Shown: piece by piece, positions 1 to 64,000 of the stretch
How the letters are laid out: each line of letters begins with the position of its first letter
Numbering within the stretch: the stretch's first letter is position 1
Assembly: GCA_002309075.1 (NCBI GenBank)
Contig: DBWP01000015.1
Coordinates: forward strand, 1,612 to 65,611
From: Candidatus Saccharibacteria bacterium UBA1235
GTDB taxonomy: Bacteria; Patescibacteriota; Saccharimonadia; Saccharimonadales; Saccharimonadaceae
DNA length: 64,000 bases
Reading direction: 5' to 3'
Notes under the pieces: model-generated
Seen by the model: the letters and a program-made list of their open reading frames with translations, nothing else
Told to the model about the DNA's origin: nothing
The model's database searches: none
Made by a program: the position numbers and the translations under genes

Positions 1-48
1 GGTCGAAAATAAATAATTTGATATAATATATATATTATAAGGAGGCTG

Positions 49-993
49 ATGAAAAAAACATTAATTAAGAAATGTCATTACATATTAACGCTCGGAGTTC
101 TTTTGTTTGGCTCGCTCTTCACTGGATACCTAGTACAGCCAGTAAGCGCTATCGATAATACGGCTACGAGTTTCATGATGTCACCAATGTATGAAAAAAT
201 ATCTTTAAACCCTGGTGAAAATTATTCTAGTAGCTTCACAATCACAACCCCTTCACAAGCGACCTCTGATTTCCATTATAAAGTATCCGTTCAAAGCTAC
301 TATCGCGACGAAAACAACAGTGCAATTTTCGAAGATGTTGATGGTCGCGGCCAAATGAAAGACTGGATCAAGTTGAACTCTCCAGATACCGGAGTCTTAA
401 AACCGAACGGATACGCAGTTATTAACTTTACAATCAAGGTACCAAAAACCGCCCCAGCTGGCGGACAATATGCCGTTATCACCGTTGGCTCGGCAACGTC
501 AGAAGTTCCCGATAATCAAGGGGTCAATATCCAAGAATCTGTCGCTATCGGTTACACAATCTATGCTGAAATAACCGGTACAACTATCAAGCAAGGTGAA
601 ATCATCGACGCCAACGTCCCTAGTTTCCTCTTTTCTGGCAAAATATCTGGTACTTCTGCTATCAAAAACACAGGTAACGTACATAGCGATGCAACCTATA
701 AGCTACAAGTCTTCCCTCTTTTCTCCGATGAAGAAGTTTATACCAACGAAGAAAAACCAGACACGCGTCTAGTTCTTCCAAACCGCACCGTTTATAACGA
801 AACCACCTGGGACGAAACCCCTTGGTTTGGCATTTTTAATGTCGTATATACGGTAGAATTTGAAGGCGTAGAGTCTCAAGTTAGTAAAATGGTCATCGTC
901 TGCCCTCTCTGGCTCTTGTCTATCATAGTCCTAGCCATCATCGCATTGATCATCTGGGGTGTCATGACATTCAAAAAACGCCACAACGCCTAA
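49..993 (+). CDS. DUF916/DUF3324-like (WxL-interacting protein-like) surface protein with C-terminal TM anchor
   Basis: Signal peptide; MSPMYEKISLNPGE...F-I-N N-domain and a second Ig-like domain (IKNTGNVH); C-terminal TM plus KKR; GGAGG RBS. Family call from recalled resemblance. Confidence 0.65.
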   Translation: MKKTLIKKCHYILTLGVLLFGSLFTGYLVQPVSAIDNTATSFMMSPMYEKISLNPGENYSSSFTITTPSQATSDFHYKVSVQSYYRDENNSAIFEDVDGRGQMKDWIKLNSPDTGVLKPNGYAVINFTIKVPKTAPAGGQYAVITVGSATSEVPDNQGVNIQESVAIGYTIYAEITGTTIKQGEIIDANVPSFLFSGKISGTSAIKNTGNVHSDATYKLQVFPLFSDEEVYTNEEKPDTRLVLPNRTVYNETTWDETPWFGIFNVVYTVEFEGVESQVSKMVIVCPLWLLSIIVLAIIALIIWGVMTFKKRHNA

Positions 994-1000
994 AGTCAAC

Positions 1001-1031
1001 AAAAAAATCCCCCTCCTAAAGGGGATTTTTT
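1001..1031. terminator. Bidirectional intrinsic terminator
   Basis: aaaaatcccc...ggggattttt hairpin between convergent genes. Confidence 0.8.
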
Positions 1032-2052
1032 ATATATTATCTTTTAACCAATTAGAAAACGCCTCATAGTTATTATATTCATCTGCATCTTCTTCTGCAT
1101 CCGCTTTTAGCCACGCTGTCACTTCCCCATCTTTAATCACCGCGACCGACGGATAATATTTCACAAAATCATGAAGCGAAGTCTTTTTAACATCCTCGAA
1201 CATGATTTTATACATAGAAACACCCGTCTTTTTTGAATAATCCTTGATATATCCAGCCAAATACTCTGCAGTTGAACATCCAACTTGGTCAACAAATAAT
1301 AAAAATGACTGCCCCTCTTTTACCATCTTGTCATAAGTCTCCGCCGAAATTTTCACCAACCCCGTCGAAGGAACCGGCGTCAAAGCAGAAAAATCAATCT
1401 CATGATACGGTACTTTATAAAAATCGTAGACAACCTTACCGTCCGCTGTCGTTCGCTTCACTGGAACATTAAAATCTCCCTCATAGAACCAATACCCCCC
1501 AACCACATAGATCTGTGACTCATCCCATCCTAAAGAAACCAGCATCTTCTTCATCATTCCAGCATATCCCCCACCCCCACACATCAAGAAAAGCTTTTTA
1601 TCTTTCGGGAATAAACTCTCTAAAATCGCAAATGATTCCACGTAGTTCGCTTTATAAACCCCGTCTTTCTCCGTAAACAACGTTGGACCAGTATAAGTTT
1701 TTCCAACTGCCTCTGGTAAACCAGAGACATTTACGATATAAGGAAAAGGCACGACCTCAAATCCATTCACAAACCCCGAAAGATACGAATCGCCTCCAAT
1801 CGCCTCATAATTTCCCGGATCTTTAAGCATCCTAAGATCAATATAAACCGCATCTTCCCGCCCTAGATATTGGTCAATCGTACTCTCATTGATATTCTTA
1901 TCAATCCCAAGTTCACCCCGTTGCCCCTCTGTAACCTCTGGCGCTGGCAAATTCGGCAACCCCCTATACGGAAACGCAAATCGCCCCAGTAAAAATGCTA
2001 ATACGGCTAAAACTACCGCTGATGTTATTGAGATCCATAAAAATTTCTTCAT
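1030..2052 (-). CDS. Membrane-anchored rhodanese-like domain fused to a thioredoxin-like domain
   Basis: N-terminal TM; YIDLR and LMCGGGGYA rhodanese-type motifs; C-terminal FLLFVDQVGC...YYPSVAVIKDG thioredoxin-fold pattern. Confidence 0.6.
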   Translation of the reverse strand: MKKFLWISITSAVVLAVLAFLLGRFAFPYRGLPNLPAPEVTEGQRGELGIDKNINESTIDQYLGREDAVYIDLRMLKDPGNYEAIGGDSYLSGFVNGFEVVPFPYIVNVSGLPEAVGKTYTGPTLFTEKDGVYKANYVESFAILESLFPKDKKLFLMCGGGGYAGMMKKMLVSLGWDESQIYVVGGYWFYEGDFNVPVKRTTADGKVVYDFYKVPYHEIDFSALTPVPSTGLVKISAETYDKMVKEGQSFLLFVDQVGCSTAEYLAGYIKDYSKKTGVSMYKIMFEDVKKTSLHDFVKYYPSVAVIKDGEVTAWLKADAEEDADEYNNYEAFSNWLKDNI

Positions 2053-2064
2053 ACTAAAAGTATA

Positions 2065-2766
2065 TCACAAAATCCCTATCGCAGGTTCATTCGGACAAGT
2101 CGTAAGAACCCCTGAAATCGCCTCTTTTTCCGCCTCTGTTACCCATAAACCATACTTATATTTCACCGAAACCTGCCTCGCCACATATTGACATCGAAAT
2201 TTCTTGTTCTCTGGTAGCCAAGTCGCCGCATCTCCATCCGATTTCTTTTCATTCGCCGGCCCATCCACCGCCAACAAATTCAAAGGATCCGTCGCGATAT
2301 TATATCGAACCTCTTTATCTTTATATTGCGCCCCTTTTTGCCAAGCGTCAGAAAGCGCCACCACATGATCAATCTGAAGCTTCGAAATCTCCTCTTTATT
2401 TGTAAAAACTCGGTGCTCGCCCGTATAAGGTTCGTCAAATTCACCCCCAATAACCGTACATCCATCAAGCACCGCAGAACCCCCAAATTCCCGCCGAATA
2501 ATCCGCTGACGCAAAGAACATCCATCTACCGTCGGCCACCCGTTATAAAACGCCGTCCTCTTATAACCAGTCTTCGGAGCCCGCCCTTTAACCTCTAAAC
2601 GCTCCAAAACCTCCGACGCAAGTAACGTAGACTCGGATTCACCCCCGTTATTCTCAGCCTCCGCAACAAAAGTCGTCTCGTAGCTTTCGGGATTCACCAC
2701 CAGCCACGTTATAACCCCTATAAGAGCCATAAAAACGACAACCAGTCTCCGCACCTTCCATTTCAT
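2065..2766 (-). CDS. Secreted or anchored DUF1524 HNH-type nuclease
   Basis: IDHVVALSDAW, NLLAVDGPANEKKSD, CQYVARQVSVKYKYGLWV motifs; start moved to the ATG just after TGGTATAAT. Confidence 0.8.
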   Translation of the reverse strand: MKWKVRRLVVVFMALIGVITWLVVNPESYETTFVAEAENNGGESESTLLASEVLERLEVKGRAPKTGYKRTAFYNGWPTVDGCSLRQRIIRREFGGSAVLDGCTVIGGEFDEPYTGEHRVFTNKEEISKLQIDHVVALSDAWQKGAQYKDKEVRYNIATDPLNLLAVDGPANEKKSDGDAATWLPENKKFRCQYVARQVSVKYKYGLWVTEAEKEAISGVLTTCPNEPAIGIL

Positions 2767-2785
2767 AAAAAAATTATACCATAAA

Positions 2786-2813
2786 AAAATACTAGACATC
2801 TGCCTAGTATTTT
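2786..2813 (-). terminator. Intrinsic terminator of the 2812-3390 gene
   Basis: aaaatactag...ctagtatttt inverted repeat. Confidence 0.65.
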
Positions 2814-3390
2814 ACTTTTTTACCGATTTTTTCGCCGGTTTTTTCGTCTTTTTTGCAGTTTTCTTCGCTGTTTTCTTCTGTGTAGGCTTTTTCGCGGACT
2901 TTTTCGCTGGTTTTTTCCCGGTTTTAGGTCTTTTCATAAAGCTAAAAACCGCCACTACGATTATTACGGCCGCTACAACCACCCCTGTTGCGAGATGTGC
3001 AGCTATCGAAATTGCCCCGCTATCTAAACCAGTCGCAGAACTTACGACCTCTAGAGTTTCCGTCGCTTCTTGAGGTTTTTCCGCCTCTTTCGCATCTTCC
3101 GTCGCCTCTGTTATAATAGTAACTTCCTCTGGCGCCGCCTCTGTAGTTTTATCAGCAGACTCAGCCGTTTTAACTGCCTGTTTAGGCGTTTTCTTAGTTT
3201 GCTTGGCTGCCGGCGCCGTCTCTGTTACGGTCTGCTCGTTTTCTATGGAAACCGCTGGCTCTGCCATTTCTTCGCCTATTTCTCTATATTCAAATTCTGA
3301 ACCTTTTTCATTTTCGCCCCCGTTCTTACTATATGTAAAAACAGCCCCTTCAGCGTTACCAGTTAAAACTGTTTCTACATTTTTTTCCAT
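2812..3390 (-). CDS. Hypothetical single-TM protein with acidic N-region and Lys/Ala/Pro-rich basic tail
   Basis: 192-aa ORF; TM at about aa 125-152; tail KKPAKKSAKKPTQKKTAKKTAKK; consensus promoter upstream. Confidence 0.75.
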   Translation of the reverse strand: MEKNVETVLTGNAEGAVFTYSKNGGENEKGSEFEYREIGEEMAEPAVSIENEQTVTETAPAAKQTKKTPKQAVKTAESADKTTEAAPEEVTIITEATEDAKEAEKPQEATETLEVVSSATGLDSGAISIAAHLATGVVVAAVIIVVAVFSFMKRPKTGKKPAKKSAKKPTQKKTAKKTAKKTKKPAKKSVKK

Positions 3391-3400
3391 AATATACTAC

Positions 3401-3433
3401 CATTATAGCACACATTACCATTTTTGTCAAGAT
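3401..3433 (-). promoter_or_regulatory. Sigma70-type promoter TTGACA-N17-TATAAT
   Basis: Minus strand reads atcTTGACAaaaatggtaatgtgTGcTATAATg. Confidence 0.85.
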
Positions 3434-3471
3434 AAACTAGTTGGTCATCCAGATATAGCGTTTAGTCTTTG

Positions 3472-5497
3472 CTATTTAGCTACGCAACGAACCGCTGCCC
3501 CAATGCGTTTATTAGAAGAAGCAATCTGTCCTGACGCTATTCTATACGCGAAATTACTATCATCGACAGTGGAAGTCCAATAGCTCCCACCGATATCAGT
3601 AGAATACGAACCATTCATATAGTGACCAGAGTTGAAGAGAGACAAAGCGGCGAAATTAGTATTTATTAAAGTATCATATTCCGCAGAAGATAACAATCTC
3701 CAACCTTTAGGGCAAATGTCTGAGGTTGCGTTTTGCCCATCCGTACCTATACTCGCCCCTGTACCGGCAGTTGCCGCCGCATAAGAGTAATAACTATAAC
3801 ACGGGGAGTTATTGACGCACTTCGTAGTGTTAGTATTATAAACATATTGTTGTCTATTAGTACTGAAATCTATACTAGAAGCCGGAAGAACATAATTGGA
3901 TACCACATTAGAATCAGCTGGGGTTAAAGTTGTTTTACCGGCAAGGTCCAAATTTGTTGTCATATAATAAAAGCCGCCAATATTCGTAACGCTATATTTT
4001 TTACCATCACGTCCATCTACGAGGGTGGTAGAATCGCCATCGTTTGGCATCAACTCCGCAAGTTCCACGCTTGTTATATTCTGCATTGTTGGGCCGTTGT
4101 AAATGCAGCGTACAGAAACGCCGTTAGGGCGGTTGCCGTTCTTTTGTAAAATAATACTCGATGGGTAGACGAAGAGACGGTACATACCAGTGCTACCATA
4201 ATATGTGGAAGACCAGAAGGAGCCATACTCGCCTTTGCTACTAACTGACCCCTCGTTGAAATAGCCAGAAAGAGAAGCCTTAAGAGCTAGAACGAAGTTT
4301 GTATCGTTACTAGAATAGGCTGCGTAAAGAGCCTGGTATTCACCGGATGACGACCCTCCGGTTGGCAATCTCCAGCCCTTAGGGCAAATATCTTCTGTGG
4401 CGTTACCTGATGGAGAGCCTGAGCTTGTTCCGTTACCATAACAGTAAGAGCCTGCTGATGCGGCACAAAAATTATAATAGACTCCTATTTTGCCCGTTAC
4501 GCTAGTTTGTCCCATAGCGACAGGTTGGGTTTGGTCCTTATTTACAGCACTAGAGAGAGGAACCGAATAGCTATAAGAACTAGTCCAGCTCGAGGCCCCA
4601 GCCGTAGCGTACTGGTTTCCCGCCGAACGATTACCACTCTTCAGGCTAATTAACGAAGCCTCAGAGGCGTTAGTGTTGGAAGTAGTAATATTATTTAAGA
4701 TTGTGCTATTAATAAGATCCAACGCAAGATTATCTAGCATCCAATAGTTACCATCGGCGAGTTTCCCAATCGTGTATTTTGTTCCGTCGCGTTCGTCTTT
4801 TACCGTAGCCGTAGATCCGCTAGTTGGAAGAAGACTAGCAAGCGTCGAAGCCGTCATATTTTGCATAACTGGCGTCGGGTCTGGGTTTGCAGTTACGGCG
4901 AAAGTGATGGTGGATTGGTAGGTGCCTGGAGTTTGGGATGCGTTGATTCTGGAGCCGAAGGAAATACTGGTGGTATCGCCAGTGGTTACGGTGTCTAGGC
5001 TATTTAGGTTTATGGTGGTTGGAATAGGGAGATAGTTAGTTGCAGTTTGGGTGGTGGTGTTAGTGTTAATCTTATAGCCCCAGTGGTTTACAGTAAAATC
5101 ACAAGTTGCTGCAGTTTGTATTGTACATGTGTAGCCTCCGTCTTTTGGAGCGAGGGTTGGGATGATGTTAGAACTATCTTCTTTTGATACTAGATTAGTG
5201 TTTGGTATGTTCATGACGAGGTTATAGCCCCATTCATTACTGGTTGCAACACTTACTATAACGTTCTTTTCATTAAAGCCGGCAGAAGAAAGAGAGGATG
5301 GGGCGACATTCATGGAAGTAGTGCTTCCCATAGCTACACCGTCAGAATTGAAGAGCTTTACTTCCAGGATTTCGCCTTCTGGAATGGTGACGGAGAAATC
5401 GTAGGCGGAAACATTAGGAGAAAAGTTTGGTAATAATCCCAATAAAAAAGCTATACATATAATATACCCCCCCCCCGATAGCTATTTTTTTGATCAT
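3472..5497 (-). CDS. Surface protein with WxL-like N-domain and two Fib_succ_major (FISUMP) domains; frameshifted at a G10 tract in the signal peptide
   Basis: KDERDG..Y.I.KLADGNYWM..NL, YYN.CAA.AG, DICPKGWRLP and SVRC motifs occur twice. ATG at 5497 with GAGGT RBS is one base out of frame with the 656-aa ORF; G9 restores MIKKIAIGGGYIICIAFLLGLLPNFSPNVSA. Confidence 0.8.
4081..4880 (-). repeat. Paralogous segment shared with about 36500-37290 (first FISUMP domain)
   Basis: Near-identical nucleotide stretches, e.g. ttatctagcatccaatagttaccatcggcgagttt versus ttatctagcatccagtagttaccatcggcgagttt. Confidence 0.85.
5467..5476 (-). repeat. G10 homopolymer (C10 on plus strand) in signal-peptide coding region
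   Basis: aatata-cccccccccc-gata on plus strand. Confidence 0.9.
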
Positions 5498-5614
5498 TTT
5501 TACCTCGTGGTTATGAAATAATTATAACATAAACAAAAACCAAACGTGTTATAATTATCTCATGGGTCTAAAACCAGCACGTTATAGCTGATAAAGGAAT
5601 GTTCGGGGGTAAAA

Positions 5615-5710
5615 ATGAGAAAAATTTTTATTGCGTTCTCTATTGTAATTTCCGTATCTTTTTTAATTACGGCGTCAATATCGCTTCTCATCACGGCTCT
5701 TGTAGCCTAA
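5615..5710 (+). CDS. Unannotated 31-aa hydrophobic small protein MRKIFIAFSIVISVSFLITASISLLITALVA
   Basis: GGGGT RBS 4 nt before ATG; upstream TGtTATAAT; terminator directly after the stop. Confidence 0.55.
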   Translation: MRKIFIAFSIVISVSFLITASISLLITALVA

Positions 5711-5720
5711 TCAGCCTTAG

Positions 5721-5745
5721 CCGCGGCCTTTACGCCGCGGTTTTT
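5721..5745 (+). terminator. Intrinsic terminator after the small ORF
   Basis: ccgcggc...gccgcgg followed by ttttt. Confidence 0.75.
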
Positions 5746-5764
5746 CCATGGTATAATAACAGAT

Positions 5765-6754
5765 ATGAATTTAAAGATCGGGATCGTCGGCCTCCCAAAT
5801 GTCGGCAAGTCAACTTTATTTAACGCTTTAACAAACGCTGGCGCGCTTGCTGCCAACTATCCTTTTGCAACCATCGAACCAAACGTCGGCATCGTTCCCG
5901 TCCCTGACGAACGGCTTGATGTTCTTGCTAAAATGTACGAAACCGAAAAAATCGTCCCTGCAACTGTCGAATTTGTCGATATTGCCGGCTTAGTCCAAGG
6001 TGCTTCTAAGGGTGAGGGCCTCGGAAATAAATTCCTTGCACACATTCGCGAATGCCAAGCAATTTGCCATGTCGTCCGCGCTTTTGTAAATAATGATATC
6101 GTCCGGGCCGATAATAAAATCGAAGAAGATATTCTTACTCAGGCCAAAGATGATATCGACATCATCAATCTAGAGCTTCAACTCGCCGACGAAGAAACTA
6201 AAGCGAAAATCGAAGCTAAACGCAAAAAAGACCCAGCCGACGAAAATATTCCATACTTAACCGAAAAGCCAGTTATTTATATGTTTAATGTCGACGAAAG
6301 TGGGCTAACTGACAAGGATCTTCAAGCCAAACTTCGCGATCTCGTCAAGCCAGCTTCTGCAATCTTCGTTAATGCCAAGCTCGAAGAGGAAATGTCCGGC
6401 ATGGATCGGAACGAACGCAAAGAATTTTTAGAAAGCTACGGTGTTGAAGACGACGCACTCGGCGAACTTATCAAAGCCGCCTATGACACATTAGGACTTC
6501 AATCCTTCCTTACCGCCGGCAAAAAAGAATGCCGCGCCTGGACTATTAAAAAAGGTTCGACCGCTCCAGAAGCTGCTGGCGCTATCCATTCCGATTTCGA
6601 ACGCGGTTTTATCGCTGCAAATATTTGCAATTATGATGATCTAAAAACCCTCGGTTCTGAGCAGGCCGTAAAACAAGCTGGCAAACTCCGAACCGAAGGT
6701 AAAACTTATATTATGCAAGACGGTGACGTCGTTGAATTTAAATTTAACGTTTAA
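5765..6754 (+). CDS. ychF: Redox-regulated ATPase YchF (shortened)
   Basis: GIVGLPNVGKSTLFNALT, ANYPFATIEPN, DIAGLV, C-terminal TGS domain. Confidence 0.97.
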   Translation: MNLKIGIVGLPNVGKSTLFNALTNAGALAANYPFATIEPNVGIVPVPDERLDVLAKMYETEKIVPATVEFVDIAGLVQGASKGEGLGNKFLAHIRECQAICHVVRAFVNNDIVRADNKIEEDILTQAKDDIDIINLELQLADEETKAKIEAKRKKDPADENIPYLTEKPVIYMFNVDESGLTDKDLQAKLRDLVKPASAIFVNAKLEEEMSGMDRNERKEFLESYGVEDDALGELIKAAYDTLGLQSFLTAGKKECRAWTIKKGSTAPEAAGAIHSDFERGFIAANICNYDDLKTLGSEQAVKQAGKLRTEGKTYIMQDGDVVEFKFNV

Positions 6755-8271
6755 AGCCCCGTTACGCTTGAAATGTCGTCGATCCCGATATTTTGATTCG
6801 TTGCATCAAGTCCAGTCGCCGAGACATTAACTTTTGCACCATTTTCACCAGCAACGCCCCATTCACCCGTGCCGGAAGCCAAGATAAAGTATCCATCGTT
6901 ATAGAAGCTTGCCGTCACATCAGTGAGAGAAATTTCCGCCGTCGTATTCGTTACAAAGAAAAGTGGCGCCATCGAATAAACACTCGACGAAGACAAAATC
7001 GTCAATGTCGAATTCGTCGCTGTAAACGAACCAGTTCCCTCGTTTGCATCGCCCGACATCGATTGGTAAATCATCACGGCTGCATTATCTACGCCGTTAC
7101 GATTCCCTATTCCGTTTGTCGAAAAGTCGCAATCATTTAGCGTAATTGAATTCTTTCCTTCTACAACCGCAATTTGCGCACCATTTGCTGTGCCAGTAGA
7201 GTTAGAAACTGTAATATTGCCAGTAGAGTAAATTAGTGGCGATCCAGCACCTTCCGTAGAAAGAGTTGCATTCGTAACTGTCACCGTCCCTTCGCCGCGA
7301 TCAGTTGCAAGCGCAGCCGACGAACCACCCTGAGTTGCGATCGTCACCGTATCCGCCGTAATTGTTCCGCCGAAAGTTGCATGAAGCCCTCTAGAACCGC
7401 TTAAAACAGTTTCGATCGTAGTATTTTGGACATCAGCTGTGCCACCATTTGTTGCAACTACCGCGTTTGCACCTGAAGTTAAAGTTGTAATTGTTGCGCC
7501 ATTAATCGTTACCGAAGATTCAGCCCCAGCCACTACGATCGCCGAGTTCAAGCCATAAAAGCTATAATCATCATTCTGGCCTTCAGAATCAGCAGTTCCG
7601 GTTTTCTTAATATTCACATCCCCCTGGATCGTTAAAGAACCACCGTTCACAACCAAGAACACTACCTGGTTATCGGCTGCCGATTCATACGTCCCAGATC
7701 CAATCGTCGCTTCAATCCCATCTACTAAATATGCTGCGGAATAATTAACGATTTGGTCGCCAAACGCCACTTCCGCTGTGCCAGCAGACAATTCCGTATT
7801 TACTATCGGCTCAGAATCCTCTGTGTTATCAGATATATTGTCAGAAATATTACCATTATTGTTAGAATTATTGTTTGGTTTTGCCACATTCATTACAACA
7901 AGCATTATAATTATCAACACGACTAAAACTCCAGCCGCCGCTGCTAAGATAATTGTTAACTTATTATCTTTTTTAGGTGGTTCCACTAGCTGCATTTGCA
8001 TTGGATTTTCAACCGGCTGCGTTGATTGGCCCGCCGGCTCGCTCGTCAAAACCGGCATCGCCGGCGTCGCTGGTGTCGTTGGCTCGGCTGGAGCAACTGG
8101 TTCAACCGGAGCAACTGGTTCAACCGGAGCTGGAGTGACCGGCATCGTGGGAGCCGATTCTACCGGAGCCGGCTCGACTGGCTCAACTGGTGGCTCAACT
8201 GGCTCAGCCGGCGCTGGATTTGGCGTTATTGTGTTATTATTCAAGTTATTTTCAATGTCATTATTATCCAT
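6751..8271 (-). CDS. Membrane protein with Pro-rich N-terminal repeats, TM and extracellular beta-helix-like domain
   Basis: PVEP repeats, TM at about aa 105-130, repetitive beta-solenoid-like G/T/N/A-rich region. Confidence 0.7.
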   Translation of the reverse strand: MDNNDIENNLNNNTITPNPAPAEPVEPPVEPVEPAPVESAPTMPVTPAPVEPVAPVEPVAPAEPTTPATPAMPVLTSEPAGQSTQPVENPMQMQLVEPPKKDNKLTIILAAAAGVLVVLIIIMLVVMNVAKPNNNSNNNGNISDNISDNTEDSEPIVNTELSAGTAEVAFGDQIVNYSAAYLVDGIEATIGSGTYESAADNQVVFLVVNGGSLTIQGDVNIKKTGTADSEGQNDDYSFYGLNSAIVVAGAESSVTINGATITTLTSGANAVVATNGGTADVQNTTIETVLSGSRGLHATFGGTITADTVTIATQGGSSAALATDRGEGTVTVTNATLSTEGAGSPLIYSTGNITVSNSTGTANGAQIAVVEGKNSITLNDCDFSTNGIGNRNGVDNAAVMIYQSMSGDANEGTGSFTATNSTLTILSSSSVYSMAPLFFVTNTTAEISLTDVTASFYNDGYFILASGTGEWGVAGENGAKVNVSATGLDATNQNIGIDDISSVTGL

Positions 8272-8304
8272 AATAATAATTATACACTAAAAGCATAAAA
8301 AGTT

Positions 8305-9267
8305 TCAATTTAGAGAAAACCAATCCAAAACTTTAAAATCACCGTCTACGTCCGCCACCGCAAGCTCTGGATTATATATATTGTAAGAATTCTTGTATTT
8401 TAAAAAACTTTCCGCTGCAAAACGCATTTTCTGAAGTTTTCTAGCATCAATCGCCACAAGTCCTCCACCAAATTCTCGATTCGTTCTAGTTTTTACTTCC
8501 GTAAAATACATTTTATCTTCAAAAACGGAAATTATATCAATTTCATAAAACTTCGTTTTAAAATTTCGCGCAACAATCTCATGTCCTAAACCCTCTAAAT
8601 ATTTACAAACCGCATCTTCGCCCTTTTTTCCAACCGAAGTAGTATCTTTTTTATTAATCACCCCGTCCCCATTCCGATCAAACCCAACCATACTTTTAAT
8701 CGGTTCAAAACTTTTTCGATGCTCCGGGCAAATTCCAATTTCAGAAATCGCCTTAAGATGCGCCGCCGTCCCATATCCCACATTTTTTTCAAACCCATAA
8801 CCCGGAAACTTGTTCGCTAGCTCCTTCATATAATTATCTCTTGCGACTTTCGCAATAATCGACGCCGCCGAAACCTCTTTAATTAAATCATCCGCTTTCA
8901 CGGCCGTCGAAACAAATTTAGAAAGCGCCGTTCCTTCCAAAAAATTCACCTTCCCATCAATCACAATCTGCGTAAACTTAAAGTGTCGTTTTTGCGCAGC
9001 CTCTACAGCTCGTCTAGTTGCTAGTCGAAGCGCCTCCGAAATCCCAACAGAATCTAGCTCTTCCGGAAAAACCCAACCAAGTCCATAGGCCGGCGCTTCC
9101 GCCAAAATCACTTCAGATAAACTCTCGCGTTTTTTTGCTGATAATTTTTTCGAATCTTTTAGATCAAAAACCCATTCTGGTTTTTCTTCTGGTAAAACTA
9201 CCGCACCAACAACAAGCGGACCCGCTAGGGGTCCGCGTCCAACTTCATCTATTCCTAAAATCGCCAT
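8305..9267 (-). CDS. rnhB: Ribonuclease HII fused to a C-terminal YraN (UPF0102) nuclease-like domain
   Basis: GIDEVGRGPLAGP, DSKKL, DG, SAASIIAKVARD; then GEDAVCKYL..G.EIVARN...EIDII...FTEVKTR. Confidence 0.92.
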   Translation of the reverse strand: MAILGIDEVGRGPLAGPLVVGAVVLPEEKPEWVFDLKDSKKLSAKKRESLSEVILAEAPAYGLGWVFPEELDSVGISEALRLATRRAVEAAQKRHFKFTQIVIDGKVNFLEGTALSKFVSTAVKADDLIKEVSAASIIAKVARDNYMKELANKFPGYGFEKNVGYGTAAHLKAISEIGICPEHRKSFEPIKSMVGFDRNGDGVINKKDTTSVGKKGEDAVCKYLEGLGHEIVARNFKTKFYEIDIISVFEDKMYFTEVKTRTNREFGGGLVAIDARKLQKMRFAAESFLKYKNSYNIYNPELAVADVDGDFKVLDWFSLN

Positions 9268-9761
9268 TAAGCTTCGGTTTTCTCTTCAGCTGCAGTTTCT
9301 TCTGGTTTTACTTCCTCAACTGGAGCTTCTTCAACTACTTCAACTTCTTTAACTTCTTCAACTGGAGCAGCTTCTTCAACAACTTCTACATTATTTACAG
9401 CTACGCGATCAAAGTCACGACCAGCAAGTCTTGCCGACTTACCAGAGCGGTTGCGAAGATAAGACAAATTATTGCGGCGAACTTTCGAACGCTTTGTAAT
9501 TTCAATCTTCTCAACGAGTGGTGAATGAATGAGATAAGATTTCTCAACACCAACACCTGAAGTTACTTTGCGTACTACAATTCTCGCAGTATGAGACTCT
9601 TTGCGATCTACGCGGATAACCACGCCTTCAAAAGTCTGCAAACGGAACTTCTCACCTTCTTTAATTTTCTGAGTGACTTTCACGGTATCACCAGAACGCA
9701 CATCAACAACTGCCTTTTTCTTCTGCGCGTCACCGATTTGTTTTAGAATCGAAAAACTCAT
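9267..9761 (-). CDS. rplS: 50S ribosomal protein L19 with acidic tail
   Basis: GDTVKV..KIKEG.K.RLQTFEGVVI, VRRNNLSYLR. Confidence 0.98.
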   Translation of the reverse strand: MSFSILKQIGDAQKKKAVVDVRSGDTVKVTQKIKEGEKFRLQTFEGVVIRVDRKESHTARIVVRKVTSGVGVEKSYLIHSPLVEKIEITKRSKVRRNNLSYLRNRSGKSARLAGRDFDRVAVNNVEVVEEAAPVEEVKEVEVVEEAPVEEVKPEETAAEEKTEA

Positions 9762-9829
9762 ATTATCCTTTTTTATTACACAATTATCTGTAATTATACC
9801 ACGCTTATCTTACTTTATCAAGTAGATTT

Positions 9830-10408
9830 TTAATTTTTCAAAGCAAGTCGCACGCGTTCTTCAATTGGCAAGTTTTTATCAACTCCTTCAAGCGCCGCTG
9901 TAGCTTCCTTTAAAGGAAAACCAAGCGCAATTAACGCTTCTAGTGCCTCGTCAGCTTCTTTTTCCTCTCCCTTAAATTTCACTTCCGTCGCCCCATATTT
10001 CGATGGAATTCCAACTTTATCACGAAGATCCACGATCACTCGCTCGGCTGACTTTTTGCCAACTCCCGAAGCCTTAGAAATAAACGCAACGTCTCCATTT
10101 GCAATCGCATTCCGAACTTCTTCTGCTTCTGCCAAAGACAAAATAGAAACTCCAGCTTTTGGTCCAATTCCCTGTACAGAAATTAAAAGTTCGAAAATCT
10201 TTTTTGCCGTAAGCGAAGAAAAACCATATAATTCTTCCGAATTTTCCCTAACCGCATGATACGTAAAAAATTTCCGTTCCTCATTTAAGACCACATTTTC
10301 AAAATCTGGCGTTGGCACCATAAGTTCATACCCAACACCATTAACATCTATAATAATTCCGTTTGACCCAAATTTCTCCGAAATCACTCCATAAAGATGT
10401 GCAATCAT
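9830..10408 (-). CDS. ruvA: Holliday junction branch migration protein RuvA
   Basis: DVNGVGYE, LYGF, LISVQGIGPK, GVGKKSAERVIVDLRDK. Confidence 0.97.
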   Translation of the reverse strand: MIAHLYGVISEKFGSNGIIIDVNGVGYELMVPTPDFENVVLNEERKFFTYHAVRENSEELYGFSSLTAKKIFELLISVQGIGPKAGVSILSLAEAEEVRNAIANGDVAFISKASGVGKKSAERVIVDLRDKVGIPSKYGATEVKFKGEEKEADEALEALIALGFPLKEATAALEGVDKNLPIEERVRLALKN

Positions 10409-10929
10409 TTTTTCTCCTTTCTCGAATTAGAAAATTTATATTCGTCATTCTTTCCTGCTAGATACATAAAACTACAAGTAATCGCCGCCGCAAGCGCATC
10501 TGCCGCATCGTCCGGTTTTGGTTTTTTCTCCAAACCAAGGTGCATTCTCACCATTTCCGAAATTTGCGTCTTAGTCGCTGCACCATAACCCGTCAAACTC
10601 TTTTTGATTTCATTTGGCGTATATTCATAAACTGGTAATTTATTTTGCGCCGCAACTAAAAGTATAATTCCTCTCGCTTCCGCCACCGCAATTCCCGTTG
10701 TGATATTTTTCGCAAAAAACAATTTCTCAATCGCAACAATTTCCGGCTTCGTTTGCTCGAAGACTTCTTTAATTGAATCATAAAGTTCTAAAAGCCGCGA
10801 AGGTAAATTCAAATCAACCGTTGTCGTTACAACTCCAAAATCCAAAGCCTTTGCGCCCGCTCGCGAACTAGTTTCAATCAACCCAAATCCGCAACGCCCA
10901 AGTCCCGGATCAATCCCTAAAATTCTCAT
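10405..10929 (-). CDS. ruvC: Crossover junction endodeoxyribonuclease RuvC
   Basis: ILGIDPG, AIEKLFF, EARG, GYG.A.K.Q, DDAADALA. Confidence 0.97.
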   Translation of the reverse strand: MRILGIDPGLGRCGFGLIETSSRAGAKALDFGVVTTTVDLNLPSRLLELYDSIKEVFEQTKPEIVAIEKLFFAKNITTGIAVAEARGIILLVAAQNKLPVYEYTPNEIKKSLTGYGAATKTQISEMVRMHLGLEKKPKPDDAADALAAAITCSFMYLAGKNDEYKFSNSRKEKK

Positions 10930-12275
10930 TTCACATACCTAATTAAAGTTTCGCGAAGATCCTTAACTGGAATTACAAACTTATCGTGAATTGTCGAAGG
11001 CCCAATCGCATGAGAAAACCCAAGTTTCTTCGCTTCAGCAATTCTCTGATCCGCTCGAAACGCCGACCGAATTTCGCCACCAAGCCCCACTTCGCCAAAG
11101 ACAACATATTCTTCTCCAAGTTTTCGCCCTGCTACCGCCGACGCAATCGCCATACAAATCGCAAGATCCGCCGCCGAATCACTAAGTTTAATCCCACCAA
11201 CTACATTAATAAAAATGTCTTTATCCGATAATTTTAATTTTGTACGTCGCTCTAAAACCGCAATTAAAAGATTTAAACGATTCAAATCAAAACCGCTCGC
11301 CGTACGTTTTGGATAACCAAAATTTGAAGGTGTTGCAAGCGCTTGAATTTCTACCAAAATTGGGCGATTTCCTTCAAGCGTCGCTAAAATAACCGACCCG
11401 TCAGTATTAGTTCTTTCAGCAAGAAGCGCTGCCGACGGATTTTGCACCTCACGAAGACCCGACTCAATCATTTCAAAAATCGCAACTTCATTTGTCGATC
11501 CAAAACGGTTTTTAACCGCCCGAACCGTTTTAAAGCCACCATATCTATCGCCTTCAAAATTCAAGACTACATCAACTAAATGTTCCAAAACTTTTGGCCC
11601 TGCTAAAGTCCCGTCTTTCGTTACGTGTCCAACAATCACAACCGCCGTATCCGTCGCCTTTGCCGCACGAATAATTAAATTCCCACAGTTAGTTACTTGC
11701 GAAACCGTCCCCGGCGCACTAGAAATTTCATCCATCATAAGCGTCTGAATAGAGTCCACAATCACAAGATCAAATTCTCCCGATTCAATTGTCTTTGCGA
11801 TATCATTCCCCGAAGTTGACGCCGCAAAATTTAACCTTTCAGAATTTGCACCAAGCCTTTCAGCCCGAAGTTTAACCTGCCCCGCACTCTCCTCGCCTGA
11901 AATATATAAAACATCATGATTTTTAGAAATTTCCGCACAAATTTGCATGAGAAGCGTAGATTTTCCAATTCCAGGTTGCCCAGCAAGAAGCGACACCGAA
12001 CCCATTAGAATTCCGCCACCAAGCACTATATTCAAATCAGGAAACTCCGTCAAAAGTCTCGCTTTCGAATCACTCGGCACAATCGTTTTTAATTTCACAA
12101 AATCTAATTTTTTACCAGAAGCCTGGCCTTTAGAAATCGCCGATTTCCCGCCGCTAGAAGATTCGCTGACTTGTTCAACCAAAGAGTTCCAAGCGTTACA
12201 GTTCGTGCATTGCCCCATCCACTTCGCATAAACCGCCCCACACTGCTGACAGACAAACTGACTCCGATTCTTCAT
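10926..12275 (-). CDS. radA: DNA repair protein RadA/Sms
   Basis: CQQC..W.GQC..C zinc finger, GQPGIGKSTL, KNRFG, Lon-like C-terminal domain. Confidence 0.98.
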   Translation of the reverse strand: MKNRSQFVCQQCGAVYAKWMGQCTNCNAWNSLVEQVSESSSGGKSAISKGQASGKKLDFVKLKTIVPSDSKARLLTEFPDLNIVLGGGILMGSVSLLAGQPGIGKSTLLMQICAEISKNHDVLYISGEESAGQVKLRAERLGANSERLNFAASTSGNDIAKTIESGEFDLVIVDSIQTLMMDEISSAPGTVSQVTNCGNLIIRAAKATDTAVVIVGHVTKDGTLAGPKVLEHLVDVVLNFEGDRYGGFKTVRAVKNRFGSTNEVAIFEMIESGLREVQNPSAALLAERTNTDGSVILATLEGNRPILVEIQALATPSNFGYPKRTASGFDLNRLNLLIAVLERRTKLKLSDKDIFINVVGGIKLSDSAADLAICMAIASAVAGRKLGEEYVVFGEVGLGGEIRSAFRADQRIAEAKKLGFSHAIGPSTIHDKFVIPVKDLRETLIRYVK

Positions 12276-12297
12276 ACAAACATTATATCACAAACCT

Positions 12298-15200
12298 CTA
12301 ATACCGAGGCGCAATCTCATGTTGGTAAACAGTTTTTAATGTCTTAAAGTCGTTTACGTTAGACATATTCTTACCCCAAACTATAGCCGAAGAATCATAA
12401 TTTACAACTTCTGCCGGAGTTCCGGATGCTCTACCAGCGCCCGCGCCATAAGTTCTATCAAACCTTATTCCTTCCGCAATTATCATACCATTGATAGTGA
12501 GTTGATTCGAAGAATTACAAGTATTCACCCAACCCTTCGCAATAATAATCGCATCAATTCTCGTAACATTACACCCTATATTAATAGCACCTTCCGAATA
12601 AATTACCATCTTTGGAATATCTTTTTGCGACGTATATGGACCATCCGCATAAACAATGTTTCCATTTATCGTGATATCACCCTTAGCCTTCATAACGCGG
12701 GTAGTTCCTCTCGCAACGTTTGTATTATTAATCGTAAGTGGACCCTCTTCTTTAGTAATTGTGACACCCGGCCTACCTTCCATCGTATCCCAATAACTAA
12801 TCAAAGCTTCTTGACCGTCTTTTATAACCGGAAGCCCTGCATTACCAGTACTATCTATGGTCGGACAAAGTGCTGGCGAATAGCTTGCAATGCTAAGCGG
12901 CACTCGCTTACAATAATTTAGATCTTTACTTCCACCCCAAGGCGAAGCAGCCAAGTCTCCAGTTGCTGCACCAGACGCTAACCCCGAGACAATTCCATTC
13001 GCAATTACTGCCTGTTCAACCCAAGAGCTAAACACTGTCGTATTAGCATTACCGCTCTCAACATAAGGATAAATGTCTCGCAAATTTCGTTTAGCCGCTA
13101 TCGACGTTGTAGTAGAAATCGCACCTTCTGAATAAACGCTCCCGCCCCAAACCTGGAAGCTCGGACGCTTTGTTACGACCTTGCAGCTCGGTTGCGAAAT
13201 GTACCAGTTTTTACTTCCAGCAGAACTCATATTCGTATCGCTTCCGCTCGTATACGGATAAACCGCAACCGCAACACAGAAATAATTTCCCGCTTCAGTA
13301 TCAAAAGCGTTATAACTATCAGAGAAATTAATAGTATCTATAATCCCGCTCATTTTACCGTCGCTATTAAGCTCTGTGTTGTTGAATCTATCTAATTCAC
13401 TACACTGACCATCTCTAACTGGCAACGCCGCACAAAGATCCGAGTTTAAGCTACCATATCCTTTTACTTCAGAGCCATAAGATGACGACGAAGTATAACC
13501 AATTAATCTCACTTTAGCATTATCAACTTGTGTTGCATAAGTATCCTCGGTCTCATTATTCCATTTAGGATTTACTGTTACGGTTGCTTTTCCAAGTTTT
13601 GCAATTTCCCCCGCAAAAACTGTCCCCGAAGAAAGGCTAACCGCCGCCGAGTTTATAAAGTTATAAGGAACATAGACGTAAGACGTAGCCTGGTCACCTG
13701 ACCCGGAACGCGTATTATTGTAGAAATTATTTAAGTGCGAACAGGTCTCATGACAACAGCTTCTACACTCCGAACAAGTGTCGCAGTTACACTTATGACA
13801 ATTTTTTCCTTCAGAATCACAGCATCTATCGCAATGACAACTATAATATCGAATACCACATTCGTCGCAATTTCTAGTATAACAATCACAGCTCCATCTA
13901 TGAATTCCTTCATTCTTCACAGACGCGCTCGTCGGTCCATATGAGTTAATCGTCTCGCTAAGCGTTTTCCCGGCTTGCCCTTCTCTCACGTTGCTAGTAT
14001 TTGGCACATATTGATACTCTGTAGCACCATCAGCAAAATTTCTATCCACCGAAAAAGGCTGAATCACATTTGAAGATCTAATTCTAAACCTATTTTGCCA
14101 ATCAGAATAATCTGCAAAAACTCCATTATTTAATGTGTCAGTAAAATTAGAATGATAATTGCTGTGGCTTCTATGTTTATTATTAATCGTTACATCCGAA
14201 AATGCGGCAAACTGCACCCCCGGGAAATAAGCGTTACACCAGTTTATTCGGTCGCCTGGCTTCGCATAAACCGTATTTTTATACTCGCTATTCGAATTAC
14301 TTACGCTCGCATTTCTCACCCGCGATTCAACCGACGTCGTTCCTGAACTTGCGTTCGATTGCTTATATGAAGTCGGAACAGGTATGGCATTTTCATCACA
14401 ATTCCGATCTATCGGATCCGGTCTGTTGCCGCCCCCCACCTGAACTACGACACAAGCTTTCGTCGTTAACTTATTATTAATTTTGACTTCCTCGCAGAAA
14501 TTATATTTTCCGTTAGTTGTAAAAGTTGTCTTATACTCGTCGCGTAAAACATAGTTAGCCCCGCCGTCTGTATATGGTCGACTAGTCGCAAGATACATAC
14601 TATTACTCTTATATGTAAACGCTGTCGAGCCGCCATTTAACCCAGTGCCACCAGTAAGCGGCGCGCTAAACTCTCGGTTCACCGTCCAGTTTATCTTATC
14701 CGTTATCTCGAAATTAGTATAAAAATTATGCGAAAAGACAATTGTAACTTGTTCCCCCGCATTAACGGTTAGTCCTTCCGCGGTGACACTTTTATTCTCA
14801 TTTACAATTCCGGTAGATATATATTTTTCTTCACTAGTCTCAGCGTTTATCGCCTTTGCGTTAGAAACCGAATAAAATATACTTGGATCCCAACAGAAAG
14901 CCCCAACGATATCCCAGCGAGTTTCCCAACCAGGGAAATATTTCGCCGCCCACATATTTTCACGTATCCACGTCTGCATTTCATCATATTTCATTCTCGC
15001 TTCTCTTTGAGAATACAAATACCCTTTTGGCGTTGTGTATGCCCGAACGGTTTGCTTATTCCCTGGATAAGCACCCTTAGCCTGATACCGATAACTACTA
15101 GTTATAGCATATTTTAAATTCTTATTTTTTTGAGTGGAAACTTGGTACCCCCAATATTTGCTGCCTCCATGCGCTTCAAACCCATAGTTATAGAGAGTCA

Positions 15201-15468
15201 TTCCTTTTTTACAACCTTTAATATAAACTGGGCGATTGCCCTGATTGGTATTCTTTGTGTAATGAAAAGTAACTCCGCCCGCAGGAAAATCCGCGGTCAC
15301 TTCATATTGTTGCCACGAAACGCCATAACAAGTATCCCAATTGCCCGTGCAGTTCCCACTCCCCGGATTTGTGCCGGGCGTAGCTCCGCCATCCGCAAAA
15401 ACCTGCGGCGCTAAAAACATCGCAGATAGTATAGAAATTAAAAATGTTAATATTATTTTCTTTTTCAT
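12298..15468 (-). CDS. Large secreted Cys-rich surface protein (1056 aa)
   Basis: Signal peptide; KRPSFQVWGGSV and C-terminal GDITINGNI...IDAIIIA...QLTINGMIIA block; 16-Cys insert. Confidence 0.75.
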   Translation of the reverse strand: MKKKIILTFLISILSAMFLAPQVFADGGATPGTNPGSGNCTGNWDTCYGVSWQQYEVTADFPAGGVTFHYTKNTNQGNRPVYIKGCKKGMTLYNYGFEAHGGSKYWGYQVSTQKNKNLKYAITSSYRYQAKGAYPGNKQTVRAYTTPKGYLYSQREARMKYDEMQTWIRENMWAAKYFPGWETRWDIVGAFCWDPSIFYSVSNAKAINAETSEEKYISTGIVNENKSVTAEGLTVNAGEQVTIVFSHNFYTNFEITDKINWTVNREFSAPLTGGTGLNGGSTAFTYKSNSMYLATSRPYTDGGANYVLRDEYKTTFTTNGKYNFCEEVKINNKLTTKACVVVQVGGGNRPDPIDRNCDENAIPVPTSYKQSNASSGTTSVESRVRNASVSNSNSEYKNTVYAKPGDRINWCNAYFPGVQFAAFSDVTINNKHRSHSNYHSNFTDTLNNGVFADYSDWQNRFRIRSSNVIQPFSVDRNFADGATEYQYVPNTSNVREGQAGKTLSETINSYGPTSASVKNEGIHRWSCDCYTRNCDECGIRYYSCHCDRCCDSEGKNCHKCNCDTCSECRSCCHETCSHLNNFYNNTRSGSGDQATSYVYVPYNFINSAAVSLSSGTVFAGEIAKLGKATVTVNPKWNNETEDTYATQVDNAKVRLIGYTSSSSYGSEVKGYGSLNSDLCAALPVRDGQCSELDRFNNTELNSDGKMSGIIDTINFSDSYNAFDTEAGNYFCVAVAVYPYTSGSDTNMSSAGSKNWYISQPSCKVVTKRPSFQVWGGSVYSEGAISTTTSIAAKRNLRDIYPYVESGNANTTVFSSWVEQAVIANGIVSGLASGAATGDLAASPWGGSKDLNYCKRVPLSIASYSPALCPTIDSTGNAGLPVIKDGQEALISYWDTMEGRPGVTITKEEGPLTINNTNVARGTTRVMKAKGDITINGNIVYADGPYTSQKDIPKMVIYSEGAINIGCNVTRIDAIIIAKGWVNTCNSSNQLTINGMIIAEGIRFDRTYGAGAGRASGTPAEVVNYDSSAIVWGKNMSNVNDFKTLKTVYQHEIAPRY

Positions 15469-15945
15469 CTAACCTCCTGCTGCGAAATCGCTATTTGCCG
15501 TCGCCTCGCCAATCATATTATTATACTTTTCGGCAAGTTCTTCGTTATTAATCGTATAAAAATAATCCCGAAGCGCCGCATAAAGTAATATTTTATACCC
15601 CGCGTCGAGCACCATATCGTCCGTCGTCAATAATTTATTTAGCCCCTCTTCGACTAAATCATGGTCCATCAAATATCGGCCATATTCCACTTTTGTTTGC
15701 TCGCGAATAAGTTCTGTCGCTGCATTTAAAATCGCATTTTCATATAAAAGTTTAGCCTCCTCGACCGGAAGCTCAGCCGCTTCCTCATTCAATTCTAATA
15801 ATGATTTTGTGTGCATACTCGGGTATGTAGACTGATCCTCATTATTTTTTACAACAACAACTGCAACTGTTAAAACCACCGCCAGTAAAACCAGCCCTCC
15901 TAAAATCCCCCACAAAAGCCTATTATTAGTATTACGCTCCGCCAT
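15469..15945 (-). CDS. Hypothetical single-TM helical protein
   Basis: N-terminal TM, helical remainder; TGCTATAAT upstream. Confidence 0.7.
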   Translation of the reverse strand: MAERNTNNRLLWGILGGLVLLAVVLTVAVVVVKNNEDQSTYPSMHTKSLLELNEEAAELPVEEAKLLYENAILNAATELIREQTKVEYGRYLMDHDLVEEGLNKLLTTDDMVLDAGYKILLYAALRDYFYTINNEELAEKYNNMIGEATANSDFAAGG

Positions 15946-15962
15946 TATGTTTCTATTATAGC

Positions 15963-15990
15963 AAAAAAGCTGGTGTTTAACCAGCTTTTT
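15963..15990. terminator. Intrinsic terminator downstream of the RCC1-SLH gene
   Basis: aaaaaagctgg...ccagcttttt. Confidence 0.75.
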
Positions 15991-16009
15991 GTTTGATTTA
16001 GGTTTTGTG

Positions 16010-17740
16010 CTATTCTAATGCATTAAGTGCGCGATAGACAATCAGGATAGTTTGCTCTGTGGTAAGCTCGGCATCAGGACTGAATTTATTATTTCCAGTT
16101 CCGTTAATAATGCCCATTTCTACTGGCCAGCCAAGTTCAGAATCTACCCAATGGGATGAGACATCGGTAAAGTTATGAGAATAACCTTCTGTGTCTATTC
16201 CAAGAACTTTAGCAGTTCGGTTAATGATAGCTGCAACTTGTGCGCGAGTCAGAGTTCCGTTTGGACTAAACTTATTGTTTCCAGTTCCATTAATGATACC
16301 AAGAGCATTAGCATAAAGAACATTTTTGTCAGATGTGTCCGAGAATACATCTTCGTTAATTTCTACGCCTTTCTCCTTCAGGATTTCATCAATAGGTGTA
16401 TCATAGGTTTCTTCAACCAAATTGATAAAAAGTTCAGCAACTTTGCCACGGGAAACTGGTTTTACGTAGTTTTTCTGCAAATTTTCTGGCACAATACCAG
16501 AAGAAACTGCAGCCTCTACTTCGGCCTTAGCCCAAGTGGATGGAATGTCCGGAACCGTAACGGAGCTTATTCCATCAGGAAAAGCGACATTATCCAGGAT
16601 TTTCACTGGCTTTAACTGTACATCGCCCTCCGAATTTCTCGAAGATCCGCCATCACCCTTTCCGCCATTCCCGACGTAGTCAACTTTTCCCCAACTATAC
16701 AAAGTGCCATCATTTTTAAGGACAACAGCTAAACAATCGCCAACACCAACAGCTTTGCAACCATCTAATTTTTTCATCGGAGTTCCAATGTCCCGACTAG
16801 AATCAGCGTCTACGATACAATAGTCATTACTACCCCACATCCAGAGCGAACCATCAGTTTTAATAACAGCCGTAGCGTCATCGCCACAACAAACAAAAGA
16901 TACGCCATCCATTAATTTTTCAGGAGCATCTAAGCGATAGATTTCGTCCGTACCAAAGCCAAGGCACCCACACATATTCCAGCCGCAAGTCCAGAGCGAA
17001 CCATCAGTTTTAATGACTGCATAATGGCTAGTGCCGCAACTTACTGAGGCTGCATTGTCCATAATCTTAACTGGCGTATATTGTTTATCGCCCCAATACC
17101 AAAGACTTTTGTCGCTCTTAATGGCTACCGTGAAATCAAATCCACAACTAACCGAGACTACATCATCCATAATTTTAACTGGTGTAGTCTGGATAGAATA
17201 AGGCCCATAAAAATTGTCTTCCTTAGTTCCATTCCCAGCACGATTATTACCGATCTGCCCATCCTGATTAGAACCAAACATCCATAGCGAACCGTCGGTT
17301 TTAATTACCGCCGTATGTGTTCCGCCAAGACTAACCGCAGCCACGTCATCCATTACTTTAGTTGGAGAAAAGACCTCAAAGCCACTCTTACCCATTCCTA
17401 ATTCGCCATCAGTATCGAATCCCCACATCCAAAGTGAATGGTCTTTCTTTATTGCTGCAGTTTGGTAATCAGAACAGCTTACAGAGAGTACTCCGTCCAT
17501 AATTTTTACAGGACTTTTTTGTAACCCCATAAACACACCACCGTACTTAGTATCATAACTTGGAGTCGTAAAACCTCCCCACATCCAGAGCGAACCGTCA
17601 TTTTTAACGACTGCTCCGCGGTTGCTCGCCGAACTCATCGTCGTGGCAAAGTTCAAATTACCAATACTACCAGCCATCGCCGACATCGGAAATGAAAAGC
17701 ACAAAGCTAAAACCAAAAAAATAGAGATTATCTTTTTCAT
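16010..17740 (-). CDS. Secreted RCC1/BLIP-II repeat protein with C-terminal S-layer homology (SLH) domains
   Basis: Repeated IK.DGSLW.WG units; C-terminal LGIINGTGNNKFSP...LTRAQ SLH motifs; AGGAGGAGG RBS. Confidence 0.85.
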   Translation of the reverse strand: MKKIISIFLVLALCFSFPMSAMAGSIGNLNFATTMSSASNRGAVVKNDGSLWMWGGFTTPSYDTKYGGVFMGLQKSPVKIMDGVLSVSCSDYQTAAIKKDHSLWMWGFDTDGELGMGKSGFEVFSPTKVMDDVAAVSLGGTHTAVIKTDGSLWMFGSNQDGQIGNNRAGNGTKEDNFYGPYSIQTTPVKIMDDVVSVSCGFDFTVAIKSDKSLWYWGDKQYTPVKIMDNAASVSCGTSHYAVIKTDGSLWTCGWNMCGCLGFGTDEIYRLDAPEKLMDGVSFVCCGDDATAVIKTDGSLWMWGSNDYCIVDADSSRDIGTPMKKLDGCKAVGVGDCLAVVLKNDGTLYSWGKVDYVGNGGKGDGGSSRNSEGDVQLKPVKILDNVAFPDGISSVTVPDIPSTWAKAEVEAAVSSGIVPENLQKNYVKPVSRGKVAELFINLVEETYDTPIDEILKEKGVEINEDVFSDTSDKNVLYANALGIINGTGNNKFSPNGTLTRAQVAAIINRTAKVLGIDTEGYSHNFTDVSSHWVDSELGWPVEMGIINGTGNNKFSPDAELTTEQTILIVYRALNALE

Positions 17741-17803
17741 CGTAAAACCTCCTCCTAAATCTTAAAAAACTTAGCAGAGCCCCCATTGACTACTACTTCT
17801 TTT

Positions 17804-17833
17804 ATTATAGCACAAAATGCCAAAAAAAGCAAG
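17804..17833 (-). promoter_or_regulatory. Promoter TTGCTT-N17-TATAAT for the RCC1-SLH gene
   Basis: Minus strand reads cttgctttttttggcattttgtgctataat. Confidence 0.7.
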
Positions 17834-17840
17834 AGCTTTT

Positions 17841-19043
17841 CTATAAAATCGCTTTTCTAAGCCATCTGTCCGCCGGCCCGGCCGTCATCAAAACTACCAA
17901 ATACCCATTATCTCGCCACCCCTTAATCTTCTCTAGTAGTTCCGGCGTAAGTTCTGCCGTTTCCGCCTCTATAATACCCCTGTATAACTCCTCTGGCGTT
18001 AAAATCTTAAGCTTCGGATCTTCTCTTACTAGATACGTCGGTAGCCAAAAAATCTTTTCCACCCCATCAAACGCATGCAAATACCCCTTAAAAACCTCGT
18101 GTTGTCTCGTGTTTTGATGCGGCTGATAAACCACCACAACGCCTTTTCTCCCCTCTAGTTTCGCCTGTTCTAGCGCCACCCCAACCGTTGCCTTAATCTC
18201 CTCTGGGTGATGCGCATAATCAGAATAAATTCCATCAAAAATCCGCTCAAATCTCCGCCCGACCCCTGGAAATTCATCTAGAACCCGAATTATCTCATCT
18301 TCGTTAACCTCTGGCGCCATCATTTTGACCGCCTCTAGCGCAAGTCCCGCATCTTCGCGCCTTGCCGAGCCAGCCAACTTAAACCACCCCTTATCCCCGT
18401 TAGACTTAACCACCATCTCACTCTGAGCCTCAAATTTAAGAAACGCCTCTTTATAATCTTCCTCTGTTAAATAGATGTCCGGATGATCATAGCTCACGCA
18501 CGTTATCAGAGAGAGCCAAGGGTGATATTTTAAGAAATTCCGATCATATTCATCCGCTTCATAAATAAAATATTTATCCCCTGTTTTATAGGCCCCGCTC
18601 GGAGCAAAACCTAAAGTTGTTCCAACTACATATGCTGCCGGTACCCCCAATTTCAGCGCCGCCCAGATAATCATCGAAGTTGTTGTAGTTTTTCCATGTG
18701 TTCCCGCCACCGCAACCATCTTAAGTCCTAATTTTTCCACTAAAAACGCCGTAAAATCGTCCCGTTTTGTACATTTTATCCCATTTTTACGTGCAAGCTC
18801 TAACTCCGGATGATCTTCAGGAAGCGCCGAAGTATAAATAAACCAGTCCAAATTTTCCAGATTTTGCGCTAAAAATTCTCCATTTTGCTCACCAATATAA
18901 ACTTTTACCCCCGCTTTCTCTAACTCGTTATAAATCGCCCCCTTATTTAGGTCCGAACCGACAACTTCTATCCCCGCATTTTTTGCCATTAAAGCCAGCG
19001 GCCCCATTCCCGTTCCAGATATGCCAGAAATATAAATTTTCAT
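17841..19043 (-). CDS. murC: UDP-N-acetylmuramate--L-alanine ligase
   Basis: GISGTGMGPLA, GTHGKTTT, EADEYD, DYAHHPEEI, YQPH. Confidence 0.93.
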   Translation of the reverse strand: MKIYISGISGTGMGPLALMAKNAGIEVVGSDLNKGAIYNELEKAGVKVYIGEQNGEFLAQNLENLDWFIYTSALPEDHPELELARKNGIKCTKRDDFTAFLVEKLGLKMVAVAGTHGKTTTTSMIIWAALKLGVPAAYVVGTTLGFAPSGAYKTGDKYFIYEADEYDRNFLKYHPWLSLITCVSYDHPDIYLTEEDYKEAFLKFEAQSEMVVKSNGDKGWFKLAGSARREDAGLALEAVKMMAPEVNEDEIIRVLDEFPGVGRRFERIFDGIYSDYAHHPEEIKATVGVALEQAKLEGRKGVVVVYQPHQNTRQHEVFKGYLHAFDGVEKIFWLPTYLVREDPKLKILTPEELYRGIIEAETAELTPELLEKIKGWRDNGYLVVLMTAGPADRWLRKAIL

Positions 19044-19057
19044 GATATAATTATATA

Positions 19058-19459
19058 ATGAAAATCAATTCCGAGCAAGAAATGTTAGCTTTCGGCGAAA
19101 AGTTCGCTAATTCAATAACTGGACAAGTTATCGAACTTATCGGTGACGTTGGCGCTGGCAAAACAACTTTCACTCGCGGCCTCGCGAAAGGCCTCGGAAT
19201 TAAAGAGGAAATTACCAGCCCAAGCTTCACGATTTCAAAAGTCTACTCTCTCCCAAACGGCAAAACCCTCACTCACTATGATTTTTACCGTCTCCAAGAC
19301 CCCGGTTTAATGAAAGAAGACCTCGAAGAGTCTATTAGCAACCCAAATAATTATACAATTATCGAATGGGGCGAATCCGTTTCTGATATTCTCCCAAAAA
19401 ATCACACAACCATCAATATAAAATATAACGACGATGGTTCTAGAGAGGTTATTTTATGA
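19058..19459 (+). CDS. tsaE: tRNA threonylcarbamoyladenosine ATPase TsaE
   Basis: GDVGAGKTTF, SPSF, HYDFYRL, IEW. Confidence 0.96.
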   Translation: MKINSEQEMLAFGEKFANSITGQVIELIGDVGAGKTTFTRGLAKGLGIKEEITSPSFTISKVYSLPNGKTLTHYDFYRLQDPGLMKEDLEESISNPNNYTIIEWGESVSDILPKNHTTINIKYNDDGSREVIL

Positions 19460-19788
19460 AATTATATCTCGACACATCAACTCCAACCACCATTCTAAAA
19501 TTAGACGATAAAACCTACGAATGGGAATCTGGCCGCGATCTCGCCGAAAATCTTTTAAATTTTATCCGCGAAAAACTAGAAGAAAACAATAAAACTTGGC
19601 AAGATATCACCGAAATTACTTTTATGTCTGGGCCCGGCTCTTTCACCGGCCTTCGTATCGGCGCCGCAGTTATCAACACGCTCGCCCACGAGCTAAACAT
19701 TCCTTTAAAAAACCACAAAGGGGAAACAGTTACAATTATTCTTCCCGATTATGGCCGCGGCGCCAATATTTCAAGCCCGCGTAAATAA
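19456..19788 (+). CDS. tsaB: Minimal TsaB-like protein
   Basis: LYLDTS, GPGSFTGLRIG; ATGA overlap with tsaE. Confidence 0.85.
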   Translation: MKLYLDTSTPTTILKLDDKTYEWESGRDLAENLLNFIREKLEENNKTWQDITEITFMSGPGSFTGLRIGAAVINTLAHELNIPLKNHKGETVTIILPDYGRGANISSPRK

Positions 19789-20653
19789 TCAAGGCCGCAA
19801 AAACCCCAATCGCCCCAAACGACAATATCTTTACATTATTTGTCGTCGCCATAATCTTTTCTTGATTAAAGCCAACCGTTAAGGTTTCCCCGAGCGGCGC
19901 CATATATCCTGGATTCGCCGGATTATATTGCACTTCCATCACGCCGTCTTTGTTTGTCGTGGTGTTTAAAACCATGCCGGAAATCTTAACCTCAAGCGCC
20001 GAACTTTTACTATCCCGGTTCGCATGAAAAACCCGAATTATTCCCATTTCCCCATTATTCAAATTCACGCCCGTATATGCTAAACCTTCATCCCCCACTC
20101 CCGCATAAATCTCTGCGTCCTCGTTTATTATAAACTTTCCGGTCGTCTTAGAATGTACCCCACCCATATCAATCACAAGTTTATTCCCGACAAACACAAA
20201 CGTATCATCATCCGCCGTAATTTCAAACTCTTCCTGACCGTTCGCTAAAATATTAAACGAAAAACCAAAATGCATTGTAAAAAGCCCCTCGACCGGATGA
20301 AAATTCATATCGCTAAAACTATAATTCCCATTTTTTTCCTTAAGCCTAAACTCACCAGAAACAAAAGTATTCAGGCCATCAACCGGCTTAAACCATCTCT
20401 GAAAATTCTCACCAACAACCCCACGGTTCGCCGTCTTTTTCCCACCTAAAGCAACCGGCAAATATTCCGAATCAAGCTCCCAACCGACTAGTCCCGTCTC
20501 AACTTCATCATGATATTCTCCGCAACTCGTCCATTCAAACTGACGATTTTTAAGTGCCGCCCGCGACTCCCGACTATAAAGATTCGCGCACGCATCAGTC
20601 GCCTGCGAATAATACGAAACCGGTACTTTCACCTCCAAGGGTTTTCTATTCAT
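19736..20653 (-). CDS. Fibro-slime/PA14-like domain protein with C-terminal TM
   Basis: FTMHF...F.ITADDDTFVFVGNKLVIDMGGVH motif; C-terminal hydrophobic helix plus WRR. Confidence 0.7.
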   Translation of the reverse strand: MNRKPLEVKVPVSYYSQATDACANLYSRESRAALKNRQFEWTSCGEYHDEVETGLVGWELDSEYLPVALGGKKTANRGVVGENFQRWFKPVDGLNTFVSGEFRLKEKNGNYSFSDMNFHPVEGLFTMHFGFSFNILANGQEEFEITADDDTFVFVGNKLVIDMGGVHSKTTGKFIINEDAEIYAGVGDEGLAYTGVNLNNGEMGIIRVFHANRDSKSSALEVKISGMVLNTTTNKDGVMEVQYNPANPGYMAPLGETLTVGFNQEKIMATTNNVKILSFGAIGVFAALIIYAGLKYWRRGHNREE

Positions 20654-20670
20654 ATTTAAAATTATACAAC

Positions 20671-21255
20671 TTATGCTATTATTTCGTCAATAATACCATA
20701 TTCTTTCGCTTCTTCTGCGCTCATCCAATTATCGCGGTCCATATCCTTCTCAACCTGCGCCAAACTCTTTCCCGTATTTTTCGCAAAAATCTCCGCGAGT
20801 CTCTTCTTTAAGAAAATTCCTTCCTTTAGCATAATTTCCTGGTCCGTAATTTTCCCTTCCGTTCCAGACGACGGCTGATGAATCATCACGCGCGCATTCG
20901 GAAGGCAATATCGTTTACCCTTCGCGCCACAAGACAAAAGCATCGCCCCCATACTCGCCTGAAGCCCAATCCCAATTGTCTCAACTTCCGGCTCAATATA
21001 ATTCATTGTATCGATAATCGCAAGCCCATCATAAACCGAACCGCCTGGGGAATTAATGTAAAGTTTGATCGGCTTCTTTGGGTCTTCATGCGCAAGATAA
21101 AGAAGCTGCGCTACTACGAGATTCGCCGTATGTGCGTTCACATCCTCGCCAAGAAACACAATTCGATCGTTTAAAAGCCTCGAATAAATATCATACGCCC
21201 GTTCGCCTTTATTTGTTTCTTCGACCACCGTCGGTACTAAATAATCTTGTGTCAT
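20671..21255 (-). CDS. clpP: ATP-dependent Clp protease proteolytic subunit
   Basis: [34 protein letters not shown]; start at MTQDYLVP after RBS-like GAAAGGA. Confidence 0.97.
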
Positions 21256-21310
21256 TTTATGATTTTCCTTTCTCATCTTATGATTTTTTCTTCCTCTGTT
21301 AAATCGCGTT

Positions 21311-23779
21311 TTATGATTTCTCAAGTACAAGTTGTGATTTCTTAAGTTTCAAAACTGGAATATCGCCTTTCTTAAGTTCTTCCGAAATAATTTTTTCCGA
21401 CAAAAGCGATTCAACTTTATCTTCAATGCATCTTCGGAGCGGCCGTGCCCCATTCTTCGGGTCATAACCTTTTTCAATCAAATAATTCTTCGCTTCTTCA
21501 TCAATTTTAATTCCAATTCCTTTCGTCGCAAGTCGTTTTCTTAAATCGTCAATCAAATTGTCAAAGATTTTCTCAACATCTTTTCTTGTCAAAGCATGGA
21601 AAACTTCAATATTATCCAAGCGGTTTATAAGCTCTGGTCGCATCACTTTTTTAAGAGCCTTCATCGCATATTCTTTATTCTCTTCATACTCTTGTTCCAA
21701 AGCCTTTTTATCTTTTGCTGTCTTCGCCGTAAAGCCAAGTTCACTTTCGCGGTACATATCCGCAGAGCCAAGATTCGATGTTAAAATCACAATTGTATTA
21801 TTAAACTTAATTTTATTACCTTGCCCATCCGTAAGAACACCATCTTCCAAAATTTGCAAAAGCAAATTAAATACATCCGGATGCGCCTTTTCAATTTCAT
21901 CAAACAAAATCACCGAATATGGCTTTCGTCTGACCGCTTCCGTCAATTTGCCACCATCATCATAACCAACATATCCAGCTGGCGCGCCGACAAGCCGCGA
22001 AACATTATGTTTTTCGCCAAACTCACTCATATCAATTTTAACAAGCGCATTTTCACCGCCAAAAACCTCCCGTGCAATCACTCTTGCTAGCTCAGTTTTT
22101 CCAACACCAGTCGGTCCCATAAACAGGAAAGAACCAATCGGCCGCCTTGAATCTGCGATTCCGGAACGCCCGCGTCGAATCGCCTTAGAAACTGCTGAAA
22201 TTGCTTCGTCTTGACCGACTACAGATTTATTCAACTCACTTTCAAGCTGAGTTAACATTTTCATTTCTGAACCATGAACTTTAGAAACTGGAATTCCGGT
22301 TTTTAAGGAAACTGCTGTCGCGAGATCTTCTTCCGAAAGTGTTGGATTTTCCGTTTCCTTCACACCAGATTTTTCAAGCTTTGAAATTTCCTCTTCAAGC
22401 TTCAAAAGCGCCGTTTTATATTCTGCTGCCTTTTTAAAATCTTCTTTTTCCGCCGCTTCAGAAATTTTACTTTCAAGCCCAGATTTTTCAATCTTCATCT
22501 TTTTATATTTTCCGCCGCCTTTTTTATCCGCCGCAACTCGCGCAATCGCCGACGCCTCATCAATCACATCAATTACTTTATCTGGCATAAACCGATCATT
22601 AATATATCGCTGAGACATCGTAATTGCTGTTTCTAAAATCTCGTCCGGAATTATTACGCCGTGATGTTTTTCATAATGTTTCTTAATTCCTTTAAGAATT
22701 CTAAGCGTTACGGTTGCGCTTGGTTCTTCAACCATCACCGTCTGGAACCGCCTAGAAAGTGCCTTGTCTTTTTCGATAGTTTTTCGATATTCATCCAAAG
22801 TTGTTGCGCCAATTAAATTAATCGAATTTCTTGCGAGCGCCGGCTTTAAGATATTTGCCGCATCCATCGAACCTTCCGAACTCCCCGCCCCACAAAGCAA
22901 ATGAATTTCATCAATAAACAAAAGTACCGTATCGTCGTTAATCGCCTCGTCGATAATTCCCTTAATTCTTTCTTCAAATTCCCCACGGAATTTTGTACCC
23001 GCAACCACCGAAGACAAATCGACTTGATAAATATGTTTTCCGATCAAATTACCCGGAACTTCAGTTTTTACAATCCTCGTTGCAAGTCCTTCAACAATCG
23101 CCGTTTTCCCAACACCAGCCTCACCAATCAAAACTGGGTTTGATTTTGTTCTTCGCGACAAAACCGTTACCACACGTTCAATTTCATTTTCACGCCCAAT
23201 TACTGTATCGAGTTTTCCAGCTCTAGCCTCTTCCGTTAAATCTTTACCATATTTTTTCAAAAACCTAAGTCCCGACGATTTAATATATTTTGCTTTTTCA
23301 GCTTTATTCTGTTCATCTTTTGTTTGTTCTTCGACTAAATCCTCAACCTCGGAAAGTACTTTTTCCGTATCAACATCAAGTCCACTGAGAATTAAAGATG
23401 CCCTAGAATTTGGCTGCGATAAAAGTGCATATAATATATGTTCGGTCCCAATTACGGTTAGCCCATTTTCTTTCACATAATTTTGCGCCATCCTAAACGT
23501 TAAAATCACAGCTTCAGAAAGCGACATCATCGCCATATCGCTACCCGGCACCTCAACCGCAACCTTGTTTAAAGATTTCTCAACTTCATCAATCGTTGCG
23601 CCCGCCGTTCTTAGAATTTTTGCGCCAGTCGACATATCAATCGACATAATCCCCATCAAGAGATGTTCCGTCCCCATATATCCATTATTATATCTCTTAC
23701 TATAGAAATCCGCTTTCTGCAAAGCAAACCTTGCATTTTCGGACAATTTGCTCATTATTTCGCTAAATTCTTCTTGCAT
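21311..23779 (-). CDS. clpC: ATP-dependent Clp protease ATPase ClpC
   Basis: N-terminal Clp repeats, two AAA+ modules ([16 protein letters not shown]), GARPLRR; start after TGcTACAAT. Confidence 0.95.
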
Positions 23780-23819
23780 ACCCCTATTGTAGCAGACTAG
23801 CACTCGAACGTCAAGAGTG

Positions 23820-25520
23820 CTAAAATTCTTTCGCAATACGCTCTAATTTTCTAAAATCAGTCTTATTTGCTCGCGTTAAAGGAAGTTCATCTAAAAATTC
23901 CACTCTTCTAGGAATTTCATAACTTTTCAACGTAATTTTTCTCTTACCTAGATAAAATGGCTCCGTCGCTGTCTTCATGATTTCTCGTCTTGTGTCACGA
24001 TTTTTCCCCACGCCTTCTTTTACGACCACGAACGCACACGACGAAAATCCAAGTTTTTTATCCGGCATTTTAACTACATAGCATCGCGAAACCAAATCAC
24101 TCTTTGCGACTGCCGACCTTACGACTTCATAATAAACCTTTGCCGGCACCGTATTAATAAAGAATGTCGCGCGTCCGACCAAAGTTACAAAACCAGTCTC
24201 GCTCACCATAGCAAGATCGCCAGTTTTTACAAACTTTTTGCCTTTTACAATTTTAATTTTCTCTTCATCAAGTTCTGGACGATTAAAATATCGCGATAAA
24301 ACATGTTTTCCCGAAACATACAAAATTCCGGTTTTAGAAAAACCAACTTCCTCATCCGTTTCCGGATCAAGCACCATCACGTGCGCACCCGGCACAACCT
24401 TTCCAACCGTATCCGGACGATAAGTCGAACCAACAGCAACCGTAATTGAACCTAGACATTCTCCGACGCCATAACCATTACACATTTTTACGTCAGCGCC
24501 ATGCGCCTCAAAGAACTTCGCAGTATCTTCCGAGGCTTGTTTTTCTAATCTTTCCCCGCCCGAAATGCACATTTTTACGCTCGACAAATCCATTTTCTTC
24601 GGCAAAACTTTCGGAAGAAGATCAAACAAAAGTGGCACCGCCTGAACCACGCTAATTTCCTTCTCGAAATAATATTTCATATTTTTTTCATCAATATCAG
24701 GCGTCAGAATCACACTCGAACCGCCAATAATTGGCGTCATTACACTCGTCCAAAAACCATATGGACAATCGAACTTCACAAACGAAAACCACGTACGAAC
24801 AACCTTATCCCACATCTTAATTCCGCTCGCCGCTTTCGAAAATAACGCCGCCGCAATCAAATTCGTATTCGTAAATACCATTGGTTTTGGACCACTCGTT
24901 GAGCCAGAAGTAAAACTAACTAGCGCTTCATTTTTTCCGCCAAAAATTCCCAGCGGCACTCGGCCCTTAAACTTTTCCGCTACTTTCCGAATTGTCTGCT
25001 TCCCTACAAAAATATGATCGAGCGCCGACATTTCTAAAATTTCTGTTTGTTCTGGGTCTTCATCACCCGCATCAATAATCGCCCCGTCTAAATTAATTAC
25101 GGTTTTAATATTTTTCGCCGCGCGTTTTAATTCTTTAATCTTTTTATCACTATATTTATATGTAACAACTATTTTAGAATTAAATTCTTCAATATAATGC
25201 AACAACGTTTCTCGCGGCGTTTTTTCGTCTAGAAAGGAAACTAAAGCCCCAATTTTATTTGCGGCGAGAAATATCAAAACGTTATCATACATACTCCGCC
25301 CCGTCGCAACTGTAATAATATCGCCCTTCTTAACCCCGAGGGAAAGAAGCGCCTTCGCCATCACCTTTTGATCTTTCTTTAACTCGGTCCTCGTAAAATC
25401 AAATTCTTTTTGATTTACCACTACATTTTTATTATGACGAAAACATGATAAATCATAAAGCGCCGATATTGTTAGTGGTGGTACTATCGGATCTTTTTTC
25501 TGATCTTTAATTTTTAACAT
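23820..25520 (-). CDS. Class I adenylate-forming enzyme (acyl-CoA synthetase-like)
   Basis: SFTSGSTSGPK AMP-binding loop, NGYGVGE, TGDL, GR, C-terminal LPLT..NK; substrate unknown. Confidence 0.85.
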   Translation of the reverse strand: MLKIKDQKKDPIVPPLTISALYDLSCFRHNKNVVVNQKEFDFTRTELKKDQKVMAKALLSLGVKKGDIITVATGRSMYDNVLIFLAANKIGALVSFLDEKTPRETLLHYIEEFNSKIVVTYKYSDKKIKELKRAAKNIKTVINLDGAIIDAGDEDPEQTEILEMSALDHIFVGKQTIRKVAEKFKGRVPLGIFGGKNEALVSFTSGSTSGPKPMVFTNTNLIAAALFSKAASGIKMWDKVVRTWFSFVKFDCPYGFWTSVMTPIIGGSSVILTPDIDEKNMKYYFEKEISVVQAVPLLFDLLPKVLPKKMDLSSVKMCISGGERLEKQASEDTAKFFEAHGADVKMCNGYGVGECLGSITVAVGSTYRPDTVGKVVPGAHVMVLDPETDEEVGFSKTGILYVSGKHVLSRYFNRPELDEEKIKIVKGKKFVKTGDLAMVSETGFVTLVGRATFFINTVPAKVYYEVVRSAVAKSDLVSRCYVVKMPDKKLGFSSCAFVVVKEGVGKNRDTRREIMKTATEPFYLGKRKITLKSYEIPRRVEFLDELPLTRANKTDFRKLERIAKEF

Positions 25521-25522
25521 AG

Positions 25523-26350
25523 TTATTCTCCGCAAACTACTTGGTTAGCATGTAGCCACCCTTCGACCGACCCACCGTCTAGGTATTCCCCCTTCGCTGG
25601 CGCAACCTTCATCACGCCACCCTCTTTGATATATTCATCAATCGGATCCGTGACCATATATTCTTGGTCTTTTGGCCCAAAATTATTTTCATTCACATAT
25701 TTTACAATTTTCTTCAAAAGATCCGGCGTCATGACATATTTAGAAACATTGATTAAGTTCGATGGCGCTTCTTCTGGCTTTGGTTTTTCTACTACACTAA
25801 CCAAATTACCATCTTTTTCCGAAAGCACACCATATTTTTCGACTTCATTTTTATCAATTTCGACCCCAAGAATTGCCGACTTATCGCCGCCCGAAGCTTT
25901 TACTAATACTTCCGCAGCCGATTCGCCTCCCGGATTCCAAACAAAATCATCGCCCATAAAAACCAAAACCGGTTCATCAATTCCAAACTCTTCCACCGCC
26001 ATCGCAATCGGCACCGCCGTCCCATATTTCGCCGACGGATCTTGTGCTACATAATGAACATTCACATCATCCGGCAAAGTCTTTGCTTTATCTAATTTAT
26101 CCGCTTTACCACGATCAACCAAATATCGATTCAAAGCTAAATTATCCTGATAAAACGCACGGACTTGGCACGGCTCAACGTTCGATACCACCATATAAAT
26201 ATCTTTAACGCCAGCTTTAATTAAATCTTGCACCGAATAATCAACAAGCGGTCTATTACCGACCGGAAGCATTGATTTTTCTACGACTTTTGTAATCGGG
26301 AGTCTTCTTGTGCCCCAACCTGCCACAGGAATAATTGCTTTCGTAATCAT
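25523..26350 (-). CDS. Sugar-phosphate nucleotidyltransferase (GalU-like)
   Basis: AIIPVAGWGTRRLPITK...K.MLPV, YGTA, VEKP, YLDGG. Confidence 0.85.
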   Translation of the reverse strand: MITKAIIPVAGWGTRRLPITKVVEKSMLPVGNRPLVDYSVQDLIKAGVKDIYMVVSNVEPCQVRAFYQDNLALNRYLVDRGKADKLDKAKTLPDDVNVHYVAQDPSAKYGTAVPIAMAVEEFGIDEPVLVFMGDDFVWNPGGESAAEVLVKASGGDKSAILGVEIDKNEVEKYGVLSEKDGNLVSVVEKPKPEEAPSNLINVSKYVMTPDLLKKIVKYVNENNFGPKDQEYMVTDPIDEYIKEGGVMKVAPAKGEYLDGGSVEGWLHANQVVCGE

Positions 26351-26377
26351 GATTTTCCTCACTTAATGACAAGTATA

Positions 26378-28012
26378 TTATATCACAGAAATCAAAGGCG
26401 CATCCCATTTATCTGGAAACTCCAGATCAAGAAACGTCGCAATCGTCGCAGCAACATTAGAAAGCCCCGGCTCTTTCACTTTATTTAATCGATATTTCTC
26501 CCGATTCTTCGTATTATCATAAATAATAAACGGTACTTTATTCGTGGTGTGCGAAGTTTTTGGTTTTCCTTCTCCGTCTAAAAGTTCCTCCGCATTTCCA
26601 TGATCTGCCACGATAAGAAGCACCCCGTGAAGCTCATCCACTTTCTCAGCTAACCGCTTCAAAGATAAATCAATCGCCTCCATCGCCATAATCGTCGCGT
26701 CCATATCCGCTGTATGTCCAACCATGTCGCCATTCGGATAATTTATTCTCACGAATCGAAAATCTTCCATTTTCTCAATCGCCGCATCCGTAATCTCCGC
26801 GCTCTTCATCCACGGCCGCGTCTCGAACGGCTCCGTATAAGAATCAATTTTAACAAATTCCTCCCCCTCCGCCTGACGATAAGTATTCCCATTAAAGTAA
26901 TATGTTATATGTCCAAATTTCACCGTCTCCGAAATCGCGAGCTGCGAAACCCCATTTTCCTCCAAAAGCTTATTTAAGGTATCGTCAAACGCCGCCGGCT
27001 CCACCAAGCGATGCTCCGGCACAAACGTACTCGAATTATATTCTGTCATTCCCACAAAATATACCTGGTCTGGCGTATATGAACCGCGATTAAAATATGG
27101 AAAGTCCCAATAGGTAAAAGCCTGCGCAATTTCAATCGCCCGATCCGCCCGAAAATCAAAGTAAATAAAACTATCGCCTTTTTTCACCGTCCCAACCGGC
27201 CGCTCATCCTCATCCACAATCACAAACGGCGGTAAATATTGATCCTGCATATTCGGGTCAATTCTTCTCAACATATTAATCGCCTCGGTCGCAGATTTAA
27301 AATAATAATCCGCCTCGCCATTCACCATCGCGTCCCAGCCTCTAGCAACCATCTGCCAATCATTCTCATATCGGTCCGCCACATAGACCATCCGTCCACC
27401 ACCATCTGCCAAACAAATATCCGCATCCTCAAATTTCTTAATAAACTCCTCAAATCTTTCTATATAAACCAGCGCCGACTGCGGAGGTACATCACGACCA
27501 TCAAAAACCGGATGCACTCTCATTTTTCGCACCCCTTCTTTATATGCCATCGTAATCATTCTTTCCAGATGACTAATATCACTATGCACCCCACCATCAG
27601 AGAAAATACCCGCAAAATGTAGCGTTGCAGGCCCTATCCCCTCATTATACCACACATCATCATTTTTGTCAAGATTATCCCCATCCAGCACCTTTTCAAT
27701 CGCCTCTCGCCAAGCTTTCGTCTCAAAAATTCTACCTTCCTTAAACTCCTCATCAATCCTTCTAATTCCATGTAGCATCACCTGCCCCGCACCCATCGTA
27801 TTATGGCCAACTTCTGAATTCCCCATCTGATCCGGAACTAAACCAACATATTCACCCGATGCATTAAGCGCCACGTGCGGATATTCCCGCACTGCTTTAC
27901 CCAAAAAACCCGTTCGGGCCCTTGAGACCGCATTCCCTAAACCATCCGGCGCCAATCCCACTCCATCAAGAACAGCCAAAACTACCGGCCCATCATACGA
28001 TATTTTGTCCAT
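26378..28012 (-). CDS. gpmI: 2,3-bisphosphoglycerate-independent phosphoglycerate mutase
   Basis: LAVLDG, MGNSEVGH, SDGGVHS, FDGRD, FRADRA, ETVKFGH, NGDMVGH, ADHGN. Confidence 0.97.
   Translation of the reverse strand: MDKISYDGPVVLAVLDGVGLAPDGLGNAVSRARTGFLGKAVREYPHVALNASGEYVGLVPDQMGNSEVGHNTMGAGQVMLHGIRRIDEEFKEGRIFETKAWREAIEKVLDGDNLDKNDDVWYNEGIGPATLHFAGIFSDGGVHSDISHLERMITMAYKEGVRKMRVHPVFDGRDVPPQSALVYIERFEEFIKKFEDADICLADGGGRMVYVADRYENDWQMVARGWDAMVNGEADYYFKSATEAINMLRRIDPNMQDQYLPPFVIVDEDERPVGTVKKGDSFIYFDFRADRAIEIAQAFTYWDFPYFNRGSYTPDQVYFVGMTEYNSSTFVPEHRLVEPAAFDDTLNKLLEENGVSQLAISETVKFGHITYYFNGNTYRQAEGEEFVKIDSYTEPFETRPWMKSAEITDAAIEKMEDFRFVRINYPNGDMVGHTADMDATIMAMEAIDLSLKRLAEKVDELHGVLLIVADHGNAEELLDGEGKPKTSHTTNKVPFIIYDNTKNREKYRLNKVKEPGLSNVAATIATFLDLEFPDKWDAPLISVI
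27643..27675 (-). promoter_or_regulatory. Perfect consensus promoter embedded in frame in gpmI
   Basis: atcTTGACAaaaatgatgatgtgTGgTATAATg; 30/33 identical to 3401-3433. Confidence 0.7.
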
Positions 28013-28030
28013 ACTTTTATTATAGCATAA

Positions 28031-28057
28031 AAAAATAGCCCTCATCGGGCTATTTTT
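28031..28057 (-). terminator. Terminator after the arc operon
   Basis: aaaaatagccc...gggctattttt. Confidence 0.8.
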
Positions 28058-28065
28058 CTACTGTG

Positions 28066-29784
28066 CTATATTGAGAATAGACAGAGTACTACGATATTTA
28101 CTACCGCAATACATGCGACTACGCGGATTCCCCACTTAAACCAAGTCGAGTAGTCCACTTTCGCAAGCGCAAGGCCGCCCATAATCGCACCACAAGTTGG
28201 TGTGATTAAGTTGACTAAACCGTTTGCTGCTACGATCGTCATCGCCGCCACGTTTGTGCTGTAGCCAAGGTTGGCTGCCACCGGCGCAATAATCGGAGTT
28301 GAAAGCGTTGCGAGTCCAGAAGAAGACGGAACAAGCACCGACAAAACCGTATGTAGCAAATAGTTCAAAGGTACGAAAGCCATTTCTGGCAAAGTCGCTA
28401 GGAATGCTGACGCATTATAGATAATATAGTTATCAAGCGCCGTTTCCGACATCAAGACTGATGCGCCACGCGCAACTGCAATGACTAAAATGACACCAAT
28501 CATATCGTCTGCACCATCAATAAATGCGTCTACGAAACCGTGTTCACCTTGACGGTTGATGATAGCGACTAAAATCGCGCAAAGTAAGAACCAAAGCGAT
28601 GCTTCGTAGAACCACCAACTACCGAGCGGTGCGCCAGTTAGCCAGCCGGTCCATGAATCGAAGAACGTAATTCCGAATTCACCCCATGGCACGAAGCCGA
28701 CAATCATTACGAGGAAGGTGATCGCAAAGACAATAAGCGTTGCGATTTGTCGACCAGTTAATTTATCGACCTCATTTTGAGCTTTTAAGAATTTACCATA
28801 GGCCTTCTCAGCTGCAGCCTGTTCGCGCAAAGACAAGAATGTCGAACCTTTATCGCGCTGAACTTTCTTCGCATATTTAATAACGAAGAATGCCGAAATT
28901 GCAAGTGTCGTCAACCAAAGAACTGTCGCGATTAAAATAATCGTACCTTGATTATATTCGATACCCGCATCTTTCATAGCTGAAAGTGCCACGCCAGTCG
29001 CAAATGGGTTGATAGTAGAACCAAGCACGCCAGAACCCGCACCAAGCAAGATGGTCGCAACACCAACGAGCGGATCAAGTCCGGCCGCAAACATTGTCGC
29101 CGCAATTAATACATAGAAACCTACGCTCTCTTCGAGGAACCCATAAGTGGTACCCAGAATCGAGAAAATAAACATGAGAAGAAGTATCAAAAGATATTCT
29201 TTACCATGTAATTTTTGTACTAAAATTTTAATTCCAGTTTCAAGAGCTTTAGTTTTAGCTACTACCGCAAGCAAACCACCAAGCATCATGATGAAAATAC
29301 ATACATCAATCGCATCAGCAAAGCCTAGAATCGGTGACATCAAAATTTGATAAAATGCCGCGCCTTCTACGCCAGTACCGTCCACAATCGCACAACCATC
29401 TTCACCATAAACTTCTTCACAAGCAGCTTTCGATTCATAAACTTCTGCCTGTTCAGTTTCGGTTGCAGTGACAACAGCCTCTGATTCACCATCTGAGACT
29501 TCAACTGTAGTTTCATTTGTAACTAACGGAGTTGACTCCACGACCGCTTCTTTTACTGGAGCTTCGCTATTTAGTCCTTCCGGAGCACTTTCGGATTCAC
29601 CTTCCCATTCGCCCGGCCCTACTTGCACACTAGACGTCTCGTCTTCTTCTACTTTTGGCGCATACTGTGCTTTTGGTAGTAAATGAGAAGAGATGCCAAG
29701 TATCATGATTAGAACCATGATAATCGAGTATGCCGAAAGCATTGCTCGACTGCGTTTCTTACTACGATTCTTCTTTCTAAACAT
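28066..29784 (-). CDS. arcD: YfcC-family arginine/ornithine antiporter
   Basis: Multiple TM helices; GTTYG..EE, STINPF, PSSSG, NL.TPT motifs; sits in the arc cluster. Confidence 0.8.
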   Translation of the reverse strand: MFRKKNRSKKRSRAMLSAYSIIMVLIMILGISSHLLPKAQYAPKVEEDETSSVQVGPGEWEGESESAPEGLNSEAPVKEAVVESTPLVTNETTVEVSDGESEAVVTATETEQAEVYESKAACEEVYGEDGCAIVDGTGVEGAAFYQILMSPILGFADAIDVCIFIMMLGGLLAVVAKTKALETGIKILVQKLHGKEYLLILLLMFIFSILGTTYGFLEESVGFYVLIAATMFAAGLDPLVGVATILLGAGSGVLGSTINPFATGVALSAMKDAGIEYNQGTIILIATVLWLTTLAISAFFVIKYAKKVQRDKGSTFLSLREQAAAEKAYGKFLKAQNEVDKLTGRQIATLIVFAITFLVMIVGFVPWGEFGITFFDSWTGWLTGAPLGSWWFYEASLWFLLCAILVAIINRQGEHGFVDAFIDGADDMIGVILVIAVARGASVLMSETALDNYIIYNASAFLATLPEMAFVPLNYLLHTVLSVLVPSSSGLATLSTPIIAPVAANLGYSTNVAAMTIVAANGLVNLITPTCGAIMGGLALAKVDYSTWFKWGIRVVACIAVVNIVVLCLFSI

Positions 29785-29832
29785 TTCGTTTCCTTTTTAA
29801 GTTAATATTATGTATGATTTCATTTAATTTCT

Positions 29833-31068
29833 TTACGCCGCTTCCTCCTCTCGTACTAATGCCATGCTCATACAATGCGAGCCACCTCGCCCGCGCGACA
29901 ATTCTGAACTTGGAATTTCAATTACCTTAATTCCGTGCCTTCTTAAGGCTCGGTTCGTCACAAAGTTTCGGTCATAAGCAATCACAACCCCCGGACGCAC
30001 ACAAAGTAAATTCACCCCGTCGCTCCATTGTTCGCGCTCTGCATCAATTCTTCTTCCATTGCCGCACTTAATCAATTCAACATGATTAAGATGTAAATAT
30101 TTTTCCAAAACTTTTTGTAAACTTTGATGAATTTCTACAATCTCAATCTCATTACCATGTCCAGCGGTAATTTCATAGATCGTTGAAATATCCATAATCG
30201 CATCTTGCACCGCAAATTTATCAACATCTACTTGCGTCATTACCGTATCAAGATGCATAAAACTTCTTTCATCTGGGATATCAATCGCAAGCACATATTT
30301 AAATTTATTATTTTTATCCTTGAATAATTTACGTGCAAAATTCGCGATCGCATCCGGTTCGGTTCGCTGCGATACGCCAATCGCAACTACCTCGTTAGAC
30401 AATACTTGAATATCACCGCCTTCAATACAATATGGCTCATCACGATCATAATATAATTTCGTATCTTCATAAAATGGATGATATTTGAAAATATATTCCG
30501 CGAAAATCGATTCCCTCGTTCTCGTCACTGACCACATTTTATGAAGCGTCGCACCATGACCAACGGTCGCCATCGGATCGCGCTGGAACAAAACATTTGG
30601 AATCGGATCCATAATCATTCGGCCAGTATCGCGCGTTGCATAAAACCCAGATACGCTACCAAGTTTTTTAAGTTCCGAAATATCAATCCCGGCAATACAT
30701 TTTCTAACCATGTCTCGCGTATCTTTTATATTATTCAAGAAATCAAAACAATGTTTCACGACTTTTGGTGATGTCACGCCAGCCTCAGCGATAAATTGTT
30801 CCAAAAACTTTTTTCTAACAGTACGCCCACCAGCTTCCAACGCTTCAGCCGTCAAATCAACTAAATACACAACTTCCACACCTTCCGATCTTAAAGCGTT
30901 TGCATAAGCATCGTGTTCTTCTTGTGCAACTTTAAGATACGGAATATCATCAAATAGTAATCTATCTAAAGTATTCGGCGTCAAATTCAAAAACTCTTCG
31001 CCCGGTCGGTGCATTAAAACTTTTTTAAGTGGAGCTATCTCGCTAAAATTAGAGATTGTATTTCTCAT
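29833..31068 (-). CDS. arcA: Arginine deiminase
   Basis: LLFDDIP, PN..FQRD, EGGD, FMHLDTV, SELSRGRGGSHCMS. Confidence 0.96.
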   Translation of the reverse strand: MRNTISNFSEIAPLKKVLMHRPGEEFLNLTPNTLDRLLFDDIPYLKVAQEEHDAYANALRSEGVEVVYLVDLTAEALEAGGRTVRKKFLEQFIAEAGVTSPKVVKHCFDFLNNIKDTRDMVRKCIAGIDISELKKLGSVSGFYATRDTGRMIMDPIPNVLFQRDPMATVGHGATLHKMWSVTRTRESIFAEYIFKYHPFYEDTKLYYDRDEPYCIEGGDIQVLSNEVVAIGVSQRTEPDAIANFARKLFKDKNNKFKYVLAIDIPDERSFMHLDTVMTQVDVDKFAVQDAIMDISTIYEITAGHGNEIEIVEIHQSLQKVLEKYLHLNHVELIKCGNGRRIDAEREQWSDGVNLLCVRPGVVIAYDRNFVTNRALRRHGIKVIEIPSSELSRGRGGSHCMSMALVREEEAA

Positions 31069-32075
31069 TTGCCTCCTTTATTATCACCATATAATGTTAG
31101 ATACATTACTGCTTTAATTGTATGCATTCTATTTTCTGCTTCATCAAACACGACCGAATATTTCGACTCAAACACTTCGTTTGTTACTTCCATTTCAGAA
31201 ATTCCAAATTTTTCATTCACATCTTTTGCTACACTTGTATTAAGATCATGGAACGAAGGCAAACAATGTAGGAAAATCGCGCCTGGTCTCGCCGTCTGCA
31301 TCATTTCCATCGTTACACGATAAGGCTCTAGTTGTTCAATTCTCTCACCCCATTTTTCTTTATCTTCACCAAGCGACAACCAAACATCAGTATAAATCGC
31401 ATCCGCCGTTTCCTTCAACTTATTAATATCATCCGTTACTGTAATTTTTGCGCCATTTTTCTTCGCAATCGGCTGGCAAATCGCCAAAATCTCATCCGAA
31501 GGCTTTAACTCTTTCGGGCCACAAGCAATATAATTCATTCCCATTTTTGCGCTCATCGCCATTAAGGAATTTGATACGTTATTATGCGTATCACCTACAA
31601 AAGCTAAAGTTTTACCCTTAAGATTACCACCCAATTTTTCTTCCATCGTCATAAAATCTGCCAAAGCCTGAGTTGGATGACAAGAATCGGTTAAACCGTT
31701 CCAAACCGGAACGTCTGCATATTTCGCAAGCTCTTCCACTGTTTCTTGTTTGAAGCCGCGAAATTCAATTCCATCATAAAATCTCGCAAGCACTCGCGCC
31801 GTATCCGCAGTGGACTCCTTATGCCCCATTTGCGAACCAGTTGGATCAAGATATGTTACCCCCATCCCAAGATCATAACCCGCAACCTCAAACGCACACC
31901 TAGTCCTCGTCGAAGTCTTCTCGAACACAATCGCAATATTTTTATTTGGAAAATATTTATGATTCTGTCCCTTTTTCTTCATTTCTTTAAATTTTTTTGC
32001 CACATTTAGCATATAGTGAAGTTCTTCTTCACTAAAGTCTAGAATTCTTAAGAAATCTTTTCCTGCAAAATCCAT
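31065..32075 (-). CDS. arcB: Ornithine carbamoyltransferase
   Basis: FEKTSTRTR, HPTQ, YTDVW, FLHCLP, EAENRMH. Confidence 0.96.
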   Translation of the reverse strand: MDFAGKDFLRILDFSEEELHYMLNVAKKFKEMKKKGQNHKYFPNKNIAIVFEKTSTRTRCAFEVAGYDLGMGVTYLDPTGSQMGHKESTADTARVLARFYDGIEFRGFKQETVEELAKYADVPVWNGLTDSCHPTQALADFMTMEEKLGGNLKGKTLAFVGDTHNNVSNSLMAMSAKMGMNYIACGPKELKPSDEILAICQPIAKKNGAKITVTDDINKLKETADAIYTDVWLSLGEDKEKWGERIEQLEPYRVTMEMMQTARPGAIFLHCLPSFHDLNTSVAKDVNEKFGISEMEVTNEVFESKYSVVFDEAENRMHTIKAVMYLTLYGDNKGGK

Positions 32076-32154
32076 TATTTAATGCCCTTCCTATTTACTA
32101 TATATTATATAACTTTAGTTTTTTAAACACAAGCGTTTATGCTATAATAAAACC

Positions 32155-33099
32155 ATGAAAAAACCACGTGTTGTCTTAGCGTTAGGCGGAAATGCATTAC
32201 AAAAAAATGGCGAAGCCACCGCTGAAGCTCAAAAAAAAGTTGCCGAAACAGTTGGCGAAATCGTTGCTGAACTCGCAAATAATTATGAAATAATTATTTC
32301 GCACGGTAACGGCCCTCAGGTTGGTAATATTTTAATTCATGAAGAACAAGCCGCAACCGACAAAGCACCTGCTATGCCGCTTGAAACCGCCGTTGCGATG
32401 AGCCAAGGCCAAATCGGCTACTGGCTTTCTCAGGCTATTTATAATGTCTTCGCAAGCAAAAACAAGCGAAAAAATGTCGCGACGATTATTTCTCAAGTCG
32501 TAGTTGATAGAACCGATCCGGCATTCAAGAATCCATCTAAACCTATTGGTCAATTTTATTCCGAAAAAGAGGCTAAAAACCTTGCAAAACAAAAAGGCTG
32601 GACAGTTAAAGAAGATTCTGGACGTGGCTGGCGTCGCGTAGTCGCATCGCCTAAACCTATCGACATAGTCGAAAAACGAGCTATTATGGATTTATTAGAT
32701 GATGGAGCAATCGTAATCGCTACTGGCGGTGGTGGCATCCCAGTTACTAGAACTAAAATATTAAAACGCTTAAAAGGCGTTGACGCTGTAATCGATAAAG
32801 ATTATGCCGCTGAAAAACTTGCTGAACTAGTAAAGGCTGATATCTTCGTTTCTGTCACAGCCGTACCAAACGCTTATCTTAATTATGGTTTAACCACCCA
32901 AGAAAAGATCGGTCATATCACCGCAAGCGAAGTTGAACGTCTAAAAAAATACGGTTATTTTAAAGCCGGTTCAATGCTTCCAAAAATAGATGCTGCTGCT
33001 AAATTTGCTAAACGTGGCGGCACTGGCATCATTACCGACATCGCCAGCTTAAAAGCCGCCTTAAACGGCAAAGCCGGAACCATTATTACGAAAAATTAA
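32155..33099 (+). CDS. arcC: Carbamate kinase
   Basis: ALGGNAL, HGNGPQVG, PSKPIG, RRVVASP, GGGGIP, DKD, GSMLPK. Confidence 0.97.
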   Translation: MKKPRVVLALGGNALQKNGEATAEAQKKVAETVGEIVAELANNYEIIISHGNGPQVGNILIHEEQAATDKAPAMPLETAVAMSQGQIGYWLSQAIYNVFASKNKRKNVATIISQVVVDRTDPAFKNPSKPIGQFYSEKEAKNLAKQKGWTVKEDSGRGWRRVVASPKPIDIVEKRAIMDLLDDGAIVIATGGGGIPVTRTKILKRLKGVDAVIDKDYAAEKLAELVKADIFVSVTAVPNAYLNYGLTTQEKIGHITASEVERLKKYGYFKAGSMLPKIDAAAKFAKRGGTGIITDIASLKAALNGKAGTIITKN

Positions 33100-34220
33100 T
33101 TTAATAATTTTTTAAGTTCTAATTTATAAGCCTCAACACCAGGCTGATCAAACGGGTTAACACCCGCAAGTTTTGCTGAAATCGCGCAACTCATTTCAAA
33201 GAAATAAATTAGCTCGCCGAATCCTTTTTCATCAAAAGTCGGAACGTTAATCGTAAGAACTGGAATTCCTCCTGCGCCATGCGCCTTCTTTACCGCTTCC
33301 ACTATTTTCATATTCATTTCATCAGTCGGAAAATCAATAATCGTTTCCCACAAATTTCTTCGTCCATCCTGCATGAACTGACCCAAAGAATGTAAATCAG
33401 TTGAATAAATTACGCTCGCCGGGAAAATCCCCTGCCGATTTTTCCCTTCACTTTCACCAAATAGCTGTTTTAGCCATTCATTAAAATACATCGTCGCCGG
33501 CTCAAAACTTGCAAAAACTTCCGTATCGTAACCACGTCCGCTTAAGATATGTCGCATAGAAGCATATTGCGCCATACTCGTCGTGTCATCCATCATTTCT
33601 TTTGCCCCAGCAAGCAACTGATCAATATCAATTCCTGCTGCCGCGAGCGGCAAAAGTCCAACCGCGGTCAGAACCGAATACCGTCCACCAATATTATCCG
33701 GCACCACAAATCTCGTATAACCTTTCTCGACCGCCTCATCGTGTAAAGTTCCTTTATTCGCGTCGGTCGTCGCATAAATCCTTTTTACCGCTTCCGCCTC
33801 TCCATATTTCTCAATCAATTTTTGCTTAAAAACGTTAAACGCGAGCGCCGGCTCTAAAGTTGTTCCAGATTTTGAAATTACGTTAATCGAAAAATCCTTA
33901 TCTCCGACTTCATTTATTGCATTTAGAAGCTCCCTCTGGCTTAAAGAATTCCCAGCATAAACAATCTCGACCCCTTTTGGCCTTAAAGCCTCAATTATCG
34001 CACGGTGTCCAAGATAAGATCCACCAATTCCAATACAAACCAAGACCTCCGAAGTTTCTTTAATTTCCACCGCAGCTTGCTTAATTTTTGCAAGCTCTTC
34101 CGCGTCGAAATTATTTGGCAACGTCGCCCAACCGCCCATCGGATCGGCTATAATTTCATCTAAAATTTCTCTAATCTGATTTTTATTGACTTCCGTCTCA
34201 AAATTCACTGTTATCATCAT
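33096..34220 (-). CDS. pgi: Glucose-6-phosphate isomerase (short form)
   Basis: GIGGSYLG, SKSGTTLE, GGRYSVL, QLFGESEGK, DLHSLGQ, NPFDQPGVE.YK. Confidence 0.96.
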   Translation of the reverse strand: MMITVNFETEVNKNQIREILDEIIADPMGGWATLPNNFDAEELAKIKQAAVEIKETSEVLVCIGIGGSYLGHRAIIEALRPKGVEIVYAGNSLSQRELLNAINEVGDKDFSINVISKSGTTLEPALAFNVFKQKLIEKYGEAEAVKRIYATTDANKGTLHDEAVEKGYTRFVVPDNIGGRYSVLTAVGLLPLAAAGIDIDQLLAGAKEMMDDTTSMAQYASMRHILSGRGYDTEVFASFEPATMYFNEWLKQLFGESEGKNRQGIFPASVIYSTDLHSLGQFMQDGRRNLWETIIDFPTDEMNMKIVEAVKKAHGAGGIPVLTINVPTFDEKGFGELIYFFEMSCAISAKLAGVNPFDQPGVEAYKLELKKLLN

Positions 34221-34270
34221 TACCTCCTAGCTTAATATTATTATAACACTTTATGATATAATTACACTGT

Positions 34271-34357
34271 GCCCGCTTGGCGGAATTGGTAGACGCGCTA
34301 GCTTCAGGTGCTAGTGACTTTGCGGTCGTGAGAGTTCAAGTCTCTCAGTGGGCACCA
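34271..34357 (+). tRNA. tRNA-Leu (CAG)
   Basis: Acceptor GCCCGCT/AGTGGGC, anticodon arm ctagc-ttCAGgt-gctag, long variable arm, TTCAAG, encoded CCA. Confidence 0.95.
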
Positions 34358-34743
34358 TTTTTGTATTTATTTATTGCATCAGCTAAAGCCTCGTGCCCAA
34401 GCACGGAACAATGAAATTTATGTTTCGGTAAATTCCCTAAATAATCGTCGATTTCTTTTGCAGAAATTAGAAGTGCATCGTCTAAAGTTCTTCCTTTTGC
34501 AAGCTCGGACAAGGCCGAAGTCGACGCAATCGCCGACGCGCACCCATAAGTTTTCCAACGTATATCAACAATTTTGTTATCTTTAACTTTAATATACATT
34601 TTCATTTGGTCGCCACAAATTGGATTTCCGACTAACCCCGCAGCATCATAATCAAAATTACTTTCGTCCCCCATTAAAAAATTCCGCGGATGCAAAAAAT
34701 GTTCTTTTACTTTTTCGCTATAAATCCAATCCTCATTTTCCAT
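34345..34743 (-). CDS. iscU: Fe-S scaffold IscU/NifU-like protein
   Basis: GNPICGD, GCASAIAS, HCSVL. Confidence 0.92.
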   Translation of the reverse strand: MENEDWIYSEKVKEHFLHPRNFLMGDESNFDYDAAGLVGNPICGDQMKMYIKVKDNKIVDIRWKTYGCASAIASTSALSELAKGRTLDDALLISAKEIDDYLGNLPKHKFHCSVLGHEALADAINKYKNGAH

Positions 34744-35822
34744 TATTTCTCCTCTATTTTTATTGTACTAATTTTTTGCAACCGATCAATTATTTTTGGC
34801 AAAACTTCCATCACTTTATCAATATCTTCTTTTGTATTATCTAAACCAAACGAAAAACGAATCGACGAGTGCGCCACTTCCGCATCACCAGTTTTCGCCA
34901 TTAAGACATGGCTGGGCTTAATATCTCCCGCTGCGCAAGCCGAACCTGTCGATACAATAATTCCTTCCGCATCAAGATATAACTGAATCGATTCCCCTTC
35001 CGCCGCCTGGAAAGATGCGTTTAGAATATTCGGTAACGACTTTCCTGGCTGAAGATCCGTATTAAGACTACTTTTTGGAATTTCCTTTAAAATTCTTTCT
35101 GCAAGTTCGTCACGAAGACTGCGAACCTCTCCATCATATTTTTTCCAAGTTTTATTTTCTAGCATATATTTTAATGCCGCACCAAATCCAATAATCCCAA
35201 CCGTATTATAAGTTCCCCCACGACGTTTTTTCTCCTGATTCCCGCCAATAATCAACGGCTCAAACGGCGCCCCTTCTTTTATGTAAAGCGCACCCACGCC
35301 AACCGGCCCACCAATTTTATGTGCACTAAAAGTCGCGTAATCTATATCGAGCTCTTTAACGTCGATCGGGATTTTTCCAAGCACCTGCGTTAAATCAGAA
35401 TGAACATACGCGCCTTGTTTTTTTGCTTCTTTAACTATTTTTTTAATATCTAAAAATTCGCCAATTTCATTATTCGCTAACATATAAGAATATAGTTTCG
35501 GCGTCTTCTCGCCAGAATACTTTTTCGCAGCCTCAATCACGGAATGATGCTCTAAAGGCGAAGTCTCAATCTTATGTCCTTCAAAAGTACGAATAACCGT
35601 ATTATTAGACTCGCTCGCTCCGGACGTGAAAATAATCTCCGTGGGCTTCGCGTTAATCGCTTTCGCGAGTAACTCCCTCGCATCCTCAATTTCATTCATC
35701 GCCAAATGCCCTGGAGTATGTAGGGCCGATGCATTCGCAAAATATTTATTTTCTGCTTTATGCATTGCGTCTAAAACTCCCGGTAGCATCGGCACCGTCG
35801 CCGCAAAATCTAAATACACCAT
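34743..35822 (-). CDS. iscS: Cysteine desulfurase IscS/NifS
   Basis: YLDFAAT, NNEIG, HSD, SAHKIGGP.GVGALY, STGSAC. Confidence 0.93.
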   Translation of the reverse strand: MVYLDFAATVPMLPGVLDAMHKAENKYFANASALHTPGHLAMNEIEDARELLAKAINAKPTEIIFTSGASESNNTVIRTFEGHKIETSPLEHHSVIEAAKKYSGEKTPKLYSYMLANNEIGEFLDIKKIVKEAKKQGAYVHSDLTQVLGKIPIDVKELDIDYATFSAHKIGGPVGVGALYIKEGAPFEPLIIGGNQEKKRRGGTYNTVGIIGFGAALKYMLENKTWKKYDGEVRSLRDELAERILKEIPKSSLNTDLQPGKSLPNILNASFQAAEGESIQLYLDAEGIIVSTGSACAAGDIKPSHVLMAKTGDAEVAHSSIRFSFGLDNTKEDIDKVMEVLPKIIDRLQKISTIKIEEK

Positions 35823-35842
35823 TTTCTGTATTATATCATGAA

Positions 35843-37912
35843 CTAAGAAGTCTTGAAAATGCAGCGAGCATATAACCCGGCGCTACTCGATAAATCGTAG
35901 CCAGAATATATACTGCCGTAATTTGCGTATAAAGAAAGCGGTAGATTATTATCATCGGCATCTGCAGTCCACCAAGCAGCGTGATCAACCCAGGAGAACC
36001 AAGTGTCTGGACCCTGTTGTCCTACAAAAATCACACCTCCACCTACCGCAGGATACCAATAATCGTTTAGTATCTCTATATCGAAAGCAAACTCATCAGA
36101 CTTAGGAATTCGCCACCCCGCCGGACAAATATCCTGGCTTATCGCGTTAGCCGTATAATCGCTAAGGCAGGACGTCCCGGCAGATACCGCACAATAATTA
36201 TACCAAGCGCCATAATCTGAATTTCCACTATAAGTAGCAACCGGTTGGCCTGAGATGGCATCAGGGCTAGAATTATTAGGATCAAAATCTACGCCCGACG
36301 AAGTGATATCGAAATCCGAACCAGAATAATTCGAAAGACCATCCTTCTTCACCGTACCAATAAACCTAAGATTTTGGTTCATCCAATATTCGCCACCGAT
36401 ATTCATAATCTGATACTCGTTTCCGTCACGTTTATCCGTAAGCGTGGTTGTATCGCCGTTACTTGGCATAAGTTCTGCGAGTTTTGCGCTCGTCACGCTC
36501 TGCATGGTTGGGGCGTCGTAAACGCAGCGTATAGAGTAGCCGTAGTTGCGTCTACTGCCACCCTGCGGATAGACCTTCGACGCGTAGACGCTGAGGAGGT
36601 ACATATTCGTGGTACTGCCGTATGCAGAAGACCAGAAGCCGCCGTTTGAGCCCTGATTGCCAGCTGAGCCATTGTAGAAGTAGCCAGAGAGGGGCGTTTT
36701 AAGGGCGTTTACGAAGGATGCGGCGTTACTAGAGTGAGCTGCGTAAAGGGTCTGGTATTCGCCGGTTGGCATTCTCCAGCCTTTAGGACAGATGTCTTCT
36801 GTGGCGTTACCGGATGGAGAACCTTCGCTTGTTCCGTTACCATAGCAATACGATCCTGCCGAGGCGGCGCAATAGTTGTAGTAGACGCCTACCTTGCCAG
36901 TTCCAGACTGACCCATAGCGAGAGGTTGGGTAGTATCTTTATTTGTGGCGTTAACTAGTGGAGCGGAGTAGCTATAAGACGAGGTCCAGTTTGAGACGCC
37001 AGCGGTAGCATATTGGTCTCCTGCAGAGCGAGCGCCGTGTTGTAGGCTTTCAATTGAAGTCGTGGTAGCGTTAGTATTAGTTTTGGAGAGATTATTTAGA
37101 ACTGTAGAATTCGTAAGATCTAATGCGAGATTATCTAGCATCCAGTAGTTACCATCGGCGAGTTTTCCGATCGTGTATTTTGTTCCATCACGTTCGTCTT
37201 TTACCGTAGTCGTAGATCCGCTACTCGGCATGAGTGATGCGAGCGTAGACGTCGTTATATTTTGCATAATCGGGGTTGGGTCTGGGTTTGCCGTGGCCGC
37301 AAAAATGATCGTCGTAGAATAGGCTCCCGGAGCCTGAGTCGCATTAACTTTAGACCCAAAAGAAAGATAAGTTGGATCGTTTGCGATACCGTTGCTGCCG
37401 TCAGCCCCAGTCCATTTATTTAATGTAACGCTTGTTGGCACCGGAAGATAATTCGTTGCGGCCCGAGTACGAGTCGCGCTGTTAATCTTATAACCCCAAC
37501 GGTTCACGGTAAAGTCACAAGTATCTGCAGTCTCCGGAGTACAAGTATATCCCCCGGATTTAGAAGCTAAATTAGAGATCGTATTATTCTCTAAAGATGT
37601 TAGTTTTCTATTCGCTACACTCATAACTAGCGTATAACCAAAGTCGTTATTCGTAGAAACGCTAATCGTCACGTTCTTTTCATTAAAAGCCGCAGAAGAT
37701 AAAGAAGCCGGAGCAACATTTAATGAAGCTTTAGCCGTATCTCCCGTTCCATCTGTGTTTACTTTTACTTCAAGGATCGGATCATTTGGGACAGTAAGCT
37801 GAACATTATATCCCGAACCAGCCGCAAAAACATCAGAAAATAGAAAAACTGCGCCGCTTAAAAGACATACGACCCCTCCGCGGAGGACATTCTTTAAAAA
37901 CCCTCTTGTCAT
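35843..37912 (-). CDS. Surface protein with WxL-like N-domain and two Fib_succ_major domains (paralog of 3472-5497)
   Basis: Signal peptide MTRGFLKNVLRGGVVCLL...VFA after TGCTATAAT-N6; same domain motifs as the paralog. Confidence 0.85.
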   Translation of the reverse strand: MTRGFLKNVLRGGVVCLLSGAVFLFSDVFAAGSGYNVQLTVPNDPILEVKVNTDGTGDTAKASLNVAPASLSSAAFNEKNVTISVSTNNDFGYTLVMSVANRKLTSLENNTISNLASKSGGYTCTPETADTCDFTVNRWGYKINSATRTRAATNYLPVPTSVTLNKWTGADGSNGIANDPTYLSFGSKVNATQAPGAYSTTIIFAATANPDPTPIMQNITTSTLASLMPSSGSTTTVKDERDGTKYTIGKLADGNYWMLDNLALDLTNSTVLNNLSKTNTNATTTSIESLQHGARSAGDQYATAGVSNWTSSYSYSAPLVNATNKDTTQPLAMGQSGTGKVGVYYNYCAASAGSYCYGNGTSEGSPSGNATEDICPKGWRMPTGEYQTLYAAHSSNAASFVNALKTPLSGYFYNGSAGNQGSNGGFWSSAYGSTTNMYLLSVYASKVYPQGGSRRNYGYSIRCVYDAPTMQSVTSAKLAELMPSNGDTTTLTDKRDGNEYQIMNIGGEYWMNQNLRFIGTVKKDGLSNYSGSDFDITSSGVDFDPNNSSPDAISGQPVATYSGNSDYGAWYNYCAVSAGTSCLSDYTANAISQDICPAGWRIPKSDEFAFDIEILNDYWYPAVGGGVIFVGQQGPDTWFSWVDHAAWWTADADDNNLPLSLYANYGSIYSGYDLSSSAGLYARCIFKTS

Positions 37913-37949
37913 ATATTTATTATAGCACAAGCAAGATGAAAAACTAGGA

Positions 37950-40301
37950 TTATTTTAGAGTTTTTATAACCGCTTCACGATCCGCCGCAATTAACTTTAG
38001 TCTCGCTTCTATCTCGCGCAAACCAATCTCAATCGCCCGCGAAAGCGCCGGATCATTCGCCATTGGCTCAAAGAATTTTTGATACTCCTTAAACTCCTCT
38101 TCCGTCCTTAAAACGTTCGCAACATATCTCGGATAACTATCAAGCGACTTATCTCCCGCCATCTTTTTAATCTCATCCCAATTTTCCCGCATCCAACTAA
38201 AAGCCTTTCTTCTAGTTTTTGTATTGCGATATAAATACACAAACAAATATAATTGATCTTGCGGTTTCACAACTTCCACATTTCCAAGAAGCCCCATCAT
38301 TTTTTCTAAAGCCTTCTCGTCTTTTGCTAAAGTCCCTGCAAACAAAAGTTCAAATTTAAGTTCCGGATCCGAAATCTTTTTATAAGCGTCTAAATAGTCG
38401 TCAATTACTTCCGGACAAAAATACAATTTCGCGTCTAAAATACTCTCCCTTAATTCCGCCTCTAATTTAGAATAATCCTCGTTATACATTTCCGCCAATT
38501 TTCGCAAATTTTCTTCCGTCTCCGCGTAGTAGTCCAGTCCAAGAAGAATCGTCCTTAGCCGAATTGTATTTTCATCATCATTCTTTCTCGTCGCCAGCCC
38601 AATTTCCGAAAGCTTCGGCGAAACTAATTCGCCCACAAATTTCTTAAATTTCTTTTCTTCGTTTGAACCCGGCTCAAAGAAAATCTTCAGCCCAGAAATT
38701 ATCGACGCCACAATTCCCCAAACCGCCGCACTCGATTCATTCTCAAATTTCTTCAAAAGCCCCATCAAAGACGCCGAGCTCGCTAGCTCAGTTTTCGCAA
38801 CCAAATTCCGATCAATCAAAAGCCGAATCTTTTCCTCAAGCCCTAAATTATCAAAATTCTTCACCCTCTTCTCAAAATCCGCATCCGAAAGATCCAAAAT
38901 ATAATGTCCGCTCATATCCTCCGTTATTTCCGGAATCGGCCAAGTCTCCTGCTTTAACGGCCCGTCTAGCAAAAACCTTCTTTGCGACCCGTCTTCCATA
39001 ATCACCGGATATCCCGGCTTATCAATAAACGCGTGCATCAACTTCCCCGGATCAAATTCCGCGTAAGGCTTCAAACTTTCCCACAAATCATCCCCCACCG
39101 TGTTTTCATATTTATGTTTTTCAAAATAATCTCTTAAACCTTTGCAGAAATTATCCCAGCCCATCAACCGAATCAGCATTAACATAAGTCTCGCCCCTTT
39201 AGAATACACAATCGCCGAATCAAACAATGTCGCAATTTCCGCCGGATCATGAACATCCTGATGTACCGACTGAACGTCCTTATACGCATCTCGCATCAAA
39301 GCCGAATATGAATCACCCGTAAAAAATCCTTCAAAAATCTTATATTCCGGATGAATATGATCCACCGCAAAATATTCCATCACGCTCGCAAACGATTCGT
39401 TAAGCCACAAATCATCCCACCATTCCATCGTCACAAGATCCCCAAACCACTGATGCGAAAGTTCATGCGCGACCGTTAACGCCACCGATTTTTTCGCCGA
39501 AAGCGTCGCATTTTTACCTATCAGCATCATCGATTCACGATAAGTCACAAGCCCCCAGTTTTCCATCGCTCCCGCTTCAAAATCTGGCAAAGCCACCTGA
39601 TCCAATTTCTCCAAAGGATATTTCACACCAAAATTATCATCATAAAATTCCAAAGATTTCGCTGCAACTTCATTCGCAAAATCAACCGAGTCAATATCCT
39701 GATTCAAGGCCGCATACGTCGTAATCTTAACCCCATGTTTATTCGTAATAGTTTTTCCATGGAATTTTCCAATTACGAACGCAAGAAGATAGGTCGACAT
39801 TCTTGGCGTCGGCTCACCCATCGGCACATTCGCTAAAATCAAATCGTCATCATCCGGCGTCGTAATCGAAAGCTCAAACACCGCCTTTGCCGCCGGCTCA
39901 TCAATACACGGGAACGCCTCGCGCGCATAATGACTTTCAAACTGTGTCGCCACAATCGTCTCGGTCTTACCGTTATGCTCATATGTCGAAAGATACGCCC
40001 CCTGCATATTTTCATTTAATTTTCCTTCATAAAAAATCGTAACCTTAAGTTTTGAAAACTCAACCTTGTCTTTCAAATTCTCAAGATTCAAAATTAGTAG
40101 ATTTTCTCTCTGTAAAAACTCAACTTCAAAATTCTCAATCAGAACTTTAGAAATCTTAAGACCAACCGCGTGAAACTTAATCACATCACTCTTCGCCGCA
40201 CCAAAAACCGTCACTTCCCCACCAATGGTCTTTTTGTGCTTATCAACATTAAGATTTAAAACGTATTTTTCCGGTATAAAATAATCTAACAATCTTTCCA
40301 T
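37950..40301 (-). CDS. pepN: M1-family aminopeptidase
   Basis: GAMENWG, HELSH-N18-E, YSKG, ERAP1-like C-terminal domain. Confidence 0.93.
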   Translation of the reverse strand: MERLLDYFIPEKYVLNLNVDKHKKTIGGEVTVFGAAKSDVIKFHAVGLKISKVLIENFEVEFLQRENLLILNLENLKDKVEFSKLKVTIFYEGKLNENMQGAYLSTYEHNGKTETIVATQFESHYAREAFPCIDEPAAKAVFELSITTPDDDDLILANVPMGEPTPRMSTYLLAFVIGKFHGKTITNKHGVKITTYAALNQDIDSVDFANEVAAKSLEFYDDNFGVKYPLEKLDQVALPDFEAGAMENWGLVTYRESMMLIGKNATLSAKKSVALTVAHELSHQWFGDLVTMEWWDDLWLNESFASVMEYFAVDHIHPEYKIFEGFFTGDSYSALMRDAYKDVQSVHQDVHDPAEIATLFDSAIVYSKGARLMLMLIRLMGWDNFCKGLRDYFEKHKYENTVGDDLWESLKPYAEFDPGKLMHAFIDKPGYPVIMEDGSQRRFLLDGPLKQETWPIPEITEDMSGHYILDLSDADFEKRVKNFDNLGLEEKIRLLIDRNLVAKTELASSASLMGLLKKFENESSAAVWGIVASIISGLKIFFEPGSNEEKKFKKFVGELVSPKLSEIGLATRKNDDENTIRLRTILLGLDYYAETEENLRKLAEMYNEDYSKLEAELRESILDAKLYFCPEVIDDYLDAYKKISDPELKFELLFAGTLAKDEKALEKMMGLLGNVEVVKPQDQLYLFVYLYRNTKTRRKAFSWMRENWDEIKKMAGDKSLDSYPRYVANVLRTEEEFKEYQKFFEPMANDPALSRAIEIGLREIEARLKLIAADREAVIKTLK

Positions 40302-40322
40302 AATTCCTTTCTTTCTAGATCA

Positions 40323-40395
40323 AACGGGTGACGCCACTTGGGGGACCCCCACCGAGCCTTGCGAGGATGGGGGAAAAGTGGCGGCAGGACCCGTT
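40323..40395. repeat. Nested GC-rich palindromic element between ftsH and pepN
   Basis: aacgggt/acccgtt, cgccactt/aagtggcg and ccccca/tggggg nested arms. Confidence 0.8.
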
Positions 40396-42327
40396 CTATT
40401 TATAAAGCTTTGCAGTTATTGGGAGCTTCGCATCCTTCAAAATCGGTTCAAGCTCTTTCTCTTCCAAAGTCTCATGTTTAAGAAGCTCTTCCGCTAGCCG
40501 ATCAAGAACTTTTTTATTCGCCTTCAAAACTTCTTCCGCGCGCTTTGCTGCTTCATCCGACAACTTTTTAACTTCCGCATCAATAAGTTCTGCCGTTTTT
40601 TCCGAATATGGTTTCCCGGTCGTAATTGTATAATAGCCAGTTGCCTCATTCGGGAACACCACATTCCGAAGCGACGAACCCATGCCTTCCTCGATAATCA
40701 TCGACTTCGAAAGTTCCGCCACATTTCTAAGATCCGACGATGCGCCAGTCGTAATTGCATCAGTTCCAAAAATCAATTTTTCTGCCACGCGTCCGCCCAT
40801 TGCTCGCGCTAAAATATCTTTAAGCTCATAGACATTCTTATAACTTCTGTCCTCCGGCGGCAAGAACCAAGTCACCCCGCCCGTCATTCCACGCGGAATA
40901 ATCGTTACTTTATGAACCGGATCAGAATCTGGCAAAACATGCCCCACGATCGCATGTCCAGCTTCGTGATAGGCCGTGATCTTTCGCTCTTTTTCGTTCA
41001 TTACTTTCGACTTTCGCTCTGGCCCAATCGCAACTCTTTCAAACGATTCCGTCACATCCGCGTTCGAAATCGCCTTATGACCCTCGCGCGCTGCTGTAAT
41101 TGCTGCTTCATTTGCGATATTTGCAAGATCCGCACCGGACGAACCCGCCGTCTTTTTCGCCAAAGCCTCAAGGTTAACATCTGCTTCAATCGGCTTACCT
41201 TTAAAATGTACTTTCAAAATTTCTAGACGATCTTTTCGCTCCGGCAAAGTTACATTCACATGACGATCGAAACGACCTGGGCGAAGAAGCGCCTTATCAA
41301 GCATATCAACTCGGTTTGTTGCCGCAATTACAATCACGCCAGAATCATTATCAAAGCCATCCATCTCAACAAGAATTTGGTTTAAGGTTTGCTCGTCTTC
41401 ACGTCCAGCCCCGCCACGCGCATCACGTTTGTGTGCCACTGCGTCGATTTCATCAATAAAGATAATCGACGGCGCATTTTTCTTTGCTTTCGAGAACAAA
41501 TCACGAACACGAGACGCACCAACACCAACAAACATTTCTGCAAATTCTGAACCCGAAATCGAGAAGAATGGCACATTTGCTTCACCCGCCACTGCGCGCG
41601 CCATCAAAGTTTTACCCGTACCAGGATCACCCGCGAGCAAAACACCACGCGGAATCTTCGCGCCAAGCTTTTCGTATTTCTTCGGATTTTTCAAAAAGTC
41701 TACAATTTCCGTTAGATCTTGTTTTGCCGCCTCATTTCCAGCCACGTCTTTAAACGTTACCTTCTTTTTGTCTGGACCATAAAGTTGCGCCCGCGCTTTT
41801 CCAAATGACATCGATTGATTATTTGCCGCCGTTGCCTGACGCATCATCCATGACAAGAAAATCACAATCGCGACAATCGGCAAAATCGTCAACATTACAT
41901 CAAGCACAATTCCCCAAACATTCACGTCCTCTTTATATTCAATCACGGGATATTTTTGTTGACATTTAGAAACCTCATTTTCTGAAACCCCTTCACAAAA
42001 TTCATCTAAAGTTTTAAGTCCCATGTCATAAAGCGTCCCACTGCCATCTTTTCGCGAAGTTTCAGTCGGCTGATTTTCGCCCTTTAGCGTCACGTCGACA
42101 GTATTTCCCGACACGGTAATTTTTGCAATATTACTTTCTGGGTCATTCGCTCGCATAATTACATCCGAAATCGCCACTTCCGCCTTTTGTGCTATGTTTT
42201 GGTTCATGTTCGAAACAAACAACATCGTAAGACAAATTACCAAAAACATAAAAATCACGCTTCTAACCGCATTGGACTTTCCCCCATTCAAGTTCTTCAT
42301 ATTTAGATTCGGTTTCTTTTCCGCCAC
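40396..42327 (-). CDS. ftsH: ATP-dependent zinc metalloprotease FtsH
   Basis: Two TMs, [27 protein letters not shown]; GTG start after AGGAG. Confidence 0.97.
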
Positions 42328-42381
42328 TTTTTGATCTCCTTTTCCTCTTAATTTTATCATATTAAAATTGTTTTTCAAAAC

Positions 42382-42408
42382 AAAAAAAAGACCCGTTAAG
42401 GTCTTCTT
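42382..42408 (-). terminator. Terminator after the tRNA-Pro genes
   Basis: Minus strand aagaagacc-ttaacg-ggtc followed by a T tract. Confidence 0.65.
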
Positions 42409-42420
42409 CAAATAAACACA

Positions 42421-42496
42421 TGGTCTGGGTGACAGGACTTGAACCTGCGACCTCGACTTCCCAAAAGTCGCGCGCTACCAACTGTGCTACACCCAG
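42421..42496 (-). tRNA. tRNA-Pro (TGG)
   Basis: CTGGGTG/CACCCAG acceptor, cgact-ttTGGga-agtcg, encoded CCA. Confidence 0.95.
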
Positions 42497-42523
42497 ATAT
42501 ATATATTATATCACACTTTTTCG

Positions 42524-42599
42524 TGGTCAGGGTGATCAGACTTGAACTGACGACCTCAGCGTCCCGAACGCTGCGCGCTACCAACTGCGCCACACCCTG
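42524..42599 (-). tRNA. tRNA-Pro (CGG)
   Basis: CAGGGTG/CACCCTG acceptor, cagcg-ttCGGga-cgctg, encoded CCA. Confidence 0.95.
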
Positions 42600-42615
42600 A
42601 CACGCCACTATTATA

Positions 42616-42948
42616 TCACATTTCCCCCACAATTCCTAGTTTTTCATCAGAGAGCGCCTCTGCCGAAAACGGATCTTTATAATTATCCAAAGCCCTAACT
42701 TCAACTTCCAAATTCTTTAAATATTCTTCAATAACTTCCGCATCAATCGCACCGGTTTTGCTGAATTCATATTCATCTTCAACTTCCTCATCCGAAATCT
42801 CTTCTTCCGGCAAAAATCCCGGCCGCGACCAATCTAGATAAATATCCCCAGAATTATGATAAATGACAAGCGAAATACTCGTCGTAAGTAACGCAAAAAC
42901 CACCGAAGCTAGCCCTAGAATCATCAGATTTCTTCCGCCTTTTGTCAT
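42616..42948 (-). CDS. Hypothetical membrane protein
   Basis: N-terminal TM, acidic C-terminus, overlaps upstream gene. Confidence 0.7.
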   Translation of the reverse strand: MTKGGRNLMILGLASVVFALLTTSISLVIYHNSGDIYLDWSRPGFLPEEEISDEEVEDEYEFSKTGAIDAEVIEEYLKNLEVEVRALDNYKDPFSAEALSDEKLGIVGEM

Positions 42949-43457
42949 AACTTAGCCTCCAAAACCTTCACCAATTTTACTTGCTCCTTAGCCAATCTCC
43001 CTAATTTCGTCGTTCCATCCGCCACAATCTTGCGTTTTTCTCTTACGCCTTCCAATTTTTCATAAAATTCCTCTGGCTCTTTCTTACAATCAAACGCCAA
43101 AAGCTCTTCTAGACTCTTCTGATAATCAACATAGCTCGCCACAAAATCTATCCGCGTTTGACTAAAAATATTCTGATTATTAATCAAATCTGTGTCTGGC
43201 AAGTTATTCTCCACCAGTCTCAAATTAAGCGGCGTAATAAAATTCGCTAAAATCACCTCATAATGATGACCAATATCCATCATCATTCTCGAATCACTCC
43301 GCTGCAAATCTCGCAAATTATCATGGATCGCCCCACAATAAGTAGAAATCACTTCTTTCTGTGCATCAGAAATCGCCATAACAGGGGCCGATATACCAAA
43401 AACTTGCAAAATAAGCGAAAGTATGATATAATGAAGAGATATACCTTTTTTCTTCAT
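42945..43457 (-). CDS. Hypothetical secreted helical protein
   Basis: Signal peptide, two Cys, helical pattern. Confidence 0.7.
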   Translation of the reverse strand: MKKKGISLHYIILSLILQVFGISAPVMAISDAQKEVISTYCGAIHDNLRDLQRSDSRMMMDIGHHYEVILANFITPLNLRLVENNLPDTDLINNQNIFSQTRIDFVASYVDYQKSLEELLAFDCKKEPEEFYEKLEGVREKRKIVADGTTKLGRLAKEQVKLVKVLEAKL

Positions 43458-43469
43458 TCTTTAATTATA

Positions 43470-44186
43470 TCACATGCCCTCTAGCATGGCAGCATCAAGT
43501 CTTAGAGTTTTACCATCATTTAATATGAGTAAAGTTGCCCATCCGCTATTTCCCGCCTCGTTAGAATATATATTTTCTTTAATTCCAGCTCCAATTCCAT
43601 CAACCACAAAACCGTCAATTTTTAACGTTCCTTTAACATTGAACGTATTTCCACTTTGCTCGTCAACCGGAACATATTGAACTGTTCCATCCGTCATAAT
43701 AAAACCTATTCCATTCTTAAAGCCTTCGAGCATCGTATTTGTAAGTAAAATCGGTTTGTAAATCTTGCCATTCACGCCATTAACCTGACAGCTTTCTGAC
43801 TCAGAATCCTCATCGGCATCTTCCCGTTCTATACTACATCTAATTATTTCCCCATTCTCAATTCTAATGCTGACATATTTATATTGATAATCTTCATAAT
43901 TTTCGTTATCGTCGTGATCATGGCTATCGCCTATCTCTATAGTCGAAGTGATACTAAGTGTGTAAGCCGCCGGCGCTTCTGCCGTTATAACTGCATTCGA
44001 GCCCGTGCGAGAAATTTCACTTCCCGAAGCCGTCGAACCCTGCGTTGTCACATCGTTATTTCTCGTAACAAGCATTGCGATACCAAAAACTAATCCGGCC
44101 ACCGCCACCGCCGTCATAATAATTCCAAAAATTTTCCAATTAAACCTAGACCTTTTTGTTTCTTGTAAAATTATATCGTCTTGCAT
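43470..44186 (-). CDS. Hypothetical single-TM protein
   Basis: N-terminal TM followed by a beta-rich extracellular domain. Confidence 0.7.
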   Translation of the reverse strand: MQDDIILQETKRSRFNWKIFGIIMTAVAVAGLVFGIAMLVTRNNDVTTQGSTASGSEISRTGSNAVITAEAPAAYTLSITSTIEIGDSHDHDDNENYEDYQYKYVSIRIENGEIIRCSIEREDADEDSESESCQVNGVNGKIYKPILLTNTMLEGFKNGIGFIMTDGTVQYVPVDEQSGNTFNVKGTLKIDGFVVDGIGAGIKENIYSNEAGNSGWATLLILNDGKTLRLDAAMLEGM

Positions 44187-44222
44187 AAAAAATCCCTTTT
44201 ATGCTTATAATTATATCACAAA

Positions 44223-46073
44223 CTAATCGCGTTTTAGCATTACAGTAAAGGCCTCTGACGGAATATCAATTTTTCCGAACCGTTTCATTCGTGCCTTACC
44301 GCGCTTTTGTTTTTCAAGAAGTTTTGCTTTTCGATCCCTATCACCAGTATGAATTTTTACCGTCACATCTTTTCGGTATGCACCAATCGTTTCGCGCGCA
44401 ATAATTCTCGCACCGATCGCCGCTTGAAGCGCAACTTCCCAGTTTTGTCGAGGAATTACTTCCTTCAATTTTTTAGTCGTTTCTCGTCCGATTGCATCCG
44501 CCTCTGACCTGTGGCACATGATAGAAAGTGCATCAATTTTATGACCACCAACTAGAAAATCTACTCGCACTAAATCTTCTGTTCTGTAGCCAGAAAGTTC
44601 ATAATTAAACGATGCATATCCGCTCGTCGCCGATTTTAACTGATCATAAAAATCCGTTAGAAGATTCGCCATCGGCGCCTCAAAATCAATCACCGCCCGA
44701 TCTTCAATATATGATAAATTCGTCTGCAGCCCGCGTTTTTCGTTAATAAGATTTAAGACATTTCCAATCATCGACTTTGGCAAAATAATTTCGCCTTTTA
44801 CCCAAGGCTCCCGAATTTCAAGAACCTCGCTCATGTCCGGAAGATCTGCCGCCGATTTGATTTCTAAAATCTCACCATTATTTAAAACTACTTCATAATT
44901 TGTAGATGGATTCGTGATAATAAGATCGAGTCCAAATTCTCGCTCCAAACGTTCCCGAATAATATCCATATGGAGAAGCCCCAAAAAACCAATCCGAAGC
45001 CCAAACCCAAGAACTGGCGAATTTTCCGGCTCATAAACCAGCGCCGAATCCGATAAGGAAAGTTTTTCAATCGCTTCTTTTAAATCTTTGTATTGATCAT
45101 TCGATACAGGGAAAAATCCCGCATACACAAACGGAAGAACATGTTTATATCCAGGCAAAGCTTGCGCCGCTGGATTTTTTGCAATAGTCACCGTATCACC
45201 AACTCGTGCTTCACGTGTAGTCTTTAAGTTTGTAACAATGTATCCAATCTCACCTTCTGACAATTTTTCTCGCGGCGACATTTTCGGCGTTAAAACTCCG
45301 ACTTCAAGCGCCAAGCCCTTTGTTCCTGCCGCCATCATCAAAATTTCCGCATTCTTCTTAATTTCACCTTCAAAAATCCGAACATACAAAACCACCCCCC
45401 GATAATCATCAAAATAGGAGTCAAAAATCAAAGCTTTAGTAGAAACACCATCACTTAATTCTCGGCCCGCGTCCGCTCGGCCCGTCGCCACGGGCGAGCG
45501 GCGCTTTTCCTCGCCTTGCCAGGCTCCGGATGACCTCGAATCAAGCGATGGCGTTTCTATTATGGCATCTAAAATTTTATCGACTCCAAGTCCGGTTTTA
45601 CCCGAAGCTTCAATAATTTCGTCTCGCGAACATCCAAGAAGATTTATAATTTGTGCCGCTACGCCTTCCACATCTGCCGCAGGCAAATCAACTTTATTAA
45701 TTACTGGAATAATTTTAAGATCCTGTTCAAGTGCAAGATAAACATTCGCGAGAGTCTGTGCCTGAATTCCCTGCGTTGCATCAACCACAAGCACCGCTGT
45801 CTCAACCGCCTGTAGACTCCTTGAAACTTCATATGAAAAATCCACGTGGCCCGGCGTATCGATTAAATTTAAAGTATATCCTTTCCAATTCATCGTTACT
45901 GGCGCAAGTTTGATCGTAATACCCTTCTCGCGCTCAAGCTCCATTGAATCTAAAAGCTGCTCTTTCATTTCGCGCTTAGAAACCGTCCCGGAAAGCTCCA
46001 TCATCCGATCCGCGATCGTCGATTTTCCATGATCAATATGCGCAATAATGCAAAAGTTTCGAATCTTATCCAT
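44223..46073 (-). CDS. lepA: Elongation factor 4 (LepA) with in-frame palindromic insertion
   Basis: IRNFCIIAHIDHGKST, DTPGHVDF, NKVD, GFLGLLH, KLLEKQK.GK.RMK. Confidence 0.98.
   Translation of the reverse strand: MDKIRNFCIIAHIDHGKSTIADRMMELSGTVSKREMKEQLLDSMELEREKGITIKLAPVTMNWKGYTLNLIDTPGHVDFSYEVSRSLQAVETAVLVVDATQGIQAQTLANVYLALEQDLKIIPVINKVDLPAADVEGVAAQIINLLGCSRDEIIEASGKTGLGVDKILDAIIETPSLDSRSSGAWQGEEKRRSPVATGRADAGRELSDGVSTKALIFDSYFDDYRGVVLYVRIFEGEIKKNAEILMMAAGTKGLALEVGVLTPKMSPREKLSEGEIGYIVTNLKTTREARVGDTVTIAKNPAAQALPGYKHVLPFVYAGFFPVSNDQYKDLKEAIEKLSLSDSALVYEPENSPVLGFGLRIGFLGLLHMDIIRERLEREFGLDLIITNPSTNYEVVLNNGEILEIKSAADLPDMSEVLEIREPWVKGEIILPKSMIGNVLNLINEKRGLQTNLSYIEDRAVIDFEAPMANLLTDFYDQLKSATSGYASFNYELSGYRTEDLVRVDFLVGGHKIDALSIMCHRSEADAIGRETTKKLKEVIPRQNWEVALQAAIGARIIARETIGAYRKDVTVKIHTGDRDRKAKLLEKQKRGKARMKRFGKIDIPSEAFTVMLKRD
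45440..45559 (-). repeat. In-frame palindromic element in lepA (120 nt)
   Basis: 22-bp terminal stem with 3 G-T pairs; core gctcgcccgtggcgacgggccgagc. Confidence 0.9.
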
Positions 46074-46102
46074 ATATACTATATTATATAATATTTCACA
46101 AA

Positions 46103-46132
46103 AAAATAAACCCCTATACGGGGGTTTATTTT
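46103..46132 (-). terminator. Intrinsic terminator
   Basis: aaaataaacccc...ggggtttatttt. Confidence 0.8.
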
Positions 46133-46141
46133 CTTTAATAA

Positions 46142-47158
46142 TTAGAGATGTACTGTAGATTCTCCAGAATCATCCCGGCAAGTAGTTCCAAAGAAAGCTT
46201 TCTTCAAGTCTTCTGTATTATATTCGCTACAACTAGCATAATCCTGTCCCCCGTAGAAGAATTGCCATTCAGCTGTTGGGCTAACTCGGTAAAACTCCCC
46301 GCGTCCGCCATTCATGCCGACGGTTATTCTTTGATGAGAATCAGCCCCATCTATTATTTTACCACCAGGATGTAATTTTATAGGATATTCACCAGTTTTA
46401 TTATAATATGCCATTATAAGCGATTTAGCTAAAGTTTTTTCTTCATCCGTTAACCAAGACCAATTAGCTTCCGCACAGTCTAAATAAACCTCTGTATTAT
46501 CATCAAAAATCCCACATACGACATTGATATTTGCATTATAATATCCCTCGAGAATTGGGCCAGCAGAACCCATAAATGGAATTTCACCAATAGCACTAAA
46601 ACCAGCGTCTACCAAATTAGCGCTCATTACCGAAACAGTATTCCCAGCATTTGATGTACTTATTGATGCCTCAAGAACATTTTCTAACGGCACAAACGTT
46701 TCCGTTCCATCAAACTTATATGACAAATCAAACATATTATCGCCCCGGATCTCACCACCAAAATTATCGAAACTAGACATTATATTCGTCATCAAATCTC
46801 TAACGCCCTTATATTCCGACACGGTACTTCCAGTAGCTGTCCCGTTATTTTCATCCGGCGTAGTTGTTGAACCGTTATTATTTGCGTTTGGATTGTTTGT
46901 TGGTTTATTCCCAACATAGCTTATACCAAAGAACAAAGCTATAACCGCAAAAATCAATGCAAGCGCGCCAAGCACAATGGCAAGAATTTTTATCTTTTTT
47001 ATCGATGAGTCTGTAGTTGCCGAAGTAACCACCGGTACCACCGGCGTCGACTCAGACATCGGTTCAGACACTGATGCTGATGCATTTAAAGGATTATCTT
47101 GTTGTACTGGTGCATCATTAGCCCCAGCTTGTTGATTAAAGCTATTCTGATCTTCCAT
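46142..47158 (-). CDS. Hypothetical single-TM surface protein
   Basis: Low-complexity N-terminus, TM at about aa 57-80, Cys-containing extracellular domain. Confidence 0.7.
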   Translation of the reverse strand: MEDQNSFNQQAGANDAPVQQDNPLNASASVSEPMSESTPVVPVVTSATTDSSIKKIKILAIVLGALALIFAVIALFFGISYVGNKPTNNPNANNNGSTTTPDENNGTATGSTVSEYKGVRDLMTNIMSSFDNFGGEIRGDNMFDLSYKFDGTETFVPLENVLEASISTSNAGNTVSVMSANLVDAGFSAIGEIPFMGSAGPILEGYYNANINVVCGIFDDNTEVYLDCAEANWSWLTDEEKTLAKSLIMAYYNKTGEYPIKLHPGGKIIDGADSHQRITVGMNGGRGEFYRVSPTAEWQFFYGGQDYASCSEYNTEDLKKAFFGTTCRDDSGESTVHL

Positions 47159-47182
47159 AAGTATATTATAACATACTTATGT

Positions 47183-49360
47183 TTATTCAACTCCGATCAT
47201 CGAAAGCGATAATTTCCCTCTTTCATCAACCGCTACGAGTCTTACACGTATCTTGTCTCCAACATGCAAAACTTCGTCAACGCTTTTAAGTCGCTTCTTG
47301 TCCGTAATTTGCGAAATATGAAGCATCCCATCAACTCCTGGCATAATATTTACGAACGCGCCAAAATCCTTAATCGTCACAACCGTTCCTTCGTAAATTT
47401 TTCCAACTTCCGGCTCATCAATCAAAGAATGAATCCAATCTAGAGCTTTTTTAATACTCTCAGCGTTCGTGCCAGCCACTGTCACAAGCCCAGAATCTTC
47501 AATATCAACTTCCGCACCAGTTTCCGACGTAATCTTATTAATCGTTTCGCCGCCCTTGCCAATAATCATTCCGATCTTTTCCGGCTTCACCATCAATTTT
47601 TCAATTTGTGGCGCAAACTTAGAAATCTCCGCACGCGGCTTATCGATCACACTCATGATATGATCGAGGATAAACATTCGTCCTTCATGACTTTGCTTCA
47701 AGGCTTTTTCCATAATTTCAACTGGAAGGCCATGCACTTTCATGTCCATTTGGAGCGCAGTAATACCTTCAGTTGTACCAGTTACCTTAAAGTCCATATC
47801 ACCCGCAAAATCTTCCGCGTCCATAAGGTCCGTAAGAACATACGCCTTATCGATGTCTGAAGCTTCGATTGGCTGTCCCTTAGGAACATCCACCATAAGC
47901 CCCATCGCCACACCAGAAACTGGGCGCGAAATTGGCACACCTGCATCCATCAAAGCCATACAAGACGAACAAGTCGCAGCCATCGAAGTCGAACCATTTT
48001 GCGACATAATTTCAGTCACCGAACGAATCGCGTAAGGGAAATCTTCTTCAGAAGGAAGTACTGGAATCAAAGCTCTTTCCGCCAAATATCCGTGTCCAAT
48101 CTCACGACGTCCTGGCGAACCAATTCGTCCCGGCTCTCCAACCGTATAAGACGGCGCGTTATAATGATGCATATAGCGACGCTTTCCGTTCGTCACTTCC
48201 ATCGTATCGACTTCTTGCGCATAAGACAAAGGTGCAAGCGTCACAATATTCATCGCCTGTGTTACGCCACGCGTAAAGAGCGACGAACCATGCGTTCTTG
48301 GCAAAATCCCAACTTGCGAAGACAGAGGTCGTACTTCGTTTAATTTTCGTCCATCCGGACGCACGCCTTCCTCAACAATACCACGTCGAACTTCTTTATG
48401 AACGGCAAGTTCAAACGCCTGATCATAAACATCACGCAAATTCTCGTCATACCATTCAACTTTTTCGTTATCCGTCTCGCCCTGACCTTTAGACAATGCA
48501 AACTCATCATGCATCGCGTATTTAATATCATCGAGCATCTGCGCGCGTTCCATCACATTTCCACGAATCTTCGAGCCAAATTTGCTCGCCGTCCAGTTAG
48601 CAACTTCTTCTAAAATCGCTTCATCTGGCAAAACCAATTCATATTCCTGCTCTGGAGCCGCAACCTGCTTAGAAAGTTCGCGCTGTAAGTCCAAAACCGG
48701 CTGCACATTCGAAACTGCCCAATGCATCGCTTCTAGAATCGTCTCTTCAGGAACTTCTTTCGCGCCCGCCTCAACCATCATAATCTTGCCATCTTTGCAA
48801 GCCACCACAAGATCAAGCGGCGAAATTTCGCGCTCTTCTGGGCTTAAGAAGCCCTTAAATTCACCACCAATTCGTCCAATCCTAATTCCAGCAATTGGCC
48901 CGTCAAACGGCACACCCGCATTCATGAGCGCAGAAGACGCCGCAATCATCGCTACACAATCCGGCCTAAAATTCGGATCCATCGACAAAACCGTACAAAC
49001 CACCTGCACTTCCTGACGGTAGCCCTTCGGGAAAAGCGGGCGAATCGGTCGGTCAATTAACCGCCCCACAAGAACCGCCTCATCCGCCGGTTTTCCTTCA
49101 CGCTTAATAAATTTCGATCCACTAATTTTCCCCGCCGCATACCATTTTTCTTCATAATCAATCGATAACGGGAAGAAATCTTGTACTACTGGCTTCGTTC
49201 CAACTACTACCGACCCTAGAACCACTGTGTCACCATAAGTAACCAAAACACTAGACGTTGTTCTAAATCCAACCCGATTCACCTCAAGCGTCAATTTCCG
49301 CCCCAACCACTCCGTTGAAACCTGAATCGTCTTTTTTCCGTTCGGATTAATAATCTCCAT
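47183..49360 (-). CDS. pnp: Polyribonucleotide nucleotidyltransferase
   Basis: FFPLSIDYEEK, RLIDRPIRPLFP, RRE.GHG.LAERAL, SQNGSTSMA, DFAGDMDFKV, KH and S1 domains. Confidence 0.98.
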   Translation of the reverse strand: MEIINPNGKKTIQVSTEWLGRKLTLEVNRVGFRTTSSVLVTYGDTVVLGSVVVGTKPVVQDFFPLSIDYEEKWYAAGKISGSKFIKREGKPADEAVLVGRLIDRPIRPLFPKGYRQEVQVVCTVLSMDPNFRPDCVAMIAASSALMNAGVPFDGPIAGIRIGRIGGEFKGFLSPEEREISPLDLVVACKDGKIMMVEAGAKEVPEETILEAMHWAVSNVQPVLDLQRELSKQVAAPEQEYELVLPDEAILEEVANWTASKFGSKIRGNVMERAQMLDDIKYAMHDEFALSKGQGETDNEKVEWYDENLRDVYDQAFELAVHKEVRRGIVEEGVRPDGRKLNEVRPLSSQVGILPRTHGSSLFTRGVTQAMNIVTLAPLSYAQEVDTMEVTNGKRRYMHHYNAPSYTVGEPGRIGSPGRREIGHGYLAERALIPVLPSEEDFPYAIRSVTEIMSQNGSTSMAATCSSCMALMDAGVPISRPVSGVAMGLMVDVPKGQPIEASDIDKAYVLTDLMDAEDFAGDMDFKVTGTTEGITALQMDMKVHGLPVEIMEKALKQSHEGRMFILDHIMSVIDKPRAEISKFAPQIEKLMVKPEKIGMIIGKGGETINKITSETGAEVDIEDSGLVTVAGTNAESIKKALDWIHSLIDEPEVGKIYEGTVVTIKDFGAFVNIMPGVDGMLHISQITDKKRLKSVDEVLHVGDKIRVRLVAVDERGKLSLSMIGVE

Positions 49361-49376
49361 GAAAATATCCTTTCTT

Positions 49377-49423
49377 GGGAAAACTCCAGATATAAGCCCC
49401 TATCTCATATCTGCCGTCTTCCC
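49377..49423 (-). promoter_or_regulatory. Long hairpin in the pnp 5-prime leader
   Basis: GGGAAGAC/GUUUUCCC and CAGAUAUGAG/CUUAUAUCUG stems separated by a 2x2 loop; TGgTACAAT upstream. Confidence 0.7.
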
Positions 49424-49453
49424 CTTGTTAATGTTATATCTATTGTACCACAG

Positions 49454-49483
49454 CTTGACTTTTTTAGCAATCTGTGCTATAAT
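49454..49483 (+). promoter_or_regulatory. Promoter TTGACT-N17-TATAAT
   Basis: cttgacttttttagcaatctgtgctataat. Confidence 0.8.
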
Positions 49484-49544
49484 AAGAAAGATGGGGTAAT
49501 TCTGCCTCATCGAACTTTGAAATTCTCAGGGGAGGTGTAGTTAA

Positions 49545-50177
49545 TTGGACTACAGAGACGAAGATTTGTTGGAAGAAATGTTCGAAAAGTACGCAGATGA
49601 GTGCGAAGACGCTTTAAATATCGCTCTCGCACGAATCAAAAACGTAAAAAGCGCAATTGAGCGCGCCGGAGATGACAGCCATATTGATCTCCTTGCTAGT
49701 CGCATTAAAACCTTTGAATCGACAAAGGAGAAATGCGGACGCAGAGGGTATGATTTTAATATGAAGAGCATTAAGAAGAATGTTCGGGACATCGCCGGAA
49801 TCCGCATTATTACTGTTTTCAGAGACGAAATTTATTCTGTCGTGGAGATGCTTCATCATATTCCAGGACTGAACGTCGAAGACGAAACGGATTATGTGAA
49901 ATGCCCGAAGCAAAACGGCTACTCAAGCTACCATATGCACGTTTTGGTTGAAATCTACAATCCTATAGAGAATAGCACAAAGCTAATCCCTATCGAAATT
50001 CAGATTAGGAGTCAGAGCATGCACTACTGGGCTTCAGCGGAGCACAAGTTAAAGTACAAAAATAGCGACGCTGATCCAAGAGTGGCAGAATCATTCAAAA
50101 ACCTTGCTGATTCTTTAGCTAAATCGGACGAGATCGCAATTCAATTACGCGACGCGAACAAAGATTCTTCCAACTAA
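49545..50177 (+). CDS. Small alarmone synthetase (RelP/RelQ-like RelA_SpoT domain)
   Basis: RIK..ES..EK, DIAGIRII, DYV..PK.NGYSSYH, EIQIRS..MHYWASAEHKLKYK; TTG start after GGAGGTG. Confidence 0.9.
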   Translation: MDYRDEDLLEEMFEKYADECEDALNIALARIKNVKSAIERAGDDSHIDLLASRIKTFESTKEKCGRRGYDFNMKSIKKNVRDIAGIRIITVFRDEIYSVVEMLHHIPGLNVEDETDYVKCPKQNGYSSYHMHVLVEIYNPIENSTKLIPIEIQIRSQSMHYWASAEHKLKYKNSDADPRVAESFKNLADSLAKSDEIAIQLRDANKDSSN

Positions 50178-50178
50178 C

Positions 50179-50206
50179 AAAAACCCCGCTTCACGCGGGG
50201 ATTTTT
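50179..50206. terminator. Bidirectional terminator
   Basis: aaaaaccccgc-ttcac-gcgggg-attttt. Confidence 0.8.
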
Positions 50207-50217
50207 CTTTTCTAAAG

Positions 50218-50484
50218 TTATTTCCTAAGTCCGAGCTTAGCAACAGTCTTCTTATATAGCTCAAAGTTAGTCTCTTCGAGGTACTTAAGAAGTTTTTTAC
50301 GCTTCCCGACCATCTGCATGAGACCGCGTTTAGCCATAAAGTCATGTTTATTATTCTTAACGTGCTCAGTCACCTCTTTGATGCGAGCGGTAAGAATAGC
50401 CACTTGAACTTCAGGAGAACCAACATCGGCTTTGTTACGAGCGACACTGGCAATAGCTTTATCCTTATTCTCTTTTGTTATCAT
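50218..50484 (-). CDS. rpsO: 30S ribosomal protein S15
   Basis: DVGSPEVQVAILT.RI, H...NKHD, RGL..MVGKRKKLL.YL. Confidence 0.98.
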   Translation of the reverse strand: MITKENKDKAIASVARNKADVGSPEVQVAILTARIKEVTEHVKNNKHDFMAKRGLMQMVGKRKKLLKYLEETNFELYKKTVAKLGLRK

Positions 50485-50522
50485 ACCCCCATTATAACAC
50501 AGTTTTATGGTATAATCAAGAG

Positions 50523-51179
50523 ATGAATCCTGAAGACCGAATCATCTTAATCGATAAACCTGCTGGAATTTCCAGTTTTGGTGTCGTAGCTAAAGTTCGC
50601 GCAAGGCTCCGCGACGAATTTGGACATAAGGTTAAGGTCGGCCACACCGGAACACTCGACCCTTTCGCAACAGGCCTTCTAATTTTACTATCTGGCAAAA
50701 TGACTAAAAAATCGGGAGATTTCTTAAAACTTGACAAGGTTTACGAAGCAACCCTAAAGCTCGGTTACGTTTCTTCCACTGGCGATCCAGAAGGAGAGAT
50801 TCAAGAATATCCAAGCGAAGGGCCAGAAGATGAGCGTTCCGAGAAAGACGTATCTCTGGTGCTTAACAGCTTCGTTGGTGAAATTGAACAAACTCCCCCT
50901 CGTTTTAGCGCTATCAAAATTAATGGTGAGCGCGCTTATAAACTAGCCCGGAAAGGTAAAGATTTTGAGATCCCTTCCCGTAAAGTCACCATATATAGCA
51001 TTGAAATTTTGGACTATAATTATCCTGAATTAAAAATCCGCTGTCATGTTAGTTCTGGTACATATATTCGGACTCTCGCCGAAGACATCGGCAAAAAACT
51101 CGGAACCGGCGCTTATCTAACATCGCTTCGTCGTCTCAAAATCGCAAACTACGACGTAAAAGATGCTTCTGTGCTATAA
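50523..51179 (+). CDS. truB: tRNA pseudouridine(55) synthase TruB
   Basis: DKPAG.SSF, KVGHTGTLDPFATG, Q.PP.FSAIK..G.RAY, SSGTYIRTL. Confidence 0.97.
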   Translation: MNPEDRIILIDKPAGISSFGVVAKVRARLRDEFGHKVKVGHTGTLDPFATGLLILLSGKMTKKSGDFLKLDKVYEATLKLGYVSSTGDPEGEIQEYPSEGPEDERSEKDVSLVLNSFVGEIEQTPPRFSAIKINGERAYKLARKGKDFEIPSRKVTIYSIEILDYNYPELKIRCHVSSGTYIRTLAEDIGKKLGTGAYLTSLRRLKIANYDVKDASVL

Positions 51180-51186
51180 TTAGGTT

Positions 51187-51792
51187 ATGTTAGTTTATGC
51201 ATCAAAGTTAATTGGCGCTCCAATTCTCAGCATGCAATCTGCTGGCCCGATCGGAGTTATTACTGATCTCGTCGTAGACCCAAATACTCTTAAAATTCTC
51301 GCTTTTCGCATTAAAGGTCCGCTCGTTAAAACTGCAAATATTCTTGATGTAAAATCCGTCCGAGAATATTCTAAATATGGTTGCGTCGTGGATTCAATTG
51401 ACGAACTCGTCGAAAAAGGCGATATTATAAAAGTTAGTGAAATTATTGATCTTAATTTTGATTTAAATGGCCTTAAAGTTGAAACTAAAAAGAAAACTAA
51501 ACTCGGCCACGTCATTGATTTTACCGTCACTTCAGAAGATTTTAACGTAAAGCAAATTATCGTAAAACGCCCGCTTGTCAAAAGTTTTCTTGATTCTGAG
51601 CTTATTATCCCACGTAGCGAAATTACCGAAGTCACCGATTATAAAATAATCGTAAAAGACGAAGAAAAAACTATTAAAGAAAAAGCTGAAACAACCGAAT
51701 TTGTGCCAAATTTTGTCAATCCTTTTCGTAAGACCGAACCAGCTCACTCGCCAGCTGCCACGCAAACCCCTGCCGACACAGATATTGAGTAA
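51187..51792 (+). CDS. Tandem PRC-barrel domain protein
   Basis: Two PRC-barrel-like repeats (GVITDLVVDP; GHVIDF.V). Confidence 0.7.
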   Translation: MLVYASKLIGAPILSMQSAGPIGVITDLVVDPNTLKILAFRIKGPLVKTANILDVKSVREYSKYGCVVDSIDELVEKGDIIKVSEIIDLNFDLNGLKVETKKKTKLGHVIDFTVTSEDFNVKQIIVKRPLVKSFLDSELIIPRSEITEVTDYKIIVKDEEKTIKEKAETTEFVPNFVNPFRKTEPAHSPAATQTPADTDIE

Positions 51793-52474
51793 GTTTTTCG
51801 TCATCATATTTTGCGCGTTTTTTCGCAATTATTTTTAAAATTTCCTCTTCGTCGCTTCTGCCAGAATCTCGTAAGACTTCCTCAATAATATCTTTTGAGA
51901 TTCCTTTTTTCAAAAGTTCCATTTTAAGACGCTTCTGGCTCACTCCTTTTTTAACAAACCGATTTTCAACATACCATTCTGCAAACTTAAAATCATCTAT
52001 ATAGCCATGAGACTTGAGACGTTCTATGATTCTTAATGAAAACTCAGAAACGTCTATCGAGGAGCTTTCGCGACCAACGGGGAGCGAGTGAAAGCCGGCT
52101 CGCCCGTAACGACGGGCCGAGCCAAGCGTCTCCGAGATAGATGTTCTGAGTTTTTTATATAAATAATCGCTGAGTTCTTTTTCACTTCGCGGCCGCAAGA
52201 GAACCCACTCTAATGCTCTTTGGTATAATTTTCCAAATTCTGAAGCTTTTTTGTATTCTAAAAGCTCTTCCTCAGAAATTATTGATCCAACTTTTAATTT
52301 AAAATCCACAACTTGCGTAAGGTCAAGCGAAAATTCATATTTAGAATTTATGAAAACATTTACCCGATTTGGATTTTTTATTCCCTGCTTTAAGTTCGTA
52401 ATTTGAAGCTCCTGAGATTTTTCAAAATCACTAGAGCCTTCCTGAATTTTCTCGCCTAATTTATAAATTTCCAT
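51716..52474 (-). CDS. recX: Regulatory protein RecX with in-frame palindromic insertion
   Basis: RALEWVLLRPRSEKEL, GYIDD.KFA..YV, L..EL.KKGI, YL.RQGF; located downstream of recA. Confidence 0.9.
   Translation of the reverse strand: MEIYKLGEKIQEGSSDFEKSQELQITNLKQGIKNPNRVNVFINSKYEFSLDLTQVVDFKLKVGSIISEEELLEYKKASEFGKLYQRALEWVLLRPRSEKELSDYLYKKLRTSISETLGSARRYGRAGFHSLPVGRESSSIDVSEFSLRIIERLKSHGYIDDFKFAEWYVENRFVKKGVSQKRLKMELLKKGISKDIIEEVLRDSGRSDEEEILKIIAKKRAKYDDEKLTQYLCRQGFAWQLASELVRSYEKD
52039..52154 (+). repeat. In-frame palindromic element in recX (116 nt, antisense to the gene)
   Basis: Arms aaaactcagaaacgtctatc and gatagatgttctgagtttt; core gctcgcccgtaacgacgggccgagc. Confidence 0.9.
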
Positions 52475-53018
52475 GTTGCAAAAACCATTCTTTAAGACAC
52501 TTAAAAGTCAAACTATCTTTTTTAAGCGGCGCTTTTGCATATTTTTCACGAAATTCATCCGTTTCATCAAAAGAAATCCATCTAACTTCAGAAACTTCTT
52601 CATCATTAAAATGGAAATTTTCTTCTTTTCCAGTAAAATCAACCGCATAAACCCACGCGAAACGATTCTTATTAAACGGACGCATCGTCACGAAATTCAA
52701 ATCTTCTTCCGAAATAATTGTCCCAATTTCTTCTCGGGTTTCTCTCACCGCCGCCTGAACCACAGATTCACCTAAATTAACATGTCCACCCGCCGAAATG
52801 TCATAATCTCCTGGAAAACGATCGACTTTTTCTGAACGCCTTTGCCATAGAAGCTCTAGTTCCCCCTCAGAATTTTTTCGATACAAAAACACCACAGCCA
52901 CCCCAACAATCGCGCTCGAACCACTTTTTTCTGGGTTATCTAAAGCCGAATCCCATGAAGAACCGGGGATTGGTTCCCCATTCGGAGCATAAACTTGCCA
53001 AGCCTCATCTTTATGCAT
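52461..53018 (-). CDS. NUDIX hydrolase
   Basis: SAGGHVNLGES...AAVRETREEIG Nudix box. Confidence 0.9.
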   Translation of the reverse strand: MHKDEAWQVYAPNGEPIPGSSWDSALDNPEKSGSSAIVGVAVVFLYRKNSEGELELLWQRRSEKVDRFPGDYDISAGGHVNLGESVVQAAVRETREEIGTIISEEDLNFVTMRPFNKNRFAWVYAVDFTGKEENFHFNDEEVSEVRWISFDETDEFREKYAKAPLKKDSLTFKCLKEWFLQHGNL

Positions 53019-53026
53019 ATCAATTT

Positions 53027-54049
53027 CTAGGCTTCCGCCGCCGCTTTCTCGCGGACTTGTTTTTCAATTTCCGCCATTAATTCCGGTTTTTCTTTAAACA
53101 ATTTCTTCACAGCCTCACGACCTTGTCCTAAAGTCTCGCCGTTGTATTTAATAAATGCACCCGCCTTATCTAGGATTCCATATTGCACGCCAAGATCCAA
53201 AACATCACCCGTCTTTGAAATGCCTTCGTTATACATAATATCAAATTCCGCCGTTCTAAATGGCGCCGCAATTTTATTTTTTACAACCTTAATTTTTGTC
53301 CTGTTTCCAGAAATATTTTCGCCTTCTTTAATCTGGCCAATTCGGCGAATATCAACTCTTACCGAAGCATAAAACTTCAAGGCGTTACCGCCTGTTGTGG
53401 TTTCTGGATTTCCGAACATCACGCCAATCTTCATGCGAATTTGGTTAATAAAGATTACTGTAGCTTTAGATTTAGAAATAATACCAGTAAGTTTTCGCAT
53501 CGCCTGCGACATAAGCCGCGCTTGAAGTCCCATTTGCGCATCACCCATTTCCCCATCAATTTCCGCTTGTGGAACCAACGCCGCAACCGAGTCAACCACA
53601 ATCAAATCCACCGCGTTTGACCTAACCAAAGTTTCACAAATTTCGAGCGCTTGTTCGCCGTTATCCGGCTGAGAAATTAACAAATTCGCTGTATCGACGC
53701 CAATTTTCTTCGCATAAGCTGGGTCGAGGGCATGCTCCGCATCAATAAACGCCGCCTGGCCGCCTTGTTTCTGAATTTCTGCAATTGCATGAAGCGCCAA
53801 AGTTGTCTTACCAGAAGACTCTGGCCCATAAATCTCGATAATGCGCCCCTTCGGGTAACCACCTCCAAGCGCAAGATCTAGCGCTAAAGAACCAGACGGC
53901 AAAAGTTCGACATCCATCTTTGGCGTCTCGCCAAGTTTCATAATCGAACCATCACCAAACTGCTTCGTAATTTGAGCAATCGCAAGCTTTAGAGCTTCGT
54001 TCTTTCCGTCATTTTTATTATCTTCCACCACCGCGTCTTTCTTTGCCAT
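53027..54049 (-). CDS. recA: Recombinase RecA
   Basis: [46 protein letters not shown]. Confidence 0.99.
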
Positions 54050-54205
54050 ATAAGTATTACCTTTCTATGATTATTATATAATATTTTTTGCTTAGAGAAT
54101 AGAGGCATTTTTTTAATTCTCTGCCCACCTTCTAGCATGGGGCAAATTATTTTTCAACCCCCCACCTTTCTACCCCTGTTCTTAAAAATATGGTATAATG
54201 GAAAA

Positions 54206-55297
54206 ATGAAGATTTTGGAAAATGTTTTATTAAAAAATCTTACGACCATGCGGCTCGGTGGCCCTGCAAAATTTGTTATTGAAATTGAAAAACCTGAAGA
54301 AATTAAAGCCGCCCACGAATTTGCGCTTGAGAAAAACTTACCTATTTTTGTTCTCGGCGGCGGCGCTAATACTATCGCAAAAGACGAGGGTTTTAACGGC
54401 GTCATCATCAAAAACGTCATGAAAGGTATCGAGGCTACGGACAGTGTTTTCGCGCAAACATTGCGACTAACGAGGAGCTTGTCGAGCGAGCCCCGTAACG
54501 ACGGGCGCGAGCGAGACGGTTTGCGCGAAAATACTTCCGTAATCATTACCGCTCTGGGCGGTACCGAATGGGACGCCGTTGTAGAATTCGCCTGTAACAA
54601 AGGCTTAACCGGTATCGAAGCCCTCTCCAAAATCCCTGGTCTCACTGGAGCTGCCCCTGTTCAAAACATCGGCGCCTATGGCCAAGATATCTCCGATACT
54701 TTCGTTTCCGCCGAAGTTTACGATTTTAAAGAAAAAACTTTTAAAACCCTAAAAAAGTCCGATTTTGGCTTTTCTTACCGTAAATCTATTCTAAATTCCT
54801 CCGAAAAAGGTCGCTATTTCGTAATTTCTATTGCTCTGGAGCTAAAAAAAGGCGAAATGAAACGCCCGTTTTATAATTCCATTGAAAAATACATCGAAGA
54901 AAATAATATTTCTGATTTTAGTCCGCTAAAAATCCGCGAAATTGTCTCTAAAATCCGCGCCGATAAATTACCAGACCCAAAATTCGAAGCTAGCGCCGGC
55001 TCTTTCTTCAAAAATATCTATCTATCCGAAGAAGAGGCAAAGCTCGCCGAAGAAAAGGGTCTCCCTGTTTATCATGGCCACGACGGATATAAAATCAATT
55101 CCGGCTGGCTCATCGAAAGCGCCGGTTTATCTGGTAAACTTCTTCATGGCTTTCGTGTAAACGAAAAAGCTGCCCTTGTTTTGATTAACGAATCTGCTAA
55201 AAGTTATGCTGATTTAGCCTCTGCCCGCGCCGAAATTATCACCGCTGTCAAAGAAAAATTCGGCTACACATTAGAACAGGAGCCCGTCGAACTATGA
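54206..55297 (+). CDS. murB: UDP-N-acetylenolpyruvoylglucosamine reductase with in-frame palindromic insertion
   Basis: TTMRLGG.A, GGGAN, IPG..GAAPVQNIGAYG, SAGSFFKN, LEQEP; start after TGGTATAAT-N6. Confidence 0.95.
   Translation: MKILENVLLKNLTTMRLGGPAKFVIEIEKPEEIKAAHEFALEKNLPIFVLGGGANTIAKDEGFNGVIIKNVMKGIEATDSVFAQTLRLTRSLSSEPRNDGRERDGLRENTSVIITALGGTEWDAVVEFACNKGLTGIEALSKIPGLTGAAPVQNIGAYGQDISDTFVSAEVYDFKEKTFKTLKKSDFGFSYRKSILNSSEKGRYFVISIALELKKGEMKRPFYNSIEKYIEENNISDFSPLKIREIVSKIRADKLPDPKFEASAGSFFKNIYLSEEEAKLAEEKGLPVYHGHDGYKINSGWLIESAGLSGKLLHGFRVNEKAALVLINESAKSYADLASARAEIITAVKEKFGYTLEQEPVEL
54436..54541 (+). repeat. In-frame palindromic element in murB (106 nt)
   Basis: 23-bp terminal stem with one bulge and one G-T pair; core cccgtaacgacgggc. 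Confidence 0.9.
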
Positions 55298-56076
55298 AAT
55301 CTCTGAACGGAAAAGAACTCGCTGATTTTATCAAAGAGCGCCAGGCGCACGAAATCCGAAGCTTAGAAAAACAACCCGTCCTTCTTATTATTCGCGACAG
55401 CGACGACCCTGTTATTTCTAAATATGTTAACCTAAAAATCCGCTACGGCGAAGATATTGGGGTAAAAGTTATCGATTTTAAAGCCTCCTCAGCCGCCGAA
55501 ATCGAAAATCGCATTAAAGAGGCAAATTTAGACCCTGAAATTGACGGAATTATTCTCCAGCTCCCTATTACAGATAAAGATAAAACCGACGAACTGACTA
55601 GTCTAATCGCCCCAGAGAAAGACGTCGACGGCCTCTCTGGAAACGGCGATTTCGATTCCGCCACCGCAACCGCCATTCTCTGGCTTCTCGCCGGCTATAA
55701 TATTAACCTAGAAACGGCAAAAATCGCTATCGTCGGCCGCGGAAAACTTGTCGGCGCCCCTCTCTATAAAATATTTTCCGCCTCAAATTACCGCGTCGAC
55801 CTCTTTCATCGAGGTTCCGATCTGAAAGAATTAGCAAATTACGACGTAATAATCACCGCCACCGGTGTTCCAGGGCTAATTACGAGCGACTTTATCCGCC
55901 CTGGCACAGTTTTAGTTGACGCCGGCACCGCCTCTGAAAAAGGCATCTTAAAAGGCGACGTATCAGATGAGGTACGCGAGAGAAACGACCTCGGCGCCAT
56001 CACCCCTGCTATTGGCGGCGTTGGCCCCTTAACCGTCTCTTGTCTTTTTGACCACGTTATTATCGCTTCTAAATAA
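55294..56076 (+). CDS. folD: Bifunctional methylenetetrahydrofolate dehydrogenase/cyclohydrolase
   Basis: GIILQLP, EKDVDG, VGRGKLVG.P, VDAG, GGVGPLTV. Confidence 0.92.
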   Translation: MKSLNGKELADFIKERQAHEIRSLEKQPVLLIIRDSDDPVISKYVNLKIRYGEDIGVKVIDFKASSAAEIENRIKEANLDPEIDGIILQLPITDKDKTDELTSLIAPEKDVDGLSGNGDFDSATATAILWLLAGYNINLETAKIAIVGRGKLVGAPLYKIFSASNYRVDLFHRGSDLKELANYDVIITATGVPGLITSDFIRPGTVLVDAGTASEKGILKGDVSDEVRERNDLGAITPAIGGVGPLTVSCLFDHVIIASK

Positions 56077-56082
56077 CTTATG

Positions 56083-56112
56083 CTTGACTTTTTTGAGTAA
56101 GTGTGCTATAAT
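56083..56112 (+). promoter_or_regulatory. Promoter TTGACT-N17-TATAAT
   Basis: cttgacttttttgagtaagtgtgctataat. Confidence 0.8.
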
Positions 56113-56159
56113 TAGAGTATATCTTTTAGATCGCACATTAATTCATAGGAGGAAGTATT

Positions 56160-56945
56160 ATGAAGAAGATGTTAGTATTAACTGCTATTATTGCAGTCCT
56201 GTCAATTATGTTTTGCGGCTGTGGCTCCGCTACAACCGTAGAAGAACCCGTTATTACTGAAGATGAAGTTACTTTCGAAGAGGAAATGGATTCTGAACCT
56301 GTTATCGAAGAGCCAGCTGTCGATGTCGACTGGCAGACTCTGACATATCAGTGGGAAGACGCTTCCGGCTACACCTTTGAGGCAACTGTACGCGTTAGTC
56401 CTTGGATCAACACCAAGAACGAAACATACGTAAACGCCGCTTGGGACGAAGTCGGACAGGGTAATTCATTGCCAACTTTCGACCCTAACGAACGCGCATA
56501 CTACAATGGAAAATGTGGTTTTGACGGTATTGATAACCTTACAGATATGTATTACTGCATGGGCGAAGTATCCGTTAAAAACATCACTCCTGGTTGGGAT
56601 ATCACACCCGATAACCCTATAGCTCCAGAGACCATTTGTTTATCGCCAGTTCAAGAGGCAGACAATCTTTCGACAAGAAACAGTAGAACAGTAGCTAAGA
56701 CCATATACAGTAATGAAATTCAATCCGATTATACTTGGTCTATTATTTCGCCTTGGCTTCATTCTAATGATTGGGGAACAGTACCATTCGTATTTGCTCA
56801 TTACGATCGTAAAACCCCTAAGTATCCAAATGGAGAATACTTCAATGAAATGGCAGATAGATTATTCTATATCTCCAACAGCTACACTTCCAAAGCTAAT
56901 TCAACGGCCACGGTAAAGCTCAACATCATTGAAGAAGAGAATTAA
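56160..56945 (+). CDS. Putative lipoprotein, hypothetical
   Basis: MKK, hydrophobic stretch, then FCGC lipobox-like site; acidic linker; AGGAGG RBS. Confidence 0.7.
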   Translation: MKKMLVLTAIIAVLSIMFCGCGSATTVEEPVITEDEVTFEEEMDSEPVIEEPAVDVDWQTLTYQWEDASGYTFEATVRVSPWINTKNETYVNAAWDEVGQGNSLPTFDPNERAYYNGKCGFDGIDNLTDMYYCMGEVSVKNITPGWDITPDNPIAPETICLSPVQEADNLSTRNSRTVAKTIYSNEIQSDYTWSIISPWLHSNDWGTVPFVFAHYDRKTPKYPNGEYFNEMADRLFYISNSYTSKANSTATVKLNIIEEEN

Positions 56946-56954
56946 GCCCCTCCT

Positions 56955-56982
56955 AAAAACGCCCTGATTACAGGGCGTTTTT
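56955..56982. terminator. Bidirectional terminator
   Basis: aaaaacgccctg...cagggcgttttt. Confidence 0.85.
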
Positions 56983-56983
56983 T

Positions 56984-59900
56984 CTATTCTATTGGCGGTT
57001 TTTGCGACCCATCTGGCCCACGAAGATAAAGGCTATTATTATCGAAGTCCTCTCCTACTCCTTCTGGCTTAGGGGCCGTCATCGCTTTATACTCCGCTTC
57101 TCGCCCAGCCAACTTATAGATATTCTCTGCTTTCGTTGTATCCCATACGCCAGTTTTATCACGATCATTAATCGTCTCATTTGCAAGCCTCCGGACGCGC
57201 TCAAACTCAGCAGAGCCCTTCATCGCCTCGCTATCCATTAATTTCACCAACTCGCTAAGTGATGAGTTCTTCGCGCCTACGAGCTCCTGACTATTCGTTA
57301 TATAGTTACCAAGCGTCGTATTAACGTTAGGCTGATTGCGCCATGCAGAATAATTCGCCTCTGGCCTTACGTCTCCATCTTGATATTCATTTTTATACGC
57401 CCTGTTATATTGAGCGGCAAATTCAAACCCTAACGGCGCAGAAGTGCGATAAGTCCCGCTGTTTTCGCCCGTCGCGATTTCCTTCATAACAGAAGATAGC
57501 ATCTTGCTGTCATAATTTTTAGCTGCATCTGTTAGATTTTCGCCAATAATATTACCGTCTTTATCCTTAATAAAGCTCTGCCCCGTAATTTTATTGCTCA
57601 AGAAATCCGCTGCAGTATCCTTTCTACGTCCCGCAATTCTAGCAACAGCCACTGCACCCGATTTATTTCCTTCTTTCATGTATTTTTCATACATGTCATA
57701 AAGTTTCTTGTTATCTTCACCATTTCTTGTCGCATCGTTAATAAGTGTTATGTAGTCCATCAAGTCGTCTTTTTCGGCGCGTTTTTGTAAACCAATTGTA
57801 GCAGCCTCAAAACCTACTCCGTTCAAGCTTCGCTCTCGGTTTCTCGTATCTTGATTCTTTAGGTACTGCGCCCTAGATCGCGCAATATTACGATCCCCGC
57901 CCCTTATAAAGCGGCCAAAACTTCCAAGTTCTTTACTTTTACCATTCTCGTCCAATCCAGCGCGAATTCTAGTCCTACGCTCCATTCCGCGCTCCTGCGC
58001 ATTTTTATACGCATCTGTATTTCTAATTCTCTTATCAACTCCACCTCTAAGTCTGTCTCCAAATCCAGTAATTTTCGCTCCTAAGTTCCCCATCGCCGAG
58101 AACGACCCTCTCAGCACGGATGGAATGAAGAAGATCGGTACAATACCCACGATCATTGCCGTAAGCGCTTTTACGAAACTGTCGTTAGCAAAGCCAGAAG
58201 ACAATAGTAATCTGGAAACATAATTACCCCCACTCACTAATAGCCCACAAATCGGATAAACCAAAAGGAGTCCTTCAAATATCTTCAGCCATCTATCAAA
58301 GAATTTTTTCGTGTTAGGCAACATATAGCAAACGAACGCTAAAGGAGATATTACCGCTAACACTACTACCGCCGCTTCCCTTGCGGCCAATAACACAAAT
58401 AAGAAAAAGATCGCAATAATTACGCCTAGTGCTGAAACTAGAAGAGATAAAACTACCGCCGGGTTAGACCAAAAAACCCACGCAGCCCCCCCAACTGCAG
58501 TCGAGAGCAAAGCGACGCTCATGATTGTTGCACCAACGCCACCACCACCATCATCATTGTTTACGTTAAACACCGAATAATCTATGTCCATATTACGACC
58601 CAAATTGTCAAACAAACTCTGTATACTATTACCAACGATATTCGAAATATCTACAAATACTAAACAAATATAAAATGATAAATTCACCAGAATCGCCGCA
58701 ACAATTAATTTTGGTAATATCTTTTTTATTCCATAATTATCAATACCGGTGCCAGTAAGCTGTGAGAAAATTACCACGAGCAATAATATGATAAATACGC
58801 CATTAGCGATGGTTTGAAAAACCGCCCAGCCTTCTTCAGCTCCACCTCCACCCTGATCGGTAAATAACGTCGGTTGAATTTCTAAGCTCGGTTTGACGGA
58901 ACTATCGTATAATCCTTTTACCGCTCCACTCATCCAATCGAGCAGAGGACATACAATCCATCCTAGCGATGCTACTGCTCCCGAGTTTCCACAAGTATCT
59001 TTTAGACTAGACTGCGGTTTCTTCTCACCCCCTCCGAACGCTGATGGGTCGCTATAATTCAACGCTCCCATAAATTCAATTAACTCATCCAGACCAGTGA
59101 TAACTTTCGTCATCGTACGATTATTTCCTTTTTCAAAAACCGTCATTTTTGCCGAATTATTATCCTTAACCTTGCCCGGATCAAGGTTTGCTTCGCACCA
59201 GCCACTATCCCCGCCAAAAACATAGTATTTACCGCCACCCTTCAAGTTAGACGGACGGCTCGCTTGACAATTAGAGCTAACGACCGGGATGCCGTTCATT
59301 CCATAATTATTACTTAAATACGCAAGATACAAATCATACTTTTCTGCATCACTAACCGCAAAACTATCATAGCTTTCCCCAGTCAAAGCAGTAATAAAAT
59401 TCGTCCAATTGTTGTTAACTTTTTTATAAGAAACTTTTTCTGAATTTTCTGCTGTATTATTGCTCTTCTTGATTTCTACTCTTATTGCAGGCCCCTTATT
59501 ATTACCTAAGCCACAACTACCAACTTTACCATAAGTACGGTCACTCGAGTCTATCTCTATAATTGAACTCCCATTGCTAAACTTAGGCGGCTCAGTAAAA
59601 TCCGTAAACACGCTAGCAAAGCACTCCGAACCTTCCTTCTTTACTGTTATCGAACCCTTACTGGCGATAGTCGAATTTGCTCCATGTCCAGAAGTAACAG
59701 TATACCCATCACCTTTTTCATCATTTATATCAAGTTTCGCATCGGCGCCATAACTGTTACCATTCATACATCCTTCGCCAAGCTTCGTGCTAGTTGTACC
59801 AAGATACACAGTATAGCAATATCCTTCAGACGAAGCGTTGCCAGTATTAATAGTGTACTGCATTGTTCCACGCATAAAATCATTTACAACGCTAACAGGT

Positions 59901-60313
59901 TGACCACTACTTGGTACGGCCTTACCATAAATATCAAACAAACTTTTCATGCTTCCAGACAAGCCTGATTTAAACACCCACCCGTCTTCCCCATCGCCCA
60001 AGAAAAGTGCATCGCAAGTAGCTATTCGTCCACCTTCTTTGTCAGTTTCAGTAATTTTATTTTGATTATCAGAAATCGAAGGCACATAAAAACTAGGGTT
60101 GCTTTTTCCTATCAATGAGTTAAAACCTGACTTTTTATACCCTTCATAGCTGGTGCCCTTCAAGACTTTCTGATAACAAGACGACACATTATTTACTAGC
60201 ACTTTTTTGAAAACATCCTCTGTCGAGGCAGCAAAAGCGCCATTAGACAACATGAAAATCGGCGCCATTAAAGCCGCAGCCACAACAAAAATCCACTTAA
60301 ACGCCTTATTCAT
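56984..60313 (-). CDS. Large membrane protein with TrbL/VirB6-like polytopic core
   Basis: Signal peptide, Cys-containing ectodomain, then WIVCP...IANG.FIILLLVVIFSQ...NYGIKKILPKLIVAAILVNLSF multi-TM block, charged cytoplasmic tail. Confidence 0.65.
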   Translation of the reverse strand: MNKAFKWIFVVAAALMAPIFMLSNGAFAASTEDVFKKVLVNNVSSCYQKVLKGTSYEGYKKSGFNSLIGKSNPSFYVPSISDNQNKITETDKEGGRIATCDALFLGDGEDGWVFKSGLSGSMKSLFDIYGKAVPSSGQPVSVVNDFMRGTMQYTINTGNASSEGYCYTVYLGTTSTKLGEGCMNGNSYGADAKLDINDEKGDGYTVTSGHGANSTIASKGSITVKKEGSECFASVFTDFTEPPKFSNGSSIIEIDSSDRTYGKVGSCGLGNNKGPAIRVEIKKSNNTAENSEKVSYKKVNNNWTNFITALTGESYDSFAVSDAEKYDLYLAYLSNNYGMNGIPVVSSNCQASRPSNLKGGGKYYVFGGDSGWCEANLDPGKVKDNNSAKMTVFEKGNNRTMTKVITGLDELIEFMGALNYSDPSAFGGGEKKPQSSLKDTCGNSGAVASLGWIVCPLLDWMSGAVKGLYDSSVKPSLEIQPTLFTDQGGGGAEEGWAVFQTIANGVFIILLLVVIFSQLTGTGIDNYGIKKILPKLIVAAILVNLSFYICLVFVDISNIVGNSIQSLFDNLGRNMDIDYSVFNVNNDDGGGGVGATIMSVALLSTAVGGAAWVFWSNPAVVLSLLVSALGVIIAIFFLFVLLAAREAAVVVLAVISPLAFVCYMLPNTKKFFDRWLKIFEGLLLVYPICGLLVSGGNYVSRLLLSSGFANDSFVKALTAMIVGIVPIFFIPSVLRGSFSAMGNLGAKITGFGDRLRGGVDKRIRNTDAYKNAQERGMERRTRIRAGLDENGKSKELGSFGRFIRGGDRNIARSRAQYLKNQDTRNRERSLNGVGFEAATIGLQKRAEKDDLMDYITLINDATRNGEDNKKLYDMYEKYMKEGNKSGAVAVARIAGRRKDTAADFLSNKITGQSFIKDKDGNIIGENLTDAAKNYDSKMLSSVMKEIATGENSGTYRTSAPLGFEFAAQYNRAYKNEYQDGDVRPEANYSAWRNQPNVNTTLGNYITNSQELVGAKNSSLSELVKLMDSEAMKGSAEFERVRRLANETINDRDKTGVWDTTKAENIYKLAGREAEYKAMTAPKPEGVGEDFDNNSLYLRGPDGSQKPPIE

Positions 60314-61115
60314 TTAAACCCCCACTGGCTAATTCTTTAATATTATTAGCATTCATGACAATAATATTTAACATTTGATTCGATTGCGTTTCTTCAAGAT
60401 ATTCTAACCAAGAATTTTTTTCCTGAATCTCGTTAATTTGTTCCGAATCTAAATCTTCTAAACAGCCATAATCAACCTCATTATCGATTATACAACCAGC
60501 ACCTTTAACACTTTCATAAAACGTCTTATCGGATTCATATAAATCGTCTATCGTTGACTTAAAGTTCATCGTCGTGTCGTCTTCGCTTACATCAAACGGG
60601 TAGCCATAGACAGATAATAATCCGTCCAAATTTCCGTTTTCAAAATAATATTCATAATCGGCATCCGTAAAACTAAGGGTCGTCGCTGCAAAATAATACG
60701 AAATCATCGTTTTAGAGTCATCAACTAAATACGCTAAATCCTCATTCGCTCCTTCTCTAATTTTGTTCAAAATCCCAATAAGCTCGTTATAATAACTCAC
60801 ATTCTTCTCGTCTAACACGCTATAATATCGCGGGATCGTATAAATATTTGCCGATTCGCTACTAGAAACCGTATCGAGCGTTAATTCTCCATTAAAATCT
60901 GCGTCTGATTTTTCCCCCGTCGAAAGTAAATTCAAATATTCATTCGTATATTTTTTAATACTTCCACCTTTTTTATTCCCCATCACAATTATTAAGGCCA
61001 CAAGGCTCACTATTGCAATCGCAATAAAAATCCCAGCCAACCAAAAAGCCCACCTCCTTGGTTTTTTCGTCTCATTCGTTAGAATTACATAGGAATTATC
61101 AACAGACGAATCCAT
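60306..61115 (-). CDS. Hypothetical single-TM acidic protein
   Basis: TM at about aa 22-44; TGGTATAAT-N6-ATG; overlaps the next gene. Confidence 0.7.
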   Translation of the reverse strand: MDSSVDNSYVILTNETKKPRRWAFWLAGIFIAIAIVSLVALIIVMGNKKGGSIKKYTNEYLNLLSTGEKSDADFNGELTLDTVSSSESANIYTIPRYYSVLDEKNVSYYNELIGILNKIREGANEDLAYLVDDSKTMISYYFAATTLSFTDADYEYYFENGNLDGLLSVYGYPFDVSEDDTTMNFKSTIDDLYESDKTFYESVKGAGCIIDNEVDYGCLEDLDSEQINEIQEKNSWLEYLEETQSNQMLNIIVMNANNIKELASGGLNE

Positions 61116-61160
61116 GTTCTTATTATACCATAACCTTTTTGTTTTATGTTAAAAACCACG

Positions 61161-61195
61161 AAAAAATCCCCCCGATAAAACACCGAGGGGATTTT
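61161..61195 (-). terminator. Terminator of the DUF11 gene
   Basis: Minus strand aaaatcccctcgg...cggggggatttttt. Confidence 0.7.
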
Positions 61196-61238
61196 CCCTT
61201 TAACCACCCAATACGTTAAGAAACGTAAAGCGGTCAAA

Positions 61239-62447
61239 TTACATTAACTTTTTGCGGCTAGCAATGAAATAACCAAGCGCAGTAGTTACAGCACCAGCAC
61301 CAAGTGCAGCACCAGCAACTTCAGTCGCACCGGTTTCAACGATCTTCGCAGGGCAAGCTGCATCATTGCGGTTTACCATGACAGAAGCATCGTCTTTATA
61401 AACGCTCGAGTTAACTGTAGCAGAAGCCCAGTTCACGAGTTGGTTAGAACCACAAGCGAGGTTCTTATTTACAACTTTAGCAGTAAAGCGTACGTATGCA
61501 TTACCACGAGCAGCGTAGCTACCGATGTTAATACCGTTAGTTGTAACAGTATCTTCAACGACTTTCACACCGTTCTGGTAGTTAGAGTTGTAAAGCATCG
61601 TTGAGCCCTTGACATATTCCATATTAGTAGGAAGAATGTCACGGATCATAACGTTGTTAACTTGTTCGTCAGCTAAGTTTTTGTACTCGATTTGGTATTC
61701 AACCTCATCACCAACCTTAGCGTTGACAGATTCTTTCCAGTCTTTCGTACCTTTGATACGGACTGTCTTCGAAAGCTTAGAAGTTTTCGAAGTAGCGTGA
61801 ACTTTAACGTCAATCGTTACTTGGCCATCATATTCATAACAACCAGGAACTTTGCCGTCTAAAGATTCATAACCCAAAGTTGCGCCAGTAGTAACCACAT
61901 TATCAGAGATTGCAACTGTACCCATCTTTACGTTAGTATATTTAGCTGAACCTTCAACATATTCGAGGAAGAAGGTGTCAGAAGATGTTAACTTAACTTC
62001 ATCCCAAATCCGGTTAGGAGTTGCGTTAGAAGAATTAAGATAACCGATTACAGAGTGTTCCTTAGCAATCGTAGTAGGAAGCGAGAAGCTTGCCGAAACG
62101 TTTTCAGCTACACCAGCAGTGCCTTTCGGGCTGTTGTTGTGAACATAAAGACGAATCGTATAAGTTTCGCCATCTTTTACAGCGATAGTGTCAGCATTCC
62201 AAGTTTTTGCGTTGGAATTTTTGACTCTTGCGCCAACGAAGTTGCGCTCATCGCCAATTTTACCGTTAGTAATAGAGTTAAAAGTAATGGTATCCCCAAG
62301 CGCACCAGCATTAACTTGCTCGAGCGTATAGGTTGACCGACCATTCGCGGAGTCGCCCCAAGCGAAAACATTCGCTGGAACCATAGAAACGCCAGCTACG
62401 ATCATCGCAGCGGAAGCGCTTAAAATAGTTTTATAAACCTTATTCAT
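61239..62447 (-). CDS. DUF11-domain surface protein with C-terminal sorting-signal-like tail
   Basis: Signal peptide; VGDEVEYQIEYKN....NNV.IRDILP.NM.YV.GST DUF11 repeat; IVETG plus hydrophobic helix plus RKK. Confidence 0.8.
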   Translation of the reverse strand: MNKVYKTILSASAAMIVAGVSMVPANVFAWGDSANGRSTYTLEQVNAGALGDTITFNSITNGKIGDERNFVGARVKNSNAKTWNADTIAVKDGETYTIRLYVHNNSPKGTAGVAENVSASFSLPTTIAKEHSVIGYLNSSNATPNRIWDEVKLTSSDTFFLEYVEGSAKYTNVKMGTVAISDNVVTTGATLGYESLDGKVPGCYEYDGQVTIDVKVHATSKTSKLSKTVRIKGTKDWKESVNAKVGDEVEYQIEYKNLADEQVNNVMIRDILPTNMEYVKGSTMLYNSNYQNGVKVVEDTVTTNGINIGSYAARGNAYVRFTAKVVNKNLACGSNQLVNWASATVNSSVYKDDASVMVNRNDAACPAKIVETGATEVAGAALGAGAVTTALGYFIASRKKLM

Positions 62448-62619
62448 GATTATCCTTTCCTTAATTAATCAAAAATAATTAGTTGTTCTGCTAGCCGAAT
62501 TGTTAACATTCGTCTATAAACAACCGAATCGTCTCAAATTTCAAATCTTGGATTAAGCCCGGCAGCCTTAGCTGCCGGACCTAATAAAGTGCTGGGCTTT
62601 CGCCCCATATGCCTATATG

Positions 62620-64000
62620 CTAGTCTGCAGGACCTCCCCATTCGGTCCCCGGCTTGTCATCCGTTGTGGATGTTGTGCCACCACCCGCAGTACTTTCCAC
62701 ATGTGTGTCATGTACTGGAGTTTCGACATCTATTCCTCCATATCCTGTACCCTTGTCGGCATTACTGTCGATCTTGGTGTCTGGTGTTGGAGGTGGAGTT
62801 GATGGTTTGTTTGGATCGCCAGCTACTTTCTGGTGTTCCGCTACATCCTTAAGCTCCTGCACCGCTTCTTTATACTCCTTTGGAGTCATAAAAGCAGAAT
62901 TTCCTGGCTTTTCAGCCTTGGAGTGCTGAGCTCCTGGACCATTATTCGTATCTGGACCAGGTCCCGGCGTATCGTTCGGGCCAACATCGGTTCCCTTAGT
63001 TGGATCTTTAGGTACTGGTACCTTTGATCCGCCGCCAGAGTGATGACCACCACCGCCAGACGAATGTCCGCCGCCACCTTCTGTTTTACCTGGATCAGGC
63101 TTTGTCGGTGTCGGAGTTGGAATCGTCGGCTTCTTGTTTGGATTCTTACGAACCGGCAGATTCATGATCTTACCTACATTTGTAGGCTGGAACCCGCAGT
63201 CAATCCTGTAAGCTACTTCCTTAATTTCACCCTTAATATTAAGAGTGTATTTCAAGAAGTAACCCTGCTGATTTAATGACTGCATAACGATGATGTCAGG
63301 TACTCCGTCCACTGTAAATGGATTCATGTACATCTGATCATCAAGTCCACCAGCGACCTTGACGACTTCAACTTTGTCGGCTGTATCGAGGAATTTAAAG
63401 AATGCGCTAAGCGTATCGTTGTAAATATCCTGATATTCCATCCAGCGAACTTTCGCTGAATTCATAGTTGAAGCCCACTCGCCTTTACACTCGTCGTAAA
63501 ATTCGCCGAGGTAACGAGTCTTCAGGCTCGCATCAAACCATGCCAGATCTGCTGCACCAAGTGCTGGGTCACGAGATAATCTATCTCTGAAGTTTGCCTC
63601 GATTTCATCAACTGAAACCAGAGCAATCATTTCATCAACAGATTTATTCTCGATATCCTTCAGCTTAAGTTCACCGTTTGCTACCTTTCCTTCTACAAGA
63701 CCTTCAAGAGGATTCAGACCAAAGTTGAAATCATTCATCTTGTCCTCATCCTTATTGACGTCATTATTGTAGAAATAGTACCAAGCTGCTTCCGAAACAG
63801 CGACAGGAGTCTCCTCTACGACAGGCTCTTTTCCGTACTTATCCCAATCGATACTAAAAATAGCAGCGACGATAATAACGATTAAGAGCACCGCAAGAGC
63901 AGGCCATCTAAGCTGTCTGTAATATTCGGCTCCTGCCGGATCTTTTTCCGCTTCATACATCGCAGAAAGCCAAGCGAGCGGAAATGCGAACAGATAGCCC
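62620..64000 (-). CDS. Membrane-anchored protein with Pro/Thr/Gly-rich C-terminal region; 5-prime end lies beyond the window
   Basis: The frame stays open upstream of the listed ATG to the window edge (GYLFAFPLAWLSA); TM at about ALAVLLIVIIVAAIFSI. Confidence 0.7.
   Translation of the reverse strand, partial: GYLFAFPLAWLSAMYEAEKDPAGAEYYRQLRWPALAVLLIVIIVAAIFSIDWDKYGKEPVVEETPVAVSEAAWYYFYNNDVNKDEDKMNDFNFGLNPLEGLVEGKVANGELKLKDIENKSVDEMIALVSVDEIEANFRDRLSRDPALGAADLAWFDASLKTRYLGEFYDECKGEWASTMNSAKVRWMEYQDIYNDTLSAFFKFLDTADKVEVVKVAGGLDDQMYMNPFTVDGVPDIIVMQSLNQQGYFLKYTLNIKGEIKEVAYRIDCGFQPTNVGKIMNLPVRKNPNKKPTIPTPTPTKPDPGKTEGGGGHSSGGGGHHSGGGSKVPVPKDPTKGTDVGPNDTPGPGPDTNNGPGAQHSKAEKPGNSAFMTPKEYKEAVQELKDVAEHQKVAGDPNKPSTPPPTPDTKIDSNADKGTGYGGIDVETPVHDTHVESTAGGGTTSTTDDKPGTEWGGPAD

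What the first reader, a model, noticed from the sequence alone, without database searches (positions are those of the whole stretch)
5440..5510. Phase-variation switch: a G10 tract puts a FISUMP adhesin-like gene out of frame
Seen: extended -10 (5521-5529), GAGGT RBS and ATG at 5497 give MIKKIAI-G10, which then runs into a stop. With G9 (or G12) the frame reads into a complete signal peptide and a 674-aa protein. The ORF track only finds an internal TTG. The paralog at 35843-37912 has RGGVVC at the equivalent position with no tract. Established: slipped-strand mispairing at poly-G tracts drives ON/OFF switching of surface proteins in Campylobacter, Neisseria and Helicobacter. Inference: contingency-locus control of host-attachment proteins in an epibiont.
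Basis: partly seen in the sequence, partly recalled or inferred. Interest (0 to 1): 0.72.

Follow-up and report, generated by a model that had tools for sequence, protein, structure and literature searches.

The report
Poly-G on/off switch, surface-protein gene
A run of ten G's just after the start codon puts a secreted, lectin-like surface-protein gene of a tiny rumen Saccharibacteria bacterium out of frame. The same kind of G-run recurs at the starts and promoters of surface-protein genes across its genus, so it is most likely a slippage-driven random on/off switch caught in the OFF state, although switching at this locus itself has not been seen.

Summary
On the minus strand there is an extended -10 (5529-5521), GAGGT (5506-5502), ATG (5497) and seven codons, then G10 (5476-5467). 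As assembled, translation stops after 27 aa. G9 or G12 would join a Sec-type signal peptide to a stop-free 669-codon frame encoding a FISUMP (TIGR02145) protein.

- **Outlier:** it is the only G/C run longer than 7 in the 0.61 Mb genome.
- **Not one assembler's error:** two other assemblies of the same strain also read G10.
- **No repair:** no MutS, MutL or NucS domain was found.
- **Genus-wide:** 92 of 121 genomes of the genus carry runs of at least G9, against 36 of 149 in other genera of the order. Of 77 runs examined, 26 lie just after start codons of surface-protein genes (15 out of frame) and 19 fill promoter spacers.
- **Length varies in a relative:** one gene reads G9 in one assembly and G10 in another, with 918 identical bases downstream.

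Verdict: a slipped-strand contingency locus caught OFF (about 0.7). This is a known mechanism. I found no paper reporting it in Saccharibacteria, though this scan has noted it repeatedly.

The parts
5521..5529 (-). Extended -10 promoter element TGTTATAAT. No recognisable -35.
   Evidence: Read. The consensus scan finds no -35/-10 pair here. The paralogues use TGCTATAAT in the same way.
5502..5506 (-). Shine-Dalgarno-like GAGGT, four bases before the ATG.
   Evidence: Read. The paralogues instead have the ATG about 7 bases after the -10 and look leaderless.
5495..5497 (-). ATG start codon of the full-length (ON) protein.
5467..5476 (-). G10 homopolymer (C10 on the plus strand) at codons 8-11. 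This is the proposed slippage switch. G9 and G12 are in frame; G10 and G11 are out of frame.
   Evidence: only G/C run longer than 7 in the genome; expectation. G10 is also read in Logan contigs L111 and L112.
5414..5416 (-). TAA that ends the 27-aa product in the G10 (OFF) frame.
5404..5497 (-). Signal-peptide-coding region when in frame: MIKK, then the hydrophobic core IAIGGGYIICIAFLLGLL, then PNFSPNVSA, with cleavage predicted before YDF.
   Evidence: Translated by hand. The pattern matches the paralogues' leaders, which end ...VFA|A and ...AFA|D. No signal-peptide program was available.
3472..5481 (-). Open frame of 669 codons plus a TAG stop, forming the body of the gene. There are no internal stops. 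The first start codon in this frame is the TTG at 5442.
   Evidence: open_frame 669, no stops.
4873..5403 (-). N-terminal beta-sandwich domain (residues 14-190 of the 656-aa ORF), weakly pilin-like.
   Evidence: AlphaFold2 model with mean pLDDT 84.9. The best PDB fold matches are CfaB-type chaperone-usher pilins, E 4e-5, TM 0.55 on the target. This domain is 92.5% identical to the paralogue on contig C10.
4105..4863 (-). First FISUMP (Fib_succ_major) domain.
   Evidence: PF09603 E 1.7e-18 in 3 stretches. TIGR02145 86.2 bits against a cut-off of 41.65. Conserved columns in alignment A2.
3484..4083 (-). Second FISUMP domain, with a weak Lcl_C match at its end.
35843..37912 (-). Paralogue without a run. 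At the homologous position it has CGC GGA GGG GTC GTA TGT (RGGVVC).
   Evidence: It is 56% identical to the target.

Best explanation
The G10 run is a hypermutable simple-sequence repeat that acts as a translational phase-variation switch for a secreted FISUMP-domain surface protein.

**Proposed mechanism.**

1. During replication the nascent and template strands mispair within the run and add or remove a G.
2. The genome has no recognisable mismatch repair, so such changes persist.
3. With G9 or G12, the ATG at 5497 reads through a Sec signal peptide into the 674/675-aa protein, which is exported (ON).
4. With G10 or G11, translation stops after 27 or 16 codons. No usable start precedes the signal-less TTG at 5442 (OFF).
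5. The sampled population is predominantly G10, so OFF.
6. The cell line can therefore show or hide one member of a family of roughly 20 paralogous surface proteins at random. This may help in partner-cell binding, or in escape from phage or host antibodies.

**Shown here.**

- The anatomy and its frame logic.
- That the run is an outlier in the genome.
- G10 in three assemblies of one strain.
- Absence of repair domains.
- Recurrence of such runs across the genus.
- Length differences in relatives.

**Inferred.**

- That the run length actually fluctuates at this locus.
- That the protein is surface-exposed and binds something.
- That switching is selected for.
For: 1. **Anatomy.** Promoter, SD, ATG, seven codons, then G10. 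Only G9 and G12 join the signal peptide to the long frame.
2. **Outlier.** It is the only G/C run longer than 7 in 610 kb, in a genome where long G/C runs are otherwise depleted. There is no other SSR.
3. **Intact body.** The 669 codons downstream are free of stops. The conserved FISUMP columns are present, including the CPKGW and RC motifs in both domains.
4. **Not one assembler's error.** Logan contigs from SRR5324853 and SRR094437 are identical to the window over 2.2 kb and both read G10.
5. **No repair.** MutS_I was found in 0 of 31 genomes, MutL in 0 of 21 and NucS in 0 of 21 except one weak hit. These counts include the own genome, and the control genomes gave matches.
6. **Origin.** The run is positionally homologous to GGAGGGG or GGGGTGGG (Gly-Gly) in the paralogues' signal peptides. 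It therefore arose by purification and extension of a G-rich stretch.
7. **Genus-wide enrichment.** Runs of at least G9 occur in 92 of 121 genomes of the genus, against 36 of 149 genomes of other genera in the order.
8. **Placement of the 77 runs fetched.**
   - 26 lie 10-160 bases after a start codon with G on the sense strand. Of these, 15 are out of frame, 10 in frame and 1 ambiguous.
   - 19 lie between -35 and -10 boxes, giving spacers of 15-22 bases.
9. **Gene types.** The genes downstream of the fetched runs are mainly DUF285/LRR (13) and FISUMP (5, in four other species, at different codon positions).
10. **Length polymorphism in relatives.**
   - 19 metagenome contigs of one DUF285 family show G9 thirteen times, G10 five times and G11 once.
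   - L211 (G9) and L072 (G10) are identical for 918 bases downstream and 37 bases upstream.
   - L199 (G11) and L207 (G9) have flanks 94-96% identical.
11. **Accepted thresholds.** G/C runs of 7 or more are the accepted cut-off. All runs of 8 or more in C. jejuni NCTC 11168 have been seen to vary (PMC6321876).
Against: - No length heterogeneity has been observed at this locus. The MAG and two Logan contigs all read G10 and all belong to one strain, with 0 mismatches in 2.2 kb. They are therefore not independent populations.
- No orthologue exists elsewhere to compare. The protein cluster has one member among about 15 billion proteins. The region next to ychF is not syntenic in the nearest relatives.
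- This genome has only one such run, whereas some relatives have ten or more, so a 'system' cannot be claimed for this organism.
- Absence of mismatch repair holds for the whole order, yet run enrichment is genus-specific. Repair loss alone therefore does not explain the runs.
- The function of the protein is untested.
Confidence: 0.7

Rival explanations
1. Recent dead end. A formerly in-frame G9 run gained one G and the gene is now simply a young pseudogene. No selection maintains the switching.
For: All available assemblies read G10, the OFF state. The family has about 20 paralogues, so losing one copy is cheap. This genome has no other long run.
Against: There is no second lesion in 669 codons. 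An in-frame G9 in a genome that otherwise avoids G/C runs longer than 7 needs explaining in its own right. Without mismatch repair a G10 run is physically reversible at a high rate. Relatives keep many such runs, both in and out of frame, in intact genes.
Confidence: 0.15
2. Sequencing or assembly artefact. The true length is G9 or G12 and the gene is ordinary and constitutively in frame.
For: Homopolymers of 10 are harder to call. Two Logan contigs end 14 and 102 bases past the run, so coverage or graph structure there is not clean.
Against: Three assemblies made with different software agree on G10. The genome shows no general homopolymer problem: there are 26 A/T runs of 8 and 2 of 9. Even if the true length were G9, the run would still be an in-frame hypermutable tract at the same position, so the switch reading would survive.
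Confidence: 0.07
3. Leaky expression without any change in the DNA. RNA polymerase slippage, or a +1 ribosomal slip on the G run, restores the frame in a fraction of transcripts or translations, so G10 gives a low constitutive level rather than OFF.
For: A run of identical bases allows perfect re-pairing after a one-base slip. The needed shift is +1 on GGG-G. This does not exclude DNA-level switching.
Against: Known productive transcriptional slippage mostly uses A/T runs (own knowledge). No stimulatory element such as a downstream hairpin, an upstream internal SD or a hungry codon is evident in 5400-5480. It does not explain promoter-spacer runs in relatives or the variation in DNA length.
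Confidence: 0.08

Closest known systems
Poly-G/C contingency genes of Campylobacter jejuni and other Campylobacter (PhasomeIt survey, PMC6321876; review PMC8355987)
   Same: A G/C homopolymer of 8 or more inside the reading frame. A small, low-GC genome without MutS/MutL repair. One-base slippage toggles full-length translation. Many loci are found out of frame in genome sequences. The genes affect the cell surface.
   Different: In Campylobacter most targets are glycosyltransferases and capsule, LOS or flagellin-modification genes, and runs lie anywhere in the ORF. Here the target is a secreted lectin-like FISUMP protein and the run sits in the signal-peptide-coding part. The organism is an ultra-small CPR epibiont. 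Switching has not been measured here.
Neisseria pilC (poly-G) and opa (CTCTT) repeats in the signal-peptide-coding region (own knowledge; Neisseria phasome survey PMC5953494)
   Same: The repeat lies within the leader-peptide codons of an adhesin gene family. Each paralogue carries its own switch, so a population shows combinations of surface proteins. This matches the DUF285 family in relatives: of 11 run-bearing copies across two genomes, 3 are in frame and 8 out.
   Different: The phylum and the protein families are unrelated. In this genome only one of about 20 FISUMP paralogues has a run.
Homopolymeric-tract genes of Helicobacter canadensis and H. pylori (PMC2823697)
   Same: Dozens of G/C runs associated with coding regions, both transcriptional and translational, in a repair-poor host-associated bacterium.
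   Different: Different gene content. Those tracts were verified experimentally; these were not.
Promoter-spacer tracts: Neisseria meningitidis porA/opc poly-G/C and Mycoplasma hyorhinis vlp poly-A (own knowledge)
   Same: Applies to the 19 runs seen in relatives between TTGACA and TATAAT, where run length sets a spacer of 15-22 bases.
   Different: Not the arrangement at the locus under study, which is translational.

Membership tests
SSR-mediated (slipped-strand) phase-variable contingency locus | Simple-sequence repeat at or above the length known to be hypermutable (G/C of 7-8 or more) | tested here: met
   G10 at 5476-5467. Threshold taken from PMC6321876.
SSR-mediated (slipped-strand) phase-variable contingency locus | The repeat is placed so that one-unit changes toggle full-length expression | tested here: met
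   G9 and G12 give the 674/675-aa protein with a signal peptide. G10 gives a 27-aa product and G11 a 16-aa product.
SSR-mediated (slipped-strand) phase-variable contingency locus | The repeat is over-represented against the genome background | tested here: met
   It is the only G/C run longer than 7. The expectation is 0.011-0.146.
SSR-mediated (slipped-strand) phase-variable contingency locus | Repeat length varies within or between populations at this locus | not testable with these tools
Three assemblies of one strain all read G10. There is no other copy in the protein or metagenome collections.
SSR-mediated (slipped-strand) phase-variable contingency locus | Repeat length varies at equivalent loci of relatives while the flanks stay the same | tested here: met
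   L211 (G9) and L072 (G10) are identical for 918 bases downstream and 37 bases upstream. One gene family shows a spread of G9, G10 and G11. L199 is G11 against G9 in L207.
SSR-mediated (slipped-strand) phase-variable contingency locus | The gene is otherwise intact, with no secondary lesions | tested here: met
   669-codon open frame and conserved domain motifs.
SSR-mediated (slipped-strand) phase-variable contingency locus | Reversible, high-frequency ON/OFF change of the product | not testable with these tools
   This needs culture, single-cell or deep-read data.
SSR-mediated (slipped-strand) phase-variable contingency locus | Weak or absent post-replicative mismatch repair (a supporting feature, not strictly defining) | tested here: met
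   No MutS_I, MutL or NucS domain in the own genome or its relatives, with the control genomes giving matches.
FISUMP / Fib_succ_major domain proteins (TIGR02145, PF09603) | Match to the family model above its curated cut-off | tested here: met
   TIGR02145 86.2 bits against 41.65. PF09603 68 bits against 33.9.
Sec-exported surface protein or adhesin | N-terminal signal peptide in the ON frame | tested here: met
   By inspection only: MIKK, an 18-residue hydrophobic core, then VSA|Y. The pattern is the same as in the paralogues. No predictor was run.
Sec-exported surface protein or adhesin | Demonstrated binding to a partner cell or ligand | not tested
   There is only a weak fold resemblance of the N-terminal domain to chaperone-usher pilins. 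No sequence relative has a solved structure.

The most novel reading that the evidence does not exclude
This rumen-associated Saccharibacteria genus (probably Nanosyncoccus) may run a genus-wide poly-G 'phasome' with two kinds of switch. One lies in signal-peptide codons and the other in promoter spacers. Together they would control multi-copy surface-protein families (FISUMP lectin-like, DUF285/BspA-like LRR). In that case, mismatch-repair-less ultra-small epibionts would vary their surface coat at random, and perhaps their choice of partner cell or their phage and antibody exposure. I found no published SSR contingency system for the Candidate Phyla Radiation. The locus studied here would be one OFF-state member.
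Probability: 0.6. Interest if true: 0.75.

Novelty: new member of a known kind. Interest (0 to 1): 0.55.

Why it matters
Saccharibacteria live attached to other bacteria, and how they choose and hold their partner cells is an open question. Surface proteins that switch on and off at random would mean that a clonal population is a mixture of attachment types.

This has three consequences:
- It bears on host range, on co-culture success and on how MAG 'pseudogenes' are read. Genes such as this one are currently called from internal starts or as broken genes: the source's own call is a 613-aa fragment.
- It gives a short, concrete list of candidate host-interaction genes to test in the cultivable relatives.
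- It extends contingency loci, a concept built on a few pathogens, to a commensal lineage with a 0.6 Mb genome.

Tried and rejected
- **Read-level test.** The look-up of sequencing runs and read laying were both closed, so the tract-length distribution could not be measured.
- **Other copies of the locus.**
  - The protein search found only the window's own call.
  - The exact-product look-up found nothing.
  - A metagenome pattern scan with a variable gap across the run found nothing.
  - Contigs carrying the downstream neighbour start inside the gene, near window position 5008, and do not reach the run.
- **Orthologue comparison.** The region next to ychF differs in all the nearest relatives, so there is no orthologous run.
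- **A set of FISUMP proteins of slightly different lengths (P0012, P0014 and others).** I suspected run-length variants, but their contigs hold no homopolymer. Rejected.
- **DGR link for the FISUMP domains.** There is no reverse transcriptase in this genome, although a relative's FISUMP gene sits near an RT gene.
- **PDB.** The sequence search with the two FISUMP domains found nothing. The full-length fold search gave only weak pilin-like matches for the N-terminal domain.
- **First automatic classification of runs.** It placed six promoter-spacer runs in the coding class. I corrected this after reading the flanks.
- **Literature.** Five searches found no paper on SSR phase variation in Saccharibacteria or CPR. 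The hits concern host bacteria or nanopore errors.

Full report
**What is there**

Reading the minus strand:
- an extended -10 element TGTTATAAT at 5529-5521;
- GAGGT at 5506-5502;
- ATG at 5497-5495;
- the codons ATC AAA AAA ATA GCT ATC;
- ten G's at 5476-5467.

As assembled, the ATG frame reads MIKKIAIGGGVYYMYSFFIGIITKLFS and stops at TAA 5416-5414. One G more gives a TAG after 16 codons. One G fewer, or two more, joins the ATG to a 669-codon open frame (5481-3472). The product then begins MIKKIAIGGGYIICIAFLLGLLPNFSPNVSA|YDF, which is a basic head, an 18-residue hydrophobic core and a VSA cleavage motif. Its length is 674 or 675 aa.

In the long frame the first start codon is a TTG at 5442, after the hydrophobic core. 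The source's own gene call is a 613-aa fragment. So is its statement about the paralogue at 35843-37912, which begins MTRGFLKNVLRGGVVC.

**The protein**

- It matches TIGR02145 (FISUMP) at 86.2 bits against a cut-off of 41.65.
- It matches PF09603 at E 1.7e-18.
- An AlphaFold2 model has mean pLDDT 84.9. It shows an N-terminal beta sandwich (residues about 14-190) followed by two FISUMP domains.
- The sandwich gives weak fold matches to chaperone-usher pilins such as CfaB (E 4e-5, TM 0.55 on the target).
- The FISUMP part has no sequence relative of solved structure.

'Secreted, probably binding' is therefore a reasonable inference, but nothing more than that.

The genome holds about 20 paralogues, several at contig ends. 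The family is expanded in this genus and almost absent from other families of the order.

**Is the run more than chance?**

The genome has 610,597 bases in 18 contigs and is 41% G+C. Its G/C runs number 32 of length 6, two of length 7, none of length 8 or 9, and this one of length 10.

An independent-base model expects 15.7 runs of 7 or more (3 seen) and 0.146 runs of 10 or more. Extrapolating the observed decay gives about 0.011. Long G/C runs are thus avoided in this genome, and this one is an outlier. It also sits at codons 8-11 of a secreted-protein gene. No other short-unit repeat exists in the genome.

**Is G10 real?**

Two Logan contigs encode the identical neighbouring YchF protein. 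They come from runs SRR5324853 and SRR094437 and are identical to the window over 2.2 kb. Both read G10. G10 is therefore not an artefact of one assembler.

These contigs are the same strain, so they say nothing about variation between populations.

No other copy of the gene exists in the protein collection or in the metagenome contigs. The locus next to ychF is different in every near relative.

**Origin of the run**

I aligned the 5' ends of the target and three paralogues. The run occupies the place of CGC GGA GGG GTC, TGC GGA GGG GTC or CGG GGG TGG GTT in the paralogues' signal peptides. A Gly-Gly stretch has become a pure G run.

From the predicted cleavage site onward the target is 92.5% identical to the paralogue on contig C10. 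The leader and promoter, however, are unrelated, so the gene is a mosaic.

**Repair**

- The MutS mismatch-binding domain was found in 0 of 31 genomes.
- The MutL domain was found in 0 of 21.
- NucS was found in 0 of 21, apart from one weak hit in another species.

These counts include the own genome, and the control genomes gave matches. Slippage products in a G10 run would not be corrected, as in Campylobacter and Helicobacter. The absence holds for the whole order, so it permits the runs but does not explain them.

**The genus**

Runs of at least G9 occur in 92 of 121 genomes of the genus. They occur in only 36 of 149 genomes from other genera of the order, where it is mostly a single run. 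A few runs at contig ends are probably artefacts.

I fetched 77 distinct runs from over 30 genomes, including the target itself, and classified them:

| Class | Number | Detail |
|---|---|---|
| 10-160 bases after a start codon of a long ORF, G on the sense strand | 26 | 15 out of frame in the assembly, 10 in frame, 1 ambiguous |
| Filling the gap between a -35 box (TTGACA-like) and a -10 box | 19 | Spacers of 15-22 bases; only about half fall within 16-18 |
| Coding with C on the sense strand | 4 | |
| Elsewhere | 28 | |

The genes downstream of 34 fetched runs are mostly DUF285/LRR proteins (13) and FISUMP proteins (5). The FISUMP cases lie in four other species, and the run sits at different codons of the signal peptide. 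Examples are FALLM-GGG-ATA in L064 and L065 (both G10 and out of frame) and VILGA-GGG-YHY in L109. These runs therefore arose independently in the same protein family.

In the two genomes carrying the DUF285 family, 11 copies bear a run. By hand-reading the flanks, 3 are in frame and 8 are out.

**Length polymorphism in relatives**

A metagenome scan used the conserved flanks of that DUF285 family. It returned 19 contigs: G9 thirteen times, G10 five times and G11 once.

- Contig L211 (G9, in frame) and genome locus L072 (G10, out of frame) are identical for 918 bases downstream and 37 bases upstream of the run.
- L199 (G11) and L207 (G9) share flanks of 94-96% identity.

The run is thus the fastest-changing feature of these loci. 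That is the behaviour expected of a contingency repeat.

**Reading**

The mechanism is the classical one: slipped-strand mispairing in a homopolymer inside the leader-peptide codons, toggling translation of a surface protein.

The closest parallels are:
- Campylobacter poly-G genes. The survey PMC6321876 uses a cut-off of 7 or more, and all runs of 8 or more in strain NCTC 11168 were seen to vary.
- Neisseria pilC and opa (own knowledge).

The rivals are listed below. The last one does not exclude the main reading.

| Rival | Weight |
|---|---|
| A young pseudogene | 0.15 |
| A miscalled G9 | 0.07 |
| Frame restoration by RNA polymerase or ribosome slippage | 0.08 |

**Novelty**

Five full-text searches found no report of SSR phase variation in Saccharibacteria or other CPR bacteria.

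Earlier notes of this scan record the same kind of switch in at least 34 other Saccharibacteria genomes. Those notes are AI notes and are not independent proof. They agree with what I measured in this genus.

This locus is therefore one more member, in the OFF state, of a phenomenon that appears to be unpublished but is mechanistically familiar. The organism is probably a Nanosyncoccus-like rumen bacterium, judging from the record titles of the nearest relatives and from the sheep, goat and cattle sources.

Noticed in passing
Relatives: L055, L062, L067, L070, L106, L042 (G-sense, just downstream of the run): Many promoter-spacer poly-G runs are followed about 10-15 bases later by a conserved leader motif, ATAAAGGTTATAC. 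This suggests a paralogous family of poly-G-controlled genes with a shared 5' untranslated region.
   Followed up: no
77 runs in L021-L110: There is a strong strand bias. In functional positions the run reads G on the sense (non-template) strand 45 times and C 4 times. Gly being tolerated in leaders where Pro is not could explain the coding cases, but not the promoter cases.
   Followed up: partly
window 54151-54168 (minus strand); also genome C6:10542, C10:9500, C14:7429, C15:20408: A recurrent motif, (A/T)AGGTGGGGGGTTGAAAA followed after about 17 bases by TATGCTA. It looks like a promoter family with a G6 block directly upstream of the -35 box.
   Followed up: partly
L194 and L195 (ENA metagenome contigs), 3084-4494: A FISUMP gene of a related Saccharibacteria is followed by a 326-aa gene and a reverse-transcriptase (RVT_1) gene, which is a DGR-like layout. 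The window's own genome has no RT domain.
   Followed up: partly
window 4873-5403 versus genome C10:42290-42889: The mature N-terminal domain of the target is 92.5% identical to a paralogue on another contig, while the signal peptide and promoter are unrelated. This is a mosaic, or gene conversion, between paralogues.
   Followed up: partly
genome contig ends C5:3-290, C10:3-284, C9:3-686, C16 and C17 ends: FISUMP paralogues sit at several contig ends. Logan contigs also break inside the target gene, at about window 5008 and 5365-5453. The family fragments short-read assemblies.
   Followed up: no
L071-L078, L095 (DUF285 family of relatives): In copies ending ...CCT CAT + G10, the AT of the His codon plus the first G forms an ATG in frame with the downstream ORF. 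The 'OFF' length could therefore still allow weak internal initiation.
   Followed up: no
L081 (G080:C6:83-92): Another species has a near-twin of the target's layout: AGGAGG, ATG, five codons, G10, then a signal-peptide-like frame. It is out of frame at G10 and cut by the contig end.
   Followed up: no

Follow-up and report, generated by a model that had tools for sequence, protein, structure and literature searches.

A candidate sigma-70-type promoter conserved inside the gpmI coding sequence of Candidatus Nanosyncoccus

The gpmI gene of Candidatus Saccharibacteria bacterium UBA1235, which encodes a cofactor-independent phosphoglycerate mutase, carries in its reading frame what is very probably a genuine promoter, here named P2, housed in a dispensable, putatively surface-exposed loop of this glycolytic enzyme, kept by selection on the DNA and with its conserved role within gpmI; its activity, its start site and the role of its RNA are what we infer from the sequence. 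The gene was found in the window (the whole 64-kb stretch of DNA that was analysed), part of a 610-kb genome of 18 contigs and 41% GC assigned to Candidatus Nanosyncoccus, a genus of Saccharibacteria that lives in ruminant guts. P2 (27672-27644, minus strand) reads TTGACA-N17-TATAAT, a 12/12 consensus match complemented by an extended -10 TGn. Its codons, CTT GAC AAA AAT GAT GAT GTG TGG TAT AAT (LDKNDDVWYN), are in the gpmI frame just upstream of the GpmI motif TLHFAGIFSDGGVHS. The interval 27675-27643 (minus strand) is ATCTTGACAAAAATGATGATGTGTGGTATAATG, laid out as ATC TTGACA AAAATGATGATGTGTGG TATAAT G. The features of the gene and of the promoter are the following:

26378..28012, minus strand: gpmI, cofactor-independent phosphoglycerate mutase, starting at ATG 28012 (MDKISYDG...), with Pfam and PDB matches.
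27629..27685, minus strand: lineage-specific loop insert of GpmI, DGDNLDKNDDVWYNEGIGP, carrying P2 and the 5' arm of a hairpin.
27667..27672, minus strand: P2 -35 hexamer TTGACA, codons cTT GAC Aaa (L-D-K), the hexamer and its codon placement being alike in 55 species.
27650..27666, minus strand: P2 spacer of 17 nt, AAAATGATGATGTGTGG, in which 27652-27650 are the extended -10 TGn.
27644..27649, minus strand: P2 -10 hexamer TATAAT, codons TAT AAT (Y-N).
27637, minus strand: predicted P2 transcription start, an A 7 nt past the -10, in codon ATA.

The perfect in-frame promoter that the initial annotation had reported inside gpmI was borne out by these data and by the counts that follow. The motif TTGACA-N14-TGnTATAAT occurred twice in the 64-kb window, against 0.00 expected from 100 dinucleotide shuffles, and 19 times in the 610-kb genome, against about 0.02 expected from an estimate based on base composition. 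When scored with a matrix derived from the 23 remaining sites of the genome, P2 reached 45.1, ranking 8 of 1.22 million positions; beyond the hexamers it also fits the genome consensus (A-tract, GTGTG and A at +7), and the scan placed it as the sole 12/12 promoter within 16 kb. P2 is thus strongly supported as a genuine sigma-70-type promoter, not a chance match, with its activity and start site as predictions. The start was placed at A 27637, where RNA polymerase would begin, on account of the spacing rule of the genome, the ATA found at leadered strong promoters, and the presence of A at +7 in about 50 of the 55 species that carry P2.

The promoter grammar of the genome provides the frame for this reading. 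The sequence TGNTATAAT is present 300 times, in comparison with about 49 expected from composition; 142 of the 300 sites stand directly ahead of a long ORF, and among leaderless cases the ATG is found exactly 6 nt past the -10 in 79 of 121, suggesting that the standard gene is leaderless, with an extended -10 and no -35. The class with full -35 and -10 boxes is rare (about 25-60 sites) and serves fusA, rpoB, rpsF, rplC, rpsB, rpsA, clpP and secreted proteins, the proteins having been judged by eye. Leadered full-consensus promoters have a 5' hairpin (mean -5.5 kcal/mol, z -1.4) and ATA at the position 6 nt past the -10, whereas leaderless ones have no such hairpin. The 24 TTGACA-17-TATAAT sites of the genome share the extended consensus TTGACAAAAAT......GTGTGcTATAAT-N6-ATA. 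The grammar that can be offered therefore gives leaderless genes TGnTATAAT-N6-ATG and leadered ones TTGACA-17-TGnTATAAT-N6-AUA together with a hairpin. Inside genes, TGNTATAAT was found 26 times in sense and 14 times in antisense orientation, which is about chance level given the 49 or so expected genome-wide; since this is so, the full-consensus sites deep in genes (only three or four, at least two of them conserved across species) represent special cases, not pervasive initiation. No transcription start site map for Saccharibacteria was found in a limited literature search.

GpmI (544 aa) is full length, without internal stops, and matches the Pfam families Metalloenzyme and iPGM_N (205 and 185 bits) as well as iPGMs in the PDB (E 1e-116), among them 3NVL (E 9e-116 over residues 10-543). 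The place of the loop in the GpmI fold, as predicted, comes from the alignment to 3NVL alone. In the alignments, most of the genus and the solved iPGMs lack the insert or have a shorter one. An in-frame insert of 11 codons, the length of the 33-mer, had been proposed; the frame held, and the size did not, since the extra segment relative to promoter-less orthologs amounts to about 17-19 codons (approximately 27685-27629). An ORF start at 28045 was rejected as spurious, and the conserved TGnTATAAT-N6-ATG led to ATG 28012 as the start. In a sample of 41 relatives from across the order, gpmI was restricted to Ca. Nanosyncoccus. Three elements flank the gene:

28019..28027, minus strand: P1, the extended -10 promoter of gpmI itself, TGCTATAAT, 6 nt ahead of the leaderless ATG 28012.
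28029..28057, minus strand: intrinsic terminator AAAAATAGCCC-gatga-GGGCTATTTTTTT at the end of the arginine-deiminase operon upstream; its structure is alike in many orthologous loci.
26377..26387, minus strand: extended -10 promoter of galU itself, TGTGATATAAT, made of the final gpmI codons together with the stop codon.

P1 was found in nearly all ingroup species, with P2 present or not, and P2 lies 375 nt inside gpmI. The operon upstream, also on the minus strand, comprises OTC, ADI and a DcuC-type carrier according to Pfam (arginine deiminase pathway). Downstream, galU starts at ATG 26350, with the Shine-Dalgarno sequence GAGG at 26360-26357, and its promoter at the end of gpmI showed the same layout in all the co-directional species inspected. 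In this genome gpmI, galU and an AMP-binding (acyl-CoA synthetase-like) gene are co-directional, separated by terminator-free gaps of 15-28 nt.

A coding-anchored pattern detected gpmI in 270 of 369 species genomes, and its long-gap version matched 91 genomes. Ninety-five loci were compared, 80 fetched (79 of them long-insert matches) and 15 with a short loop, so that frequencies among them are not genus-wide rates, the sample being enriched for long inserts. A promoter scoring above 20 was present at the same place in 55 of the 95 gpmI loci, each from a different species. Across these 55 species the spacer was always 17 nt long and variable in sequence, and the distance from the end of the -10 to the LHF codons was 22 nt, rising to 25-28 nt in four species that have one or two additional codons. 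The codon before D was always NTT, its residue being L, I, V or F; D was encoded by GAC in 54 of the 55, and the codon after it began with AA (K or N). Y and N were encoded by TAT and AAT, respectively, in every species (55/55 each), and the residue before Y was W, C or L, encoded by TGG, TGC, TGT or TTG, indicating that TGn or the -10 context is kept. At other invariant D, Y, N, H and F residues of the same proteins both synonymous codons were used (0.9-1.0 bit), and other synonymous sites were saturated while the box codons of P2 were fixed. Fixed boxes and a fixed spacer length, together with variable spacer sequence and residues, point to selection on DNA and not on peptide; purifying selection on the P2 DNA, as read from this comparison, is strongly supported. 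Where a box was broken, both boxes and the peptide had drifted (WHDE, WHEI, WENR, WAEV, WSGG) or had been deleted. Between one species, G208, and its sister G186 the identity was 93.7% over 7.3 kb, but 10 differences were packed into the 33-nt promoter. Orthologs encoding the same peptide without the promoter match had been named in the initial annotation as the contrary outcome; none was present among the 95 loci.

A tree of one protein, GpmI, built with the insert columns excluded, placed the P2-bearing lineages at the base of a 79-row clade, with a 16-row outgroup devoid of P2. At least 10 state changes were needed (17 by parsimony), suggesting that P2 was gained once, long ago, at the root of a large clade of Ca. 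Nanosyncoccus and then lost many times, at least 10. These many independent losses indicate that P2 is dispensable in many lineages. An outgroup sequence (G207) reads ...ENLDKED... and contains TTGACA without a -10; substitutions in a variable acidic loop that was already there probably built P2.

A hairpin is predicted at the 5' end of the P2 transcript:

27609..27631, minus strand: 5' hairpin obtained by folding, CCUGCAA (27631-27625), 9-nt loop, UUGCGGG (27615-27609).
27599..27608, minus strand: U-rich tract UAUUUUCUCU past the hairpin, formed by the codons of G-I-F-S.

The RNA from the predicted start at A 27637 would read AUAGGG-CCUGCAA-CGCUACAUU-UUGCGGG-UAUUUUCUCU, and its first 30 nt would fold into a hairpin of 7-8 bp, like the leaders of the strongest leadered promoters of the genome. 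The 5' arm is within the insert, and the 3' arm corresponds to the F-A-G codons of the conserved motif. The hairpin was evaluated by folding each sequence against synonymous nulls, as the helix register shifts by 1 nt between codon versions. For the first 36 nt, the mean was -9.56 kcal/mol in 51 P2 species as compared with -5.98 for synonymous-codon nulls, and in 96% of these species the fold was more stable than its own null; the 40 species lacking P2 gave -4.78 versus -4.79 kcal/mol. The hairpin is therefore tied to P2, its extra stability being found only in species with the promoter. The residues of the 5' arm switch (PA, QR, QH, PR, SR, TA) and the helix register moves by one base. The third base of the Phe codon and its partner in the insert paired as A:T 18, A:C 0, G:C 20 and G:T 6 (Fisher 1.6e-7), and Ala-GCT was seen only with a CAG partner; a sign test on phylogenetically independent pairs yielded 4:0 (p = 0.125) and was underpowered, so that covariation across independent pairs is suggestive only. 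With a stem of 7-8 bp, about -10 kcal/mol and a U-tract after the stem, the structure is terminator-like, but its loop is 9 nt, it was missed by the consensus scan and its U-tract is imposed by codons (the conserved IFSDGG, with T no richer in P2 species); hairpin and U-tract together look like a weak-to-moderate terminator.

In this genome the P2 transcript would cross the distal 1.26 kb of gpmI and continue into galU and the AMP-binding (acyl-CoA synthetase-like) gene, as no terminator is found in the 28 nt before galU. An internal transcript toward these two genes had been suggested in the initial annotation. Read-through is physically likely, but feeding galU does not appear to be the conserved reason for P2, given that galU has its own promoter, that P2 is retained where the next gene is convergent, that the basal P2 lineages have a convergent next gene, and that the features of P2 are equal in both arrangements. 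The next gene was co-directional in 30 and convergent in 24 of the P2 species, and in 15 and 9, respectively, of the ingroup species without P2 (Fisher p = 0.63), so losses are not in excess where it is convergent. Promoter score, hairpin energy, U-content and frequency of ATG at +7 were the same in co-directional and convergent P2 species. That P2 is an ordinary operon-internal promoter boosting galU and the acyl-CoA synthetase-like gene is accordingly unlikely, although it has in its favor the closely spaced, terminator-free arrangement of the three genes here, the lack of another 12/12 promoter in 16 kb and the co-directional arrangement of the outgroup; besides the convergent species, it faces the promoter at the gpmI stop codon, with P2 located 1.28 kb upstream of galU. 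The preferred reading is that the conserved reason for P2 lies within gpmI and would be either a 5'-truncated sense RNA or the act of transcribing from that point. Retention of P2 showed no link with the presence of P1 or, by eye, with the upstream ADS operon. No P2-specific start codon or Shine-Dalgarno sequence was found downstream of P2 in the gpmI loci compared, nor further P2-specific synonymous constraint within gpmI; no Rfam family matched 25000-28500 at E<=1, and there were no relevant tRNA or tmRNA genes downstream of gpmI in the 95 loci.

Two narrower roles were weighed against this reading. It is rather improbable that the hairpin and U-tract terminate transcription to leave an RNA of about 40 nt, or that P2 acts by occupying the DNA, as a roadblock or through supercoiling coupling to P1, a putatively weak leaderless promoter 375 nt upstream. 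The stem and U-tract do resemble the real terminators of the genome, and such a role would account both for the irrelevance of the orientation of the next gene and for the hairpin being tied to P2. Against it stand the 9-nt loop and the U-tract drawn from the IFS codons without added T bias; moreover, variation in the loop and 5' tail matches that of neutral sites, with no conserved sRNA seed visible, and two other in-frame promoters of the genome have hairpins without U-tracts.

A leaderless mRNA for an N-terminally truncated GpmI, translated from the +7 codon, is very unlikely. TGnTATAAT-N6-ATG is the standard gene start of the organism, with 79 of 121 at exactly 6 nt, the geometry puts the +7 codon in frame, and 10-11 P2 species have ATG there. 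However, that codon is ATA here and in about 34 of the 55 species, a non-ATG start is used by no leaderless gene of this genome, and no P2-specific start or Shine-Dalgarno sequence is found downstream; the product would also lose the N-terminal part, which in characterised iPGMs (PDB 1EJJ) holds the catalytic serine and a metal ligand. The likelihoods given for a role in galU expression, for a short RNA or cis effect on P1 and for a truncated protein are rough, and apply on the premise that P2 is active.

With regard to origin, the initial annotation had noted that P2 resembles the promoter at 3401-3433 and had seen in it a copied or mobile module. The resemblance was confirmed by direct comparison: 3433-3401 (minus strand) is ATCTTGACAAAAATGGTAATGTGTGCTATAATG, identical to 27675-27643 at 30 of 33 positions. 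Listed here are the comparison promoter and the two other top-25 sites located well inside real genes, both using the reading frame of P2:

3402..3430, minus strand: intergenic comparison promoter TTGACAAAAATGGTAATGTGTGCTATAAT, 12 nt ahead of a start codon.
C2:1418-1446: in-frame promoter in an S4 plus pseudouridine-synthase gene (rlu), encoding VDKNDEVCYN.
C5:9024-9052: in-frame promoter in serS, encoding LDKIEEMCYN, in three species only.

Over the 276 pairs among the 24 sites, 33-mer identity averaged 21.8, with top values of 30, 29, 29, 28, 28, 28 and 28; the match to the 3401 promoter, though the highest of all, is thus the upper end of a continuous range within a promoter family and not an outlier. 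A BLAST of 27600-27700 against its own genome returned only promoter-core matches (query positions 23-71, the core plus at most about 14 nt past it), without shared flanks, and neither terminal inverted repeats nor a target-site duplication was present at the insert borders, where only chance 7-mers were found. The insert is common to at least 55 species with different spacers, showing it to be much older than this genome. Recent duplication of the 3401 promoter, or in-frame insertion of a mobile cassette, is therefore largely refuted and has very little probability left, even with the 30/33 identity, the status of the segment as an insertion relative to other iPGMs and the presence of the same motif in the same frame of two more genes; the promoters in rlu and serS arose by substitutions in native residues, with no insertion, and the 3' arm of the P2 hairpin is native gpmI sequence. 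Least probable of all, to the point of being negligible, is selection of the peptide [LIV]-D-[KN]-x4-W-Y-N as protein with an incidental promoter likeness. In its favor, W is often kept in decayed inserts, but residues switch (L/I/V/F, W/C/L, K/N) where nucleotides are fixed, synonymous alternatives at D, Y and N are essentially unused and the whole peptide is deleted in many lineages.

Promoters within coding sequences are known from other bacteria. The ftsZ promoters inside ftsA and ddlB and the rpoS promoter inside nlpD of E. coli are, like P2, sense sigma-70 promoters in functional ORFs, with codons that serve protein and promoter. Their output goes to a co-directional downstream gene and they usually deviate from the consensus, whereas P2 is 12/12 with TGn, is found in a loop insert that seems to be mainly its carrier, and is kept in 24 species without a co-directional next gene. 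Internal promoters also give rise to 3'UTR-derived small RNAs, such as MicL inside cutC and DapZ inside dapB, which share with P2 a conserved position within a coding sequence and a product other than the host protein; those promoters are near the stop codon and their sRNAs have a conserved seed and a terminator, in contrast with P2, 1.27 kb from the stop and with the 5' hairpin as the only conserved element found. In mycobacteria, leaderless internal starts yield truncated isoforms from promoters at a fixed distance from an in-frame codon, as in the 10-11 P2 species with ATG; unlike them, most P2 species, including this one, have ATA at +7, leaving no start codon there. Leaderless transcripts of mycobacteria are the subject of PMC4633059. 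Cryptic and intragenic promoters of E. coli may represent up to a third of predicted promoters, according to one report (10.1101/2021.08.04.454459). Spurious promoters of this kind share the intragenic location with P2, which is not spurious.

P2 would thus represent an unusually clean case of dual coding, in which a DNA signal freezes the codons of at least 55 species but lets the amino acids change, and in which an enzyme loop is apparently retained mainly as promoter carrier. In Ca. Nanosyncoccus the strongest promoter class can sit deep in genes and be conserved without a co-directional gene, so the model of an internal promoter for the next gene is insufficient. For annotators of reduced genomes, the lesson is that consensus promoters inside ORFs can be functional. 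Whether, in ultra-small genomes whose genes are mostly leaderless, the in-frame full-consensus promoters in tolerant linkers of gpmI, the S4/pseudouridine-synthase gene and serS constitute a device acting on the host gene, and not on any downstream gene, is a conjecture we hold only tentatively and consider doubtful. If true, transcription-induced negative supercoiling could activate, a few hundred bp upstream, a weak leaderless promoter that has no -35 or, alternatively, a stable hairpin-capped sense RNA could have a regulatory role, and the protein loop would exist chiefly as promoter housing. Substitutions in the native S4 tail gave rise to the S4/pseudouridine-synthase promoter, which about 17 of 24 congeners conserve; past it comes a hairpin whose changes appear compensatory, and five species in which the ftsA-like neighbour is convergent still keep the promoter.

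Across the whole 610-kb genome under study (G000), 300 TGNTATAAT sites were found, 142 of which lay immediately 5' of ORFs. The distance from the -10 element to the ATG was exactly 6 nt in 79/121 cases, and several leadered strong promoters were directly followed on their 3' side by a hairpin and U-run that together resemble a terminator, as exemplified by the following site.

C2:51792-51820: leadered strong promoter with terminator-like hairpin and U-run, upstream of an EF-G-like gene

In window 28010-28068 (minus strand), the longest-ORF start of gpmI, at 28045, falls within the terminator that closes the arginine-deiminase operon lying upstream. In fact, gpmI starts at 28012 with a leaderless ATG that has TGCTATAAT located 6 nt before it. 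At the other end of the gene (window 26348-26387, minus strand), the final codons together with the stop codon spell TGTGATATAAT, which is an extended -10 promoter belonging to galU; this overlap of the galU promoter with the end of gpmI was conserved among the co-directional species. The galU start is probably the ATG at 26350, preceded by GAGG, rather than the GTG at 26362.

Besides the in-frame promoter of gpmI, full-consensus promoters (TTGACA, 17-nt spacer, TGn, TATAAT) were located in frame within two genes outside the window, and a fourth candidate deep intragenic promoter was recorded:

C2:1418-1446, minus strand: in-frame full-consensus promoter in an S4 + pseudouridine-synthase gene, peptide VDKNDEVCYN
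C5:9024-9052, minus strand: in-frame full-consensus promoter at the end of the seryl-tRNA synthetase coiled-coil arm, peptide LDKIEEMCYN
C10:71085-71113, minus strand: fourth candidate, TTGACT-17-TGCTATAAT, inside a crude ORF call, 454 nt from its 5' end and 361 nt from its 3' end

The promoter in the S4 + pseudouridine-synthase gene, which arose through substitution within the S4 tail's native sequence, was kept in approximately 17 of the 24 congeners (loci L171-L193). On its 3' side there is a hairpin whose base changes appear compensatory (CCGT/ACGG, GCCT/AGGC, TAGC/GCTA and CCAG/CTGG), and the ftsA-like neighbour is convergent in five species that retain the promoter. Only three of about 24 congeners (loci L141-L143) had the seryl-tRNA synthetase promoter, the length of the enzyme being unchanged with respect to the other congeners; a ribosome-hibernation-factor-like gene was detected 941 nt downstream.

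The gpmI genes of four more distant congeners (G010, G013, G015 and G022; loci L021-L030) matched the query piecewise and carried extra in-frame segments near query residues 279-325, a region that is a further variable insertion site within GpmI. The iPGM gene was found in 23/24 same-genus relatives and in none of 16 Saccharimonadales genomes belonging to other families, suggesting a lineage-specific gain or retention. The best solved homologs of its product were the trypanosomatid iPGMs, which are plant-like.

Follow-up and report, generated by a model that had tools for sequence, protein, structure and literature searches.

Three housekeeping genes in the 64,000-nt stretch of a Candidatus Saccharibacteria genome analysed here (hereafter, the window) each contain a GC-rich palindromic segment that leaves their reading frame open, raising the question of what these segments are and how such a repeat comes to reside in conserved coding sequence. 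A preliminary description had interpreted them as a miniature palindromic family colonising coding sequence, similar to the Rickettsia palindromic elements (RPEs), and had named the host genes as lepA, recX and murB, an identification that Pfam searches corroborate. The copies in the window, together with a decayed remnant in a fourth gene (TruB by Pfam), are as follows:

45441..45558, minus strand: lepA copy, in the same orientation as the gene (44223-46073, minus strand); 81-nt core at about 45459-45540 between private arms 45441-45458 and 45541-45558.
52039..52154, plus strand: recX copy, antisense to the gene (51716-52474, minus strand); type B core (CCCGTAACGACGGG) between private arms 52039-52058 and 52135-52153.
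54436..54541, plus strand: murB copy, in the same orientation as the gene (54137-55297, plus strand); most diverged type B core, with arms 54436-54459 and 54519-54541.
50823..50859, plus strand: decayed remnant inside truB (50475-51179), a weak nhmmer match.

The sequence matches on which the family had been proposed hold on re-examination. The lepA and recX cores agree at 23/25 positions (45475-45499 on the minus strand versus 52098-52122), murB and recX share both CCCGTAACGACGGGC and GCGAC.AACG.GGAGC, and CCCGTNNCGACGGG occurs three times in the 64-kb window against 0.00 occurrences expected from shuffled sequences. The peptides RSPVATGRA, GSARRYGRA and EPRNDGRER are indeed read without stops, and the lepA insert encodes a peptide containing PSLDSRSSGAWQGEEKRRSPVATGRADAGRELSDGVS. 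The truB remnant retains 17 nt (GAGCGTTCCGAGAAAGA) between short complementary arms, identical to the 3' end of a PolA-type core that is seen in the PolA copy of this genome and in the ValS copies of the congener G041. When folded as single-stranded DNA, the lepA, recX and murB segments are far more stable than their shuffled counterparts (z = -5.0, -6.3 and -4.1; 0/200 shuffles as good), with outer stems of 25, 19 and 18 paired positions, respectively.

The three inserts are members of a single repeat family, which has 16 copies in this genome of 610 kb (G000, a 96%-complete metagenome-assembled genome, or MAG, of a gut Saccharibacteria), a number on which nhmmer and covariance model searches agree exactly and which corresponds to one copy per 38 kb. 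The 13 additional copies lie, like the first three, in frame in housekeeping genes, which supports the initial reading of a palindromic family colonising coding sequence. The hosts encode ValS, a FemX-like protein, a P-type ATPase, TsaD, an RsuA-like protein, Obg, TrmD, LeuS (two copies), a methyltransferase, LepA, RecX, MurB, IleS, PolA and a lipid kinase. All 16 copies are located within long open reading frames, preserving the frame and lacking stops in the frame used, even though all three forward frames as well as reverse orientation are represented; 13 of the 16 share the orientation of their gene. The affected loops are around 27 residues longer than at the corresponding empty sites. 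This conservation of frame suggests that the inserts are read through by the ribosome and hence translated.

What the copies share is a core of about 81 nt (27 codons) with a G+C content of 59-79%, in a genome of 41% G+C. The core folds into a Y-shaped three-way junction with two inner hairpins, and its consensus structure comprises 21 pairs, 11 of which show compensatory changes. Most copies also keep a basal stem (TTCGAGG/CCGAGAA and variants). Beyond it, each copy is closed by an outer stem of 13-25 bp whose sequence is found at that locus only. The terminal stems noted in the preliminary description are thus real, but they lie outside the conserved element and differ at every locus, the most unusual feature of the family and one that the description had missed. 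Taken over all copies, these private stems comprise 288 paired positions; transitions account for 17 of the 18 mismatches among them. The reading as a known structured RNA (ribozyme, intron or riboswitch) was rejected, since no Rfam covariance model matched the elements at E-values up to 10 over positions 44000-56000; at the gathering score, Rfam matches in the whole window were restricted to tRNAs.

The distribution of the family is narrow and patchy. Among 61 relatives searched with the R1 model, matches were confined to one Saccharibacteria genus, in which the covariance model identified the family in 33 of 37 genomes, with 0 to 34 copies each, leaving four congeners and all 24 other genera without a copy. 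A search of all genomes with a core 16-mer returned mostly chance matches in high-GC taxa; outside the relatives, true matches came almost exclusively from ruminant-gut Saccharibacteria and Ca. Nanosyncoccus MAGs, and of the 14 16-mer loci with a model match, 13 are named as one or the other and one is labelled only "bacterium". Presence and absence vary widely among congeners. Fifteen of the 16 sites are empty in the congener G007, including those in lepA, recX and murB, and many further lepA homologues are empty as well. The net excess over G007 orthologs spans 78-108 nt and is always a multiple of 3. At most sites it is just 81-87 nt, which is less than the core plus one arm; hence, insertion was accompanied by a loss of host bases, or else many of the stems were made by length-neutral conversion of flanks already there and not by added copies. 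The G007 flanks were uninformative as a guide to the polarity of the arms in this genome. In agreement with the suggestion that the family was undescribed in this lineage, we found no publication on such a family in Saccharibacteria or the CPR.

We consider it probable that these repeats are genus-restricted, small, non-autonomous GC-rich palindromic elements that sit in frame in permissive loops, are translated, and would have spread through fold-back template switching. The evidence on their origin comes from near-isogenic empty and filled lepA alleles in metagenomes, in which what has been cleanly inserted is the core together with the neighbouring host flank, copied in inverted orientation. 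In the first pair, 22 of 23 nt at the end of the insert are the reverse complement of the host flank, a match equalled by none of 2000 shuffles; in the second and fourth pairs the inverted flank copy spans 11/12 and 7 nt (p of about 0.03-0.05), so that the evidence for folding back comprises one strong and two modest pairs, all of them in lepA and all from other genomes. No direct target-site duplication was found in the clean pairs, except for a 5-nt junction ambiguity in pair 1. A leuS pair (P0197 versus P0144) displays a clean 105-nt insertion, with flanks too diverged to tell which arm is the original. The outermost stem bases deviate from the empty alleles toward better pairing. Short inverted repeats of 5-7 bp pre-exist at two empty sites, as chance would produce in about half of such stretches. 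Targeting of pre-existing long palindromes was discarded, given that a palindrome of 2 x 16 bp is expected about 1e-4 times per 610 kb and that the empty alleles lack one.

A second set of observations concerns what happens to cores once in place. Cores resemble others of their own genome more closely than those at orthologous loci: the LepA core of this genome is identical or nearly so to both of its LeuS cores (80-81/81), and LepA and LeuS alleles of another lineage agree at 78/81 (the alleles used for this grouping by genome, P0013 and P0127, come from different samples and are assumed to belong to one genome), against only 62-64/81 for the same locus compared across lineages. Likewise, the cores of G041 find their best match in the present genome at other loci. 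At the lepA locus, forward and flipped cores are found between homologous arms, the alleles of both orientations all being 138 nt long. The two leuS sites hold the same subfamily in 9 of 37 proteins, versus 6% of cross pairs, a result that is only suggestive because it represents about four independent lineages. Decay is evidenced by in-frame shortened versions in lepA homologues and by the truB remnant.

These observations can be accommodated by a scheme in which a 3' end, exposed where the DNA is broken or a fork has stalled, would copy the core from another copy of the element. The resulting hairpin, being very stable, would fold back on its own strand, and synthesis on the flank of that strand over some 10-25 nt would generate the private stem, after which the end would be rejoined via a few bases of inverted microhomology. 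The stem might later be extended and repaired by intrastrand template switching, and cores could be swapped and flipped by gene conversion or by inversion between the inverted repeats. Old copies would erode through in-frame deletions, and selection would retain only frame-preserving, stop-free copies in tolerant loops. The broader proposal, that the element is a transposase-free replicator whose hairpin hijacks DNA synthesis at breaks or forks, builds its terminal inverted repeat from the target and then persists as a swapped and flipped cassette, is advanced tentatively, as possible rather than probable. The sporadic counterparts of these steps are familiar, in that quasipalindrome template-switch mutagenesis and snap-back templated insertion are mutational events that share with the present family the inverted copying of adjacent sequence, microhomology at junctions and the outward perfecting of imperfect palindromes. 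They are not known, however, to be the means by which a dispersed and conserved family of repeats propagates.

The main competitor, which we regard as rather doubtful, is that the family consists of ordinary MITEs whose transposase acts in trans and is encoded elsewhere (by a phage, a plasmid, the host bacterium or a gene since lost), their stems having formed only later, through quasipalindrome correction around the strong hairpin. In favour of this reading, most copies share the basal stem TTCGAGG...CCGAGAA much as they would share short terminal inverted repeats, the net excess at most sites is close to the core alone, the outermost stem bases shift toward better pairing, and the near-identical core sets of this genome suggest recent bursts. 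Six transposase classes are absent from the genome, however, and a candidate mobiliser is the one part of the preliminary description that gained no support. The description had suggested looking for a mobiliser such as a RAYT/Y1 transposase or a reverse transcriptase (RT), and profile searches of the present genome, in which controls were matched, recovered neither these nor TnpB, IS110, DDE_Tnp_1 or rve genes (PF01797, PF00078, PF07282, PF01548, PF01609 and PF00665 were used). Y1_Tnp (PF01797) is absent from 35 of the 37 genomes of the genus, among them those with 20-34 copies. RVT_1 is absent from this genome (16 copies) and from the high-copy genomes G010 (34) and G011 (22), and is present in G047 and G048, both of which carry no copy. 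RTs are common in the genus without tracking copy number, and a retroelement-derived repeat (related to group II introns, retrons or diversity-generating retroelements) was rejected on these grounds. The MAG being 96% complete, the lack of a transposase is compatible with an enzyme supplied in trans from a phage, a plasmid or the host bacterium. As to phage carriage, viral contigs yielded 43 matches to one 16-base core pattern, only one of which fits the model, and weakly; it is judged a chance match because it sits in a high-GC terminase gene. As to terminal inverted repeats conserved between copies, as in MITEs, the picture is mixed: the short basal stem is conserved in most copies, and the long terminal stems differ at every locus. 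The clean pairs carry an inverted copy of one flank in place of a direct target-site duplication, and in pair 1 this 23-nt copy belongs to the insert.

The same evidence sets the family apart from REP/REPIN repeats and from the palindromic MITEs derived from IS200/IS605, both of which lie outside genes and require a Y1 HUH transposase. The likeness lies in short hairpin repeats in which structure counts for more than sequence, probably handled as single-stranded DNA. All 16 copies of the present genome are instead intragenic (in G041, 3 of 17 are intergenic), and a REP/REPIN-RAYT system was dismissed on the combined absence of Y1_Tnp and intragenic location.

It is improbable, in our assessment, that the elements are kept because the host uses them, whether as structured mRNA or DNA signals (for pausing, stability or protein binding) or as useful surface loops. 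Compensatory stem changes point that way, as do the preference for the orientation of the gene and the composition of the stem mismatches, which on the sense strand are G:T in 12 cases versus A:C in 5. The orthologous lepA core also differs from that of P0004 at just 4 of 81 nt in a gene that is 80% identical overall, but the substitutions separating orthologous cores are non-synonymous, and replacement of the core from paralogues would explain its conservation equally well. A host function is at odds with the 15 of 16 sites left empty in G007, with the four congeners that lack the element altogether and with the decay of copies by deletion. Moreover, the same loop holds different subfamilies, frames and orientations, and the resulting peptides are therefore completely different.

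Far less probable still is an intron-like removal of the inserts from the mRNA, or their skipping by the ribosome in the manner of yeast mitochondrial bypass elements. Pairing of the flanks across the element would bring the two halves of the gene together, but an excised element would not need to be in frame and stop-free in 16 of 16 copies, all length differences between orthologs, decayed versions included, are multiples of 3, and Rfam holds no matching ribozyme or intron. Artefacts of assembly or amplification, chimeric inverted joins for instance, are effectively refuted: the family recurs at the same and other loci in dozens of assemblies made independently in different studies, and it shows evolutionary divergence and compensatory changes, even if some repeats of a second family adjoin N runs or contig ends.

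On this analysis, the best reading would be that of a translated selfish element comparable to the RPEs, the parallel that had been drawn at the outset and that the frame-preserving palindromes in unrelated housekeeping genes support. The RPEs (RPE-1 to RPE-10; Ogata et al. 2000, 2002) are summarised in PMC10969869. Like the present family, they are dispersed palindromes, some 100-150 bp long, of a reduced genome; many copies are in frame in unrelated housekeeping genes and read through, insertions are tolerated in protein loops, and no mobiliser is known. The present family differs in its unrelated phylum, in a shorter (about 81 nt), Y-shaped core that is far more GC-rich than the genome, and in a wholly intragenic set of copies (16/16 versus roughly half); the sources consulted report for RPEs neither private, partly target-copied outer stems nor the swapping and flipping of cores. 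Common descent is unlikely, and the family is therefore treated as an analogue of the RPEs, not a member. A second parallel comes from mitochondrial genomes, whose GC-rich hairpins and double hairpins (Paquin et al. 2000; also those of sponges and placozoans) proliferate in spacers as well as inside protein-coding genes, vary from one close relative to the next and are considered mobile, with no enzyme known, as reviewed in PMC7813641. These elements, like GC clusters, are GC-rich multi-hairpin repeats of an AT-richer genome that also enter coding regions, a functional resemblance only; they are organellar and usually shorter, and private target-derived stems are not described in the text reviewed. 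Nothing points to common descent with them.

In-gene selfish palindromes have so far been largely one textbook case, Rickettsia, plus organelle examples. The present family extends the phenomenon to ultra-small symbionts of an unrelated lineage, in which the copies are dense and all lie in core genes, with congeners ranging from 0 to 34 copies. Since the target-derived private stems preserve a record of each insertion, the family could serve as a tractable natural system for learning how hairpin repeats might move without a transposase. A transposase-free replicator, if that proposal is correct, would represent a mode of mobility undescribed for bacterial repeats and a steady supply of new surface loops on CPR core proteins, and the family is a possible engine of protein-loop innovation in genomes that are otherwise strongly reduced. 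There is also a caution for comparative genomics: LepA, aminoacyl-tRNA synthetases, PolA, MurB and other proteins gain 26-36 residues, and the inserts differ between close species, which in the CPR has an effect on alignments, on structure prediction and on the markers used in phylogenomics.

At the protein level, the recX insert interrupts the RecX_HTH1 domain and the murB insert splits the FAD_binding_4 domain (Pfam). Compared with solved structures, the inserts coincide with gaps relative to the homologues, an outcome in favour of the earlier reading, which had proposed checking whether they map to surface loops. In an AlphaFold model of LepA built with 68 close homologues, whose mean pLDDT of 49.7 is too poor for loop placement, the insert is the lowest-confidence stretch and is predicted as coil.

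The preliminary description had reported a GC-rich insert with shared motifs in three housekeeping genes of the window (C8:1612-65611; the assembly, assigned to Candidatus Saccharibacteria by the source names of close protein homologues, totals 610,597 bp over 18 contigs and has about 41% G+C), and these motifs were recovered exactly in all three genes, the identities of which were confirmed with Pfam:

44223-46073, minus strand, lepA
51716-52474, minus strand, recX
54137-55297, plus strand, murB

The sequence CCCGTNNCGACGGG occurs three times in the window and in none of 100 shuffles, and ssDNA folding of the lepA, recX and murB segments yielded z-scores of -5.0, -6.3 and -4.1. A genome-wide search for further copies of the core had been proposed, and the same 16 were returned for the source genome (G000) by a regular expression, an nhmmer profile and R1, a covariance model of the core. 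All 16 lie within long ORFs (each at least 257 codons), the products of which, named by reading of the sequences except for LepA, RecX and MurB, are ValS, a FemX-like transferase, a P-type ATPase, TsaD, an RsuA-like pseudouridine synthase, Obg, TrmD, LeuS (two copies), an RNA methyltransferase, LepA, RecX, MurB, IleS, PolA and a lipid kinase. Copy and gene share orientation in 13 of the 16 cases; the forward copies between them use all three reading frames, and those in reverse orientation are read too. Intragenic location in 16/16 is not significant by itself, because coding density is roughly 90%, and the 4-6 stop-free frames (of six) of most G000 cores approximate the expectation from a core G+C of 59-79%. 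Preservation of the host frame in all 16 copies reflects selection. A remnant of the element was also observed in truB (50475-51179), where positions 50823-50859 hold 17 nt identical to the 3' end of the core plus short complementary arms; it looks like a copy mostly lost through in-frame deletion. Runs of N adjoin or interrupt GC-rich repeats at contig ends, and the core in the RsuA-like gene contains an NN (sites C12 start, C18 end and C2:1593). GC-rich repeats seem to break or blur the G000 assembly, and the true copy number may therefore exceed the count.

Alignment of the three proteins with solved homologues placed the inserts in alignment gaps:

LepA insert, residues 174-211, versus residues 179-190 of 3cb4
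MurB insert, residues 83-132, versus residues 63-84 of 4jay
RecX insert, residues 103-142, versus residues 83-91 of 3d5l

The LepA stretch is the linker joining the G domain to domain II. The AlphaFold model of LepA is too poor for use (mean pLDDT 49.7), with the insert as its lowest-confidence stretch, predicted as coil.

The lepA copy and both leuS copies of G000 have in common an identical stretch of 80-81 nt (27 codons), while their flanks are unrelated to one another. This core folds as a three-way junction composed of a short basal stem (TTCGAGG/CCGAGAA, with tandem G.A), a small hairpin and a long hairpin capped by CCCGT-RRCG-ACGGG, and an alignment of 13 distinct cores presents compensatory double changes at 11 of 21 consensus pairs. 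Two subfamilies can be distinguished, type A (lepA-like, GGCG loop) and type B (recX-/murB-like, AACG loop); the R1 elements matched no Rfam family. Beyond the core, every copy (16/16) carries an inverted repeat of 13-25 bp found at its own locus only, hereafter the private stem. Pooled, the 16 private stems comprise 288 paired positions with 18 mismatches, 17 of them transitions, and nine contain a one-base bulge.

Of 37 same-genus genomes, which hold 0 to 34 copies each, 33 were positive for the family in the R1 search, and 24 other genera of the order yielded none. In a wider survey, loci from all GTDB species were retrieved by a 16-mer and then matched to the R1 model. Of 14 matching loci, 13 belong to Saccharibacteria or Ca. 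Nanosyncoccus MAGs, many of them from the gut of goat, sheep, cattle or roe-deer, and the fourteenth is labelled only 'bacterium'. Three of the 17 copies in the congener G041 are intergenic, and the family is therefore not strictly intragenic; these three (loci L065, L069 and L070) match the G000 cores in ValS and IleS at 72-75 of 81 positions. Empty sites, which the preliminary description had proposed to seek, exist: 15 of the 16 G000 sites, including those in lepA, recX and murB, are empty in the whole genome of the congener G007, and at ten cleanly aligned sites G000 is longer by 78-108 nt, in every case a multiple of three. In a set of 120 lepA homologues, empty alleles have a loop of 29-32 residues between the G domain and domain II. 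The loop is typically 27 or 30 residues longer in filled alleles, where members of this family and of related ones occur in several frames and in either orientation; inserts shortened by in-frame deletion are also present. The two leuS sites follow the same pattern. Longer lepA loops in two congeners, of 103 residues in G022 (L021) and 89 in G018 (L025), are probably nested or tandem insertions of several elements. The loop of one empty allele, P0121 (L061), holds GCGCCCCGTAACGG, encoding APRNG, which is similar to the hairpin at the apex of type B cores, GAGCCCCGTAACGA (encoding EPRND), and may be a trace left by an earlier element that occupied this hot spot.

The origin of the private stems was addressed with two pairs of metagenome lepA alleles, near-isogenic once the loop is set aside (amino-acid identity 98.9% and 97.6%), in which clean insertions of 84 and 93 nt separate the empty from the filled allele. 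In pair 1, the insert opens with 23 nt that are the reverse complement of host sequence just past its other end (22/23 nt; 0 of 2000 shuffles as good). Pair 2 and a further pair that shares its junction have inverted flank copies of 11/12 nt and 7 nt (p about 0.03-0.05), and the side of the copy on the insert is the same in all three lepA pairs. The outermost stem bases are host DNA on both sides, and there filled alleles differ from empty ones towards better pairing. The private stem is therefore neither carried by the element nor pre-existing at the site, but made, at least in part, from the target. At most sites G000 exceeds G007 by little more than the length of a core, which limits this target-copy account; either host bases are lost on insertion, or much of the stem later overwrites its flanks length-neutrally.

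The lepA insertion is old, since orthologues with 84-92% identity across residues 100-300, the region searched, share its position, frame and related arms. Core sequences group differently. Both G000 leuS cores match the lepA core of that genome at 80-81 of 81 positions, and in another lineage the lepA and leuS site-1 cores agree at 78/81, whereas comparison of like loci between the two lineages gives only 62-64/81. Cores of G041 likewise find their best G000 matches at non-orthologous loci (72-75/81, versus 40-62/81 at shared loci). Within G000, {LepA, LeuS1, LeuS2}, {TsaD, TrmD} and {ValS, IleS} form near-identical sets, and at lepA the alleles whose core is forward (G000, P0004, P0013) or reverse (P0041) all measure 138 nt with homologous arms. 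Taken together, these sequence comparisons indicate that cores were copied recently and have been replaced or inverted within arms that stayed in place. A possible but less economical alternative is a series of independent insertions, each at exactly the same nucleotide. One core subfamily is about 90% identical between G041 and G000, as against about 75% for the ValS and LeuS proteins. Two copies in one gene are often of the same subfamily, or even identical (G000 leuS, G041 valS L067/L068, several leuS lineages), a pattern suggestive of copying or conversion on a local scale, across about 1.2 kb.

A RAYT or reverse transcriptase (RT) had been put forward as candidate mobiliser, and neither is encoded in G000: searches for Y1/RAYT (PF01797), RT (PF00078), TnpB (PF07282), IS110 (PF01548), DDE_Tnp_1 (PF01609) and rve (PF00665) were negative there, while positive controls gave matches. 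Among the 37 congeners, 35 lack Y1. RT genes, which are ORFs of about 380-400 aa scoring weakly against RVT_1, are known from 29 of these 37 genomes versus 5 of 24 other genera of the order, yet they are missing from high-copy and present in zero-copy genomes. Viral contigs scanned with one core pattern gave a chance match only. The best-supported reading is a translated selfish element resembling Rickettsia palindromic elements (RPEs), the closest known case (PMC10969869), followed by mitochondrial GC-rich hairpin elements, which likewise enter coding genes (PMC7813641). Unlike both as described, the present family has target-derived private stems, a Y-shaped GC-rich core, and swapping and flipping of cores. 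Literature searches and a key comparative paper on Saccharibacteria gave nothing on such repeats, in agreement with the earlier view that the family was undescribed in this lineage. The inverted flank copy, short junction microhomology, lack of direct target duplication and lack of a transposase suggest spread via template switching with snap-back synthesis. Judging from the products, the stem would then grow by intrastrand correction, cores would be exchanged or inverted, and copies would decay by deletion. Where contigs show clear GC skew, 11 of 13 copies have the '+' core on the C-rich strand, which hints weakly at a connection with replication.

Another family of GC-rich palindromic repeats, unrelated to the first and some 85-90 nt long, has no match in Rfam and was observed at no fewer than 12 sites, with the consensus GACGGGTGACG...GGAGGGGGACCCCC...GGGGGAGGA...CGGCAGGACCCGTC. 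One site lies in the window (40325-40393; C8:41936-42004), and the others are C4_4849, C5_22220, C6_1335, C10_39189, C10_54387, C11_5825, C12_5406, C18_19209, C18_19639, C18_26718 and C18_37653. Its middle stem is likewise variable. Copies are mostly located between genes or at gene ends; one lies within a 611-codon ORF, and another forms the beginning of the PolA reading frame, with its start and its first ~25 codons.

Follow-up and report, generated by a model that had tools for sequence, protein, structure and literature searches.

Three protein-coding genes within the window (the whole 64,000-nucleotide stretch of Candidatus Saccharibacteria bacterium UBA1235 analysed here) each carry a long hairpin built around the same short core. 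The initial annotation pointed out that the outer arms of these hairpins differ between loci yet are complementary inside each locus, and the folds of the window copies bear this out. Two questions follow: how do private arms stay paired, and which molecular form of the element is constrained to fold?

The core CCCGT-RRCG-ACGGG has three matches in the window, where shuffled sequence is expected to yield 0.05. Pfam identifies the host genes as lepA (minus strand), recX (minus), and murB (plus). Each copy was folded on its core-defined strand, and each forms a long terminal stem. Sequence and folds place the lepA hairpin at 45442..45557 on the minus strand, so that element strand and mRNA strand coincide; it comprises a 3' arm (45442-45458), a core unit (45459-45540), and a 5' arm (45541-45557), with the family A apical hairpin CCCGT-GGCG-ACGGG (GGCG loop) at 45481..45494. 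Its core is 100% identical to those of two leuS copies on another contig (C4), and its net gain over empty lepA alleles is 81 nt (616 versus 589 aa). The recX hairpin occupies 52040..52153 on the plus strand: 5' arm, 52040-52056; core, approximately 52057-52138; and 3' arm, 52139-52153, with the family B apical hairpin CCCGT-AACG-ACGGG at 52103..52116. Because recX is on the minus strand and the core-defined strand is plus, this copy is antisense to the recX mRNA, as had been stated. The murB hairpin, sense to its gene, spans 54436..54540 on the plus strand: 5' arm, 54436-54459; core, approximately 54460-54518; and 3' arm, 54519-54540. Its apical hairpin, also family B CCCGT-AACG-ACGGG, lies at 54492..54505. 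The MFE of the element strand versus its complement is -63 to -84 versus -43 to -65 kcal/mol for lepA, -59.2 versus -52.7 for recX, and -63.6 versus -51.1 for murB. An Rfam search (cmscan, window positions 44000-56000, E<=1) left the element unmatched, its sole match being a chance sRNA elsewhere.

Folding also reproduced the earlier count of imperfect arm pairs, all of them G-T on the element strand: three in lepA (45546/45453, 45542/45457, and a third farther out), one in recX (52052/52142), and one in murB (54446/54532). No A-C 1x1 mismatch occurs in the arms of the three window copies. Taken alone, five of five is weak (p about 0.06).

A genus-wide sample provides the necessary numbers: 138 unique copies from about 28 genomes of one Candidatus Saccharibacteria genus, on which this repeat family is centred. 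The element is a GC-rich, Y-shaped palindrome of approximately 105-120 nt, built of a closing stem, a small hairpin on the 5' side, and an apical CCCGT-RRMG-ACGGG hairpin in which one C is bulged. Copies have in common only a core of approximately 82-90 nt, including a short inner motif, TTCGAGG...CCGAGAA and variants; information content drops to about zero past approximately 50 nt on the 5' side and 26 nt on the 3' side of the apical hairpin. In this genome every one of the 15 copies falls within a long ORF; both orientations and three phases occur, and 12 copies are sense. Across the genus, 113 of 138 copies lie inside ORFs of at least 150 aa, and 80 are sense and 58 antisense to their genes. 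As read from the consensus, family A leaves five of six frames stop-free, and the copies are in frame in housekeeping genes, where they are presumably translated.

The outer arms are about 17-24 bp long in this genome (genus-wide median 19.5 bp; at least 10 bp in 126 of 138 copies), and their GC content, 43% against about 68% for the core, resembles that of the host. They are not carried along with the core. Arms are unrelated among three copies whose cores are 100% identical, and arms at the same site in different genomes share 39% identity (random, 33%), as against 83% complementarity within a copy.

Does the pairing serve the mRNA? The initial annotation had held that G-T wobbles follow the element strand rather than the mRNA strand, and a tally of all copies by element strand and gene strand upholds this. 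Arm mismatches genus-wide are G-T in 107 cases and A-C in 48 (p=2.4e-6). The ratio is 90:42 leaving out this genome, 63:36 with one copy per site, and 43:16 in a per-site sign test; by gene orientation it is 57:32 for sense copies and 30:9 for antisense copies. The bias peaks 5-7 bp outside the core (36:7) and is gone beyond about 18 bp. A loose tally across the entire local alignment had given only 210:172, because the alignments ran into unpaired flank past about 18 bp; binning by position resolved the matter. The G-T asymmetry is a real but statistical bias, about 70:30 and not absolute; it goes with the element strand and does not depend on transcription.

Fold stability shows the same polarity. 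Of the 138 copies, 130-134 fold more stably on the element strand than on its complement, among them 67 of 71 sense and 40 of 42 antisense copies. A host mRNA role for the hairpins (translation pause, stabiliser, or bypass signal) could draw on the sense majority in this genome and on stems that would fold strongly as RNA. Genus-wide, however, sense and antisense copies are both numerous; a wobble in an antisense copy turns into an A-C mismatch on the mRNA, whose strand is, in such copies, nearly always the one that folds worse. The copies also appear to be read through, since all stay open in frame, and their orientation goes with replication skew, not gene direction. This explanation is very improbable.

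Relative to the replication skew, 85 copies have their element strand on the C-rich strand and 18 on the other (58:16 after site de-duplication), and the skew is bound to the strand, not the gene. At dnaA the skew weakens without changing sign, so leading and lagging polarity could not be anchored. Orientation that follows replication-type GC skew rather than gene direction favours single-stranded DNA over RNA, and together the transcription-independent wobble bias and the C-rich-strand placement suggest that what is constrained is a single-stranded DNA form at replication. These results indicate that the constraint acts on DNA, not mRNA. Of the earlier proposal that the fold is maintained for a strand-specific single-stranded DNA or RNA form rather than for host mRNA, the strand-specific part survives and the single-stranded DNA version is the one favoured. 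Replication mutation bias as the sole cause of the wobbles was rejected: transitions on the C-rich strand should yield A-C, yet G-T leads there by 60:29, and also, by 12:6, in the 18 copies whose element strand is G-rich.

How, then, did the arms arise? Insertion into pre-existing palindromes was rejected. Hairpin potential at 25 empty orthologous sites in this genome is no higher than at positions drawn at random from those genes (mean z 0.13, p=0.6). Relative to empty sites in this genome the net insertion is 21 to 47 aa, and both arms seem extra in about half of the comparisons. At three loci (lepA, e108, and e098), one arm agrees with native gene sequence, and its inverted complement makes up the other. 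Near-isogenic filled and empty lepA alleles (L154/L151 and L152/L153) were considered as pristine targets and set aside: a piece of the element end is kept, with direct repeats of 2-5 nt, so they look like deletion remnants. One filled/empty lepA pair has a 5-nt CCGAA direct repeat that could equally be deletion microhomology.

These facts would accommodate a strand-specific single-stranded DNA (or RNA) transposition intermediate whose arms arise a single time, upon insertion, when approximately 20 nt of target flank are copied in inverted form, for example through fold-back priming from the 3' end of the element. Arm lengths are tight, nearly all copies have arms, the native-like arms have inverted partners, and empty sites lack hairpin potential; moreover, the strand asymmetry and replication-linked orientation resemble those of IS200/IS605-type elements. 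Other results run counter to it. Core identity to a paralogue is uncorrelated with arm length or mismatch fraction, so the proposals that arms lengthen with age, or are perfect when young, both fail; where cores are youngest, arm length is no different and mismatches run at about 10%. Nor does the native arm keep one polarity relative to the element from case to case. A Y1 transposase (PF01797) has no match in this genome, is absent from 55 of 61 genomes of the genus, and scores above the cut-off in only 5 of them, and the C-rich strand, on the usual reading of skew, is not the lagging-strand template that IS200/IS605 elements use.

The history of the sites is also difficult to reconcile with arms made at insertion. 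The 138 copies represent 87 sites, and the same sites hold other core families and orientations in other genomes. The nearest core is that of a same-genome paralogue for 57 copies and that of the orthologous-site copy for only 9. Cores within a genome are exchanged or homogenised between loci, and the sites predate the cores now found in them. Backbones of lepA at least 99% identical bear different orientations and arms, hybrids, and deletion remnants. The same G-U pairs are found in sense and antisense lepA copies; hence the whole hairpin inverts as a unit. Arms also co-vary. Among six lepA copies, compensatory changes affect 18 of 47 pairs (arm cells, 12 G-U versus 2 A-C), and covariation among orthologous copies continues past speciation. 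For all of these reasons the suggestion that the arms were generated when the present element inserted is not supported as made, and a transposition intermediate with arms copied once is a doubtful contender.

Alternatively, the arms might be what is left of longer, ancient elements: their outer terminal repeats, since diverged, kept paired by ordinary selection for a hairpin, by point-mutation compensation through G-T, and never copied. In orthologous lepA copies G-T does stand as a step linking A-T to G-C (columns 32/137 and 42/127 are examples), and both arms are extra relative to empty sites in about half of the comparisons. Yet same-site arms are essentially unalignable across genomes while pairing at about 90%, and lepA backbones at least 99% identical have arms that differ at 5-7 of 17 positions. 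Compensated transversions in lepA, C-G to G-C among them, cannot pass through a wobble. The arms are host-like in composition, and no selective agent is known. This account appears improbable, well below the transposition intermediate.

The reading we prefer, with about even confidence, is that private arms are kept complementary by replication template switching on hairpins that share a core, and that the constraint falls on a single-stranded DNA form at replication. Template switching at inverted repeats is known to homogenise and extend arms, to invert the spacer, and to produce compensatory changes in one step (PMC8604942, PMC13100816, PMC8794818). At a hairpin, such switching would copy one arm from the other at the DNA level; it would also account for core and inner arms found in either orientation at one site. 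Re-copying of an arm erases G-T and A-C equally, so the wobble bias requires additional, strand-specific selection. Either the element-strand hairpin may be the form that is copied, or keeping the more stable strand away from the exposed lagging-strand template may help copies to survive.

Several observations weigh against template switching. Copying of a single flank does not yield two extra arms, which is what about half of the empty-site comparisons reveal. The rather tight distribution of arm lengths could reflect a defined insertion step. The G-T hot spot just outside the core, in variable arms, is not predicted. And G-T excess among the copies with a G-rich element strand speaks against pure avoidance of the lagging-strand template, unless these are recent inversions. 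A bolder version, which we offer tentatively, is a transposase-free, replication-coupled element: the element-strand hairpin, arising at the fork on a nascent or a template strand, would serve as a template-switch landing pad, copying the core between loci and locally rewriting flanking codons into a private stem. If true, this mobile-element lifestyle would remodel essential coding sequence and come with a built-in strand polarity.

More generally, if replication template switching maintains the arms, a lineage of minimal-genome bacteria lives with dozens of near-perfect 105-120 nt palindromes in essential genes, and the gene sequence adjoining each insert is overwritten as the palindrome lengthens. 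This would provide a natural system in which to study template-switch mutagenesis, palindrome stability relative to fork direction, and transposase-free selfish DNA in genomes with almost no intergenic space. The hairpins also create hypervariable loops (dozens of lepA alleles, for example) and break assemblies, which matters for strain typing and annotation of Saccharibacteria.

Template-switch (quasipalindrome) mutagenesis is among the closest known systems: arm homogenisation and extension, one-step compensation, and spacer inversion are all seen here (PMC8604942, PMC13100816, PMC8794818). It is a mutational process, however, and not an element family, and it leaves the shared core, the spread of that core, and the G-T strand bias unexplained. 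Of the hallmarks of classical MITEs, terminal inverted repeats in common and a direct target-site duplication, the present copies show only a short common inner motif and, in one filled/empty pair, the CCGAA direct repeat, which could just as well be deletion microhomology.

REP/REPIN-RAYT and IS200/IS605-type single-strand DNA elements sit outside genes and need a Y1 HUH transposase. They appear similar in their strand-specific imperfect hairpins and in an orientation biased relative to replication, although polarity is not anchored here. The Saccharibacteria elements are instead intragenic, without the transposase and without a GTAG/CGTC tag (no conserved tetranucleotide occurs outside the core), and their polarity relative to skew appears opposite. 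Mobilisation of this type is unlikely, because a Y1/RAYT transposase is absent here and seldom found in the genus.

Mitochondrial GC clusters and double-hairpin elements are GC-rich hairpin units in AT-richer genomes, some of them in frame. Nematomorpha mitochondria contain coding palindromes, long inverted repeats in functional protein-coding genes (PMC6649704). The likeness of both is one of description: these are organellar, with no Y-shaped core with private arms or replication-linked orientation reported.

Rickettsia palindromic elements (RPE; Ogata et al. 2000/2002; summary in PMC10969869) offer a close parallel as an element family: small palindromic repeats in a reduced genome, in frame in housekeeping genes, with the ORF left open and no transposase of their own. 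Compared on the basis of that summary, the RPE consensus is common along its whole length, whereas here only the core is shared and the 20-bp outer stem is private. The present family also stands apart in reusing its sites, with turnover and inversion of cores, in its strand-biased wobbles and skew-tied orientation, and in its unrelated phylum. Those wobbles and that orientation provide a handle on DNA versus RNA, and on leading versus lagging strand, that the Rickettsia elements do not offer.

The apical motif CCCGT-RRCG-ACGGG, whose reading direction defines the element strand, matches the window three times against 0.05 matches expected from shuffled sequence. Each match falls within a Pfam-supported open reading frame: lepA (motif 45481-45494, minus strand; frame 44223-46073, minus), recX (52103-52116, plus; frame 51716-52474, minus), and murB (54492-54505, plus; frame 54137-55297, plus). 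The lepA and murB copies are thus sense with respect to the mRNA, and the recX copy is antisense. The host genome (610 kb, 18 contigs, about 41% GC) holds 15 copies, eight with a GGCG loop (family A) and seven with an AACG loop. All 15 lie within long reading frames and leave them open; three phases and both orientations are represented (12 sense, 3 antisense). Four copies form an 8-kb cluster at 86763-94299 of contig C1 of genome G000, about 15-22 kb downstream of dnaA; clustering and a common strand within a contig are seen for copies of other genomes too.

Every host-genome copy has the same Y fold, in which a long stem closes a structure with a small hairpin on the 5' side and an apical hairpin, bearing a bulged C, on the 3' side. 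The sequence common to copies amounts to only about 82-90 nt, and it has no match in Rfam. The family-A cores of two leuS copies and one lepA copy are 100% identical, yet unrelated stems flank them.

Of 25 genomes sampled from the host genus, 24 contain the motif in abundance, and it was not found in 16 other families of the order. A survey of 301 genomes of the class likewise showed essential restriction to the host genus, with a few sporadic matches elsewhere. The sporadic apical hairpins include five copies with a GAAG loop in G304, a genome from another family of the order, and those of G319 and G307, from another genus of the same family; these may be due to horizontal transfer, or may belong to a broader family that has further apical sequences. 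Within the genus, 138 unique, orientable copies, representing 87 sites, were drawn from lepA loci and from eighty regions, none longer than 20 kb. Contig ends fall within or beside the element core in related assemblies (G015:C83:7-20, G018:C70:48-61, G018:C89:60-73, and G015:C5:53-66), which suggests that element repeats break metagenome assemblies.

To score arm pairing, the left flank of each copy was aligned with the reverse complement of its right flank, with G-T and A-C treated alike. Among the 138 copies, Watson-Crick pairing stays near 90% over the first 18 bp or so outside the shared core and collapses further out. The arms have a median length of 19.5 bp (interquartile range 16-24; at least 10 bp in 126 copies) and a GC content of about 43%, resembling the host genome. 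The initial annotation described arms that differ between loci yet remain complementary within each, and the genus sample agrees: arms at the same site in different genomes are 39% identical, against 33% at random, whereas the two arms of one copy are about 83-90% complementary.

The initial annotation also assigned all five wobbles in the terminal stems to G-T on the core-defined strand, and the pairs are as described: three in lepA, one in recX (52052/52142), and one in murB (54446/54532). No A-C 1x1 mismatches occur on that strand in these three stems. Genus-wide, the variable arms contain 107 G-T and 48 A-C pairs (p = 2.4e-6). The excess appears in sense copies (57:32) and in antisense copies (30:9); with the element strand on the locally C-rich strand (60:29) or on the G-rich strand (12:6); with the host genome left out (90:42); and with one copy per site (63:36). 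It extends to the shared inner stem (20:7) and to isolated mismatches with at least three flanking pairs in the outer arm and distal flank (45:22). Sign tests agree, both per copy (63:21) and per site (43:16, p = 6e-4). The bias peaks 5-7 bp outside the core (36:7), persists without those positions (71:41), and is gone beyond the paired region. Moreover, folding favours the element strand over its complement (lower energy) in 130 of 138 copies under RNA parameters and in 134 of 138 under DNA ones, equally so for sense and antisense copies. The tally by gene orientation and the folding energies together show that wobbles are tied to the element strand rather than to the mRNA strand, as first proposed from five pairs, although the bias is a tendency of about 70:30 and no strict rule. 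In otherwise unrelated arms, a G-T (or T-G) pair also reappears at a constant distance from the core (for example, 45546/45453 and 52052/52142), and the lepA pair at the 5-7 bp position is conserved among orthologues.

Element orientation follows a different asymmetry from that of transcription. Plus-strand GC skew is very strong, -0.2 to -0.35 whatever the gene direction (window and contigs C1, C5, and C7-C9). Plus-strand genes have a GC3 skew of about -0.45, and minus-strand genes one of +0.36 when read along their coding strand, so GC3 skew is tied to the DNA strand, not to gene direction. At dnaA (G000 C1:71738-72211) the skew falls in magnitude from about -0.25 to about -0.1 and keeps its sign. 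By local skew, the element strand is the C-rich strand in 85 copies and the G-rich one in 18 (p = 1e-11; 58:16 when de-duplicated by site), and the bias is present in all three major families. Genes on the C-rich strand host 32 sense and 2 antisense copies; those on the G-rich strand, 15 sense and 35 antisense. Orientation therefore follows a replication-type asymmetry rather than transcription. Base composition leaves this placement unexplained, because on the element strand the core itself has an excess of G (skew +0.13). Mutational bias fares no better for the wobbles: transitions that make a strand C-rich are expected to yield A-C mismatches there, so the G-T excess runs against it.

The history of individual sites is clearest in LepA. 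The loop between ILDxxI and ALIFDS (window 45417-45578) is hypervariable across Saccharibacteria, with dozens of alleles of 14 to about 65 amino acids among 120 homologues (P0001-P0120). It contains some hairpin in nearly every genus genome, and a few alleles are empty. The loop also carries other inserts, such as a 60-residue 'SSGLEF...NIRVEN' segment without the CCCGT core; hybrids and remnants occur too. Empty alleles encode 588-591 residues, against 616 in the host genome, so the net gain is the 27-residue core only; the arms take up positions of native length. In four orthologous sense copies, paired positions have changed on both sides in a compensatory manner, with G-T as a state between A-T and G-C. 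When six lepA copies, two of them antisense, are aligned on the element strand, 18 of 47 pairs show compensatory changes, and arm cells contain 12 G-U against 2 A-C. Sense and antisense copies repeat the same G-U pairs; in gene coordinates, the antisense copies differ from the sense ones on both sides of each recurring pair. On the simplest reading of this alignment, core and inner arms would have been inverted together. Either a sense or an antisense core, with different arms, is found on LepA backbones that share at least 99% identity (P0011 versus P0047), and such backbones also include hybrids (P0012).

In two lepA filled/empty pairs, the length difference (102 nt in one, 84 nt in the other) has its edges at direct repeats of 2-5 nt. 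Each short allele retains one arm and a bit of the element end; both look like deletions across the hairpin base, not pristine targets. A short allele in the lepA loop of genome G002 (locus L039) retains the terminal stem TTCTCGGGG...TCCGAGAG, with a 14-nt filler in place of both inner hairpins, and thus represents an internally deleted element.

Cores turn over as well. Shared sites carry differing loop families and both orientations in different genomes, and a core is more often nearer to a paralogue of its own genome (median 90%) than to the orthologous-site copy (74%), by 57 cases to 9. Copies whose cores look youngest have arms of normal length, with about 10% mismatches. Where the host genome has an empty orthologous site, hairpin potential shows no excess. 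Relative to such sites the net insert is 21 to 47 amino acids, and the extra sequence is the core only in some cases and the whole hairpin in others.

The private, complementary, host-like arms, their concerted change, inversion, base deletions, and core turnover together fit template switching. Polymerase template switching at inverted repeats is reported to homogenise and expand arms, invert spacers, and make compensatory changes in one step (PMC8604942, PMC13100816, PMC8794818), and single-stranded DNA at the replication fork, above all the lagging-strand template, forms hairpins (reviewed in PMC12708500). The arms would arise as the GC-rich core nucleates a palindrome that then grows and is maintained, and template switching could rapidly change both arms in concert. 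Hairpin inversion and deletions at the hairpin base would be further outcomes, and core turnover at long-lived sites may belong to the same process. The strand asymmetries would then reflect a DNA-level constraint linked to replication, the element-strand hairpin being either an active intermediate or simply the orientation in which copies persist. By itself, template switching accounts neither for the G-T bias and its positional hot spot nor for the cases in which both arms are extra.

No Y1/HUH transposase was found in the host genome or in 55 of 61 genus genomes. Intact Y1 (IS200/IS605-type) transposase frames of about 158-162 amino acids occur in a few genus genomes, at L141 (G022:C4:44075-44431), L142 (G066:C7), and L143 (G052:C43); transposase presence does not go along with element copy number.

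The strand-biased hairpin with private stems is a real feature, and literature searches found no description of the family. What is added here is that wobble polarity tracks the element strand in both gene orientations, along with evidence for whole-hairpin inversion and core turnover. The element is unlike both REP/REPIN and IS200/IS605 in transposase and location. Nematomorph mitochondrial coding palindromes (PMC6649704) show that long inverted repeats are compatible with coding function. Among described elements, the Rickettsia palindromic elements (reviewed in PMC10969869) come closest in behaviour; however, their copies have a full-length consensus in common, whereas each Saccharibacteria copy has stems of its own.
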